From Mobula hypostoma (taxonomy: Eukaryota): a stretch of 64,000 nt of DNA. This document shows, in pieces, positions 1 through 64,000 of this stretch. The notes under the pieces are model-generated. The model saw only the letters and a list, made by a program, of their open reading frames with translations. It did no database searches and was not told the origin of the DNA. Location: the NCBI RefSeq assembly GCF_963921235.1, contig NC_086097.1, forward strand, positions 58,220,001 to 58,284,000. The letters are read 5' to 3'. Numbering within the stretch: position 1 is the first letter of the stretch; the number at the start of each line of letters is the position of its first letter. The position numbers and the translations under genes are program-made.

Positions 1-756
1 ACCCAACCCCCTCCCTGCAAAAAAGAGCAGTGCCAACAGCACCAAACCCCAACCCCCTCTCCCACACACAAAAACCAACAAGAGCACCAGAGTCCAAATC
101 CCCAACCCATCCCTTGCACAAAAAACAACACATCACCTACCCGGAACCCCAACCCACCAATCAGCAACAAGAAAGGGAACACAGAAGGCTGAAGGAGACC
201 AATATAAACTACAGACAAATAGTCACATAAATTGTAGAATTTTGAAAACATCCTCTCGCCAGAACTGAGGAGAGTGGCCACTCAAACTCAGATCTTCCAC
301 GAAGAGCGACCGCAGCCTTCCGAACGCCGCCAGCTTGGCTACCAACCACCATCAACCTGTGGCTTCCATGGAGAGCGACTCCACATTCAACTAGATGCCT
401 CAATCTTCCTCAATGCTTCAAAATGGAGTCACTCATGGCCCCGAACCCCGTTTCTGGTCCTTCTGCATGAGGCAGTCCGTGCTTGTAGCTGTCCGGGCAC
501 TGCAGAGCGCCAATACAGGTGTTCCCCACTTTTCGAATATTCACTTTACGAAACCTCACTGTTATGAAAGACCTACATTAGTACCCTGTTTTCGCTTTCA
601 AAAGGTGTTTTCACTGTTACGAAAAAAAGCGCACGCGAAAAAATCAGCTCGTGATAAAAGGCAGTGCACGCCCCGAGCAGCTGCTCTCCCCCGGATTCGG
701 GACTGCAATCTCGCCGACATTGCTTAAACACATGCCTGTGAGCAGCCATTTGCAAG

Positions 757-1372
757 ATGAGTTCTAAGGTATCGGAAAAGCCTGAAAGAGCTCGTAAGGG
801 TGTTACACTTAGCGTAAAACTAGACATAATTAAGCGTTTCGATCGTGGTGGACGAAGTAAGGACTAAGTGAGTTTGGCTTGTGGAAGCTGATGAACATGA
901 TGTTGAAGAGATTTTGGCGTCCCATGACCAAGAACTGATAGATGAAGAGCTGATGCAATTGGAAGAGGAAAGGATAACAACTGAAACTGAATACAGTAGC
1001 GAACAGACCGAAAGTGAATTCGTCCAGGAACTGAACGTGAAGCAACTGCGTGAGATTTTCACTGCAATGATAAAGTATGACTTTAATTTTGAAAGGGTAC
1101 GTCGGTTTAGGGGATATTTGCAGGATGGTTTGAGTCCTTACAGAGAACTGTATGATAGAAAAATGCACGAGGCTCAGCAGTCAAGCAAGCCTTCCGCATC
1201 AGCCACAGCAGACGATGAACCTCGACCTTCGACATCGAGGCAGGCAGTCATAGGAGAAGATGAGCTGCCTGCTCTAATGGAAACAGACGACGAGATGACA
1301 CCCCATTGTCCCACCACCCCACGATTCGCAGAGAATGCAACGGTAGCCGGGACGCACACAGCACATCTTTAA
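757..1372 (+). pseudogene. Tigger transposase remnant: CENP-B-type N-terminal HTH start joined to the acidic C-terminal segment, DDE domain missing
   Basis: 757-867 reads MSSKVSEKPERARKGVTLSVKLDIIKRFDRGGRSKD*. 881-1372 reads EADEHDVEEILASHDQELIDEELMQLEEE..., which resembles Tigger C-termini. No catalytic domain lies between them. Confidence 0.75.
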
Positions 1373-1494
1373 GAAAAAAGCCAAAATAAACATGCTAACT
1401 AATTAGGTGCCGCCCGACACGTAATTAATTAGCATGTTTATTTTGGCTTTTTTCTTAAAGATGTGCTGTGTGCCTCCCGGCTACCGCTGCATTC
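1333..1494. repeat. Long inverted repeat (73-bp arms, 16-nt loop) inside the Tigger element
   Basis: 1333-1405 is the reverse complement of 1422-1494 with 3 mismatches; loop ggtgccgcccgacacg. Confidence 0.95.
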
Positions 1495-3096
1495 CTGCAT
1501 GCTTCGTGGTTCGGTATCTGTCGGTGGCCTGGAGGGTGGGACCACTGCACCATCCCAACCTGTGACGACTCAGTCTAACACACCCTCATCAGTGTGCTCG
1601 GCGCTGAACCAATTCCGGTAAGTGATACTACACTGTACATACATTATTTCTACTTTATATTGGCTATGTATTTTTACGTGTTATTTGGTATGATTTGGCA
1701 GCTTCATAGCTTAAAGGTTACTGGAGAGCACTTGCGCCGTGTTTTTGCCAACAGCGCTTGCGTGAGATTTTCTGCCGACGGCGCTTGCGTGAGATTTTTG
1801 CTACGGAGAGCAGTGCAGTAATGATTGTGGAAAAGTATTTCTACTTTATATAGGCTGTGTATTTATCATATCATTCCTGCTTTTATGACATGTTACTGTC
1901 ATTTTAGGTTTTATGTGTTATTTGGCATGATTTGGTAGGTTATTTTTGGCTCTGCGAACGCTCACAAAATTTTCCCATATAAGTAAATGGTAATTGCTTC
2001 TTTGCTTTACGACATTTCGGCTTATGAACTGTTTCATAGGAACGCTCTACCTTCGGATGGCGGGGGAAACCTGTATACTGAATATACTGTGTACCTTTAT
2101 TGTTTTATAAATATCAAATCTATTTTCATGAAATGCTCTTACACACGGATAAAATCACTTTTTGAAGTAAACTTATTGTGCCTTCTCTGCTGTAGCTTTC
2201 ACAGTTTGTCTCCTAAATTCTGAAACAGCTCTATTTGCATTGACCTGTTTCTCGATCTTTATTTGCAGCATTGCAATGTGAGATTTTAGTAAGCTAATGA
2301 TTTGGTCAAGTGGAAGGTATTTCATCTGATAAGCAGTGCAGCACTTAGAGCATTTAGTGATAGCTATACTGCATTCCAAACCTAATTATTTTGTGCCTAT
2401 CTTCTCTACTGAGCAACAACATTTTGCTATCTGCACTTGACTATAAAATGTTATCCACAAGGCTATTTTTAACTCAACTTAAGTATCAGTAAAAAAATGG
2501 ATGCCAGACATCACAATGAAGTGTATGACCTGTTAATTTTTCAATAAAGAAATAAGTTCAACATAGCTGCTGATAATAAATAACCCCATTAGACTATACC
2601 CGCATTGTAACATAATATCCATATTCAGCAAATAAAATGATCATTTCTTTTGACAAATACTCTTGCAGTTCATCATGTCACCTGAAGTTCTGTAAGTAGA
2701 ACTTCTGTAAGTATATTAGAACTATTATTAAATAAGTAAAGCTGTCTTCCAGGCTACTCTTCTGAAGCTGTTTTAAAAATTTGACATACATGCTTGTATA
2801 CATTCTTGATGCATTCTGAGTGACTCATTTCCTGAGTCAGTGGATTATTTTGATCTGTTTCCTGACCTGTGTTGCGGGCAGATGGAAAGAATGGCAGGTA
2901 TCGAGTGCTGATTATAATCTGTTCAAGTCCTAACTATATATTAGGAAAGTGACAATGATTTGCATCTATAGTAGTTGCATTTGTTTGGATAGTCACTGAA
3001 GGTATATGCCCAACAGACTTGGATGTAATGACACTGGGGAAATTCCCTTCTATGTAACTTGTGTGTATATGTGTGTAGGTACATATGAACATCTAT

Positions 3097-3118
3097 ACAC
3101 ACACACACACACACACAC
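3097..3118. repeat. (CA)n microsatellite
   Basis: Seen directly; flanked by TG-rich runs. Confidence 0.9.
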
Positions 3119-3228
3119 GCATATTTGTGTGTGTTTGTATATGGTAATAGAGCAGATAAAGTGGAGGGGAGTGATAATAGGCAAACATGCCATAGTGTAT
3201 TTTTATGTCACAAGTCAGGGACCATGGT

Positions 3229-3784
3229 TTCAAAGGTAAATTTAATGTTGGAGAAATGTATGCAATACACATCCTGAAATTCTTTTTCTTCACAACCATC
3301 CATGAAAACAGAGCACTGCCTCAAAGAATGAATGACAGTTAAATGTTAGAACCCCAAAGCCCCCCCCAGCTCCCGACTCCCACGCGTAAGCAGCAACAAG
3401 GCAATGACCCCCCCACCAGCAAAAAGAGCATCAGCACCCCCGCCACCAAGCACTCAAGCGTGCAGCAAAGCATCAATAAAAACACAGACTTGCAATACCC
3501 TAAAGACCAATCATTCACCCAGTAATTTGACATACCATAGGCTCTCTCTTTCCCTAATACGGGAAAAAGAGGTGTCCCGGTTTCACAGTGAGAGGGGAGA
3601 CATAACAAACAACTCACTAATTTACGATGTTAAAAGTCTGTTGCAACGCTTTTTCCAAACTCTGTGCCCAAAGAACTCGGGCCTCTGGGCACACAGCCAG
3701 CTTGCTGCCTTCAATCTTTTGTGTACTCCCATGACACACCAGATTCCTGCGGAGGCACCGACCTCGAGTCTGCCTGCCTCCAGA
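3229..3784 (-). mobile_element. Unclassified interspersed repeat, resembles the 3' non-coding part of a non-LTR element
   Basis: Begins with a ttcaaaggtaaatttaat tail-type sequence like the reverse-strand LINE tails elsewhere in the window. C/A-rich, with no recognisable protein. Confidence 0.3.
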
Positions 3785-4102
3785 GCGGTAACTCAATGTT
3801 TAGCATATGGCTTTACATTGCCTATGATCACTGGTTGGGGTTCACTTCCCACCTCTCCCTGTAAGAAGCTTGTACGTTCTCCTGTGACTGTGTGGATTTC
3901 CTCCAGGTGCTCTGGTTTCCTCCCACGTTCCACAGACATGTTTAATGTGCGTGAGCTGTCAGCATGCTATACTGGTGGCAGAAGCAAGGCAACACCTGCG
4001 TGCTATCCAGTATAATCCTCGATGATTTGAATTGATGCAAATGATACATTTTGCTGTATGTTTTGATCTACATGTGACAAATGAAGCTAATCTTTAATCT
4101 TT
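3785..4102 (+). mobile_element. tRNA-derived V-SINE (HE1-like)
   Basis: Degenerate A/B boxes (ggggttcacttcc), central V-domain-like gtacgttctcctgtgactgtgtggatttcctccaggtgctctggtttcctcccac, and a taatcttt repeat tail. Confidence 0.75.
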
Positions 4103-4599
4103 TGTTAAAGTAGATCTTGTGAAGTGGAAGTTCAGTTACCTGCTGGATGCACCTTGTCCCTTTGCTGCCAGGTTTCTTGAAGATGAGAAAACTTACCCAG
4201 CCTGGATTCAATTTTAGAAAGAAGATTAAATTTGAGTTATGTTGCCCATGTGACAGGTTTGAGTCTTGTCATGTTTTGACATTCTACGCAATGCAAACAC
4301 AAAGCCACTTCTTTTATGGGTATTACAAAGGCTCTTGTTGTTTCAGATTCGTGACCCTTGCACTATAAAATATTGTTGCTGTAAAATATATGCCAGTCCA
4401 CAGAACAGAAAAGAAGAGAGAGAAGGGAAAGATAAAATTGCTGTGTACAGTGAAAGGCTGGACAAATTGAGCCAGAAGGATAAAGGGGTAGGGCAAAAGA
4501 TCTTGGGAATGGGACAAGTAAAAGAACAAAAAAGTGGTTCTGGAAGAACTGCAGCTAACACTCTCAGATTCATCACTGAAGAACAGGGACAGTTACTAT

Positions 4600-4800
4600 G
4601 ATCCAGAATTGTTCATCTCTGTTAAGTCTGGGAAGTTATGAAATGCCCAATCAAATGACAGGAGCTGTTCCTTGAGCTTTGGCTGAACCTCATTGGAATA
4701 GTGTAGGCAGGCGACAGGGAGATCAGAGTGGGCTGCAGAATTAACTAATGACAGGTCAATGCTAACACAAGGTCACATTTGCACATAGAATACAGATAAC
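4600..4800 (-). mobile_element. Old Penelope GIY-YIG-region fragment
   Basis: Loose similarity (gctgttccttgagctttggctgaacctcattggaatagtgtaggcagg) to 16220-16300 of the Penelope element in this window. Confidence 0.35.
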
Positions 4801-5652
4801 TTAAATAACTAAACTTTCTAAATAAAGACTAAGCTTTAACACCCTGTGGAAATTTTCACTGAGCATGCTTGTTCCGCTGCTTCCACACTGGCTTAAAGAA
4901 AATGCAATGTAATCTCCTCCAACATTTATACATTTAAATGTTTGTGTGTGTGTACTGTATATATTACATTTAAAATATATAAATGTAGAAAACAGTGGAG
5001 ATATATATCATAATTTAAAATTTTACTGCCTAACTGTTTATTCAGCAAATTTCTGAATTGCCCACCTCTGGAAGTAGACAATATTGAGCAAGAGACTAGC
5101 ACAAATCAAAATGCATAACACAATGTAGAGGCAAATGTTGGAGCAATTCAGCACCCAATATGATGTCTGCTGAACAAAAGGTCATCCGATATGTGATGGC
5201 TGTCGGCGGGGGGGGGGGGGTGCAATCCTCTGGGCATCACCTCAATAAATATCAGCAGAGGAATGCCAGCAAGTCAGGAGCTGAGGTAACAGCCCAACAG
5301 ACCTTTTGCTGATGGCTAAAACTATGCCACCGGGCAGTTGAAGCTATCTTATGGCAATTAGTGCCATTCAATACTAATTGTGTTCTTGTACAACTTCATG
5401 TTTAACTTATCTTTCTCTTGTGAATGTTGTGTCTCTGGTGCTGCTACTGCCGGTAAGCTTTTTTCACACTGGTGCATATGACAATAAACCCGATTTTGAC
5501 TTTGAACACCTGGCTCTCTGCTTACCTGGCTCTGAGAAAGCAATTTACCAGAGTCGTCCAAGTACCAGTATTATGATGATGGTGGTGTCTTGGCTGTTTG
5601 GTGAATTGGGTTATGATGGCCCACATGATTTTCTGCATGTCGGTGCTGTATT

Positions 5653-6288
5653 TTAGCGCTAATTTCAAGAGGACTAGGGTATAAAAACAAGGAAGTAATG
5701 CTGAAGCTTTATAAGGCACCTGGTGAGCCCTCACTTGGAGTATTGTGAACAGTTCTGGGCCCCATATCTAAGAAAGGATGTGCTGATATTGGAGAGGGTT
5801 TGGAGAAGGTTCACGAGAATGATTCTGGGAATGAAAGGTTTGTCGTATGAGAAGCGATTGTTTGCTCTGGGCCTATACTCACTGTAATTTAGAAGAATTG
5901 GGAGGAGGGATCTCATTGAAACCTATCAAATGTTGAAAGGCCTAAAGAGTATGTCTGTGGAGAGGATGTTTCCTATGGTGGGGTGAGTCTACGACCAGAG
6001 GGCACCGCCTTTGAATAGAGGGATGCCCATTTAGAATGGAGATATTAAGAAATTACTTTAGCCAGATAGTGAGGAATGTGTGGAATTCGTTGCCACAGGC
6101 AGCTGTGAAGGTCAGGTCACAGGATGTATTTAAGACAGAGGTTGAAAGGTTCTTGATTAGTTAGGGCATGAAAGGTTATGAGGAGAAAGCAGGAGAACGG
6201 GGTTAAGAGGGAAATGGATCAGCCATGATGAAATGGTGGAGCAGATTCAATGGGCTGAATGGCCTAATTCTGCTCCTGTGTCTTGTGT
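5653..6288 (+). mobile_element. CR1 LINE, 5'-truncated 3' fragment
   Basis: ORF2 C-terminal remnant (PHLEYCEQFWAPYLRKD) and CR1 3' end ggctgaatggcctaattctgctcct; homologous to 28570-29212. Confidence 0.9.
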
Positions 6289-8399
6289 CATATTTTGAAA
6301 AGGTGACACACTGAAATTTGGGTGATTCTGAAATTGGGGTTAGAATAATATTCTTCAATGGTCTATCGTTTAGCAACAGAAGGCATACAGCTAATGTAAA
6401 ATCTTGTCACCTCTGTCTGCACTATGTCCTTGGGGAGAGAGGACTGATTCCGAGCATTCCCTATGATGGATGATCCACTTGGAAGCCCTTTAATGTTCCT
6501 CATCTTCATTGAATCAGGTCAGTAAAGAGGACACACTGTGAACGTTATCAGTACAAGTAATGTGCTAAAAATAAATGGAAGTTACAATTGGCGCAAAATC
6601 GTGGCATCAAGAAAGCAGTGAAGACACGCAACAGAAATAGCCTGCAAATGTTACCTAAACCTTAACACCTGAACACTCACCTATGGTCACCTGTATATCT
6701 GGAAGAAATGTGACCCAATATGATGATCCGGTGATGATATTGAAAGCATTATTTTAGCAACTTTGCATCAAAACCAAATGATAGTGTAAATTTGCAACTG
6801 TAAGTTAACTACACCTTTCCCTGGCCTCCTAACATGGGGCCATTGATGCAGTTTTTCCACCCCCACCCCGCCACATCTTTGTTTCACACTTGCTCCCCGA
6901 GCAGTCAAACATGATGTGACATCACCGGAAATATCCCCTCAGTAAAGAAAGTAAACAAATAATGAGGAATAGATTGAGAAAGGGATGAGGTATGGTTCAT
7001 ATTCTTAACCTATTTTGCTGCAAAATTTTGTCCTAATAAAACTTGGCGCTTCAACAAATTGTGGTTAAGATTTGACTGCATTACATTGATTCCAATGTTG
7101 TGTAATTTCCTATAAATGTAATGTTTTTAATAACAATAGACTTATCCATGACAACTTCACTATCTTGTATTTCATTGATGGGTCATGTGGTTTGCATACT
7201 CCTAGACTGTCTACAATATGCGCACAATCTCAAAAATTCTATATCTTGGAAATCTAGCTTGGAAAGAAAAAACACTCAAGACATGATTAATTCACAGATC
7301 CCTGCCACAAAACACTTCCATATCCCACAAGTTATCCAGTAGGCATAGTTCAATACCCATTTAGATTTTCACTTCACCATTGTTACACAATTAATTCTGT
7401 CATTCTATCCTATTTCTTGTTGTTGCTGTGTACTGTTTTAATTCTTTGCTCTCGTATGAATAGTGTATATCACCCAGGAATAGTAACTGCTTTGAAATAA
7501 GCAGCTGCAGTAAAACTTGTTGATTCTGCTATTAACACCTCCTCCAGTAATCGAGCAAGGTGTGCCAACTAACAGCAGAACCTGGACAACATCCAGCCTT
7601 TGAGTGAAATATGGGAGGTAATCATGGCAAACTTCTCAGTAGGGGTAGGCCTGGCAATTTCCTCTTGATTTTCTGGTGTAATTGGTAAATGGGTTTATTA
7701 CTGTCATTCTCTACCATCAGCTAGGTGGAGGTCACCAGTGACCAGAAGGTTAGCTGGACCAATTGTTTCAACATCCTGGCTATTGTGAGACAGTCACGGG
7801 TACTATGCAATACTCTAACCCCTCATTCTGGCTTCAGGAGTGGAAGAGTGAACTACTTCAATTGTCTTGGTGGCCATTGAATTTTGATTCTGTGAGATGG
7901 CCAGAACAGTTAGTTGTTGACCCATGACATCCATGCTGGTCTCTGGTTCACTGAGTATTCTCAACAGATGAATCTCAGCCTGTGCTCTCCTAATCTCTGC
8001 TTTTAGTGAGATTGCAGGAGAACTGGTAAAAAAAAAACAAAAAGGAGGCAAATGTAAAGTTTGGGAAATTGAATTTGAACAGGTTCCTTGAGGAATAAAA
8101 TGGAAGCGGGTGAGAAACATGGAATATTGAACAAATGATCAGCAATAATCAAAATGAATAAACACAGTGTGGAGGCAAGTAATCTGGAGGGCTGAAAGGG
8201 GAAATGCTCTGGGTGAGTAGGTTTGCAGGGAATCCCAGGGCATTATAGATATAGATTTAAAACAAAAGCTAATCACCAGGGAGAAACTAGAGCCACTGAA
8301 AGATAAAGGGGGAGATTTAAGCCTGGAACCGGATGAAGGGATGAGTACTAAATCAGGGAGAAGGACATAGAGGATAGTGAAATCAGACAAGGGTTCCCT

Positions 8400-9830
8400 T
8401 TAAATGCATTAAGGGAATAAGTCCCCAAGCCATTAGGGTCTATCCCAGATTATTGAGAGACAAGATTGCTGGGATCTTGACAAACATTACTTTATCACAT
8501 TTAACCATAAATGATGTCCAAGGGGACTGAAGGTTAACAAATGTTATTTGCTTCTTTGAGAAGGATGGTAGAAACAAACTAGAATATTACAGGTTGATGA
8601 TCCTTGCATAAATGGTGAGGAAATTATTGGAGAAGATTCTTAGGGAAAAGGTCTACTTATTTCTGGAAAAGCATGGATTTGTTGGGGATAGTTAGCATGG
8701 CTTTGTGTAGGAGAGGTCATGTATTACAAACTTGACAGAAATTTTTGAGGAGCTGACACAAGAGATTGAGGGTAGGGTAATAGCTTTTGTTCATGAATTT
8801 TAGTAACTGTTTCAACAAGGTTCCACCTTGTAGGCTGATCAAAAACTTTAAGGCACATGGGATAAGGGGAAACTTGGTAGACTGGATTCAAAGTTATCTC
8901 GGGCATGGAAGACAGAGGGTGATGCTGTGGGCATATTTCTCTGACCGGAGGTCTCTGACCAGAGATATTCTATAGGAATCGCTGTTGGGTCTTTGGTGAT
9001 ATATACAGTGATTAGGACAAAAATGTAGGATAAGTTTTCAAATGACACAAACATTGATGAAATTGTAGATAGTGGGGAAGTTTGTCAAAAAATTCAGCAG
9101 TGTATTGACCAGTGGGAAATGTGGGCAGAGAAATGGCATACGGAGGCTAGTCTGGACATACATGTTGCACTTTAGAAGGTTAAGTGTAAAAGGGAAGTAT
9201 ATAGTAAGTGGCTGGACCTTTAGAAACATTGAAGTGCAGAGGCACCTTGGGGTGCAAGCCCATAGCTCCCTAAACTTAGCAGCATAAATAGATAGTGTGG
9301 TAAAGGAGACATGTGTTATATTCGGCTTATTGATACAATGTTGAGTATGAAAGTTGTCTTTCAGCTGTATAGACATGTTGAGTATTGTGTTAAGTTCAAA
9401 TCATCACATTACTGCAAGGATGTACAGGTTTTGGAAAGGTTGCAGAGAGGTTCACAAGGATATTGTCTGGATTAGAGAACTACAAGAAGAAGTTGGCCAA
9501 ACTTGAATTGTTTTCTCTATAGCTTTGGAGACCTGATGAAATTGGAGGTAAAGATGGGGTAGTCAGTCTATTTCCCAGGGTGGAAATGTCAAATATTAGA
9601 GGGCATAGACTTTCAAGGTGAAATGGGCAAGTTTGAAGATGATTTGTAAGGAAGGGTTTTTTTAATTAAGAGGGTGGTAGGTGCCTGGAACATGCTTGAT
9701 AGGGGAAGCAGAAATAATAGCAATGTTTAGGAGACATTTATACAGACTATGATCCGGCAGGGGATGGACTGAGGTAAATTATGTGCGGGTAGATCATGGC
9801 AAGGCAGTGTGCTTAGCTCCGTGCTCTACT
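8400..9830 (+). mobile_element. CR1 LINE, degraded RT region and 3' end
   Basis: Remnants of HGFV..RSC.TNL, FNKVP, RHLGVQAHSSL and RGH..K motifs with many stops. Confidence 0.8.
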
Positions 9831-12800
9831 CACTTTACCGTTAAAACTTTGCAGCTAAGCACAGCTCCAATGCCATATTTAATTTTGCTAACACCACTAT
9901 CATAGATTGAATCTGTAGCTGTGATCCATCAGCATGTAGCTGTCATAGCTTGGTGCTAACAGAGACCAGATAATTTGTAATATTCAGAGCCCACAGATGC
10001 CTTCATTCATTTAGATTTTGTGAGTTTGGTCTTCCTGACCCTGTTAATAATATTTACTGAATTTCTATCCTTATTCTCCCAAGGACGATAACATGAAAAA
10101 TTAGGGTTTGGGACTCTGCGTTTGCAATATGAGAGCTGGATTTACAAGTGTAAACATCTGATGTAAAGAACAGCATTGTTAAACCCATGTTCAGTATTAA
10201 TATGGTAATTCACCTCTGGAAGGTGATGAAGTAAGAAATACTACTATGATGTTAAGGTAACGAAATTAAAACAGATAATGTTGGGAATATTTAAAAGGTC
10301 ATACAGCAGTTGTAGAGAAGGATACAGTAACTTTCAAAATCATAGATTGTTCATCAATATTAGGCTTTAATGCCTTAGCTTAAATGGAATATTCAGATTT
10401 GGAAATATTTTGCTGGACTAAAATAGAAGGAGATTAGATATCTGGGTCATTGAAGTTGACTTGAAACTATTTCCTGCCTGATACTTGCATCCAAAACAAG
10501 GATAACAATACAAAAGTATTTAAAATATTCTGTTGCATTCCATGATCTATAACACAATGTTTACAAAGAATTTTTAGAATTTTTTAAAATCCTTGAGCTT
10601 CTTTCCATCATCAACCACAAATGTTTTACCTTGGAAAGTTTTTCAAATAGCTATTTGCTCAAAGGCACTAGTATTTAGGAGGCAGTGGCTGGAACTGTAG
10701 TGAACAAAAAGCACGGGCTTGTGGGAGAGTTTCATGATCAGGCCTGAGATACTGTCTGGTGGTTGGATAGAATGTCAGTGCTGGTATTCAGCAATGGGAT
10801 GCTAGTTGGGTGGGGAGAGAAGAGAAGGAAGCAAGAGATTGTGGACCTAGGCCCAGACATAAGAGAGCTGGGAGGTCATGAGGGAAGGTTGTGGAGGATA
10901 TGTTCAAGTTTATTTTCATTTTCATAGGCATATATATCCAAGCTATAAATACCATGAAAATTAGTTTTTGCAGCAGCAGGGCAGTATATTATAAACATGA
11001 AAATAAATTTTCATAAACTAAAGAGAGATCATATTCTGATGGGGGAGGAGATCAAAAATGGTAGCTTTGCTAGGTGGATTATAGGAGACATTTGAGCTTC
11101 TCCAGGCCCAAAAGTAATGCTGAGAAGGGACTTAATGGGGACATCCACTTGCTCTTTCCTCGCATCATCTATCTGTACTGGGCATATTAAACTTGAAACT
11201 ATATTCGATGCAAAAACACTTCTGTAAAGAACATTAAATGCACAGCCTGTATTTGTGCAGTAATTAAATTCCTGCTTTGGGTGTGTAGGTCATTCAAAGG
11301 CATTCAGGTATCACTGGCTTACATCCAGATGTGACTGTGTTGAAGCAGGCTGCAGTTACAATTATCTACTCGTCTGCCCACTATTCACTCCTTTTTGGAT
11401 ATAAATTCTGTATCCTTCTATATCACCCAAAATGTTCTTTTTAATAATGGGATTTCATAGACACAATTTGATGAAATTACCAAGTTTATCTAATAGTTGT
11501 GAAGTGTTTAATGCTGAAAATACATCCCTCCATTTATATTAATTTTTCAAAAATTAGGAGAAGAGTTTTTGTACAACATTGTACAGGTGAATTTATAAAC
11601 CTTTATGAGAAATATTTTAAGCTCTTAGGAAGCTATTGGTGCATTAGAAGGAGAACAATGGTTTTGAAATAAAGCTGCTTTGAATTTAATATCATGATTT
11701 TATGTTCCAACTGATTAAGCCTTGAACAAATAGCTGATTTCTCTCCAGTCTTTCATCAACACAAAGCAAATATTTTTTTAACATTCTTCAAGAAGAGAAC
11801 TTTGTCATTAAAACTAAATGCACAATCAATAATTTCATGGGCAACAATTTCCTTTTTATTTCATTAGAATATATTGATTAGAATAACGAACATATTTGGG
11901 GAGTTGCTCGGAATAGTTCCAGACAATGTGAGGGACCTAAATTAATCTCAACAGTATGAAATGACAGAGCATCAATAACATTGATGACCATCTCATCGCA
12001 ACCCAATTCCCTTAGACTTTTTGGTTTAGTCATGCTTATTTTGAAGGAGCATCATAAACTTAACAGTTTGTTACTTTTTCTGAAAATACTAGATTTTACA
12101 GAAAAAAAGAGGTTACATCATATTTTTAATTCCGTTGGAAGAACAGTGTTATTTGCAGATGCTTTTTTTCATTTTGGGCATTTGAGTCGAATTTCCTGTT
12201 TACTTACAAGAGAAAGGTACTGTAAGACATTTTGAATCTGGAACACACTGGCTAATGGAAGAAAGCATCCCAGAGATGCAATCACTGTAGAAAGCATTGC
12301 CTGATATGACCAGCAATCTTTTGTTATTATAGTCTGGATGAGTGATTTCATGTTTTTACACAAAGATGACCGAGATCTCTCAGTGTTACACAGAAGTCTC
12401 TCAGGAGAATGCTGTTCTTTATACGTTACTTCTACAGAGATGATGTCATGGCTTTATTGCTCATTGAGTTCTTGCAGATCATCTCAAGGGTTTAGTTTCC
12501 ATGAACTGTGCAAGATAAAGGTTTGAATGATTCATTTCACATTAGCCATTGAAGATTAATGTGGGAGTATAAGAAAAGGATGTAATGCTTATAAAAAAAG
12601 TCACAAACAATGGTTAATTTGCTGTACAAAACCATGGTTAATTTACTATACATATTTCTAGCAACTTGCCCTTTCTCATTTTCATGTCATACTTTCCTCC
12701 TTCAGATGTGTCTGTGTTATTCACTTTGACATTTCCACCGATCTCACCAGAGATTGGAAGATCTCCTTTCTGGCTTCCACCTTTACTGAAAGGTATGACC

Positions 12801-15611
12801 ACACTGACACAGTTATAGGCAAATGAATGAACTTATCATCGGCTATTTTGGTCACAGTAGGATACATGCAGGCCCTCAAAGTTTCTGCAGTATTTAATAT
12901 CTTTAATCACAATTTTCTTCCACCATTACAGCCTTGTTTAATTTACCCAGCTTTGAACATAGCTGCCCAGAGCTCTAGTGCACTCTATTAATATGCTGCA
13001 GCAGTGCATCAAAGAACATTTCAGATGCTGTCCCTTGATTAAAAACTCTCATCATGCAGCTGAATGAATTGTGTGCAGTGCTGTGTCAAAAATGTATCAC
13101 TTTACATGTTAAGGACAAGGTGCAATAGGTATTTTGGCAGAAGGAAGACCAAATATATCTGCGGTGGAGATAGTACATCAGAATCAGGATCAGCAGAAGA
13201 GTGGGATGGGTTGAAGATCTGGACTGGCAGAATCCTCCTTGTGGAGGTTGGAGGTAGGTAGAATCAAGGATTCAGAAGCAGAATTAGGAGTGATAGAGAC
13301 AATGGGAGGAGGGACTGGGAGAGTTATTGAGTTGGTAGGAAAGATACTGAGATTAGGCGAGTCAATGGGGAATCGGAAATGGATTCTGGGATTAGGAAAA
13401 TCAATGGGATAGGTGGGGCCAGTGAGCTCATGACTGGCAATAGTAGGGAAATTGGAGACCAACATAATTAACGCATGGGATTGAGCAACTGCCTGATCAT
13501 GGGTTGGCATATAGACAGGCAAAGGATGAACTGGTGCTGCCATGAACCTGGAGCTGCAAAAAATGACAAACATGGTCCAAAGTGAGCATTGGTATATGAT
13601 ATCATCTCACATGTCCCTGATGTAGAAATTGAATTAAGGATGCAAGGATAATTTGAAACATCTGGTCATACATGCTTATATTCCAGCTTTAATTGGTTAG
13701 CTTAGTAAGATTAAACCAATTGCATTTAAAGTTTTAGTTGTAATTTTTGCTTTCTCTTTTTAATTCATCACTTTTCAGGCAGTCTATTAGCACACTATAG
13801 CATTTTGTGTTAGTGATGAAAATGTTTGTAATAGTTAATAATTTTGAATTCCAGGTGCTGACATGAGCAACGTTTGAATAGCACGTGTCACTATGCCACT
13901 CCTTTAACTTTCACCCCACAGGGAAAGTAGTGAATTTTCCACCATAAACCTGTATCAAGTGGTTATGACTGCAGAACATCATATATCTGGTTCAACATCA
14001 CCCAGATTATTTCACCCATGAAACCTTCCTGCCCTTAAGATTTCTGTGGATAGAAAACAAAGACAATTGGCCCCACATTGAACTGGTTGCATCATTTAGA
14101 TCTTGCCAAGGTGCACCCACCCCCCAGAATTTTATGATATTTGTTAACAAATTTACAGATTCCAATGGCCAGTTCTTACTGTCTAAGATGCAAACCGTGC
14201 GGTGTTAACAGCCAAGATCCCTGGATTGTGTTGCACTTGTGTGCTTGAAGTGCTGCTCCTGAAATTTCAGGTCTGTACAGTTGTATCCTAATTCAAACTA
14301 TTTTTCTTGCTCCCAATACCATACCCGAGACTTCAGGAAAAAAAGAAAGATACATAACTGGAAACATTCACAGATGATGTAATATTCTGGCCCCACTAAT
14401 GGAAACATATTTTGTTAATATCTCCTCATTTTCCCATGTGATGGCTGTATGTGCATTTTTTCCCAGGATACAATTGAAGACCTCCAACAGTGACACTCTG
14501 TTGCCAACAAACGCATAAGAATCCCCTGGGATAATGCCCCAGTTAATTTTTCTTTGCTTTTTCTCTGAAAAGTCAATTTTACATTGAGCTTTAAAACCGT
14601 ATAAGGGGAAGGGGAGGGGTGTAAGGAAAGGAAACAGGAATGGATGGAGGAGCAGTTGTGTGGGATGAGAAGTAAGACCCCATGATGTCTGGATGTGAAA
14701 ACTGACCCATATTTCTAACTGCGAAAAATGGGACTGATAAAAAATATGGCAAAAACAATGAGGTTTCGAAGTACTCTTTTATCATATTAATATATATTTT
14801 AATATTTATTTTTTTAAGTCTTGGTATACATTGAATACCTGTGCTCAGAAAAAAAAATCTTACGACAATGTAACTCTGTAGTCTAAGTGAATGAAAATCC
14901 CAAAAACTGCAGTTGCTGGAAATCTAAAACTTAAAAAAATTAAAAATCGCAGCAGCTCAAACTGCATCTGTGGGAAGACGGAGTTAATATTCCAAGTGGT
15001 TGAAGAATCTTTGTATGAATTAAAAAGACCAGAGAAACCTATTAAACTCCAGAAAGAATGGGGGAGGACGCAGGCAATGGAAACTGAGAGATGAGACTGA
15101 ACTCACATGGCCAAGCAGACTGTCACCCAATCCTCATCTTCTTTCTCAAGTATAGGAGACCACATTGTCAACACAGAATACACAACTCTGCATCAGATGA
15201 AGAGCAACTGAATCACTACTATACTGAATTGTAACAGGTCCTAATGATTATGATCCTGTGTATTTTGAGACCTGTAACATAATCCATATATTTTATACCT
15301 TATAAATTTCCATTAAGTATGTGATGAAATGGTTCAAGATAAGACCAATTTGAATGACGTATTATTTAATTAGGCTCAAAATCTGTAACGTTACAATGTT
15401 GCTTGCAGATATTACCACAGGATTTTAATATAATTCTGGAATGCCATTAAGTAATAGACTAATACAATCTAGGTTCAGCCCTATAAGAAAATAACTACAG
15501 TATGTTATGTGTGACATAAAAAGAAAGTGATTTTTTTTAAAAGATTGAATTTTCTTGCAATGGTAAATGTATCCCAAATGCAAACTAGTGTAGGGTTAAC
15601 TATTTTAGGAA

Positions 15612-15770
15612 ATACACACATAATGCTGGAGGAACTCAGTGGGCCAGGCAGCCTCTCAGCCTGAAACGTCGACTGTTTACTCTTTTCCATAGATGCTGCC
15701 TGGCCTGCTGAGTTCCTCCAGCAATTTGTGTGTATTACAGTACTTAGATTTCCAGCGTCTGCAGACTTTA
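15612..15770. mobile_element. Inverted pair of short Penelope terminal fragments
   Basis: 15612-15653 is the near reverse complement of about 15695-15735. The plus-strand piece keeps only the 3' half of the hammerhead (gcctgaaacgtcgactg). Confidence 0.8.
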
Positions 15771-15832
15771 GCAACACACATCAAAGTTGCTGGTGAACGC
15801 AGCAGGCCAGGCAGCATCTCTAGGAAGAGAAC

Positions 15833-15868
15833 AGTCGACGTTTCAGGCCGAGACCCTTCATCAGGACT
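15833..15868 (-). ncRNA. Minimal type I hammerhead ribozyme motif (Penelope terminal repeat)
   Basis: Minus strand AGTC-CTGATGA-AGGGTCTCGGCCT-GAAA-CG-TC-GACT: helix I AGTC/GACT, core CUGAUGA and GAAA, GUC cleavage triplet, palindromic ACGU in place of helix III. Confidence 0.8.
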
Positions 15869-16161
15869 AACTGAAGGAAGAGTTAGTAAGAGATTTGAAA
15901 GTGGGAGGGGGAGGAGGAGATCCAAAATGATAGAAGAAGACAGGAGGGGGAGGGATGGAGCCAAGAGCTGGACAGGTGATTGGCAAAGGGGATATGAGAG
16001 GATCATGGGACAGGAGGTCTGGGGAGAAAGACAAGGCGGGGGAAACCCAGAGGATGGGCAAGGGGTATAGTCAGAGGGACAGAGGGAGAAAAAGGAAAGT
16101 GAGAGAAAGAATGTGTGTATAAAAATAAATAACGGATGGAGTACGAGGGGGAGGTGGGGCA

Positions 16162-17850
16162 TTAATGGAAGTTAGAGAAGTCGATGTTCATGCCATCAGG
16201 TTGGAGGCTACCTCGACGGAATATAAGGTGTTGTTCCTCCAACCTGAGTGTGGCTTCATCTTTACAGTAGAGGAGGCCGTGGATAGACACGTCAGAATGG
16301 GAATGGGATGTGGAATTAAAATGTGTGGCCACTGGGAGATGCTGCTTTCTCTGGCGGACAGAGCGTAGGTGTTCAGCAAAGCAGTCTCCCAGTCTGCGTC
16401 GGGTCTCGCCAATATATAGAAGGCCACATCGAGAGCACCGGTCACAGTATATCACCCCAACCGACTCACAGGTGAAGTGTCGCCTCACCTGTAAGGACTG
16501 TCTGGGGCCCTGAATGATGGTAAGGGAGGAAGTGTAAGGGCATGTGTAGCACTTGTTCCGCTTACAAGGATAAGTGCCAGGAGGGAGATCAGTGGGGAGG
16601 GATGGGGGGGATGAATGGACAAGGGAGTCACATAGGGAGCGATCCCTGCGGAAAGCAGAGAGAGGGGGGAGGGAAAGATGTGCTTAGTGGTGGGATCCTG
16701 TTGGAGGTGGCGGAAGTTACAGAGAATAACATGTTGGATCCGGAGGCTGGTGGGGTGGTAGGTGAGGACCAGGGGAACCCTATTCCTAGTGGGGTGGTGG
16801 GAGGATGGAGTGAGAGCAGATGTACGTGAAATGGGGGAGATGCGTTTAAGAGCAGAGTTGATAGTGGAGGAAGGGAAGCCCCTTTCTTTAAAAAAGGAGG
16901 ACATCTCCCTCGTCCTGGAATGAAAAGGCTCATCCTGAGAGCAGATACGGCGGAGACGGAGGAATTGCGAGAAGGGGATGGCATTTTTGCAAGAGACAGG
17001 GTGAGAAGAGGAATAGTCCAGATAGTTGTGAGAGTCAGCAGGCTTATAGTAGACATCAGTGGATAAGCTGTCTCCAGAGACAGAGACAGAAAGATCTAGA
17101 AAGGGGAGGGAGGTGTCGGAAATGGACCAGGTAAACTTGAGGGCAGGGTGAAAGTTGGAGGCAAAGTTAATAAAGTCAACGAGCTCAGCATGCGTGCAGG
17201 AAGCAGCGCCAATGCAGTCGTCGATGTAGCGAAGGAAAAGTGGGGGACAGATACCAGAATAGGCACGGAACATAGATTGTTCCACAAAGCCAACAAAAAG
17301 GCAGGCATAGCTAGGACCCATACGGGTGCCCATAGCTACACCTTTAGTTTGGAGGAAGTGGGAGGAGCCAAAGGAGAAATTATTAAGAGTAAGGACTAAT
17401 TCCGCTAGACGGAGCAGAGTGGTGGTAGAGGGGAACTGATTAGGTCTGGAATCCAAAAAGAAGCGGAGAGCTTTGAGACCTTCCTGATGGGGGATGGAAG
17501 TAATAGGGACTGGACATCCATGGTGAAAATGAAGCGGTGGGGGCCAGGGAATTTAAAATCATCAAAAAGTTTAAGAGCGTGAGAAGTGTCACGAACATAG
17601 GTAGGAAGGGATTGAACAAGGGGGGATAAAACAGTGTCGAGGTATGCAGAAACAAGTTTGGTGGGGCAGGAGCAAGCTGAGACAATAGGTCGGCCAGGAC
17701 AGGCAGGTTTGTGGATCTTGGGTAGGAGGTAGAAACGGGAAGTGCGAGGTGTGGGAACTATAAGGTTGGTAGCAGTGGATGGGAGATCCCCTGAGCGGAT
17801 GAAGTCGGTGATGGTGTGGGAGACAATGGCCTGGTGCTCCTTAGTGGGGT
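16162..17850 (-). pseudogene. Penelope RT + GIY-YIG endonuclease ORF, frameshifted
   Basis: RT motifs QTKGVAMGTRMGPSYACLFVG, LRYIDD, LPFLD (ORF 16485-17456). GIY-YIG motif GVIYCDRCSRCGLLYIGETRRRLGDCFAEH (ORF 16162-16488). Confidence 0.93.
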
Positions 17851-17926
17851 ACGCATGCTGAGCTCGTTGACTTTATTAATTTTGCCTCCAACTTTCACCC
17901 TGCCCTCAAGTTTACCTGGTCCATTT
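17851..17926 (+). repeat. Inverted duplication of Penelope RT segment 17120-17195 at the 5' truncation point
   Basis: 76 bp reverse complement of 17120-17195 with one mismatch. Confidence 0.95.
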
Positions 17927-18852
17927 TGGGAAGGAGGCTTATAGACATTGCAGATTGGGAGGAGAAAGCCATCAATTGGACTCAAAATGCAATATCTTCT
18001 CTCAAACTGAGGTCCACTTTGAACAAAGGTGCTCCGTTCTTGTAGCTGAGAAGGGAAGTAGAAGGAGAGGAGAAGGAATTCCCAGGCAGCATACCTTTAC
18101 CATCCACGGTTAGATTTATGGTTCCAGGAACCAGCATCTGAATCATCTCAGGACCTATAATAGAAATTGCTCCAGAAGAGAAGGACTGGGACTGGTGAAT
18201 GTAATATCTTCAGTGCTTTATCTTTTTCACTACCTCTCCCAAACATTACAATCTCAAATGAAAATAAGAAATTATAAGTGTGCTTTTATCTGTATTTATA
18301 CTACATGGTGCTTCTTCTTCAGTAATATAACTAGCAAGGTTTTTTACAAAGGCTTCAATCTACATCATCCTTTTTAAAAGGCTATTTCTAATTGACTAGA
18401 AAGTGAGTTATAACGTCCTAGTGATCAATTGCCGTGTGAAGGAATTCTGATTTAAAAAAAATAATACCGTGCTCAGATCAAAAGGGCTGCAAGCAGACCC
18501 ATATTATATTTTGTTGTTTTAAATTAATACTAAGAGAATGGTCTTGAAGCTGCTCTTACTGGAACGGAATAAATGATGGCTGTGAAAAATCTATATGTTC
18601 AGCAAAAGGTTGACTACTTCAGGATTTTGTATGAAATCAGGATAGGTAAAGAATTCAGTGCAACATGATTGTCTTGTCTAGTATTATCACAAAACATTAA
18701 TCTGCATAGCTTAAATGTTGTACAGGAGATTTCATAACCTTGATTTGCAGTAAATCCTCTGAAGTAGGTCTTTGGGCACTTTGTTGTAAGTTAAATCATA
18801 CCATGCCATTGTTACAAATCATTGATTTTAAAAGCAACTTCATAAGAAGTTA

Positions 18853-19368
18853 AAGCTGATTTATACTTCTGCGTCAACTCGACGCCGTAAGTATGGCGTC
18901 ACCGTGAACCCTAAGCAGAGCCTACACGGATCCCTACACCGTAGCCTGACGCACACCTCTCCCAAAATGTAACTACGCGTCATGGCAACGCAGACTGCAA
19001 CAACTGTGATTGGTTCGCTTGGTAGCATCGCATCTCCTTCTGCACTGCAATAGCTTCCCATTGGCCGACTGAAGGGAATGGAAGGAACTCTGGCTGCAAT
19101 GTTTTCCATAAAGCTTTACAGATCTTCGAAATTATGGAGGACACATTTCACTTTTACGGAAAAAAGACGCTCGCTTTAAACTTGTTTACCCCAAGAAAGA
19201 CTACCATGATCATGAAGCCTTGTGTGGGCAGGTGTGTGCGCATGCGCAATGTGCGTGAATTGCAGAGCGACGCAGACATACCAACGCACAAGTATAAATG
19301 CTCATAATGCGCGTAGGCCACTTGCGTAGGTTACAGCGTCGAGTTGACGCAGAAGTATAAATCAGCCT
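18853..19368 (-). mobile_element. Harbinger/PIF non-autonomous derivative (copy 1)
   Basis: About 38-bp TIRs a(a/g)gctgatttatacttctgcgtcaactcgacgc; TTA on both flanks. Minus strand encodes SSIISKICKALWKTLQPEFLPFPSVGQW (Harbinger transposase-like). Confidence 0.9.
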
Positions 19369-19371
19369 TTA

Positions 19372-19570
19372 GCCAGCTGGTGGCATGGTGGCATCAGCGC
19401 TAGACTTCGGAGCAAAGGCTCCCGAGTTCAAATCCAGCCGGCTCCCTTGCATGCTTTCCATCCGTGCTGGGAGGAGCGTCGAGCTAGCAACTTGGCCTCG
19501 TAAAAATAAGAAAGCCTGCTAAAAAACACCGTCATGACGGCGTCCCAATGCTTTCTTCTTCTTCTTCTTC
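19372..19570 (+). mobile_element. tRNA-derived SINE with (TTC)n tail
   Basis: A-box-like tggcatggtgg, B-box gagttcaaatcc, ending in ttcttcttcttcttc. Confidence 0.7.
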
Positions 19571-20084
19571 ACAGGAAGTGACTCTGCAAGGGGGCTGCTG
19601 GCCGAGTCCTTTATGCTACTGTGAATGGTCACAAGAAAATGAATCTCAGGATAGTATACGGTGACATACACTGGCAGGCCACAGAACATATGTTGCTGCT
19701 GTTGCTCAAAATGCCACAGGAATTAGATTTATTTATTTATAGCATTGCTTTCAAAGCAGATCTAGCCAATGGTGGAAACACTGTAAACTTACTAGGAAAC
19801 TGTGACCTAATGTTGCTTGTGAATATCAAGTGATATGTTTATGGTCAATTAAGTTAATTAGCAGAATCTCTACTGAGATGCACACACAATGCTGCAGTGG
19901 CAAAACTATCATTGCCTTCTGATATATTAACATCTTGGTGAAAATGTGAGAATTTTAACACCTAGGATTTCTGCTTTGATACTGCCTTAGAACCCCTGCT
20001 GGAAAACATCTGTTAGGAGATAAGGAATGAGTTGGGCTCAGCTCAATGTTTGCAGAAAAGTACAAAGAAAGAGAGCAAACTTTG

Positions 20085-20225
20085 GGACACAGATTCTACG
20101 GATGCTGGAAATCTGGAGCAACACATGGAATGCCGGAGGAACTCTGCTCAGGCAGCAACTATGGAGGCAAATGGATAGTCAATATTCTGGGGTCACGACC
20201 ATTCAAGAGGCCTGGAAAGGAAGAG
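20085..20225 (-). mobile_element. Degraded short Penelope terminal fragment
   Basis: gatgctggaaatctggagcaacacatggaatgccggaggaactc...caggcagca matches the terminal repeat family; hammerhead core decayed. Confidence 0.6.
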
Positions 20226-20345
20226 GGAGATATGGCGTGGAAATAAGAAGTGAGATAAAATGGCTGACCTCTAGGAGATCCAGGCTGGTACAGCGGATAA
20301 TGCTAAGGTAATCAAACTTGGCACTATTGAAGGAAAGAACTTTAA

Positions 20346-21478
20346 GCCTTTGATAAGGTGCCACGCATGAAGCTGCTTGGCAAGATAAAAGTCAATGGTA
20401 ATACAGAAAAGATACTAGAATAGATAAAGGATTGACTGATTGGCTCAAGGCAAAATCTGGAAATAAAGGGAGCCTTTACTGGTTGGCTGCCCATGACTAG
20501 TGGTGTTCCTCAGGAGTCAGTGTTGAAACTGATTCTTTTTCCATTATATGTCAATGATTTGGATGATGGAATTGATGGCTGTGTGGCCATGTTTGTGGAT
20601 GTTACAAAGATGGGTGGAGAGGTAGAGAGGAACTGAGACTGATTAGGAGAACAGTCAAAGAAGTGGCAGATGGAGTACAGTGTTGTGAAGTGTATGGTCA
20701 TGCACTTTGGTGACAGGAACAAAAGTGGGCTATTTTCTAATCTGGCAGAAAATTAAAAAACCTGAGGGGCAAAGGGACCTGGGAGTCCTTGTGCAGGATT
20801 CCCTAAAGATGAATTTGCAGGTTGAATTGGTGGTGAGGAAGGCAAATGCAATATTAGCATTCATTTCGAAAGGAGTAGAATATAAAAGCAAGGATGTAAT
20901 GCTGAGGCTTTATAAGACACCAGCAAGGCATCACTTGGAATAATATGAAAAGCTTTGGGCCCCTTATTTAAGGAAGGATGTGCTGACAATGGAGAGGATT
21001 CAGAGGAGGTTCACGAGAATGATTCCGGGAATGAAATGGATATTGAATGAAAAGTGTTTGATGGTTCTGGTCCTGTACTCGCTGGAATTTAGAAGTGTGG
21101 GGAGTGTTAGGGTATATCATTGAAAACTATCAAATGTTAAAATGCCCAGATAGAGTGAATGTGGAGAGAATGCTCCCTATAGTGGCACTGTCTAAAACCA
21201 GAGGGCACAGCCTCAGAATAGGGGGATGTCCTTTCAGAACGTTGATGAGGATAAATTTCTTTAGCTAGATGATGGTGAACCTGTGGGACTCGTGGCCATG
21301 GGCAGCTGTAGAGGCAAAAGTCATTGGGTGTATTTAAGGTGGAGGTTGATAGGTTCTTGATAGTCAGTGTGTGAAAGGTTACGGGGAGAAGGCAGAGGGA
21401 TGGAGCAGCCATGATGAACTGGCGACGCAAACGTGACTGTCCAAATGGCCTAATTCTGTTCCTATCTCTTATGGTCTA
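20346..21478 (+). mobile_element. CR1 LINE, 5'-truncated
   Basis: AFDKVP, SGVPQESVL, QRDLGVLVQDSLK remnants; CR1 3' end ccaaatggcctaattctgttcctatctcttatgg. Confidence 0.9.
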
Positions 21479-22099
21479 ATAAAAAGTAGGATTAATGTAG
21501 GATTTGTATATGGGCTGTTGATGCTTGGCACAGATTCAGTGAGCTAAAGCCCTATTTTTGTGCTGTATCTCTCTCTCCCTGACTTGTCACATTTAAATCT
21601 GACTGAATTAGAAAGCCACGCTTCTTCTGTTGGGCGTGGGCTAATGTTTATCATTGTCACTACTTTTCTTGTTCAACAAGTTGGCTGTAGAATTGATAGG
21701 TGGAATTTGCTGCCTTACTTTTCTATTTTTTTCTCATTTTAGAGAAGTTTGCTGTTAACTGTGTGGTCCTGTGATGTTCTGAAGATGGTATTCATCTCAT
21801 AAGGGACAATGGTTTTGCATTCATTAATCCACAGAGACAAAACAAACCTATTCGTAACAAGAAACATTTCAATCAACTGGAAATGCCAAATGAACTTTTC
21901 ACATACAAATTTAAATGTGCTAATCATAACTTACACAATTCTAAGTTTTGTGGATGAGCCCAGCTCATTCGTTTTACTCTCCACTCAGGCTGGTGTGACC
22001 GCCTTCAGATAGCATGTGCAATTTCTTCTCTTTCTTAGTCTGCCATGCCATCAAAGTTGTGGAACCTGATGTCTCTGCGGTAACTTGGATCCCTTCTCA

Positions 22100-24120
22100 T
22101 CTGTCCTCCCCAATGCCTTTTCTATTCTATGCTGTACAACTAATCATCTGTCTTCAGCAACCAGCCTTCATTACGGAGTACCATTACCATTACACTTTAA
22201 CATGCTATTCATGGCTTGCTCTCACACTCTCTCGGTGTTTGCTGTGGGTTTGTTTCCATCAGCTGTGGTCTGGTCTGATGCAGCCGGCTGGTGTTCATCA
22301 CTTGGGTTCTCTGCAATGACATTGTTTACTGGGTACACTTGATCTCTTGCTCTGTCTGTGAGGGTGACAAGAAGGTGGGTCATACGGTTTAACCTGAGTC
22401 CAGTGTTTCCACTGGCTGCCTCGCCGGGACTGTACCTCAGCACAGGCATTATTCATCTGGAGCACCATCTGTGATTCTATCCACCTGGAAGTGAAACCTG
22501 TCCTTTCACCCAGCTCCCTTACCACGACTGTGGGAGGACTATCTCCTTTCCCTCTGGCTCTCTCTGACCAGTAATGTTATTTTGCTTGTTCTCTCAGCAC
22601 CTTACCCAGGTTACAGTGGTCCTTCACATCTCCATGGAATCTTACTAAGTTGGCAGTTGTAGCTTCTTCCCGTACACTTGTAATTTCTGTTGCTTCTTGT
22701 TCTTCCGCTGCCCTCCTCGCACTGACGTTTGGCCACTCGATCCCTTTCTGCTGAGCCTTTACTGTAATCACTTCAGGCAGTTGCACGACTTCTGACAAGG
22801 TGATCCCCTCACCTTGGGACCTACTGACATGATACCCACACATTGCCTTGTCTCTCCTCCCTGCTTGAGGCTGCTCTCTCTCTTTGGGCCATGTTAGCTG
22901 CTTTGTGGGTCACACATATTTGCTGTTCCTGACTCGTCCATGTTATTTCTCCTTTTCCTGAGTCTATGATCACATCTGCCTTACTCAGTGTGCCTTCCTG
23001 CAGGATAGTATCTTCATTGTCCGGGCACACCAAAAAATCTACAGGAAGCTGCACTCCCTCAATCTCAAGCTGATTTCTCACCACCCTCATTGTTTAACCT
23101 CCTGTAATGGTAATATAAATCTCCTCTCCAGACACTGGCTGATGATCCCGATTCCACTGACATTTCACATTACTGATCCCCTAATAAACTGCTTGTGCAC
23201 ATCCGTGGATGACCACCACTGGCAATAGCGGTGGCCGTCAGTCGTTTGTCTGACCTCACCAGCCCTATAATCTGGTCAGCAGTTGAGTCGGAAAGACTGC
23301 TGTGGATTCTGCCTGTTTTGGTGAGTAATTTTCACACTCCTCTCATTTTTCAGGGCACTTTTCTCCAACCATGGCCTGAGAATCCACAGCTGTAAGAAAT
23401 CGTCTTCTTTACCCTCCCACATCTATTGCAGCAGTTCCTTGCTACCTGCCCCGGCTGCTGGCAAGTTCTCTGTGACATCGCAGCAGCTACATTTGCCACT
23501 GCCACCTCACACCTTCTCTTCCCCCTCCCTTGGTCTATCTCACCAGCCCATGATAATATTACAGAGTAGGTCCATCCCACCACTATTCCCAAATATAAAA
23601 CTTCCAAGTGGGCTGAGATCAGGCCTTCCTTCAGCATTTTCAAGAAAACTGGGTCACCCCTCCCTGGATTATCCAACCTGATTATTTCTCAAATGCTCTA
23701 TCTACGCTCTGCATAATCCTTGGGTGGCTCATCACTCTCTGACATTATCGTTCCCCAGTTACTCTCACCTCCCTCTAGTCATTGCCTCACTTCCCTTCGT
23801 TGCCTGTATTCTCTGTAGTTGCCCATGTACCATCCTGCACCCCCTGGGCCACACTGTCCCACATACTCCACTGGCACTTCACTTTTACAGCACGTGTATA
23901 TCTTTGGGCTGTGTTTGGTGAATTTCATCCATTTCCTTGAATTTGTACCAGGATACTGAATTCCCACATGTGACTCTAAGTGAGGGTAACTCTGACAAAA
24001 TGCTTTGCTTCTCCCTGAGGGTGAAGGGCTTATGAATGGTTGTAATCAAGTGAAAGGGGTGGTTCGTATCATGAGGGTTCTCGAACTGACATTGCCTGAC
24101 CTCATTAGGTGCCACACACA
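22100..24120 (-). mobile_element. ERV-like (retroviral) internal remnant: gag, protease, integrase C-terminus; RT/RNase H/IN core deleted
   Basis: Minus-strand remnants in order: capsid-like TIHKPFTLREKQSILSELPSL...QPKDIHVL, knuckle-like CNRCGR and YSCGFSGHGWRK, protease-like LEIEGVQLPVDFLVCPDNEDTIL, integrase C-terminal-like RWIESQMVLQMNNACAEVQ...WKHWTQVKPY. No LTRs recognised; boundaries approximate. Confidence 0.55.
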
Positions 24121-24122
24121 TC

Positions 24123-24220
24123 ATTAGTCCTGACGAAGGGTCTCAGCCTGAAACGTCGACTGCGCCTCTTCCTATAGATGCTGCCTGGCCTGCTGCGTTC
24201 ACCAGCAACTTTGATGTATG
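24123..24220 (+). mobile_element. Short Penelope terminal-repeat insertion
   Basis: Near-identical to the reverse complement of 15775-15870. Confidence 0.9.
24126..24161 (+). ncRNA. Minimal type I hammerhead ribozyme motif
   Basis: AGTC-CTGACGA-AGGGTCTCAGCCT-GAAA-CG-TC-GACT; predicted cleavage after C24157. Confidence 0.78.
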
Positions 24221-24669
24221 AGCCCTCAAATGTTGTAATGTGAACAAAGTCACTGGACAGAGACCGAAGTGCTTCATTCTACAAAAGCAAGCAGCAGGCA
24301 TCATTTTAAGACTTTTTCAGAGGAAAGAGCCAGTTTGACACAATATTACATAACATTTTATATGCTAATGATCAAACAACAATTCTATATTTACAATATA
24401 TCTACAATGCTTCTGTTGAATTGCATGTAACTTTCAGACTTCCTTCTTCATGCTCACACTCCAGACACCCAGAATGAATGTTAATCAGCATTGTCTGGTT
24501 TCTCAATTGACTGATGTTTACAGCTCTGGGAACCGATTGTCCAGAGCTGCATTTTAAATTTAATCTACAGTCCATGTTTAGGTCAAAGGATTGGTTGCTG
24601 AAGTCAGTTGCTGAAGTTAAAATTAATATTTTGCTGTACACTCAAAGTCAAGAATATGCCCTAACATCT

Positions 24670-24960
24670 GCTATGGAAATACCAATGCCTTTGAACAGAA
24701 AGTCTTGCAAAAAGTAGTGGTTATGGCCCGGTCCATCATGGGTAAAGCCCTCACCACCATCGAGCACACCTTCATGCCACGTTATCACAGGAAAGCAGCA
24801 TCCATCATCTGGGACCCGCAACACCCAGGTCATGCTTTCTTTTCACTGTTGCCATTAGGAAGAAGCTACAGGAACTTTACCACCCACATCACCAGGTTCA
24901 GGAACAGTTATTGCCCCTCAACCATCGCGCTCATGAACCAAAGGGGATAACTTCGCTGAA
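24670..24960 (+). mobile_element. Rex1/Babar-type LINE 3' fragment
   Basis: LQKVV..ARSIMG..L..IE....RKAASIIWDPQHPGHAFFSLLPLGRSYR....TRFRNSY.P C-terminal signature. Confidence 0.85.
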
Positions 24961-25163
24961 TTTCAGAATCATAATCGGGTTTATCATCACCAGCATGTGT
25001 CGTGAAATTTGTTAACTTAGCAGCAGCAGAACCATGCAATATATGACGGGAGCAGAGTGAAGGCTTAAGGGCTTCGGCTCAACGGGCTTAGGTGGAAACG
25101 GGCGAGGCGAGGAAGGTTTGGTATTCATTTTTGTTGTTGTTGTTATTTGAGGAGAGGGGAAGT

Positions 25164-26198
25164 ATGAGTGTGAAGGCAGTTTGTTGTTCTCGGTGCCGGA
25201 TGTGGGAGGTCCTGGAGTCTCCAAGCCTCCCGGACATCCACGTCTGCACCAGGTGCGCCGAGATGCAGCTCCTAAGGGACCGCGTTAGGGAACTGGAGCT
25301 GCAGCTCGATGACCTTCGTCTGGTCAGGGAAAGTGAGGAGTTGATAGAGAGGAGTTACAGGCAGGTGGTCACGCCGGGGCCACGGGAGGCAGACAAGTGG
25401 GTCATGGTTAGGAGGGGGAAGGGGAAGAGTCAGGTAATAGAGAGTACCCCGGTGGTTGTGCCCCTTGACAATAGGTACTCCTGTTTGAGTACTGTTGGGG
25501 GGGACAGCTTACCCGGGGGAAGCGACAGTGGCCGTGCCTCCGGCACAGAGTCTGACCCTGTAGCTCAGAAGGATAGGGAAAGGAAGAGGAGGGCAGTTGT
25601 GATAGGGGACTCGATAGTAAGGGGGTCAGATAGGCGATTCTGTGGATGCAGTCCAGAGACCCGGATGGTAGTTTGCCTCCCTGGTGCCAGGGTCCGGGAT
25701 ATTTCTGATCGTGTCCAAGATATCCTGAAGTGGGAGGGTGAGGAGCCAGAGGTGATGGTACATATAGGTACCAATGACATAGGTAGGAAAAGGGAAGAGG
25801 TCCTGAAAGGAGAATATAGGGAGTTAGAAAGGGAGTTGAGAAAAAGGACCGCAACGGTCGTAATCTTGGGATTACTGCCTGTGCCACGCGACAGTGAGAG
25901 TAGGAATGCAGTGAGGTGGAGGATAAATGCGTGGCTGAGTGATTGGAGCAGGGGGCAGGGATTCAAGATTTTGGATCATTGGGACCTCTTTTGGCTCAGG
26001 TGTGACCTGTACAAAAAGGACGGGTTACACTTGAATCCTAGGGGGACCAATATCCTGGCGGGAAAATTTGCGAGGGCTACTGAGGTGACTTTAAACAAGG
26101 ATGGTTGGGGGGTGGGAATCAAATTAAAGAGACTAGGAGAGAGGAGGTTAGTTCACAACAGGGGGATGGGAACCAGTGCAGAGAGACAAAGGGTGTAA
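25164..26198 (+). CDS. CR1 ORF1 protein: zinc finger, coiled coil, SGNH esterase
   Basis: Open frame from ATG 25164: CSRC...CTRC, heptad LRDRVRELELQLDDL, SGNH blocks VIGDSIVRG, HIGTNDI, DGLHLN. Confidence 0.85.
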   Translation: MSVKAVCCSRCRMWEVLESPSLPDIHVCTRCAEMQLLRDRVRELELQLDDLRLVRESEELIERSYRQVVTPGPREADKWVMVRRGKGKSQVIESTPVVVPLDNRYSCLSTVGGDSLPGGSDSGRASGTESDPVAQKDRERKRRAVVIGDSIVRGSDRRFCGCSPETRMVVCLPGARVRDISDRVQDILKWEGEEPEVMVHIGTNDIGRKREEVLKGEYRELERELRKRTATVVILGLLPVPRDSESRNAVRWRINAWLSDWSRGQGFKILDHWDLFWLRCDLYKKDGLHLNPRGTNILAGKFARATEVTLNKDGWGVGIKLKRLGERRLVHNRGMGTSAERQRV

Positions 26199-26199
26199 A

Positions 26200-29121
26200 A
26201 TGAGGGTAGAAGCAAAAAGTAGTAAGGTGAAAAGTAAAAGTGGCAGGCCGGCAAATCCAAGGCAAAAATCTAAAAGGGCCACTTTTCAATGTAATTGTAT
26301 AAGGGCTAAGAGTGTTGTAAAAGCGAGCCTGAAGGCTTTGTGTGTCAATGCAAGGAGCATTCGTAACAAGATGGATGAATTAAAAGTGCAGATTGTTATT
26401 AATGAATATGATATAGTTAGGATCACAAAAACATGGCTCCAGGGTGACCAAGGATGGGAGCTCAACATTCAGGGATATTCAATATTCAGGAGGGATAGAC
26501 ATGAAAGAAAAGGAGGTGGGGTAGCATTGCTGATTAGAGAGGAGATTAACGCAATAGAAAGGAAGGACATGAGCCGGGAGGATGTGGAATCGATATGGGT
26601 AGAGCTGCATAACACTAAGGGGCAGAAAACGCTGGTGGGAGTTGTGTACAGGCCACCTAACAGTAGTAGTGAGGTTGGGGATGGTACTAAACAGGAAATT
26701 AGAAATGTGTGCAATAAAGGAACAGCAGTTATAATGGGTGACTTCAATCTACATATAGATTGGGTGAACCAAATTGGTAAGGGTGCTGAGGAAGAGGATT
26801 TCTTGGAATGTATGCGGGATGGTTTTTTGAACCAACATGTCGAGGAACCAACTAGAGAGCAGGCCATTCTAGACTGGGTATTGAGCAATGAGGAAGGGTT
26901 AATTAGCAATCTTGTCGTGAGAGGCCCCTTGGGTAAGAGTGACCATAATATGGTGGAGTTCTTCATTAAGATGGAGAGTGACATAGTTAATTCAGAAACA
27001 AAGGTTCTGAACTTAAAGAGGGGTAACTTTGAAGGTATGAGACGTGAATTAGCTAAGATAGACTGGCAAATGACACTTAAAGGGTTGACGGTAGATATGT
27101 AACGGCAAGCATTTAAAGATCGCATGGATGAACTGCAACAATTGTTCATCACAGCTTGGCAAAAGAATAAATCAAGGAAGGTAGTGCACCCGTGGCTGAC
27201 AAGGGAAATTAGGGATAGTATCAATTCCAAAGAAGAAGCATACAAATTAGCCAGAAAAAGTGGCTCACCTGAGGATTGGGAAAAATTCAGAGTCCAGCAG
27301 AGGAGGACAAAGGGCTTAATTAGGAAGGGGTAAAAAGATTATGAGAGAAAACTGGCAGGGAACATAAAAACTGATTGTAAAAGCTTTTATAGATATGTGA
27401 AAAGAAAAAGATTGGTTAAGACAAATGTAGGTCCCCTACAGACAGAAACAGGTGAATTGATTATGGGGAGCAAGGACATGGCAGACCAATTGAATAAATA
27501 CTTTGGTTCTGTCTTCACTAAGGAGGACATAAATAATCTTCCGGAAATAGTAGGGAACAGAGGGTCTAGTGAGATGGAGGAACTGAGGGAAATACATGTT
27601 AGTAGGGAAGTGGTGTTAGGTAAGTTGAAGGGATTAAAGGCAGATAAATCCCCAGGGCCAGATGATCTGCATCCCAGAGTGCTTAAGGAAGTAGCCCAAC
27701 AAATAGTGGATGCATTAGTGATAATTTTTCAAACTCGTTAGATTCTGGACTAGTTCCTGAGGATTGGAGGGTGGCTAATGTAACCCCACTTATTAAAAAA
27801 GGAGGGAGAGAGAAACCGGGGAATTATAGACCGGTTAGCCTAACATCGGTGGTGGGGAAAATGCTAGAGTCAGTTATCAAAGATGTGTTAACAGCACATT
27901 CGGAAAGCAGTGAAATCAACGGACAAAGTCAGCATGGATTTGTGAAAGGAAAATCATGTCTGACGAATCTCAGAATTTTTTGAGGATGTATCTAGTAGAG
28001 TGGATAGGGGAGAACCAGTGGATGTGGTATATTTGGATTTTCAAAAGGCTTTTGACAAGGTTCCACACAGGAGATTAGTGTGCAAACTTAAAGCACACGG
28101 TATTGGGGGTAAGGTATTGATGTGGATAGAGAATTGGTTGGCAGACAGGAATAAACGGGACCTTTTCAGAATGGCAGGCAGTGACTAGTGGGGTACCGCA
28201 AGGCTCAGTGCTGGGACCCCAGTTGTTTACAATTTATATATTAATGACTTAGATGGAGGAATTAAATGCAGCATCTCCAAGTTTGCGGATGACACGAAGC
28301 TGGGCGGCAGTGTTAGCTGTGAGGAGGATGCTAAGAGGATGCAGGGTGACTTGGATAGGTTAGGTGAGTGGGCTAATTCATGGCAGATGCAATTGAATGT
28401 GGATCAATGTGAGGTTATCCACTTTGGTGGCAAAAACAGAAAAGCAGATTATTATCTGAATGGTGGCTGATTAGGAAAAGGGGAGGTGCAATGTGACCTG
28501 GGTGTCATTATACACCAGTCATTGAAAGTGGGCATGCAGGTACAGCAGGCGGTGAAAAAGGGGAATGGTATGCTGGCATTCATAGCGAGAGGATTCGAGT
28601 ACAGGAGCAGGGAGGTACTTCTGCAGTTGTACAAGGCCTTGGTGAGACCACACCAGGAGTATTGTGTGCAGTTTTGGTCCCCTAATCTGAGGAAAGACAA
28701 CCTTTCCATAGAGAGAGTACAAAGAAGGTTCACCAGATTGATTCCTGGGATGGCAGGACTTTCATATGATGAAAGACTGGATCAACTAGGCTTATACTCA
28801 TTGGAATTTAGAAGATTGAGGGCGGATCTTATTGAAATGTATAAAATCCTAAAGGGATTGGACAGGCTAGATGCAGGAAGATTGTTCCCGATGTTGGGGA
28901 AGTCCAGAGCGAGGGGTCACAGTTTGAGGATAAAGGGGAAGCCTTTTAGGACCGAGATTAGGAAAAACTTCTTCACACAGAGAGTGGTGAATCTGTGGAA
29001 TTCTCTGCCACAGGAAACAGTTGAGGCCAGCTCATTGGCTATATTTAAGAGGGAGTTAGATATGGCTCTTGTGGCTAAAGGGATCAGGGGGTATGGAGAT
29101 AAGGCTGATACAGGGTTCTGA
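26200..29121 (+). pseudogene. CR1 ORF2 (APE endonuclease + RT), disrupted
   Basis: [69 protein letters not shown]. Stops at 27100 and 27331 plus several frameshifts. Confidence 0.93.
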
Positions 29122-30247
29122 GTTGGATAATCAGCCATGGTCACACTGAATGGCGTTGCAGGTTCGAAGGGCCGAATGGCCTACTCCTGCTTCTATTTTC
29201 TATGTTTCTATGATGATATAGAAAGAAAGTCAATCAATCAATTACAGTAAGTATATACATGCATATTGAATAGATTAAAAATAGTGAAAAAAACCAGAAA
29301 TAATATATATTAAAAAAGTGTGAGGTAGTGTTCCTGGGTTCACGAAACAGATAGCAGAGGAGAAGAAACTGTTCCTGAATTGCCGAGTGTGTGTCTTCAG
29401 GCTTCTGTACTTCCTTCCTGATGGTAACAAAGAGAACAGGGCAAGCCCTGGGTGATGAGGGTCCTTAATAATGGTCGTTACCTTTCTGAGGCACTGCTCC
29501 TTGAAGATGTCTTGGATACCATGGAGGACAGTATGCAAGATGGAGCTGACTAATGTTACAACTTCCTGTAGCTTCTTTCGGTCCTGTGCAGTAGCCCCTC
29601 ACCCCCCACCCATACCAGACAGTGATACAGCCTGTCACAATGCTCTCCATGGTACATCTATAGATGTTTTTGTGCCTTTTAAGTAACACATTAAATCTCT
29701 TCAGACTCCTAATGAAATATAGCCACTGTCTTGCCTTTTTTATAGCTGCATCGTTATGTTGGGACAAAGTTAGATCCTCAGAGATCTTGACACCCAGGAA
29801 CTTAAAATTGCTCATTCTCCACTTCTGATCCCTCTATGAGGATTGGTTCGTGTTTCCTCGTCTTACCCTTCCTGAAGTCCACAATCAGCTTTCATCTTAG
29901 TGACACTGAGTGCAAGATTGCTGCTGTGACACCACTCAACTAGCTGGTATATCTTGCTTCTGTATGCCCTTTCATCTCCAGCTGAGATTCTGCCAACAAT
30001 GGCTCTATCATCAGAAAATTTACAGATAGTATTTGAGCTATACCAAGCCACACAGTCATGAGTATGGAGGGAGTAGAGCAGAGGGCTAAGCACACACCTC
30101 TGAGATGCGCCTGTGTGGATCATCAGTGAGGAGAAGATATTATCACCAATCCGCACAGATTGTGGTTTTCTGGTTAGGAAGTCAAGGATCCAATTGCAAA
30201 GGGAATATTGAGAATACTTAATCATATTAATTGAACGACAGATGTCG

Positions 30248-30745
30248 CACTGCAGATATACCATGGAGAGCATTCTGGCAGGCTGTATCACTGTCTGTTA
30301 TGGGGGGGGGGGTGCTACTGCACAGGACCAAAAGCAGTTGCATAGGGTTGGAAATTTAGTCGTCTCCATCTTGGGTACTAGCTTACAAAGTACCCAGGAC
30401 ATCTTCAAGGAACAGTGTCTCAGAAAGGCAGCATCCATTATTAAGGACACCCAACACCCAGGGCATACCTTTTTCCCACTTTCACCATCAGGTAGGAGGT
30501 ACAGAAGCCGGAAGGCACACATTCAGCGCTTCAGGAACAGCTTCTTCCCCTCTGCCATCTGATTCCTAAATGGACATTGATCCTGTGAACACTACCTCAC
30601 TTTTTAAATATATATTATTTCTGTGTTTCCATAATTTTAATCTATTCATTGTATGTACACTGCAATTGATTTACTTATTTATTATTATTTTTATTTTTAT
30701 TTATTTATTTTCTTCTATATTATGTAATGCACTGAACTGATTGTT
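30248..30745 (+). mobile_element. Rex1/Babar-type LINE 3' fragment with 3' UTR
   Basis: [17 protein letters not shown]...IIKDTQHPGHTFFPLSPSGRRYR...RFRNSFFPSAI; inverted relative to the 29213-30203 copy. Confidence 0.85.
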
Positions 30746-30759
30746 AACGTGAGTGAAGT

Positions 30760-31765
30760 TATCCATACTGAGTCAGGAGCCTGATGGCTGAAAGGTGATA
30801 ACTCTTCCTGAACCTGGTGGTGTGGGTCCTAAAGGCTGATTTATACTTGCGCGTATTAGCTTACGCCGTAGCCTACATAAGTGGGCTACGCCGTTGTGAG
30901 CATTTATACTTGTGCGTTGGTGTGTCTGTGTCGCTCTGCAATTCACCGCCAAAACGCCAGTTGGCGGTGGGGTTTCTATGCCATTGTGTTGAAACTCAAC
31001 ATGAAGAAACTCAAACTTCAAACAATGGTGACTGAAACTGAAGGAGGATGAATTTTCTGTGCTTGTCCGGCCACTGAGAGACATGGACGAGGAAATGCAT
31101 TTCAAATATTTTCGGATGTCGGCAGGTAGATTTGACGATTTGGTTCATCGTCTCCAATCATTTATTTCACATCAGTGTATGCACAGTATACTCAGAGACT
31201 GGCAATCACCATTTGAGTTTTAGCTTCAGGTGGAAGTCAACAGGCTGTAGCAGGTAGCTACCAACTGGCGTCAAGCACAGGGTCCTCCATAATTTCGGAG
31301 GTCTGTAAAGCTTTATGGAAAGCATTGCAGCCAGAGTTCCTTCCCTGCCCTTCAGTCGCCCAATGGCAAGCTACTGCAGTGTAGGAGGAAATGCGATGCT
31401 ACCAAACAGACCAATCACAGTTGTTGCGGTTTGCATCGCTGCGATGCGTAGTTACATTTTTGGAGAGGTGCCCGTCAGGCTATGGCGTAGGGTACGGTGT
31501 AGGGTACATGGCTGCGCCGTACCTACGGCGTCGATTTGACGCACAAGTATAAATTGGCCTTGAGGCTGCTGTACCTCCTTCCCGATGGCAGCAGTGAAAA
31601 GCGAGCATGTTGGGGGTCCTTGATAATGGATGCTGCTTTCTTGTGGCAGTGCTCCTTGTAGATGGGCTCAGTGGTGGAGAGGACTTTTCCTGTGATGGAG
31701 TGGGCTGTATCCACTGCTTTTTGAAAACTTTTTTGTTCTTGGGCATTGGTGTTTCCACACGTATA
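30760..31765 (-). mobile_element. Rex1-type fragment interrupted by Harbinger copy 2
   Basis: KKAASIIKDPQHARFSLLPSGRRYSSL on 31561-31765 continues into 30760-30830 across the insertion. Confidence 0.75.
30833..31560 (+). mobile_element. Harbinger/PIF non-autonomous derivative (copy 2)
   Basis: TIRs aggctgatttatacttg / caagtataaattggcct; flanks TAA and TGA. Transposase remnant [23 protein letters not shown]...RLAITI*VLASG...[19 protein letters not shown]. Confidence 0.9.
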
Positions 31766-34047
31766 CAAATAGTTATTGTAGTCATGTGGCACTAGGGATT
31801 GGAGTTTGTAAAGCTACTTTCTAAATTTTCATTACAAGCATCTTCATGTTTCAGTATGCAATATTTGTTCATTGTATTTACTTAAAATTATAATTGAAAA
31901 AAACTTGATATGATAAATTTAAACTCTTGTATGATATGCCCATGGCAATAAAGTCTGTAACTGACCATTGAAGTCATTCTTTTGGTAATAAGTGTCTCCA
32001 TGTGATAAGCTTTTGAGAATTTCATATTAGCCGTAGAATCTTCAGCTTAGCAACTAACACCTGGTAGAAGCAACAAAAAATGTCACTGAATGATAATCTT
32101 TTACAGAGTCATATATATCCAACTCTACCATTAAGTCCATATCCTTTACCCTTACCCCATAGAGCAGATTCAATAATATTGTTATTGTCATGCTGTACGT
32201 AACAGTAAATTCAATAAAAAAGACTGTTGAGTCTGAGCAAAAACAGTTGCCATTTAACTTGCTGCAGCAAACTGATAAATAAATATGCCAAATTTAAAAG
32301 CTTTCTAAAAACGCATTTATTTTTATCTGGATGATTAACTTAAAATTCATGTCACTAATGTCAGCAATTGTTTGTTCAACTGCCCAGCCTGAGCTGAGGC
32401 TACTTACATTGGCATGACCTCAATTAATTCTCACAGATTTGTTCTCTCTGCTGTCTTACTTTCACAGACAATAATATGAACTATATTATAACATTTTCAT
32501 CCGTACAACGTTTTAAACATTGGATCTCATATTACACAAGACAGAATATGTGTGAATTAAAGTATGTGCTTGCTTGGTTTTCTCTTTCTGAATATATTTA
32601 GGAGAGAGAAGAGGCAGATCCATACATAGAGACCTGATGCTAACTGAACGAACTTTTAGGTTTCAGCTTTGCAACTCTCCTGCTGTGTACGGTATAACCA
32701 TTTCAGGATCAATATATTAGAGGCCTACTTTCAATGGATTATTTAATTCCACAGAGCACAAACTGGCATAGCTGGGCACTGAATGTGCAGTTACAGGGAT
32801 GGGACTTATCTCCCAAGGCTAAATTTGATCATTCCCGATTGATGTAAAGTAAGTATGATATATTGAAATACAAAAGCATTCATGAGTGAAGATTTTTAAA
32901 ACGTCCTTGGGGCTGGTGTTTGATAACAGAACCTAGGGAAAATATAATGAAAAGAAAGCTAGATATCTGGTGAGCAATTAAGTAATTAGGGCTGTGGGAA
33001 TCATTCTCCCCTTGAGGCCTAGGTTGACAGGTAATGGAACTTCAATTTATCACTGTAAATATGTAAAATATTGATAAACCTCAGATTTGATTGTGGAAGA
33101 AGTTGATCTCTTTTTGTCCAGGTTGTTTCAATGTTCTATTAGATTTGATTAACATGCTAACAGACAGCAGTGAGGCAAAAAATAGAAATTCTATTAGATC
33201 ACGTTGGACAAGTTGGATCTAGTTCCAGCAGCTTAGCAGCTGACACTTCGTCCTCATTACAGAACTGAAGCAAATGCATCAGGAACCATGCCTTCTCATT
33301 GAAGCAATTAACATTAAAATTAAATCAGGAAGCCAACTCATTAAATTTTGTTTTATGCTAAAAGTGCTCTGACGCAATCAATAAACTAAAAAGCAAAAGA
33401 TAATTGTGGATTGTCGTAAAATGGACACATCAAATCCTGAGGGATGAACCTATCAATGTAATGATGTCCTGGCAGCTGTGGTTTGCTGTTACAGTGATTT
33501 ATGTGGCTGGCTGTGACTAGAATGAATTTTGCTCGTCCATGATAACATACTCTGAAGGTTTATAAGACAGTTACATAAGTGTAAATAATCTCTTGCTCCT
33601 GTGGTGATTCCATTTATTATTGTTCTATTGCAACTTTAATGCCAAAAAAATACTAGTCAAGGTTCTGATGCTTATGCATGGACTATATTAGTTATGGGAT
33701 TAGTTATGATTATCCAATTTAAACGGAGATGGTGGGTGCTTGTTAGTGATGCAGTGGACGTCTCTATGCCAACCTCTCATGCAGTCAGTGAAACAGGTAT
33801 TTGGTGGTTTTTGTCGGGGTGGTTTCCAGGCCCGAACTCCTCACCGCTGCCCCAACCACCTTCTGGAGCAAAGGTGATCATGATACATATTTTAACTCTC
33901 CTCTTCAAGTTGCAGAGACTTGTAACAGAGAAATGGCACCAAGGCCAGCCAGATTCCTGCTGATCTTTTTGTCCATATAATCATCCCACTTACCCATATT
34001 AAGTACTTTCTGGCCTTCCTTACTTTGCAGTCATTCAACTCCTTTAG

Positions 34048-34147
34048 GATCCTGATGAAGGGTCTTGACCTGAGCCGTCAGTTGTTTGTTCCTCTCCATA
34101 GATCCTGCCTGACCTTTTGAGTTCCTCTAGCATTTTGTGTGTGTTGC
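34048..34147 (+). mobile_element. Short Penelope terminal fragment with decayed hammerhead
   Basis: cctgatgaagggtcttgacctgagccgtc (GAAA changed to GAGC) followed by the family tail; tcctttag direct repeat on both sides. Confidence 0.8.
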
Positions 34148-35133
34148 TATCCTTTAGAGTATTGACTTTAGTGTAACATTGTTAAACCTGATCCTTGGTT
34201 CCCCTTCAAAACTTCCTTCTAACCACTTATACAAAAAGCCACTACCATTCTCATTTATCTGTGTTAACAGGCAAGTAGAAATTCTGCTTCTTGTAAAACT
34301 ACCACAAAAATGTTAACACAGTTATGACTCACAACTAGCCCTCTGCTCTTTTCTGCTGGATATTGCCGATTGCTCCAAGCTGGAACATGCACAGCTTCTT
34401 GCAGAACTTATTTTTAACTGAGTAACAAATCTTTGTTCAAATTATTAAGTTACACTAAATATCACAGATAAGGTTATTCTTTTTAACTGCAACTAACCGA
34501 TTACAAGTATTTTTGAATGGAAAATATAAATATAAATGGTAGAACAAATTATGTCATTGTACAAGATTATAATGATTTAATGTCACATACTCTCCCTACC
34601 TTGTCAGTATCCGGGAGAGTGACTGAGCAGTTAAGTACAATCATGACATAGTTTTTAAAAAATCTAAACATGGAATTTTAAACAAAAAAATAATATGCTT
34701 AGTTTGAACAAAAATGCAGATTTTAAAAAACAAACTACTATAATTAATGACATACAATTTATTTGGATGAACCTTGGCTGATTACAGACTCATTTGAATG
34801 ACAAAATATTCCAAGGCATTTTATGCTGAGAATTTATGAGCTTAAATTGTATCCATCCACACATATAATCTAAGAAATCATGCTTGCTGATGCCACTGTG
34901 TGTGACAATGAGGGCACTGGCCATAGGCCCTGGGCTAAGGAAGGGTGAAAATCAAAGTTAATTTTCCTATTCAGTAAACTCTGGCAAGATCACAGCTATT
35001 GACAGGATTGGGATCTGTCCTGTTCCTCATAAATGAAAGCTTATCAACACCCCTGTCGGGGGTCACGATGGAAAATGGCCACATCCATAACTTTAATCAA
35101 GTCTGTTGGGAATTCTACACCTCGCTATATTAT

Positions 35134-35485
35134 TGTGACACTCCATTGGGGGCGGGGGGAACCAGCAGCCCACCCCTGCATTTCTAATGACCAGCACTGT
35201 CTGTGGTTCTTGTGTTAAAATGCTTTTGTGGCATTATGGTGGGAAGTTCCAGTTCATTTATTGTTACATTTTTGTTTTGAGTTATACAGTTATTTGCTTG
35301 TGTGTTTGTGGGTCACCCTAACTGTAATCAGGGTGTGTGATGGTCACCTCCCCTGTCTGTATGAAACTGAGCTGTTCTCCCTCTGGGTCATGGTGCCCGG
35401 TCTGTTTTTGTGTTTATCACAATAAAGCTGTTGTTGTGTTGAACGAGCTTCCTCATATGTCATTATGTACCAAATGCTTGCCACA
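35134..35485 (+). repeat. 5' LTR of outer Gypsy
   Basis: tgtgacactc...tgcttgccaca, contains aataaa; roughly 85% identical by eye to 44335-44684. Confidence 0.92.
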
Positions 35486-35486
35486 T

Positions 35487-35504
35487 TGATGTCAGGATTG
35501 GGAT
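35487..35504 (+). promoter_or_regulatory. Primer-binding site, tRNA-Leu type
   Basis: tgatgtcaggattgggat matches TGGTGTCAGGAGTGGGAT (complement of the vertebrate tRNA-Leu(CAG) 3' end, recalled from memory) at 16/18, one base after the LTR. Confidence 0.75.
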
Positions 35505-36019
35505 GAGAAATTGCCAATGAGATTGAAGAACTACAGCCTTGGATAGAATGCCTTAAGACCCGGGGAATAAGCTGAGGGACCGATCAGTAGGCCTCCCCTG
35601 CACTCCCGGGCAGGGCTCGTGAAGACGGGACCCGGAGGGAGGACCTGGGAACCGAGCATTGTGCCTTTCCAAGGAACTCGACGAAGCAAGCATACCCGGG
35701 CTCCCCCACCCGGGGGACGGAGTGGAGCACATCTCCTGCCTCCGTAGCAACCCGCACCAGAGAACCCAAGACGCCATAGCCATGGAGGATGGGCACCATG
35801 ACAGATGCTGCCAGAGCAACAGGAAGATCAAAGGGCCTCGGCAATTTCCACCGCAAGGTCCACTCTGAGGCTCCCGAGATACAACAGTACCAGAGACCTG
35901 GAGCCTTACCTGACGCAAGTCAAACTTGCCCCATTGAAACACGGGTGGAGCCCCCGCCAAGATAGTGGTGCACCTTGCCCTGGCACTGGAGGGAGATGTC
36001 CTGCGGGCCCGCCTCGCCT

Positions 36020-36235
36020 ATTACTCCAAAAGACTGAGGTTTGGTAAAATACTGAAAGGCTTTTATTCGCTGTACAATACGACCTCCACAGTGAGTGTCT
36101 GCCCCCGGACTGAGGGGGAGGGGCAAGGCGAACACCTTTATACAGGACTCTGTGGGAGGAGCCACAGGGGCAGTCAGCAGAGGGGTGTGTCCAGACAGGT
36201 AACCGAGTTACAACATATATACATGGTTTACCACA
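36020..36235 (-). repeat. 3' LTR of inner Gypsy (distal ~13 bp not matching the 5' LTR)
   Basis: Direct repeat of about 40323-40535; minus strand has TATAAA and AATAAA. Confidence 0.92.
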
Positions 36236-36304
36236 TTCACCCCTCCTTTTTTAAAAAAGAGTCCCGCGGGGTGAAGTGACTGACAATATTTACAAGAAGT
36301 ATAT

Positions 36305-39300
36305 TTACCGGTTAAGTCTATCAGGCGGTTGAGTTCGTCGCTGTGATCTACGGAGCACCGGCGGTGATTGCACCGGCGATGGCGGTTGTGCTGGCTCCGG
36401 CCTGACTTCAGGTGTCAGCACGTTAGGCGTCGGTAATCCCTCGTGCGTGTGCGTCGCGCCCGGTATGGGATTGTCGTGTGGTGTCTGTGTAGGGGTTGGG
36501 GTGTGCAGTGTCTCGTGGGTACATATATCAGTGGGTATGGGGTTAATAGTCACCACGGAGTGTTCAGGGTAGGGGCCCGGTGCCCCTGCGGGTGCCAGGT
36601 CACGGATGGAGACCGTGTCCTCCCGCCCATCAGGTAAAACCACGTAGGCATACTGGGGGTTCGCATGAAGTAAGTGAACCCTCTCGACTATCGGGGAGTA
36701 TTTATTGCTCCTCGCATGTTTCCGGAGCAGCACTGGCCCCGGGGACGTCAGCCAAGATGGTAGGGTGGTTCCAGTGGTTGATTTTCTGGGAAAAGAAAAG
36801 AGCCGCTCATGAGGGGTGGCATTGGTGGCCGTGCATAACAGGGAGCGGATGGAGTGGAGTGCCTCGGGAAGGACCTCCTGCCAGCGGGAGACCGGCAGTC
36901 CCTTTGACCTGAGGGCTAAGAGTGTGGCTTTCCACACTGTGCCATTTTCCTTCTCTACCTGTCCATTCCCCCGGGGATTATAGCTCGTGGTCCTACTGGT
37001 TGCAATACCCCTAGCCAGTAGATATTGGCGCAGCTCGTCACTCATAAATGAGGACCCTCTGTCACTGTGGATATAGCATGGGTATCCGAACAGAGTGAAG
37101 AGCTTGGGCAGGGCTTTTATAACTGACGTGGTAGTGGTGTCGGGGCAGGGGATGGCGAAGGGGAACCGCGAGTACTCGTCAATTACGTTAAGAAAGTACA
37201 TATTGCGGTCGGTGGAGGGAAGGGGGCCCTTAAAGTCAACACTCAGTCGCTCAAAGGGGCGGGTGGCCTTGATGAGTTGTGCCTTTTCGGGTCAGTAGAA
37301 GTGCGGTTTGCACTCTGCGCAGACTTGGCAGTCCCTGGTCATCATCCTGATCTCCTCAAGGGAGTAAGGCAGGTTCCAGGCTTTCACGAAGTGGAAAAGC
37401 CGGATGACTCCCGGGTGGCAAAGATCAACATGTAGGGTGAATAGCCGGTCAATCTGCGTGCTGGCGCACATTCCCCAGGATAGGGCATCGGAGGGCTCGT
37501 TGAGCTTTCCAGGCCTGTACATGATGTCATAGCTGTAGGTGGAGAGTTTGATTCTCCACCTCAGAATTTTATCATTTTTGATTTTGCTCCGCTGCTGATT
37601 ATTAAACATGAATGCGACTGAGCGCTGGTCAGTTAGCAGGGTGAACCTTTTGCCGGCAAGATAGTGCCTCCAGTGCCTTACAGCTTCCACTATGGCCTGG
37701 GCCTCTTTCTCTACCGCAGAGTGCCGAATTTCAGGGCCTTGAAGGGTACGGGAGAAGAACACCACCGGTCTTCCCGCCTGGTTGAGGGTAGCAGCCAGCG
37801 CAAAGTCGGAGGCGTCACTCTCTACTTGGAAGGGAATGGCCTCATCCACCACATGCATTGCTGCTTTGGCAATGTCCCCTTTTATGCGGTTGAAGGCCGC
37901 GTGGGCCTCGGCAGAGAGGGGGAATGTGGTGGACTTGACCAGGGGGCGGGCCTTGTCTGCATAGTTAGAGACCCATTGGGCGTAATATGAAAAGAAGCCC
38001 AGGCACATTTTGAGGGCTCTGAGGGTGTTGGGAAGAGGGAGTTCCAACAGGGGGCGCATACAGTCAGGGTCAGGGCCAATGACTCCATTCTCCATGACAC
38101 ATCCAAGGATAGCAAGTCGGGTGGTCCCAAATACACACTTGTCCTTGTTATTGGTGAGGTTGAAAGATTTGGCCGCTTGGAGAAATTTTTGGAGGTTGTT
38201 GTCGTGATCCTGCTGGTCATGACCGCAGATGGTGATGTTATCCAGATATGGGAACGTGGCCTTCAGTTGGCACTGGTCCACCATCCGGTCCATTGTCCTC
38301 TGGAAGACAGATACACCATTCGTGACACCAAAGGGGACGCGCAGGAATTGATAAAGCCTGCCGTCCGCCTCGAAGGCAGTGTAAGGGCGGTCCTCCCGGC
38401 GGATGGGGAGCTGATGGTAAGCGGATTTTAGGTCTATGGTTGAGTACACCTTGTACTGTGCTACCTGATTGACCATATCCGCGATGTCGGGTAGAGGGTA
38501 CGCGTCGAGCTGCGTGAACCTATTGATGGTCTGGCTATCCTATTACCATCCTATTCTTCTCCCCGTTCCGAACAACCACCACCTGCGCCCTCCAAGGACT
38601 TGTGCTTACCTCAATGACCCCCTCCCTGAGCAGCTGCTGCACCTCCGACTTAATGAAAGCTCTGTCCCCTGCGCTGTACCTCCTGCTTTTAGTTGCCACA
38701 GGTTTACAGTCGGGGGTCAGGTTGGCGAACAGTGGTGGGGGAGGGATCCTGAGGGTGGAGAGGCCACAAGTGGTGTCAGTAGTGTGGCAGTTGGCATGAT
38801 GTTGGGTGGGATGTGCGGGTCGGTGTGTGTGTGTGGTCAGTAGCGGGGTACGTGACATATCTCTACAAAACAGGGGATTTATGACAGTAATTGGCGGGAG
38901 GGGCCCATCATACTTCATTGTCACACTTTTCAGGTGGCTCTGGAAGTCCAACCCCAACAGCACAGGGACACACAGTTGAGGCAAGACCAGTAACTTAAAG
39001 TCCCGATATTCTGCGCCCTGCACCATTAGCGTCGCTATACACCCCCCCCGGATGTCTGTTGTATGCGACCTGGAGGCCATGGTGACCCTCTGACTTACCG
39101 GCCGTATCATGAGTCCACAATGCTGCACCGTGGCCGGGTGGATAAAACTCTCTGTGCTGCCTGTGTCAAACAGGCAGCTTGTCCTGTGCCCCTCCACCAG
39201 GATGTCCATCATTGACCTTGCGAGCTGGTGGGGAGCGCTTTGGTCGAGGGTCACGGAAGCCAGGGTGGGGTCGCTGTCTTGGTCCGATGCAGTGGGGTGG

Positions 39301-40283
39301 CCCGTGAGCACCCGTTGGTCGTAGGCGGTGGGAGGTGGCGCCAACCAAGATGGCCGCCCCTATGTCTCGCACGTGGTGGCGGTGTGCAGGGAAGATGGCA
39401 GCCCCCATGTCTCGCACGTAGTGGCAGTGTGCAGGGAAGATGGCAGCAGGGAAGATGGCGGCCCCCATGTCTCGCACGTAGTGGCAGTGTGCAGGGAAGA
39501 TGGCGACCCCCACGTCTCGCACACGGCGCTGCTCGATCCCGCTCGTGGTTTTGACTTACAGACCTTGGTAAAGTGGCCCTTCTTTCCGCAGCTGGAGCAG
39601 GTAGCTTGTCGGGCCGGGCAGCGTTTCCGGGGGTGCTTCTCCAGTTCGCAGAAGTAGCACTTCGCGGACTCACGACTGGCTGCAGCCGAGGTCGATTCGC
39701 CGGCGGGTTGAGGGGTCTGCAGCGCCCACGAGGCCATCGGGGGATCGCGTGCCTGGAGAGTCTCGGAGTTATGCAGTCCGGCCTCTAACATATCAGCCAG
39801 CTCGATCGCCGAACTTAGGGTAAGATCGGCTTTTTCCAGCAGCCGCTGGCGCACGTACACTGACCTGGTCCCCGTAACGAAGGCGTCTCTCAATAGGAGT
39901 TCTGCATTCTGCGCCGCCGTCAGCTCCTGGCAATTGCAGGCCCGCACGTGCGTCCGTAGGGCCTGGACGAACTCAGCACTCGATTCCCCGGACCGTTGTT
40001 GCCGTGTCGCTAAGCGATGCTGAGCATAGACGCTGTTTATCGGCCGCAGGTATTGTCTTTTGAGTGCGTTCATCGCACCGTCGTAGTTCGGCTGGTCTCT
40101 GATCAGCGAATAGACCCGTGGACTGACCCTGGAGAGTAGAACTCTGCGCTTCACTACGGGGTCGGTCGCTTTAATCTCCTCTAGATACGCTTCGAAGCAG
40201 GCCAGCCAGAGTTCGAAAGCATTTCCAGCATCAGGCATGTGCGGATTGAGGTCTAATTTTTCTGGTCTCAGAGCCTGTTCCAT
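36305..40283 (-). pseudogene. Gypsy gag-pol polyprotein with three visible lesions
   Basis: Gag MEQALRPEKLDLNP... with two knuckles (CYFCELEKHPRKRC, CSSCGKKGHFTKVC); PR LFDTGS; RT IDLKSAYHQ, VPFGVTN, YLDN; RH ESDASD, EKEA, TDQ; IN H..CHPG..CQVC, VDFKGP, HSDRG, GNGQVEK. Lesions: TAG at 39360, frameshift near 38540, TGA at 37292. Confidence 0.93.
39347..39522. repeat. 45-bp coding minisatellite between gag and protease
   Basis: About 4 copies of gtgtgcagggaagatggcggcccccatgtctcgcacgtagtggca, encoding CETWGPPSSLHTATT on the minus strand, plus one 15-bp sub-duplication. Confidence 0.9.
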
Positions 40284-40309
40284 GTTTTAAAACGTACAGC
40301 GAATAAAAT

Positions 40310-40535
40310 TGAAGCACCTGTAATTACTCCAAAAGACTTAGGTTTGGTAAAATACTGAAAGGATTTATTCGCTGTACAATACGATCTCCACAGTGAGTGT
40401 CTGCCCCCGGACTGAGGGGGAGGGGCAAGGCGAACACCGTTATACAGGACTCTGTGGGAGGAGCCACAGGGGCAGTCAGCAGAGGGGCGTGTCCAGACAG
40501 GTAACCCAGTTACAACATATATATGGTTTACCACA
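40310..40535 (-). repeat. 5' LTR of inner Gypsy
   Basis: Minus strand tgtggtaaacc...ggtgcttca (TG...CA); an alternative CA end at 40319 cannot be excluded. Confidence 0.88.
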
Positions 40536-43500
40536 CACTGGTGGAGCAGCACGACTACAGGGTCCTCATAGGGGCAGTGGAGTGGTGTTCTGGGCACAGG
40601 CCACCGGCAGAAGCAATGAGAGAAGAACTGGGTAGCAGACAGTGCCATATGGGAGAAAGGCTTGGGCATCTGCAGCAGATCTCTGCCACTGTGCTTATCA
40701 TGGCTACCCCAAGTTCCCTCCCGTGGCCCAGGAAGAGCTTGCCCTTCACCCCTTTGTAAAGGCGCCTACACCACAACACCTTCAGCAGCATGTTTGGCTG
40801 AAATCACCCTCATTGCTGGACGAGGCACTGGCAGAAGTGGAGAGGACAGAAGTAATTTGAGCACAGCAAGCCCTCCCGAGACCTCCAGCAGAATCGCTCC
40901 ATTGTCGCCCCTCCGGGTGGGCTGTTTGGATGAAGAGCAAGGCTTATACATGGACTGCGTGGTGGAGGGCATCAGATGCCATGCGTGGGTGGACACAGGG
41001 TCAACCATTTCTAACACCCGTCCTGGTGTTCTCCCCAACATGGACCAGCCATCCCAGCCTGTGTGGACAATGACGGCATCCAGTTGGCTACGGTCACCAG
41101 TGACTGCGCAGAGATGCGAGGAAAGAGGAGGATGCGCATCGCAGTGGGGGAAAACATAATGGGGCACGAGGTGTGGTGCGCCGACATGCAGGTGTCCTGC
41201 ATCATTGGCCTGGACCTGCTGTCCCACTGAGGATGTGGATGTGCTGGGGGCAACACCCTACCCTGGTGCTGAAGCTGTGGCTCTCCGGCAGGGCAGCTCT
41301 AGGAAACAGACCAGGCGGTAGTGGCAACCATCACCGGTCACCCCAGCGTGGCCCACCATGCCCCTGTCATCAGCAACCGCATTGGCAGCACTACAACGGC
41401 GTCCTCCAACAAGACAGTCCAGACAGTGCAAGAGCTGTGCATGGGAGCTGGGAGGTCTTGGTTCAGGACCAGCAACAACTGAAAAACTCCTGGACCAGCA
41501 CCTTGACATTTCTGCGGCCAGGAAGAGGACTGAAGGTGCACAGAGCTGGTCCAACAACACATCAACACTGGGGATGCCTGGCCCAGTGCAGTCCCGTCAC
41601 CTGGTCCTCACCAAATGCCAGGCAGCAGAGCAGTGGATCAAAGAGATGGCAGTGGCTGGCATCATCCATGGGCAGCCCCAGCAGTGTTGGTCAGGAAGAA
41701 AGATGGGTTGTGGCGGTTCTGTGTAGACTATCACCGTCTCAATGCTGTGACCCAGAAGGACTCCTTTCCACTGCCCCGATTTGATGATGCCCTGGACTGT
41801 ACCGCGAGTTCGACCTGGTTCTGTTCTCTCGATCTCCGCAGTGGCTAGTGGCAGGTCGAACTGGCCTCGGAGGCCTGGCCCAAGACTGCCTTCACCATTG
41901 GTCAAGCGCTGTGGCGCTTCCGGGTAATGCCGTTTGGCCTGTGTAACGCCCTGGCCATCTTCGAGAGACTGATGGAGGGGGTGCTGGCTCACATTCCGTG
42001 GAGCTGCTGTGTTATCTACTTGGACGATCTCCTGGTGCACACCAGTGTTTTCGATGATGCCCTGTGGGACTTGGAAGAGGTCTTTGCTGCCGTCCACCAG
42101 GCGAACTTGCGTCTCAACCACGCAAAATGCTGCTTGCTGCACCACCAGACGAAGTTCCTGGGGCATGTGGTGAGTGCAGAAGGACTGGCAACTGACCCTG
42201 CAAAGGTGGCCCAACCCCTGCAATGTCTCTGAGCTTCGCAGCTTCCTGGGGCTGGCATCATACTACCGTCGGTTTATTAAGGACTTTGCCACCGTTGCCA
42301 GTCCCCTGCACCGGCTTGCCGAGAAGGGAAGGCCCTTCGCCTGGGCTGATACCTGCACTGCCCCCTTCGACCAGCTCCGAGCTGCGCTCACCCAGACCCC
42401 GGTGTTGGCGTACCCCAATGCAGCACGCCCCTTCATTGTTAACGTAGATACCAGCAACGAGAGGCTTGGCACAGTGCTGTTGCAGGAGGGGACCATGGAG
42501 AACATGCTGCGGTGTGCATTAGCCTCACCCTGAGTGGCCCTGAAAGGAACTATTGTGTCACCCGCCGGGATCTTTTGGCCGTGGTCCAGGCCTTCCACCA
42601 CTTCTGCTCCTACCTCTTTGGCTGATGGTTCCTGCCTCGCTGACCAGGCTGTCGAGCTTCCGTGGTCCTGAGGGACAGCTGGAGTGGTGGTTGGAGCCTC
42701 TCCAGGACTATGATTTTGAGATACAGTATCATGCTGGGAGGCACCACGGCAATGCTGACGCCCTTGCTCGCTGTCCTTGTCAGGCCACCAAACATCACTA
42801 CTGTCGCCGCCTCGAGGAGCAAGTGGCGGTGGTGGCGCTTCTGGTGACAGCCGACGGCGAGGTTGCCCTCCCCACTATGGACCCCCAGCGGCTGTGCAGT
42901 GAGCAGGTGAGTGATCCTGTGCTGGCCTGGGTGAGGGGATGGCTGAGCACGGGATGGCGACCGGGGCGGGGGGATGTCTCCGCCCCGAATCCACCGAATC
43001 CAGAGACCAAAGCCCTGTAGGATCAATGGGGCACGCTGGAGGTACATGACAGGTTGCTGTACCGGCAGTGGAAGTCGACAGACACCTCCTGCAGCTGGTA
43101 CTTCTCCAGGGGTTCCATGCCACAGTGCTGCGGTTGGTGCGTGGGCTGAGTGGGGGGGGGGGCGGCCATTTTGGGATGGCAAAGACACTGGCACGGGCAC
43201 TTCTACTGGCCTGGGTACAGGCAGGATGTGGCGCTGTTCATGCACTGCTGCGGTGCTTGCACGTCCCAGAGGAGCTGGGCTGCCAGTCTAAGGAACCAAT
43301 GCAGCAGTACCTGGCTGGGACCCCAATGGGGCGTGTAGGGGTGGACATCCTGGGCCCCTTCCCCTGCATTGGCGCTGGGCACCGTTACATTCTCATCGCC
43401 ATGGATTACTTCACAAAGTGGCCAGAGGCGTAGGTGTTCCTGGACGAGAACACCACCTTCACCACTGAGAGACTCGTGGAGGGGTTCCTATGCTGTTCAG

Positions 43501-44334
43501 CGCCCCTGAGGAACTCCACAGTGACCAGGTGCGCAGGTGTTTAGTGAAGTGTGCAAGTGTCTGGGAGTCAGCAAAATGCGGACCACCCCTTCATCCGCAG
43601 AGCGATGGTCTGGTGGAGCGCTTCAAACATACCCTGGCTACACAGCTTGCCATCCTCATTAGCCAGCACCATTGTGACGGGGACCACCATCAGCCCCTAG
43701 TACCATGGGCATGCCGGGCAGCTGTTCAGGAGAGTACCAGGTGTACGTCGGCTGGGCTCGTGTTCAGCCGGGAGCTGTGCACAGCGGTGGATCTGGTGTT
43801 TGGCCCCCTTCCTCAGCCGGAGACTCCCAGAGAGGCCACTTTGGACTGCCTGCAGCACCTCAGGGGCGCATGTGGGCTGCTCACCATACAGCTCGGCAGA
43901 GCCAAAGTACAACCGGTGGCCACAAAAACGAGCTTATGATGTCCGCAGCCGGGGATAGGACTTTGCTTGGGGGTACCAAGTATGGGTCCACGGCCCCTCC
44001 TGGAAGAAGGGACTATCCCCCCAAGCTGAGAAGCCGCTGGAAGTGGCTGGGAGAGGTGCTCAATTGTATCTCCAATGTTGTATATCAGGTGAGACTGCCT
44101 AAGCAGCAGAAGGGACTGGCTGGCACCATATTGGCCCTTGGCCACCACTGACTGAAGGAAGGAAGTAACGCTCTGGGTGCCCTGCCTCTTGCCTCACCAA
44201 ACAGTGCCTCCCCTGTGCTTGCTCCAGAAACCCCCCAGCGCTCCAGGCAGCAGCAACGACCACCACCAGGACTTCTAGATTTTGTTACGGACTCTGGGGT
44301 TGCCAAGGATGGCTGACCCCTCGGGTAGGGGCAG

Positions 44335-44684
44335 TGTGACACTCTGGGGGGTGGGGTCGTGGTCGGCAGCCCACCCCTGTATTTCTAATGACCAATACTG
44401 TTTAGGGTTCTTGTGTTAAAATGCTTTTGTGGGATTATGGTGGGAAGTTCCAGTTCATTTATTGTTCAATTTTAGCTTGGGTTATACAGTTATTAGCCTG
44501 TGTATTTGTGGGTCACTCTAACTGTAAGCGGGGTGTGTGATGGTCAGCTCCTCTGTCTGTCTGAGACTGAGCTGTTCTCTCTCCGGGTCATGGCACCAGT
44601 CTGTTTTTGTGCTTATCAGAATCAAACAGTTGTTGAGTTTAATGAGCTTCCTCGCCTGTCATTATGGACCAAATGCTTGCCACA
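44335..44684 (+). repeat. 3' LTR of outer Gypsy
   Basis: tgtgacactc...tgcttgccaca; flanks ttat (left of element) and atat (right) suggest a mutated 4-bp TSD. Confidence 0.92.
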
Positions 44685-44784
44685 ATATGTTATATGTTAA
44701 CTAAAATAAACTGTATTCAAGTCTGAAGACTTAAGTGATGTGTTCTATAAGAAAGCAGAAGCTTTGAAATTTGCCGATCTCTTA

Positions 44785-45222
44785 AGGCTGATTTATACTT
44801 GCGCGTCAAACGTACGCTGTCGGTATCGCGTACCCTATGCCGAACCCTATGCCATAGGGTGATGTACACCTCCCCAAAAATGTAACTCACGCGTCGTGGC
44901 GACGCAGACCGTAACAACTGTGATTGGTCCACTTGGTAGCATCGTGTTTCCTCCTACGCATTTCTGGTTGCTTTCCTCCGCCATGTCTGTACACCGATGC
45001 GAAATAAATGGTTGGAGACGATGAACCAAATCGTCAAATCTACCTGCCGACATCCGAAAATATTTGAAATGCATTTCCTCCTCCGTCTCTCACAAAGAAA
45101 CTCAACACAGTGGTAGAAACCCCACCACTAACTAGCGTTTTGGTGGTGAATTGCAGAGCAACGCAGACACAACTACACATACTTGCTACGGCGTAGGGCT
45201 ACGCACAAGTATAAATCAGCCT
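44785..45222 (-). mobile_element. Harbinger/PIF non-autonomous derivative (copy 3)
   Basis: TIRs aggctgatttatacttg / caagtataaatcagcct; flanks TTA and TAA; minus strand [26 protein letters not shown]. Confidence 0.9.
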
Positions 45223-46339
45223 TAAGGGAGCATAATATGAAGCTTCAAACCCTTCATCCTCTGCAGCAAAAAAAAATTGCTTAAGCTATATAAAGATGCA
45301 GAACAGACTGGCTACAATTGTGCTGTAAATTGAAAGCTGCCAGTGCAGTCAGCCTCAGCATACGGACACGAATAGCACAACAATCAGACAACAGTGCTGT
45401 GCTAAAATATTTCATCAATTGTGCATGCAGTTACTTTTCCATTAAATTTGTAAACTACATTTAAGTCTGCTGGTTGGGTTATATGAACATTGAACACTGG
45501 AGAGCTGACTGAATTATGAAGGCTCCAGTAATATTTCAAAGGACACATTATGCTATTTTGGTTATGCATTCTCTTCAAGTTGATCAATGTATAAACAAAC
45601 ATTTTGTAACTAATAGTGATTATATACATGGTAATAGTATAAAGGTTAAATTACTATATAAGTAATCCAGAGGCCTGAAATCACAACCCAGAGAAGCAGA
45701 TTAAATCCTCCCACAACAGCTGTGGAACTTAAAGTCAGTTAAATTGTCTGGATTTTAATAAAATCTTGCTAATAGTAATTAATCACAAAACTTTGGGATT
45801 GGAATTGTTAAAATGCATTTGACTCACTAGCACCCTTCAGAGAAACACATGGAAAGCCGGAGGAACACAGTGGGTCAGGCAGCACGTTCCAGATTCCAGT
45901 ATCTGCATTCCCTTGTGTCACATTTCAGAAAAATATCCGTCACCCTTACCGACTCAAATATGTGACTCCAGACATATCAATGTTGTTGGCTCTTAAAAGC
46001 TCTTTGCATTTTCCATGATAGAGTTGTTCCTCAGATGGTACATATGGAAACTAATTCTCTTCCGACACTTTATCTGTTGTCTGATACTGCAGTTGTGCAA
46101 ATTGATTCAGAACAACCCTGACAAGCTGAAAACGGAGTACCACATGAGGTGTCGTCGGTCATCAGAAGCAACAAAAGTGTATACCACCATTATCTGTATC
46201 CTCATGACCTGTTTCAGAGTTAAAAAAGAAAAATCTCCTGATATTGAAATAGCAGTTAACCAAGAATGATATCAAGTTGCCCTGGTTAATGGACATTATA
46301 AGTAAAAACTTCAAGTAGTCTTTGAAGTGATAACTTGCA

Positions 46340-47080
46340 CAAGGAAGTTGTTGGAGTTTAATCATCACAGTAGGAGTTCCTCAGCATTATCTTAGGCTTA
46401 ACTATCTTGGCTACTTCATCAGTAGCTTTCCTTTGTGAGGTCTGGTGGAAATTGTGCAATATACATTAATAACCACTCAGCACATGAAGTATTCCTTGTG
46501 CTGTCAAATGGTAAGCCACGTGAGTATTATGATCATGCTGGGTAATGTCTATTTCCATCAAAAGGAAGTCTAATCACTTCCCCACGACATTAAATGATGT
46601 CCCCTGCAATCAGAATCCATTGGTACAAGGGTTGGATCAGAGACTGGATATCCTGTGCTGAGTGACTCACTTCCTAATATCCTAAAGCCTTCCTACCATC
46701 TACAAGGCACGTCCAGGAGAGTAGTGGAATAATGTCCACCTGTCTGCATGAGAGCAACTCCAACAACATTCGAGATGTTGAAAACCATCGGACACAAAGT
46801 GGCCTTTGCATCAGGAGCCTGGTTTGCCACCCGGAATATTCATTCTCTCCCCATTGGTACAGAGTTGTTTCAGTGTGTACCAGCTAAAGTGCACTACAGT
46901 TACTCCTCTTGATTACTCCAACCCCACCTTCCAAATCCACAACATTTACCTTCAAGAATATTAACGTCTTCAGGTGCATGGAAGCGTCATATTCATGTTC
47001 CTCTCCATATTGCACAATATCCCGATTTGGAAATAAATCACCATTCATTTGTAGTCACTGGGCCTAAATGTGAACACCTT
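46340..47080 (+). mobile_element. Old degraded LINE RT fragment (clade uncertain)
   Basis: Remnants of GVPQ...LG and YKA..R..VE..P.....ATPTT...L.TI motifs. Confidence 0.55.
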
Positions 47081-47213
47081 CTGAAGAATAATTTCAGTCA
47101 TGATAAAGTGGCATAACATTAATTTTTAGAATGCAAATAGAAACTAGCAAATACATGCATCTTCTCTAATTGCATTGATTCTGAAGAAAAGTTTTATTTA
47201 TGTGATCTATACT

Positions 47214-47214
<1 letters not shown>

Positions 47215-47236
<22 letters not shown>
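47215..47236. repeat. (TG)n microsatellite followed by (TA)n
   Basis: Seen directly. Confidence 0.9.
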
Positions 47237-47244
<8 letters not shown>

Positions 47245-47543
47245 AAATATAATATATTGCTGTAACCTGTCCTCTACAATGTGTTGTACATTCAGAGATG
47301 CTCTTCTGCACACTGGTTATGTAGCACATGGTTATTTGAGTTACTGTTGCCTTCCTGTCTGCTTCAACCAGTCTGGCCATTCTCCTCTGACCTCTCTCAT
47401 TAACAAGGGATTTTTGCCCACAGAATTGCCAGTCACTGGATTTTTTTTTTTGTTTCATCGCAAAATTCTCTAGACATTGTTATGTGTGAAAACTCTTGGA
47501 GATCAGTAGTTTCTGAGATACTCAAACTACCCTATCTGGCACC

Positions 47544-50500
47544 ATAGTCATAGAGTCAGCAAACACTACAGCACCCTTCAGCCCATTAAGTCCACACTAA
47601 ACTGCCTAGTTCTATTAATCAGTATCTGTCTATAGCCCTCCATATTTCTTCCATCCATGTACCTGTCCAAATTTCTCTTCAATGTTGAAATCGAACCCAT
47701 GTCCACCACTCCTACTTGCAGCTCATCCCTCACTCTCACCACCCTCTGAATGAAGAAATACCCCTTATGTTCTCCTTAAACATTTCACCTTTCACCCTTA
47801 AACCATGACCTCTAGCTCTAGTCTCACCCAACATTGGTGGAAAAAGCTTGCTTGCATTTACCCTATCTATATCCCTCATGAATTTGTATACCTCTTATCA
47901 AGTTGGAGACAGTTTCTTATGGACTTTACAAGCCAGCTTTATAAAACAAATAGGGCCTGTCAGGACTCATTTGCCGAGTGGGAGATCGCTTGGATTATCA
48001 GTAACTTAGCAAGAGTCAATAAAAAGTAGTGAGGTGTGGGAGCGGGCATTGTTGGAGTGGGCCAGTGTTAGAGTGGTCAGGCTTTGGCTCAACAGGCAGA
48101 GGCTGAGGGTGCTGAGTCATTTGGAATACTTTTGTTGATTGTAGAACTTAAACTTAAGAAGTTAGAGCTAAAAGTATAACAAGAACAGGCAGGGTGGTAG
48201 TTAAGGCAGTGGAATGCTCCTCCTGTTATATATGGTACCTGATGATATCCCTAATAACTAGACGTGCAGAAAGTGCACTCAACTTCAGCTTCTGACTGAC
48301 AAATCAAGGAAATGGAACTGGAACTGGAGGCTGATGTACTCGGGAACATCCCGGAGGCTGAAAACCTCATAGATGAGTCTTTTACTGAGATGGTCACACC
48401 TAGAGTGCAGGCTTCAGATAGCAGATGCATAACCACCAGGAGAAATAAGGGGATTAAGCAGTTAAATCAGGTTTCCCCTTTGGCTATTCCCCTTAGCAAC
48501 AAATATACCCCTTTGGATACCTCTGGGGGGATGGGGTGGGGGGTAGGACCTATCAGGGCACAGCAGCAGCAGCTAGATCAGAGGCAATGTGGCCGGCTCT
48601 GAGGCTTAACAGGAAAGGGTAATTTCAGGTAGAGAGATGGTGATAGGAGACTCCATAGTTAGGGGGGTGGCAGGCGGTTTTGTAGCCACGAAGACACCAG
48701 GATGGTGTGTTGCCTCCTGGGTGCTAGTATCAAAGATGTTTCAGAGTGGCTGCAGAATATTCTCAAGAGGAAAGGTGAGCAGCTAGTGGTCGTGGTGCAC
48801 ATTGGCACTGATGACATGGGTAGAAAGGAGGGAGAGGTCTTGCGCAGTGACTATAGTGTATTAGGGAAGAGACTGAAGAGCAGGACCATTACTTCAAGTG
48901 CTCTGTTCTAGACCAAGCATGAATAGCATGATGGTACAGATGAATGAGTGGTCGATAAAATGGTGTAGGGGACAGGGTTTCAGATTGCTGGATCATTGGG
49001 ATCTCCTCTGGGGACCTTTACAAAAAGGACAGGTTTCACATTAACCTGAGGGGGAACGAATATCCTAATGGGCAGGTTTGCTAGAACTGTTGAGGAGGAT
49101 ATAAACTAATTTCTTAGGGGGATAGGAAATGGTGTGATAGGGCTGAGATAGAGCAGTAGGTAGACAATTAGATGCAGTGTGGTAGTGGTAATGTGAAGAT
49201 GGACAGGCAGCTGATAGGGCAAAATTGCAGTAAGTGGGATGAGTTGAAGTGTAACATGGGGGCAGAATTGAAAAGGGTGATGAATACAGGGCTATACGTT
49301 TTATGTTTGACTACAGACAGTATATGGAGTAAGGTAGAAGATCTTGTAGCAGAGTTAGAAATTGGCAGGTATGACATCTTGGGCAGGGGATAGGGTTTCA
49401 GATTTCTGGAATATTGGGATCTCCTTCTGGAAAAGGTATGACCTGTACAAAAGGAATAGATTACACCTGAACCTGAGAGGGACCAATACCCTTGCCGTCA
49501 GGTTGTGGAGAGCTTAAATTTATTTGGCAGGAAGACGGAAACTAAAGTGATCGGGCTAAAGACAAGGCGGTTGCTTTACGACCAGATGCAGTCTTCTGTG
49601 AGATTGTCAGGAAGGACAGGCAGATGACAGAGCAAAATTGTGGACAGTGTTACAGTTGCAGTGTAACATAGGGACAAAATACGGGACTGAAGGTGTTGTA
49701 GTTGAATGCACACATAAGGTAGATGTAGTGCAGTTAGAGATTAGCAGGTATGATGAGGGCACACTAACTTATGGCTGAAGAAAGATCACAGTTGGAGGCT
49801 TAATATGCAAGGATATGCAATGTTTCAAAAGGACAGGCAGATAGGCTGAGGGGGTGGGTAGCTCTGTTGGTAAAACATGAAATCAAATCCTTAGAAAAAA
49901 GGTGACATAAGATCAGAAGATGTAGAATTGTGGTTGAACCCACTAGGGGAAAGGCAATTCTGTGTTGAGTGTTGTGTAATGAGCCAGATTTGATTCGGGA
50001 GCTTAAGGTAAAGGAACCTTTAGGAGACAGTGATCATAACATGAAAGAATTCAAACTACAGTCTAAGAGGGAGAAGCTAAAGTCAGATGTATCAATATTG
50101 CAATGGAGTAAAGGGAATTTCACAGGCATAAGAGAGGTGCTGTCCAAAGTTGATTGGAAGGGGACACTAGCAGAGATGATGCCGGAACAGGAAGAGCTGG
50201 AGTTTTTAGAGATAATTCAGAAAGTGCAAGAGAGTACCATACCAAAAATGAAGAAATATTCTAAAGAGGGCAGGATGCAACACTGCCTGAGGAGGCAAGT
50301 CAAGAACAGCATAAGAGCAAAATAGAAGGCATATAAAGATATTAAAAAGTGGGAAGTTAGAACATTGGGAATCTATTAAAAATCAAAAGTAGGCAAATAT
50401 AAAAGCCATAAAGAGGGAAAAGATAAAAATAGAACACTAAACTAGCCAATAATATCAAAGAAAATACCAAACGTTTTTTTGCAGACACATAAAGAGTAAT

Positions 50501-52650
50501 AGAGAGGAGAGAGTGGATATCAAACTGGAGAGATAGTAATGGGGGACAAAGAAATGTTGGACAAGCTTAATAAGTATTTTTGTGTCTGGATTTACTGTGG
50601 AAGACAGTAGTATGCCAGAAATTTGAGTGTATCAGGAGGCAGAAGTGAGCGTATTTGCTATTACTAAGGAGAAGATGATGGGGAAGCTAAAATGTCTGAA
50701 GGTAGATAAGTCAACTAGACCAGTTGGACTCTACAGAAGGACTTAGACAGTTCGGGAGAATGGGCAAAGAAGATGGAGATGGAATATAATGTAGTGGTGT
50801 CAATGGTCCTGAACTTTGGTAGAAGGAATAAAGATATAGACTATTGTCTAATCAGGAGAACTTTCAAAATTCAGAGGTGTAAAGGGATTTGGGAGTCCTT
50901 GTGCAGGATGCCCTAAAGGTTAACTTGCAGGTGGTAAGGAAGGCAAATGCAATGTTAGCATTCATTTCAAGAGGACCAGGATATAAGCACAAGGATATAA
51001 TGCTAGGGCTTTATAAAGCATTTGATTAATGTGAGCAGTTTTGGGCCCCTTATCTAATAAAAGATATGCTGGCAATGGAGAGGGTCCAGAGAAGGTTCAC
51101 AAGAATGATTCTAGGAATGAAAGTGTAAGTGTTTGATGCCTCTAGGCCTGTACTCACTGGAGTTTAGAAAGATGAGGCAGGAACTGAATTGAAACCAATC
51201 TAGTATTGAAGGGCCTACAAAAAGGATGTTTCCTATAGTGGGTGAGTCTATGACCAGAGGGCACAGCCTCAGACTAGAGGGACATCCATTTAGCACAGAA
51301 ATGAGGAGGAATTTCTTTAGCCGGATGGTGGTGAATCTGTAGCATTTTTAAAGCTAGGGACGCCAAGTCAGTGAGTACATTTATAACGGAGGTTGATAGG
51401 TTCTTGATTACTCAGGATGTCAAAAGTTACAGGGGGAAAGCAAGAGAAAACCATTGAGAGGGATAATATATCAGCCATGTTGGATTGGCAGAGCAGGTTC
51501 AATGGTCTAAATGACCTAATTCTGCTCCTCTGTCATATGGTCAAATTTTCTCTCATTCTTCTTCGCTCTAGGGAACAAATTCCTAATCTATTAAACCTTT
51601 TCCTGTAACTCAGGTGCTCAAGTCCTAGCAATATCCTTGTAAATTTTCTCTGCGCTCTTTCAATCTTGTTCATATCCTTCCTGACCAAAACTGTACACAT
51701 CACCCCAAATTATGCCTCACCAATGTCTTGTACAACTCCAACATAACATCTCAGCTCCTTTGCTCAATACTTTGATGGAAGGCCAATATATCAAAGGCTT
51801 TCTTTATAACCCCATCTACATGTGATGTCACCTTCAAGGTTTTGTAGGTCTGTTTTCCCAGATCCCTCTGTTCTACTGCACTCCTCAGTGCCCGTCTGCT
51901 CACTGTGTAAATCCTCCCCTGGTTTTTCCTGCCAAAGTGCAACATCTCACACTTGTCTGCATTTTTCAGCCTTTTTTTCCCACAGGTCCAGATCTCAATG
52001 CAAGCCATGATAACCTTCCTCGCTGTCCACAACACCCACGGTCTTGGCATCATCCACAAATTTGCTGTTCCAGTTATTCTCATCCAGACCATTCATATTG
52101 ATGACAAGCAACAATGGATCCAGTACCGATCCCTGTAGCATACCACTAGTCACAAGCCTCCAGTCAAAGAAGCAACCATTTACTATCACTCTCTGGCTTC
52201 TCCTGCAAATGCCTAATCCAATGTACTGCCTCATCTGGAATGCCAAGCAAATGAACCTTCTTGACCAACCTCCCATGATGTACCTTGTCGAAGACTTTGC
52301 TAAAATCCATGTCGACAACATTCATTGCCTTGCCTTTTTCAACTTTCCTGATAACTTCCTTGAAAAATTCTGTGATTGGTTAGATATGATCTATCATGCA
52401 CAAAGCCATGTTAACTATCCCTAATCAGTCCCTGTCTATCCCAATATTTACTGTATATATTGCTTCCATTAACTTACCCACTATTGATATCAGGCTCACT
52501 GGTCTATAATTTCCTGGATTATTCTTAGAGCCATTCTTAAATAATGGAACGTTAGCTATCCTCCAGTCCTCCACATTGCATCTGTGGCTAATGATGTTTA
52601 AAATATCTCTGCTAGCGTCCCTGTAATTTTTGCACTAGCCTCCCACAGGG
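47544..52650 (-). mobile_element. CR1 LINE (minus), pieces 47544-47901 and 51541-52650
   Basis: SGMLQGSVLDPLL, SKFVDDAK, EQRDLG motifs on the minus strand; 3' tail at 47544; split by a plus-strand CR1. Confidence 0.85.
47902..51540 (+). mobile_element. CR1 LINE (plus), degraded, with ORF1 remnant, internal duplication and RT-core deletion
   Basis: VKAVECSSC...CRKCTQLQLL, IGDSIVRG, HIGTDD, LGDSDHN; jumps from KVDKS directly to the post-FADD region near 50730; tcaa on both flanks. Confidence 0.85.
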
Positions 52651-52939
52651 TCCAACAATCACTCCTTAGCCAAAGTCACTTTGATCACATTTCATCCCCA
52701 TTCTGATGTTTGGTATGAACAACAACTGAACCTCTTGACCATGTCTGCATGCTTTTATGAATTGAGATGCCGCCACATGATTGGCTGATTAGATGTTTGC
52801 ATTAATGAGCAGTTGTACCTGATAAAGTGACCTCTGAGTGTAATTTGATTTGGTAAGGTAGTGAAGGGGTCGAGTTAGATCGATAATATTATTGAATTCA
52901 CATCAGATGTTTAAACTCAACATACTGTTTACTTCCCCC

Positions 52940-55302
52940 TCCCTAACCCCGTGCTAGTGCTGGTGAAACACTGCTAGAGCTCTAAGTGGCCACCTGTGGC
53001 TTTGAAGCCACTGACCCCGACAGTGTCTTCATTGTTGCTGATGACTTCAATCATGCCAACCTAAAAACAGTCCTGCCAATGTTCTACCAACATCTCAACT
53101 TCACAACCAGAAGGGGGATAAATTAGATGTGGCTTATACCAACATCCGTGGAGTCTACATGGCTACTCCACATCCTCACCTCAGATACTTAGACCATTTC
53201 GCTAATGATACAGACCAATGGTTAAACGAGTCAAACAAGGAGATCTGGACCTGTCCAGAAGGTGACACCTTAGTGCTGCTGGACAGTTTCGAAAGTAAAG
53301 ACTGGAGTCTATTCAGGGAGATGGCTACTTACAATCACCACGTCAGCATTGATGAAAATGTGGGATCAGTGACAGGCTGCATAGGCAAATACATTGAGGA
53401 CATTACTGTGATCAAATACTACACCGCCAGTACAAACTAGAAATCATGGCTGACTGCAAAGATCTGTGAACTACTTAGAGATCTGGACGTTGCCTTCAGA
53501 TCAGATAGGATGACTCAAAGGTCAGAAAGAGGTGTGCTCTCTGATGCCATCAGGAAGGCAAAGCGCGAGTACTCACAGAAAATTCAGACACCGGCAAGTA
53601 GCACATGTGGCAAGGTATACAAATATAACAGGTTACAAGTCCATCCTGTGCATCAACTACAGTGACACATCGCTTCCTGATGGGTTGAATGTCTTCTATG
53701 TATGATTTGATGCAATGAATGGTGTGACCTTGAGGAAAGCCCTCTGCTCACATGAGGAACAGGCACCCTGTCTGGCCTCAGCCGAAGTGAGGAGGACCCA
53801 AGCCAGGGTAAACCCACACAAAGCCGCAGGGCTGGACAGCATACCTGGTCTGAGGGATTGTGTGGCCAAGATCACAGAGGTCTTAATATCTGGACATCTT
53901 TAATATCCCTTTGAAACAGTTCACTTTTCCTGCAGGCTTCAAGGTAGCCACCATCATTCAGGTGCCCAGGAGAGCAATGGTAACTGACCTAAATGATAAC
54001 CAGTCAGTGATACTGACTTAAACAATCATGAAGTGCTTTGAGTGGTTGCTAATGGGTTGTGTCAAAATACCACCCTCTGGCTACATTGGACTCTTTCCAG
54101 TTCTACTACCACTCAAACAAGTTCACCAATGATGCCATAGCCTTGGCCCTCCACTCCATCTTGTCCCACCTAAAAAACAATGCCTCTTGTGCCAGCATGT
54201 TGTTCATTGACTTCAGCTTGTTATTCAACACGATCATCCCTCAGAGTCTGGTGCATAAACTGTCCTCATTGGAACTCAACACCCCTCTCCGTAACCGGCT
54301 CTTGGACTTCTTGATGGAAAGTCGCCAGTCCGTTCAAGTTGGAAGCAACGTGGTAATCTCCATCACGCTGAACACTGATGCCTCCCAAGGCTGCATGCTC
54401 AGCCCGTTGTTCATGCTGCTGACTCATGTCTTCACTGTCAAATCCAGCTCGAACTGTAACATCAAGTTCTCTGGTGGTACCGCAGTGGCTGACCTCATCA
54501 GCAACAATGATGAGTCAGCATACTGAAGGGAGGTAGAGAGGCTTGTCAAAGAGATGATTGCAGAATTCGATCACTTTCTATTGCACACCAATGGCTCCGC
54601 TGCGGAGAGAGTGAAGAGCACAAAGTTCTTTAGTATGCATATAACGGACGATCCAACCTGGACCCACAACACCTCTTCATTAGTCAAGAAGGCACAGCAG
54701 CATCTACACTTTCTGAGAAGATTGAGGTGAACAAGGCTCCCCACCCCCATTCTCACAACTTTCTAGAAGAGCACTATCGAGAGGGTCCTGTTTGGCTGCA
54801 TCATTGTGTGGTACGGAAGCTGCAAGCATCAGACTACAGAACCCTACAGAGGATCCAGCCGATCACTGGGGTCTCCCTCAGCCCTATTTGTGACAGCGCT
54901 GTAGACAAAGGGTCCAAACCATTACTGAGGATCCCTGCCACCCATCCCACAATCTCTTTGATTTACTATCGTCAGGAAGGAGGTACAGGAGCATCAGGAC
55001 TAGAACTGCCAGACTGGGTAACAGCTTTCTCCCTCAGGCTGTGAGACCAATAAATACCCTGCTACCACCAAGATCTATCTTATCAATGGGACAGCGAGCT
55101 GTTTAATGTACTATTTACTGTTTACCTTTGCTGCACACTATATGCACTTTGAATTATATATTTTTAAATTATTTATGGCAATTTTTTTTTATGTGCTGTG
55201 TGTGATATATGTGTATTGTGGGTGCACTGTGGTCTGGAGGAACATTGTTTCATTTGGTTGTATATATAGGTATAATCAGATGACAATAAACTGGAACTTG
55301 AA
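52940..55302 (+). mobile_element. Rex1/Babar-type LINE (endonuclease end, RT, 3' UTR), degraded
   Basis: FIVADDFNHANLKTVLP, KAAGLDSIPG, MLFIDFSLLFNTIIP, SQGCMLSP; tail gacaataaactggaacttgaa. Confidence 0.9.
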
Positions 55303-55499
55303 ATAACTTCAGTAAAACCTTGCTGTTACTGAGCTTTCACTTGCATTTGCAAATGAAAAGATATTAGTCTGAGGTTGTAGTCAGAGATGATTTCTCAATT
55401 TATCATCCACGCATTCACAAGGTATACTGGTTGGATCATTTCAGAAAACAAATCTTATTCTTTTTCAGCAATTTAAGAATAGAAAATTGATTTCATAAC

Positions 55500-55985
55500 C
55501 AGTAGGAAGTCTCCACAATGGGTAGTCAAAACTGCCCAATGCATCAACCTATCTACCCGCCATCAAGGACATAGATGCTGAAAGGTGCCAGGAAGAGGGA
55601 GGTAACATCATGAAGAGTCCCATTCATGGACTGTTTGTCCCACTCCCATCAGGGAGGAGGCCACATAGCATCCACATCAGGACCATCAGACTCAAAAACA
55701 GCTACTTCCCTCAAGCAGTATGTTGATCAACACCATTGCCCACTAACCCATCCCTCCACACCCCTCATCACTATCATATCCTGTCAGTCACTTTATGTAC
55801 AGACACTCCTGTGTCTAGTGTCACTGTATGGACATATAATCAACCTATGTATATAAGCTATGTATATTGCGTATTTTATTATTGTGTTCTTTATCTTGTT
55901 TTTTTGTGCTACATCAGATTCAGAGTAACAATTATTTCATTCAAATATTTATTGGAAATGACATTAAATAATCTTAAAATCTGCA
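55500..55985 (+). mobile_element. Rex1-type 3' fragment
   Basis: HGLFVPLPSGRR..SI..RTIRLKNSYFPQAV and an AT-rich 3' UTR. Confidence 0.75.
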
Positions 55986-56979
55986 CTGTCAGGATTTCCT
56001 TTCGATTTTAGTTTTAAAAAATACTCTGTTTAATATTTATAATCTTAGTCTCAGCCTTTTGTTTTTATTTAGCTTCACCATGTTTTTCTCTTGTACCTCT
56101 ATTTCTCCAATTTTTTCCTGCTTGTCTTATACTTACTGTTCTTGATGTCTAATTGTTTGTACATTCTTCATTCAAGAAGCATTTAGCAACAAAAATAGAT
56201 TAAATAAAGTGCTCAGTTCAGAGAATCTATCTCAATACACAAATTCGTACGAATTATTAAAGCACAGTGCTAATGAAAGATCTCAAATCTACTGTAAGTT
56301 ACAGCTGCTTTTATCCTAAGTACAAACAAGCTGTATGAAAGCACTCTGCCAAAGGTAAGTGATAACAAAACAGGTTGTTATACAACTACTTGAGGATTGA
56401 AGAATGCTAAGGAAAAAAGGATATGCAAGAACCATTGGAAAAAGTAACTTTTTTTGTAATCTTTGTTCTAATCATAGTTCAGTATGCTTCATTCCACTGA
56501 ATAAAAGAGCCCGCTACTCCTGACAGAGGGAAGCTAAATCAAGGAAAAGAGGAAGATTTAAAAAAATGATCAAGTTATGTCGAATGTTTCATTCAGCGTT
56601 TGACATTTCTATTATTTCTGTTTTTTCAATAGTAGGTCTGTATGAAAGAGGCCAGAGACAGGTGCAAGTCTTCTCATAGCTTGGTCTTATTCTGGCTCCT
56701 CACTGAATTCAAAAATATTCTAAGGGCGGAAATTATAAAGGTTGTACTGACTGACCATTCTAACATTGAGAAAGCATCTTGGCCTGTCTGTGCTTTGTAA
56801 ATGGAAGAGCCCGTATTATGCAGCCCATTGGAATGTGTGTCAGAACTCCAGCCAATCAATGAGACATTACAGGACAGCAAAACCACTAAGCTAGAGATCC
56901 ACCTGCCAGCAGGGATTGCTGATATCCTTTCTTCCCTTACCTATGGGCAATGAACCCAAGGATAATACATACCAACCAT

Positions 56980-57210
56980 CACACACAAAATGCTGGAGGA
57001 ACTCAACAGGCCAGGCAGCACCTATGGAAAAAAGTACTGTTGACATTTCAGGCCAAGACCCTTCAGCCGGACTCTGGTCTTGCTGAAAGGTCTCGGCCCG
57101 CAACATCAACTGCACTCTTTTCCATAGATGCTGCCTGCCCTGCTGAGTTCCTCCAGCATTTTATGTGTGATGCTTGGATTTCCAGCATTTGCAGATTTTC
57201 TCTTGTTTGT
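56980..57210. mobile_element. Head-to-head inverted pair of Penelope terminal repeats
   Basis: 56980-57072 (minus) and about 57075-57210 (plus), both with decayed hammerhead cores; taccaaccat direct repeats at 56970-56979 and 57220-57229. Confidence 0.85.
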
Positions 57211-58309
57211 AATGGGACCTACCAACCATGTTCTCCACAAACTTAACCCTGCAGCAACTGAACTTTGATTATGTTAATCACTTTTTCTCATGTTTTTAAA
57301 AAATATTTTATAATGTGCTATCTCCCTTCCAAATGATGCAATTAATATATACAAATGAAGTAAATAATATACTATATAGATGACATTTGTTACAATGCCA
57401 TTGCCAACAATTTTTGTTGTTGTACTTGTGCATTATTAAAGGGTTCTTCATCTCATGAAAGGTCCATTTAGCCCAATAGTGCAATTTGGCACCATTTCTC
57501 CACTTGAACCTTGAACCTTGAACCCCACAACTGCCCCAATCCCACTTCACCTCCATTCCTCTCCCGTTGGCACTAAAAGCCTTACTTTTCCTCTCCTACA
57601 TTTGTTTATCTGCTTTTCATTAAGTACATTGGGTTACACTTGTCACTTATACCGCCTCTGAAACTCTGGGCAAAGGAGATTCTCAGAATTTACTGTTGAT
57701 GTCTTGGTAATTGTTTTATGTTGATTTTCCTGTAATTTTGTTCATCTTGACTAGCACTTCATAAAAAGCAGACAGGCATTTATTACGCTACAGCTACTGC
57801 CTGTTTATCATATCAGTAGTTCTAGTAGTGTTCCACTATTTGAAGAGCAAAGAAAGAATGGATGAAGTCTGAACCTTTATACTGTTTTAACTGTGGTCAA
57901 TTGTGTTTCACAGTCCTTGGAAACAAAGAATCATAGAATTGTCACAAAACTGAAGAAGGACGTTTGACCAGAGTTGATTCCCTGAAAATTCTGTCAGTCC
58001 AGTTCCCTGCTCTTTTCTCATTCAAATTATTGTCTCTCAAGCACCTCTTACGTTCTCTTTTAAACGCACTGACTGCTTTTGTTTCCATTGGAACATATTG
58101 ACAGGAATTCCAGAATCTAACTACAGGCAGAGTTTAAAAAAAGCTTAAAAAACACCCCCAACATTGTGCCATTCTGTTAAAGCGACAACAGTACAACAAA
58201 TTCCTCATACCAGGCTGTGAAACATTGGTATTTGAACATTAAACTTGAAAAGAACTAGACTGACACTTTCCAAACTAGAGTGAAAATAAGAACTCCAGCT
58301 CTGTATTTT

Positions 58310-58635
58310 TCCCTCGGGGTTTACTCCGGAAGCCTTCCCCATGAGTGGGTATAGACACAAGGCAGTGGAAGTTTGAGATCAGAGTTTTCCTTCTCCTAAG
58401 TGAGTTGCCAACCACAGCTGACCAGGCCCATCTGCCCAAATCGACTGGTTTTAAGGAGCCAGTAACCCACCTTTGCCCCTTCTCCTGTCAGTAGAAATGG
58501 TTGTGCTGGGCTTTGTAGTTAAACGACATGTGAGGGCCAGGAGCTGAACATCTGTTGTCAGAGGTTATTTGAGATGCACACCATTGGGAGCATTCAATTA
58601 TCTCCACTACTACTCCTGACTATAACAACCTTTAG
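58310..58635 (-). mobile_element. Probable RTE-related 5' region or SINE
   Basis: Minus strand ggttggcaactcacttaggagaaggaaaactctg resembles a motif recalled from RTE-clade leaders; no ORF. Confidence 0.35.
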
Positions 58636-58639
58636 GGAA

Positions 58640-59243
58640 TCCTTCCCTCCTACATAGTCCATAACCCTCCTATTTTCTTACATCCATGTGCCTATCTATG
58701 AGTCACTTAAAGTCCCTGTTATATCAACCTCTACTACTGCTCCTGGTGGTGCGTTCCAGGCACATATACTCTCTGTAAACAAAAAACCTTCTTCTGCTCA
58801 CCTTAAATTGATGCTCTGTGCTATTGGCCATTGCTGCCTGGAATGAAGCCATTGGCTGTCTCCTCTATCTATACCTCTCCTAATCTTGTCTTATTAAGTT
58901 GCTTCTCATCCTCATTCACTTCTTTGGGAAAAGCCCTAGCATACTCAATTTATCCTTATAAGACAGGCTCTCTAATCCAGACAGTATCCTGATAAATCTC
59001 CTCTGCAGCTTCTTTAAAGCTTCCACACCCATCTTACAATGAGGAAACCAGAACTGAACACAATACCCCAAGTGGTTCTAACCAGAGTTTTATTGAGCTG
59101 CAACATTACCTCATGGCTGTTGAACTCAATCCCCAAACTAACATACAGTTCACTTCCTTAACCACCCTCTCAACGTGTGCAGTAACTTTGAGGAACTCCA
59201 AGATTCCTCTGTACTCACACTGCTTAGAACCCCACCATTAATA
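58640..59243 (-). mobile_element. CR1 LINE 3' fragment
   Basis: Minus strand LVRT.LGYCVQFWFPHCK..V.AL and WNA.PG remnants. Confidence 0.8.
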
Positions 59244-59627
59244 GTTCAATATATTCTGCAGTGCATATTCCTCAACTAAAATAGGTCTGTTTGGTAAAAG
59301 ATTACAGTACATCAAACCTGGGCCTCCACTGAACTTTTTGACTGGAGTTCCAACTCTTATAAAATATTAATATCTTTGTTTCACTATGTACTAGATTATC
59401 ATAATAAACACAAAGTTCATCACAGTTACTTATAAAACCAGTTCGGATGTGTGGTTATTTCATGATGAACTCATTAACCAGCGTACTCTAAACATTGTTA
59501 TCCATGTTAAATACAAAGGGACTTTAAAAAGATAAATTGTATGTATCATTTTCAGTGGATGAACATTTGATTCCCCATTTGCAAATGATGCAATCAGTGA
59601 AATTCCAGATTTAGTAAATTTCATTGC

Positions 59628-60797
59628 ATTAGATTAGATTAAATGATTAGATTCAACTTTATTGTCAATGTACCGAGTACAGATACAAAGCCAATGGAAT
59701 GCCATTAGCATCTAACCAGAAGTTCAAAAGAATAGTATTATTTACAAAATAACTGTGAATAAAAAGTAAGTGCTACAGCATACAAATATAAAAGTACTGA
59801 TACAGATGCAATACGTCTTAGTGCTGTGATGTGAGGTCCAGCAGGGTCACAGCCTTGGGGAAGAAGCTCTTCCTGAGCCTACTGGTGCGAGAGTGGAGGC
59901 TCCTATAGCGCCTACCAGATTGGAGGAGAGTAAAAAGTCCATGGCTAGGGTGAGATGCATCCTTGATAATGCTTTTCGTCCTGCCCAGGCAGCTTTTATG
60001 GTAGATGTTCTCAAAGGTGGGCAATTGGGTGCCGACCATTTGCTGGGTAGTTTTCACCACCCGCTGGAGTGCTTTGCGGTCCGATACGGGACAATTGCCA
60101 TACCACACTGAGATGCAGTTGATGAGTATGTTCTCAATGGTACAACGGTAAAAGTCTGTCAGTGTCCTGGGACAGAGATGAGCTTCATCATCTGCAGAAA
60201 ATAAAGGCACTGTTGCGCCTTTTTGATCAGGATGGAGGAGTTGAGGGACCAGGTGAGATCCTCGGAAATGTGGACACCAAGGAATCTGAAGCTTGATACG
60301 TTCTCCACTATAGCTCTGTTGATGCAGATGGGAGTGTGGCTCCTAGCATGCCTGAAGTCCACAATGATCTCCTTGGTCTTCTGGGTGTTAAGGACCAAGT
60401 TGTTATCGGCACACCATGCGGCCAGGTACTGGATCTCGTCCCTGTAGGCCGTCTCGTCATCCCCTCTGATCAGGCCAACCACCGTGGTGTCGTCTGCGAA
60501 CTTGTTTATGGAGTTAGAACCGTGTACAGGAACACAGTCATAGGTGAAAAGGGAGTACAGAAGAGGGCTCAGCACACAGCCTTGAGGCACACCGGTGATC
60601 AGGGAAAGAGTGGAGGAGGAGAGGAATTCTAACTTAATAGATTGGGGTCTGTTCGTCAGAAGGTCCAAGGTCCAGTTGCAGAGGGATGAGCTGATACCAA
60701 GCTGGTGAAGTTTGGCGATCAGCTTGGAGGGGATCACAGTACTGAATGCCGAACTAAAGTCAATGAACAGCATTCTGACGTAAGAGTTGGGGCTGAA
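59628..60797 (-). mobile_element. Rex1/Babar-type LINE (RT to tail)
   Basis: [60 protein letters not shown]; (TCTAA)n tail at 59628-59655. Confidence 0.92.
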
Positions 60798-61004
60798 TGG
60801 ACAGTAACAATACCATCCAATAAGGAACAGCCAGCTCAATGTATTGTAATAGCTACTTGATCACAATCCATTCAACGAGGGTCAATACTGTTGAAAAACT
60901 AAGCATAGATAGGGGTGGTAACAATGAGATATTCAACTGTCAACATATAACAGGAGGTCAGAATGCCTTGATGTAAATCAACCAACTTAATAGTTTGGGG
61001 GATA

Positions 61005-64000
61005 GATAGGAGATTCTGCAGCCGCAAAAGAGATGCCAGAATAGCGTGTTGCCTCTCAGGTGCTAGTGTCCAGGATGTCTCTGAGTTGTTGCAGAATATT
61101 GTTGAAGGAGAGGGTGAGCAGCAAGAGGTCGTGGTACCAATGACATAGGCAGAAGAGGGGTGGAGGTCCTGCTCAGTACATTTAGGGATTTAGGAAGGAG
61201 GCTGAGCAACAAGACCTCCAAGGTGGCAATCTCCTGCTACGAGCTAGGGAAGATCAGAACAGGAAGATAGCGCAGACGAATAAATGGCTGAAGAGATGGT
61301 GCAGGGGCAGGGTTTCAAGTTCTTTGATCATTGGAACCTTTTCTGGGGAAGGGGTGACCTGTACAAGTGGGACAGGTTGCACCTGAACTGGAGGGGAACC
61401 AATATCCCGGGAGGGAGGTTTGCTGATGCTATTGGGGAGGGTTTAAACTCGATTTGCAGGGGGTTAGGAACTGAAGTGAAGAGGCACAGGATGGGGCAGT
61501 TGGTGCACAACTAGAGATAGCTTGTAGGGAGTTTGTGAGGAAGGGTGGGCAGATAATAGAGCAAAGATTCATTCAGCCAGATGGTTTGTGATGTGTCTAT
61601 TTTAATGCAAGGAGTAGCATAAACAAGGCAGATGAACTTAGAGCACGGATCAATACATGAAACTATGATGTTGCGCCCATTACAGAGACTTGGATGTCTC
61701 AGGGGTAGGAAAGGCTGCTGAGTGTGTTGGGCTTTAGATGTTTCAAAAGGGACAGGGAGGGAGGCAAAAGAGGTGAGGGCACAGCATTGCTAATCAGGGA
61801 TAGTGTCACAGCAGCTGAAAAGGAGGAAGTCATGGAGGGATTGTCTACCTAGTCATTGTGGGTGGAAGTCAGAAACAGGAAGGGGGCAATAATTCTACTG
61901 GTGTTTTTTATTGATGCCCCAATAGTATAGAGACATCAAGGAGTAGAAGGGGTGGCAGATTCTGGAATGGCGCAATAATAATACAGTTGTTGTGATGGGT
62001 GATTTTAACTTTCCTAATCTTGACTGTCATCTCCTTAGAGCAAGGGGTTTGGATAGGGTGGAGTTTGTTAGATGTTTTCAGGAAGGTTTCCTGATGCAAT
62101 ATATAGATAAGCCAACTGGAGGAGAGGCTGTACTTGATCTGGTATTGGGAAATGAATCTGGTCAGGTGCCAGATCTGTTGGTGGGAGAGCATTTTGGAGG
62201 TAGTGATCACAACTCAATCTCCTTTACCATAGTGCTGGAGAAGAATAGGAGCAGACAATTTGGGAAAACATTTAACTGGGGTAGAGGAAAATACGATCCT
62301 ATTAGGTAGAAACCTGGAAGCATAAACTAAGAGTATATGTTCTCAGGGAAATGCATGCAGAAATGTGGCAAATGCTCAGGGAACATTTGCATGGTGTTCT
62401 GCATAGGTATGTTCTATTGAGGTAGGGAAAAGACAGTAGGGTAAAAAACTAATAGTGTAAAAAGGATGTAAAAATCTAGTTAAGAAGAGAAAAAAGCTTA
62501 CAAAAGGTTCGAGAAGCTAGGTACTGTTAGAGCTCTAGAAAATTATGAGGTTGTCAGGAAGGGGTTTAACAATGAGATTAGGAAAGCTAGAAGGGGCCAT
62601 AAGAAGGTCGTGGTGAGCAGGATTAAGGAAAACTCCAAGGCATTCTACAAGTATGCGAAGAGCAAGAGGATGAGCCATGTGAGAGTAGGACCATTCAGGT
62701 GCTATAGTGGAAACATGTGTATGGAGTTGGAGAAGGTAGCAGAGATACTTAGTAAATACTTTGCTTCAGTATTTACCAATGAAAAGGACCTTGGCATTTG
62801 TGGGGATGACTTGCAACGGACTGAAATGCTTGAGCACATAGACATTAGCAAAGAGGATGTGCTGGAGCTTTTGAAAAGTATGAAGTTAGATAAGTCACTG
62901 GACCTGGACGAGATATACCCCATGCTACCATGGGAAGCAAGGTAGGAGATTGTCGAGCCTCTGGTGATGATCTTGAAATGAAATGAAATATCTTTATTGT
63001 CATTGCATAGTACAATTTGTCATGCACCAATACAGCGAAAATGAGTTTGCAACTCTCATACTCAGTGCTATAAAACAACAAATAAGATAAATAAACAATA
63101 AATAAATCAAGTAACCAGCCAGTACGAGCAATGTCCAGCAGTACAAAAGCGCAACTCAGAGGCATGACAGCCATAAAACCAGTATTAAAGTAGCAATATA
63201 ACAACTTTGCATCATCAGTAGGGATGGGAGAGGTACAGTACTAGGGGATTGGATGGTGTCAAATGTTGTTTCCTTGTTCAAGAAATGGAGTAGAAATAAC
63301 CCAGGAAATTATAGACCAGTGAGTTTTACTTCAGTGGTGGGCAAGTTGTTGGAGAATGTCCTGAGAGGCAGGGTTTATGAGCATTTGGAGAGACATAATC
63401 TGATTAGGGATAGTCAACATTGCTTTGTCAAGGGAAGGTTGTACCTTACGAGACTGATTAGATTCTTTGAGGATGTAACAAAACATATTGATGAAGGTAG
63501 AATAGTGGATATAGTGTATATGGATTTCAGTAAGGCACTTGATAAGGTTCTCCATGCAAGGGTCATTCAGAAGGTAAGGAGACATGAGATCCAAGGAAAC
63601 CTTGCTTGTGGATCCAGAATTGGCTTGCCCACAGAAGGCAAAGGGTGGTTATAGATAGTTCATATTCTGAATGGACGTCAGTGACCAGTGATCTTCCGCA
63701 GGGATCTTCTTCTGGGACCCCTCCTTGTTGTGGTTTTCATAAATAACCTGGATGAGGAAGTAGAGGGTGGGTTAGTAAGTCTGCTGATGACACAAAAGTT
63801 GGGGGTGTTGTGGATAGCTTGGAGGGTTGTCAGAGGTTTCAGCGGTACATTGATAGGATGCAGAACTGGGCTGAGAAATGGTAGATAGAATTCAATCCAG
63901 ATAAGGGTGAAGTGGTTTATTTCAGTCAGTCAAGTTTGAAGACAGAATATAATATTAATGGTAAGACCCCTGGAGGTGTGGAAGATCCAAGAGATTTTAG
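61005..64000 (+). mobile_element. CR1 LINE (end of ORF1 esterase, endonuclease, RT), degraded, runs off the window
   Basis: DHWNLFWGRGDLYKWDRLHLN, FNARS, VMGDFNFP, GGSDHN, GNYRPVSFTS, YMDFSKALDKV. Confidence 0.9.
62975..63204 (-). mobile_element. Short non-LTR 3' UTR/tail insertion inside the CR1
   Basis: Minus strand ends in aataaa plus (TTTCA)n; ctt duplicated at both junctions; the CR1 sequence resumes after it. Confidence 0.8.

Follow-up and report, generated by a model that had tools for sequence, protein, structure and literature searches.

Organization of the element

The 64,000-nucleotide stretch of Mobula hypostoma DNA analyzed here (the window) carries on its minus strand, from coordinate 40535 to 36020, a single Ty3/Gypsy element with its coding regions in the order gag, protease (PR), reverse transcriptase (RT), RNase H (RH) and integrase (IN) (Table 1). 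The assignment to Ty3/Gypsy is based on the presence of gag-PR-RT-RH-IN between direct long terminal repeats (LTRs), a polypurine tract (PPT) and target duplication, with the Ty3 RT as top PDB match. This copy is defective, containing two stops, one frame change and a 3' LTR that is 13 nt short at its end, and its gag is 88-89% identical to Mobula birostris proteins. A Pfam chromodomain was searched for at the integrase C-terminus of the window copy and none was found up to E = 1, so that it is not a Tf1/sushi element. Tandem 45/15-nt repeats are present at the gag C-terminus ahead of the protease (39330-39522), and interspersed repeats flank the element (35134-35485 and 44335-44684; 30828-31565 and 44778-45229), some of them MITE-like units with 27-29-nt terminal inverted repeats.

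Table 1. Coordinates of the element's features in the window.
Feature	Position	Strand	Basis
5' LTR, 226 nt, TG...CA	40310..40535	-	sequence, repeat search, junction comparison
TATA-like box, predicted; TATAAC here, TATAAAG at 36142 in the 3' LTR	40438..40444	-	
Inr-like TCAGTCC; +1 predicted at 40413, 36 nt upstream of the partner	40409..40415	-	
Partner segment in R with AATAAA at its end; putative 3' end of the self-primer	40364..40377	-	
Small U5-end hairpin spanning the LTR end; covaries in the family, damaged in the window copy	40307..40325	-	
Tract at the primer-binding position, 1 nt past the CA of the LTR	40294..40308	-	
gag-like ORF with CCHC-type zinc-knuckle motif; premature stop at its end	39360..40283	-	
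Aspartic protease and RT N-terminus; reading frame shifts near 38540	38538..39359	-	
Reverse transcriptase, RNase H, integrase zinc finger; premature stop at its end	37292..38539	-	
Integrase core and C-terminus; chromodomain match absent	36305..37291	-	
Polypurine tract and 2-nt AA preceding the 3' LTR	36236..36252	-	
3' LTR without its last 13 nt; window copy without target duplication	36020..36235	-	
3' LTR copy of the partner, 15/15 complementary to the tract; rival primer source	36061..36075	-	

The 5' LTR ends in ...GGTGCTTCA and is followed by a single A (40309), the tract TTTTATTCGCTGTAC, a further 10 nt and the gag ATG at 40283, which is the layout that the original prediction had described. 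As it had also claimed, the LTR end of the window copy is not followed by TGG and there is thus no primer-binding site (PBS) of the TGG type. The placing of the LTR end agrees with the 3' LTR junctions, in that 26 of 30 3' LTR loci reach GGTGCTTCA and then diverge into host DNA (of the other four, the window's own is 13 nt short and three showed no end), and with the 5-bp target duplications found in all three of the paired 5'/3' ends. An alternative LTR end that would expose a TGG PBS is ruled out by these same junctions and duplications.

An inverted-repeat search recovered the complementarity that had been reported between the tract and the LTR. Positions 40294-40307 are the exact complement of the partner segment in the 5' LTR (14/14), the whole tract is complementary to the copy of the partner in the 3' LTR (15/15), and the LTR segment ends in the AATAAA signal that it was said to include. 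Among 1000 dinucleotide shuffles of the 226-nt LTR none gave a complement of at least 14, the best being 7. RNA folding places the tract-partner helix in the minimum-energy structure, with folding z values in the window copy of -4.1 for 100 nt but only -1.4 for 144 nt from the predicted transcription start, and of -4.2 and -2.4 in two other copies. A search of Rfam gave no match at the gathering score.

The TATA-like and Inr-like motifs lie 31 nt apart in both LTRs (40444/40413 and 36142/36111) and put the A of the predicted Inr 36 nt upstream of the partner, in good agreement with the start proposed originally at about 35 nt before it. The start prediction is clean in ray subfamily A only; subfamily B has AATAAAG at the TATA position, and other families have weaker start candidates 26-41 nt upstream of the partner, or none. 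There is no clear promoter in the short LTRs of L132 and L146, and because of this the partner could be the true 5' end in some families. Contig runs presumed to be RNA revealed neither a start nor a poly(A) junction, a result that is uninformative.

Covariation among copies in the ray genome

The 3.48 Gb ray genome yielded 1920 first-look candidates and 714 exact LTR-tract junctions, with none for a control pattern, and the family is a high-copy Ty3/Gypsy in this genome. Gag queries from catshark and another relative recovered only this same family in the genome, and the gag alignment is too variable to serve as a search query. We fetched 155 loci, from which 136 distinct copies were parsed and three were not; two copies, one of them the window copy, were dropped for register shifts, leaving 134 that were scored.

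Several pairs of the helix occur in alternative forms among these 134 copies. Pair 11 is A:T in 100 and T:A in 29, and pair 8 is G:C in 91, T:A in 18, T:C in two and G:A in two, with most of the remaining pair-8 states having the look of CpG decay. The first 14 pairs are perfect in 65 copies and contain no more than one non-pair in 120. Pair 15 is G:C in 71 and T:A in 31 but is a mismatched G:A in 25, so that the needed core is 14 bp, and the pairing stops sharply at 14-16 bp, with pair 17 formed in merely two copies. The hairpin at the end of U5, which spans the LTR end, covaries too, with one pair A:T in 101 copies and T:A in 26. The copies are related and this covariation therefore reflects a few events rather than hundreds. 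The tract and the LTR segment change together between ray subfamilies in a compensatory manner, as the original prediction had proposed to look for. The longest match between the tract and any of 23 distinct tRNAs (57 calls, three isotypes only) is 4-5 nt; moreover, because the tract varies with the LTR between subfamilies of one host, it cannot follow a fixed host RNA. The genome also contains a dense tandem cluster of tRNA genes at G000:C90:4.02-4.33 Mb.

In a sample chosen for discordance, the two LTRs of single insertions often differ at subfamily-diagnostic sites (L270, L273, L275 and L282), which suggests either intermolecular plus-strand transfer or later gene conversion. Dating by LTR divergence would consequently overestimate the ages of such insertions.

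Fold-back insertions

Searching with the tract extended by the next LTR-complementary bases showed that 47 of the 714 junctions (6.6%) are aberrant, the other 667 being without extension. None of the 47 continues into gag, and BLAST comparison finds in 45 an inverted LTR arm of at least 30 nt that starts at AATAAAA. Both ends were found in 22, where the arm stops at the LTR start, and these palindromes have target duplications that are exact 5-bp repeats in 15, contain one mismatch in four and are missing in three. The other 25 comprise eight with arms reaching PPT bases (six of which go on internally), five without a left start and 12 without a full arm. These loci are independent insertions made by integrase, and since fold-back products have been integrated, the tract and its partner must pair during reverse transcription. 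The self-priming reading put forward for this locus is thus supported by both compensatory changes and fold-back products, from which we infer the priming itself.

Two loci, L351 and L353, have the entire internal region inverted behind the left LTR, with an arm that stops inside the tract, as expected for a template RNA from which R-U5 had already been removed. In L351 (G000:C5:35234500-35240500) the LTRs are direct and the 5-bp target duplication is exact. Comparison of arms with the left LTR in 21 A-type pairs revealed 21 differences at inherited U3 variants, so many arms were copied from a second molecule; a pure DNA hairpin fold-back as the sole origin of the palindromes is disfavoured by these differences. 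At two non-CpG sites in R there are no arm/left-LTR differences, and as a means of mapping the U3/R border the contrast between U3 and R gives only a trend (p = 0.16), with the 16 ordinary LTR pairs available for comparison having been picked for discordance and being no fair control.

Some arms jump back to internal sequence, after approximately 20, 40, 51, 52, approximately 181, 309 and 337 nt, and none of them ends between 53 and 175 nt. The 51- and 52-nt arms switch by microhomology at the predicted +1 into two different sites. It is suggestive only that they mark the cap site, as these are two events, a G-run follows and pausing is possible. L326 was left out of the short-arm class because it reaches the LTR start around an inserted repeat, and L304, L307, L332 and L345 were not counted, as they may be later deletions. 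At L361 the inverted arm is interrupted, about 57-160 nt past the LTR end, by a short unrelated repeat that is presumably SINE-like.

Distant members of the clade

Homologs of the RT-RNase H region at 48-61% identity are present in cnidarians, spiders, a fluke, nematodes and a mollusc. Scanning GTDB genomes recovered 17 loci, all on contigs of eukaryotic contaminants: six clade members in which the 5' end is readable, six loci that lack a 5' end and five that belong to other clades. All six readable members, at 48-66% RT identity, contain a perfect complement between tract and LTR (13, 14, 14, 10, 14 and 14 bp). The last letters of the partner are ATTAAA in L133, matched by TTTAAT, and AATAAA in the other members, and the duplex starts 1 nt past the CA in all six families scored. 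Outside the hexamer the letters of partner and tract vary among distant families, and because pairing is kept in all six members while these letters differ, a fixed host primer is excluded. The original prediction had named loss of the complementarity in related families as telling against it, and ray subfamilies and distant families alike keep the pairing. Shuffling gave none in 1000 in each of six cases (the window LTR, ray subfamily B and four distant families), and a TGG PBS is present in all three outgroup elements, none of which has a complement of at least 8 bp. We conclude that the complementarity between tract and LTR is real, conserved and functional.

Many of 16 weaker gag matches have TGG sites, and two have 10-12-bp inverted repeats with the LTR end undefined. 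Upstream of a decayed gag at L161 (G001:C141) lies an inverted repeat of 12 bp that has no AATAAA at the end of its partner; with the LTR end undefined, this may be an exception or a chance occurrence.

The self-pairing elements constitute one branch of the tree (100/100), within which they belong to several lineages. Cnidarian proteins adjoin two of these, and one sequence, L146, fills just 21% of the columns. When TGG-PBS elements are added, in rows labelled by PBS only and with no named reference sequences, the clade sits on a long separate branch and the deep forks are unresolved. RT searches of viral_contigs returned no loci, and a metagenome scan with RT returned one 46-residue fragment. 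Eukaryotic contigs with LTR retrotransposons occur in bacterial MAG records of GTDB (L132:1-4023, L133:1-3949, L135-L137 and L146), where they represent contamination from the host; of these, L132 and L133 are circular assemblies with a single LTR, and L132 has a 9-bp U5 stem.

Initiation of reverse transcription

The right end of an LTR is set by the position of the primer's 3' end, and the primer of these elements must therefore pair with the tract. That tract and LTR vary together in a single host points to the element's RNA as that primer, and the element very probably self-primes in a Tf1-like manner, with its own RNA. As to which part of the RNA is used, we lean towards a capped 5' fragment cut just after AAUAAA(A). 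Transcription would start at TCAGT, some 36 nt upstream of the partner; the RNA would fold its capped 5' portion onto the tract, and a cut after AAUAAA(A) would yield the 3' OH for minus-strand DNA. By analogy with Tf1 the cut could be made by the element's own RNase H, perhaps helped by the covarying U5 hairpin. A strong-stop DNA of 24-55 nt would then jump by means of only the small portion of R that separates AAUAAA from the poly(A) site, while the primer would stay attached and plus-strand DNA would copy about 15 nt of it, sometimes up to the cap. Such a cap-long copy could mis-anneal to the 3' R of another RNA and give rise to inverted-LTR products.

Priming from a 5' fragment would account for the local hairpin, for the U5 stem beside it and for the arms that end at +1. 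Against it are the small amount of R left for strand transfer, with 23-54 nt to the LTR end (23 in L146), and the 36-nt 5' tail, which should hinder the second transfer, as well as the 667 of 714 junctions that have no extension. The same helix may also hide the 5' poly(A) signal, a plausible second role that would explain why AAUAAA is always inside it.

Priming could instead come from the other end of the RNA, a possibility that we regard as doubtful but not slight: the 3' R copy of the partner would pair with the tract, in a circular RNA or a dimer, and the 3' end of the genomic RNA, trimmed to AAUAAA(A), would prime, leaving the whole 5' R for strand transfer. In every family the end of the partner coincides with the poly(A) hexamer, close to the RNA 3' end; many arms copy U3, which is present only at the 3' end of the RNA, six cross the PPT and enter the internal region, and two end within the tract, which is where the start of an already used template RNA would lie. 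The long arms of L351 and L353, through U3 and the whole internal region, suit priming from either end equally. The arm differences in U3, with none at the two R sites, would also fit a 3' origin, but that contrast is not significant, plus-strand mis-annealing to a second RNA yields the same long arms, the predicted fold is a local 5' hairpin, and two short arms end at the predicted cap site. If 3'-end priming were true of this widespread animal Gypsy clade, one helix would be the primer site, a mask for the 5' poly(A) signal and an RNA-circularisation element, and it would be a third way to start LTR reverse transcription, with inverted-LTR insertions as its genomic record. We consider it improbable that the geometry is simply that of Tf1, with transcription starting at or near the first base of the partner and the first 14-16 nt acting as primer. 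This would account for the sharp end of the pairing at 14-16 bp and for most junctions being without extension, and in L132 an AT-rich motif lies 38 nt before the partner, with just 59 nt of LTR upstream of the partner. However, ray subfamily A has canonical TATA-Inr spacing 36 nt further upstream, two arms end at its Inr, and the poly(A) hexamer would lie no more than 15 nt from the cap.

Masking of the 5' poly(A) signal, as by the poly(A) hairpin of HIV-1, might be all that the helix described here does, with an unknown host RNA or protein as primer. All families, the one with the ATTAAA variant among them, have the hexamer within the helix, and the host tRNA screen covered three isotypes; yet the primer has to pair at a tract that, in a single host, varies along with the LTR, the register of 1 nt past the CA is constant, and L135 and L137 keep a second, unpaired AATAAA downstream, all of which makes masking alone very unlikely. 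Least probable of all, to the point of being almost negligible, is that the complement has no selected function and arises as a side effect when template switching homogenises a quasi-palindrome. Switching certainly occurs in the ray family, as the fold-back products prove, and the single copies L275 and L266 have concordance with the 5' LTR only, but position, register and hexamer are the same across at least five lineages of the clade, the complement is absent from tRNA-primed elements, and the element would be left without a primer.

The capped 5' fragment remains the primer that we favor, and the mechanism probably works like Tf1 self-priming in an element that is outside Tf1/sushi by the chromodomain test. 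A literature search found no description of self-priming in this clade, nor of a primer that ends at a poly(A) signal, with subscription journals and Repbase Reports outside that search, and it is possible, if rather unlikely, that a prior description exists somewhere. In the portion of the literature covered, Tf1 is the only element for which self-priming is shown; beyond it, the mechanism has been assigned to the related chromoviruses and to a small number of plant lineages. An animal clade outside the chromoviruses that is abundant in the genome of a vertebrate and has its primer tied to the poly(A) signal would be an independent solution, and it would link the choice of transcript end to the start of reverse transcription. 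The fold-back junctions (∼7%) provide a sequence-level readout of primer length and strand transfer, and the mechanism can therefore be tested from genomes together with RNA-end data. LTR finders that rely on a PBS will miss or mislabel the clade.

Relationship to other LTR retrotransposons

The closest parallels are Tf1/Tf2 of Schizosaccharomyces pombe, Tj1, Tosmo and the Tf1/sushi chromoviruses, which are also Ty3/Gypsy elements without a tRNA PBS (as described in PMC4600332 and PMC5341516). They share with the ray element a PBS complementary to the element's own LTR and an adjacent U5 duplex; in Tf1 the flanking duplexes are described as adjoining the PBS (bioRxiv 2022.12.06.519325), and the primer as being made by an RNase H cut at its edge (PMC7175516). 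In Tf1/sushi, as these accounts have it, the first 11 nt of the RNA act as primer and the integrase contains a chromodomain, whereas the ray clade has a partner of 13-16 nt that is predicted to lie 26-41 nt inside R and ends at the poly(A) hexamer. The predicted start 36 nt upstream and the two arms ending there argue against a primer made of the first bases. By-eye inspection finds the third duplex of the Tf1 'pretzel' not to be consistent in the clade; the U5-end hairpin covaries.

Self-priming has also been predicted for plant Tcn1 chromoviruses and for the TAR/Houba Copia elements, from an LTR complement of at least 10 bp located 0-5 nt past the LTR, but these are plant lineages, and the account cited gives no link to the poly(A) signal (PMC6317226). 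Fungal GalEa, with its Conserved Hairpin Site, and Dictyostelium Skipper, with a polypyrimidine tract, likewise have no tRNA PBS; for both it is reported that the LTR contains no complement (PMC5445492, PMC5006619), whereas the ray element is defined by one. The Mag lineage of Gypsy resembles the ray element in being animal Ty3/Gypsy, with LTRs that are short and target duplications mostly of 5 bp, but is described as using tRNA-Leu or tRNA-Ser PBSs (PMC3286476), while the ray element has no TGG PBS. The ray clade is not nested among the TGG-PBS elements sampled and occupies a long branch of its own.
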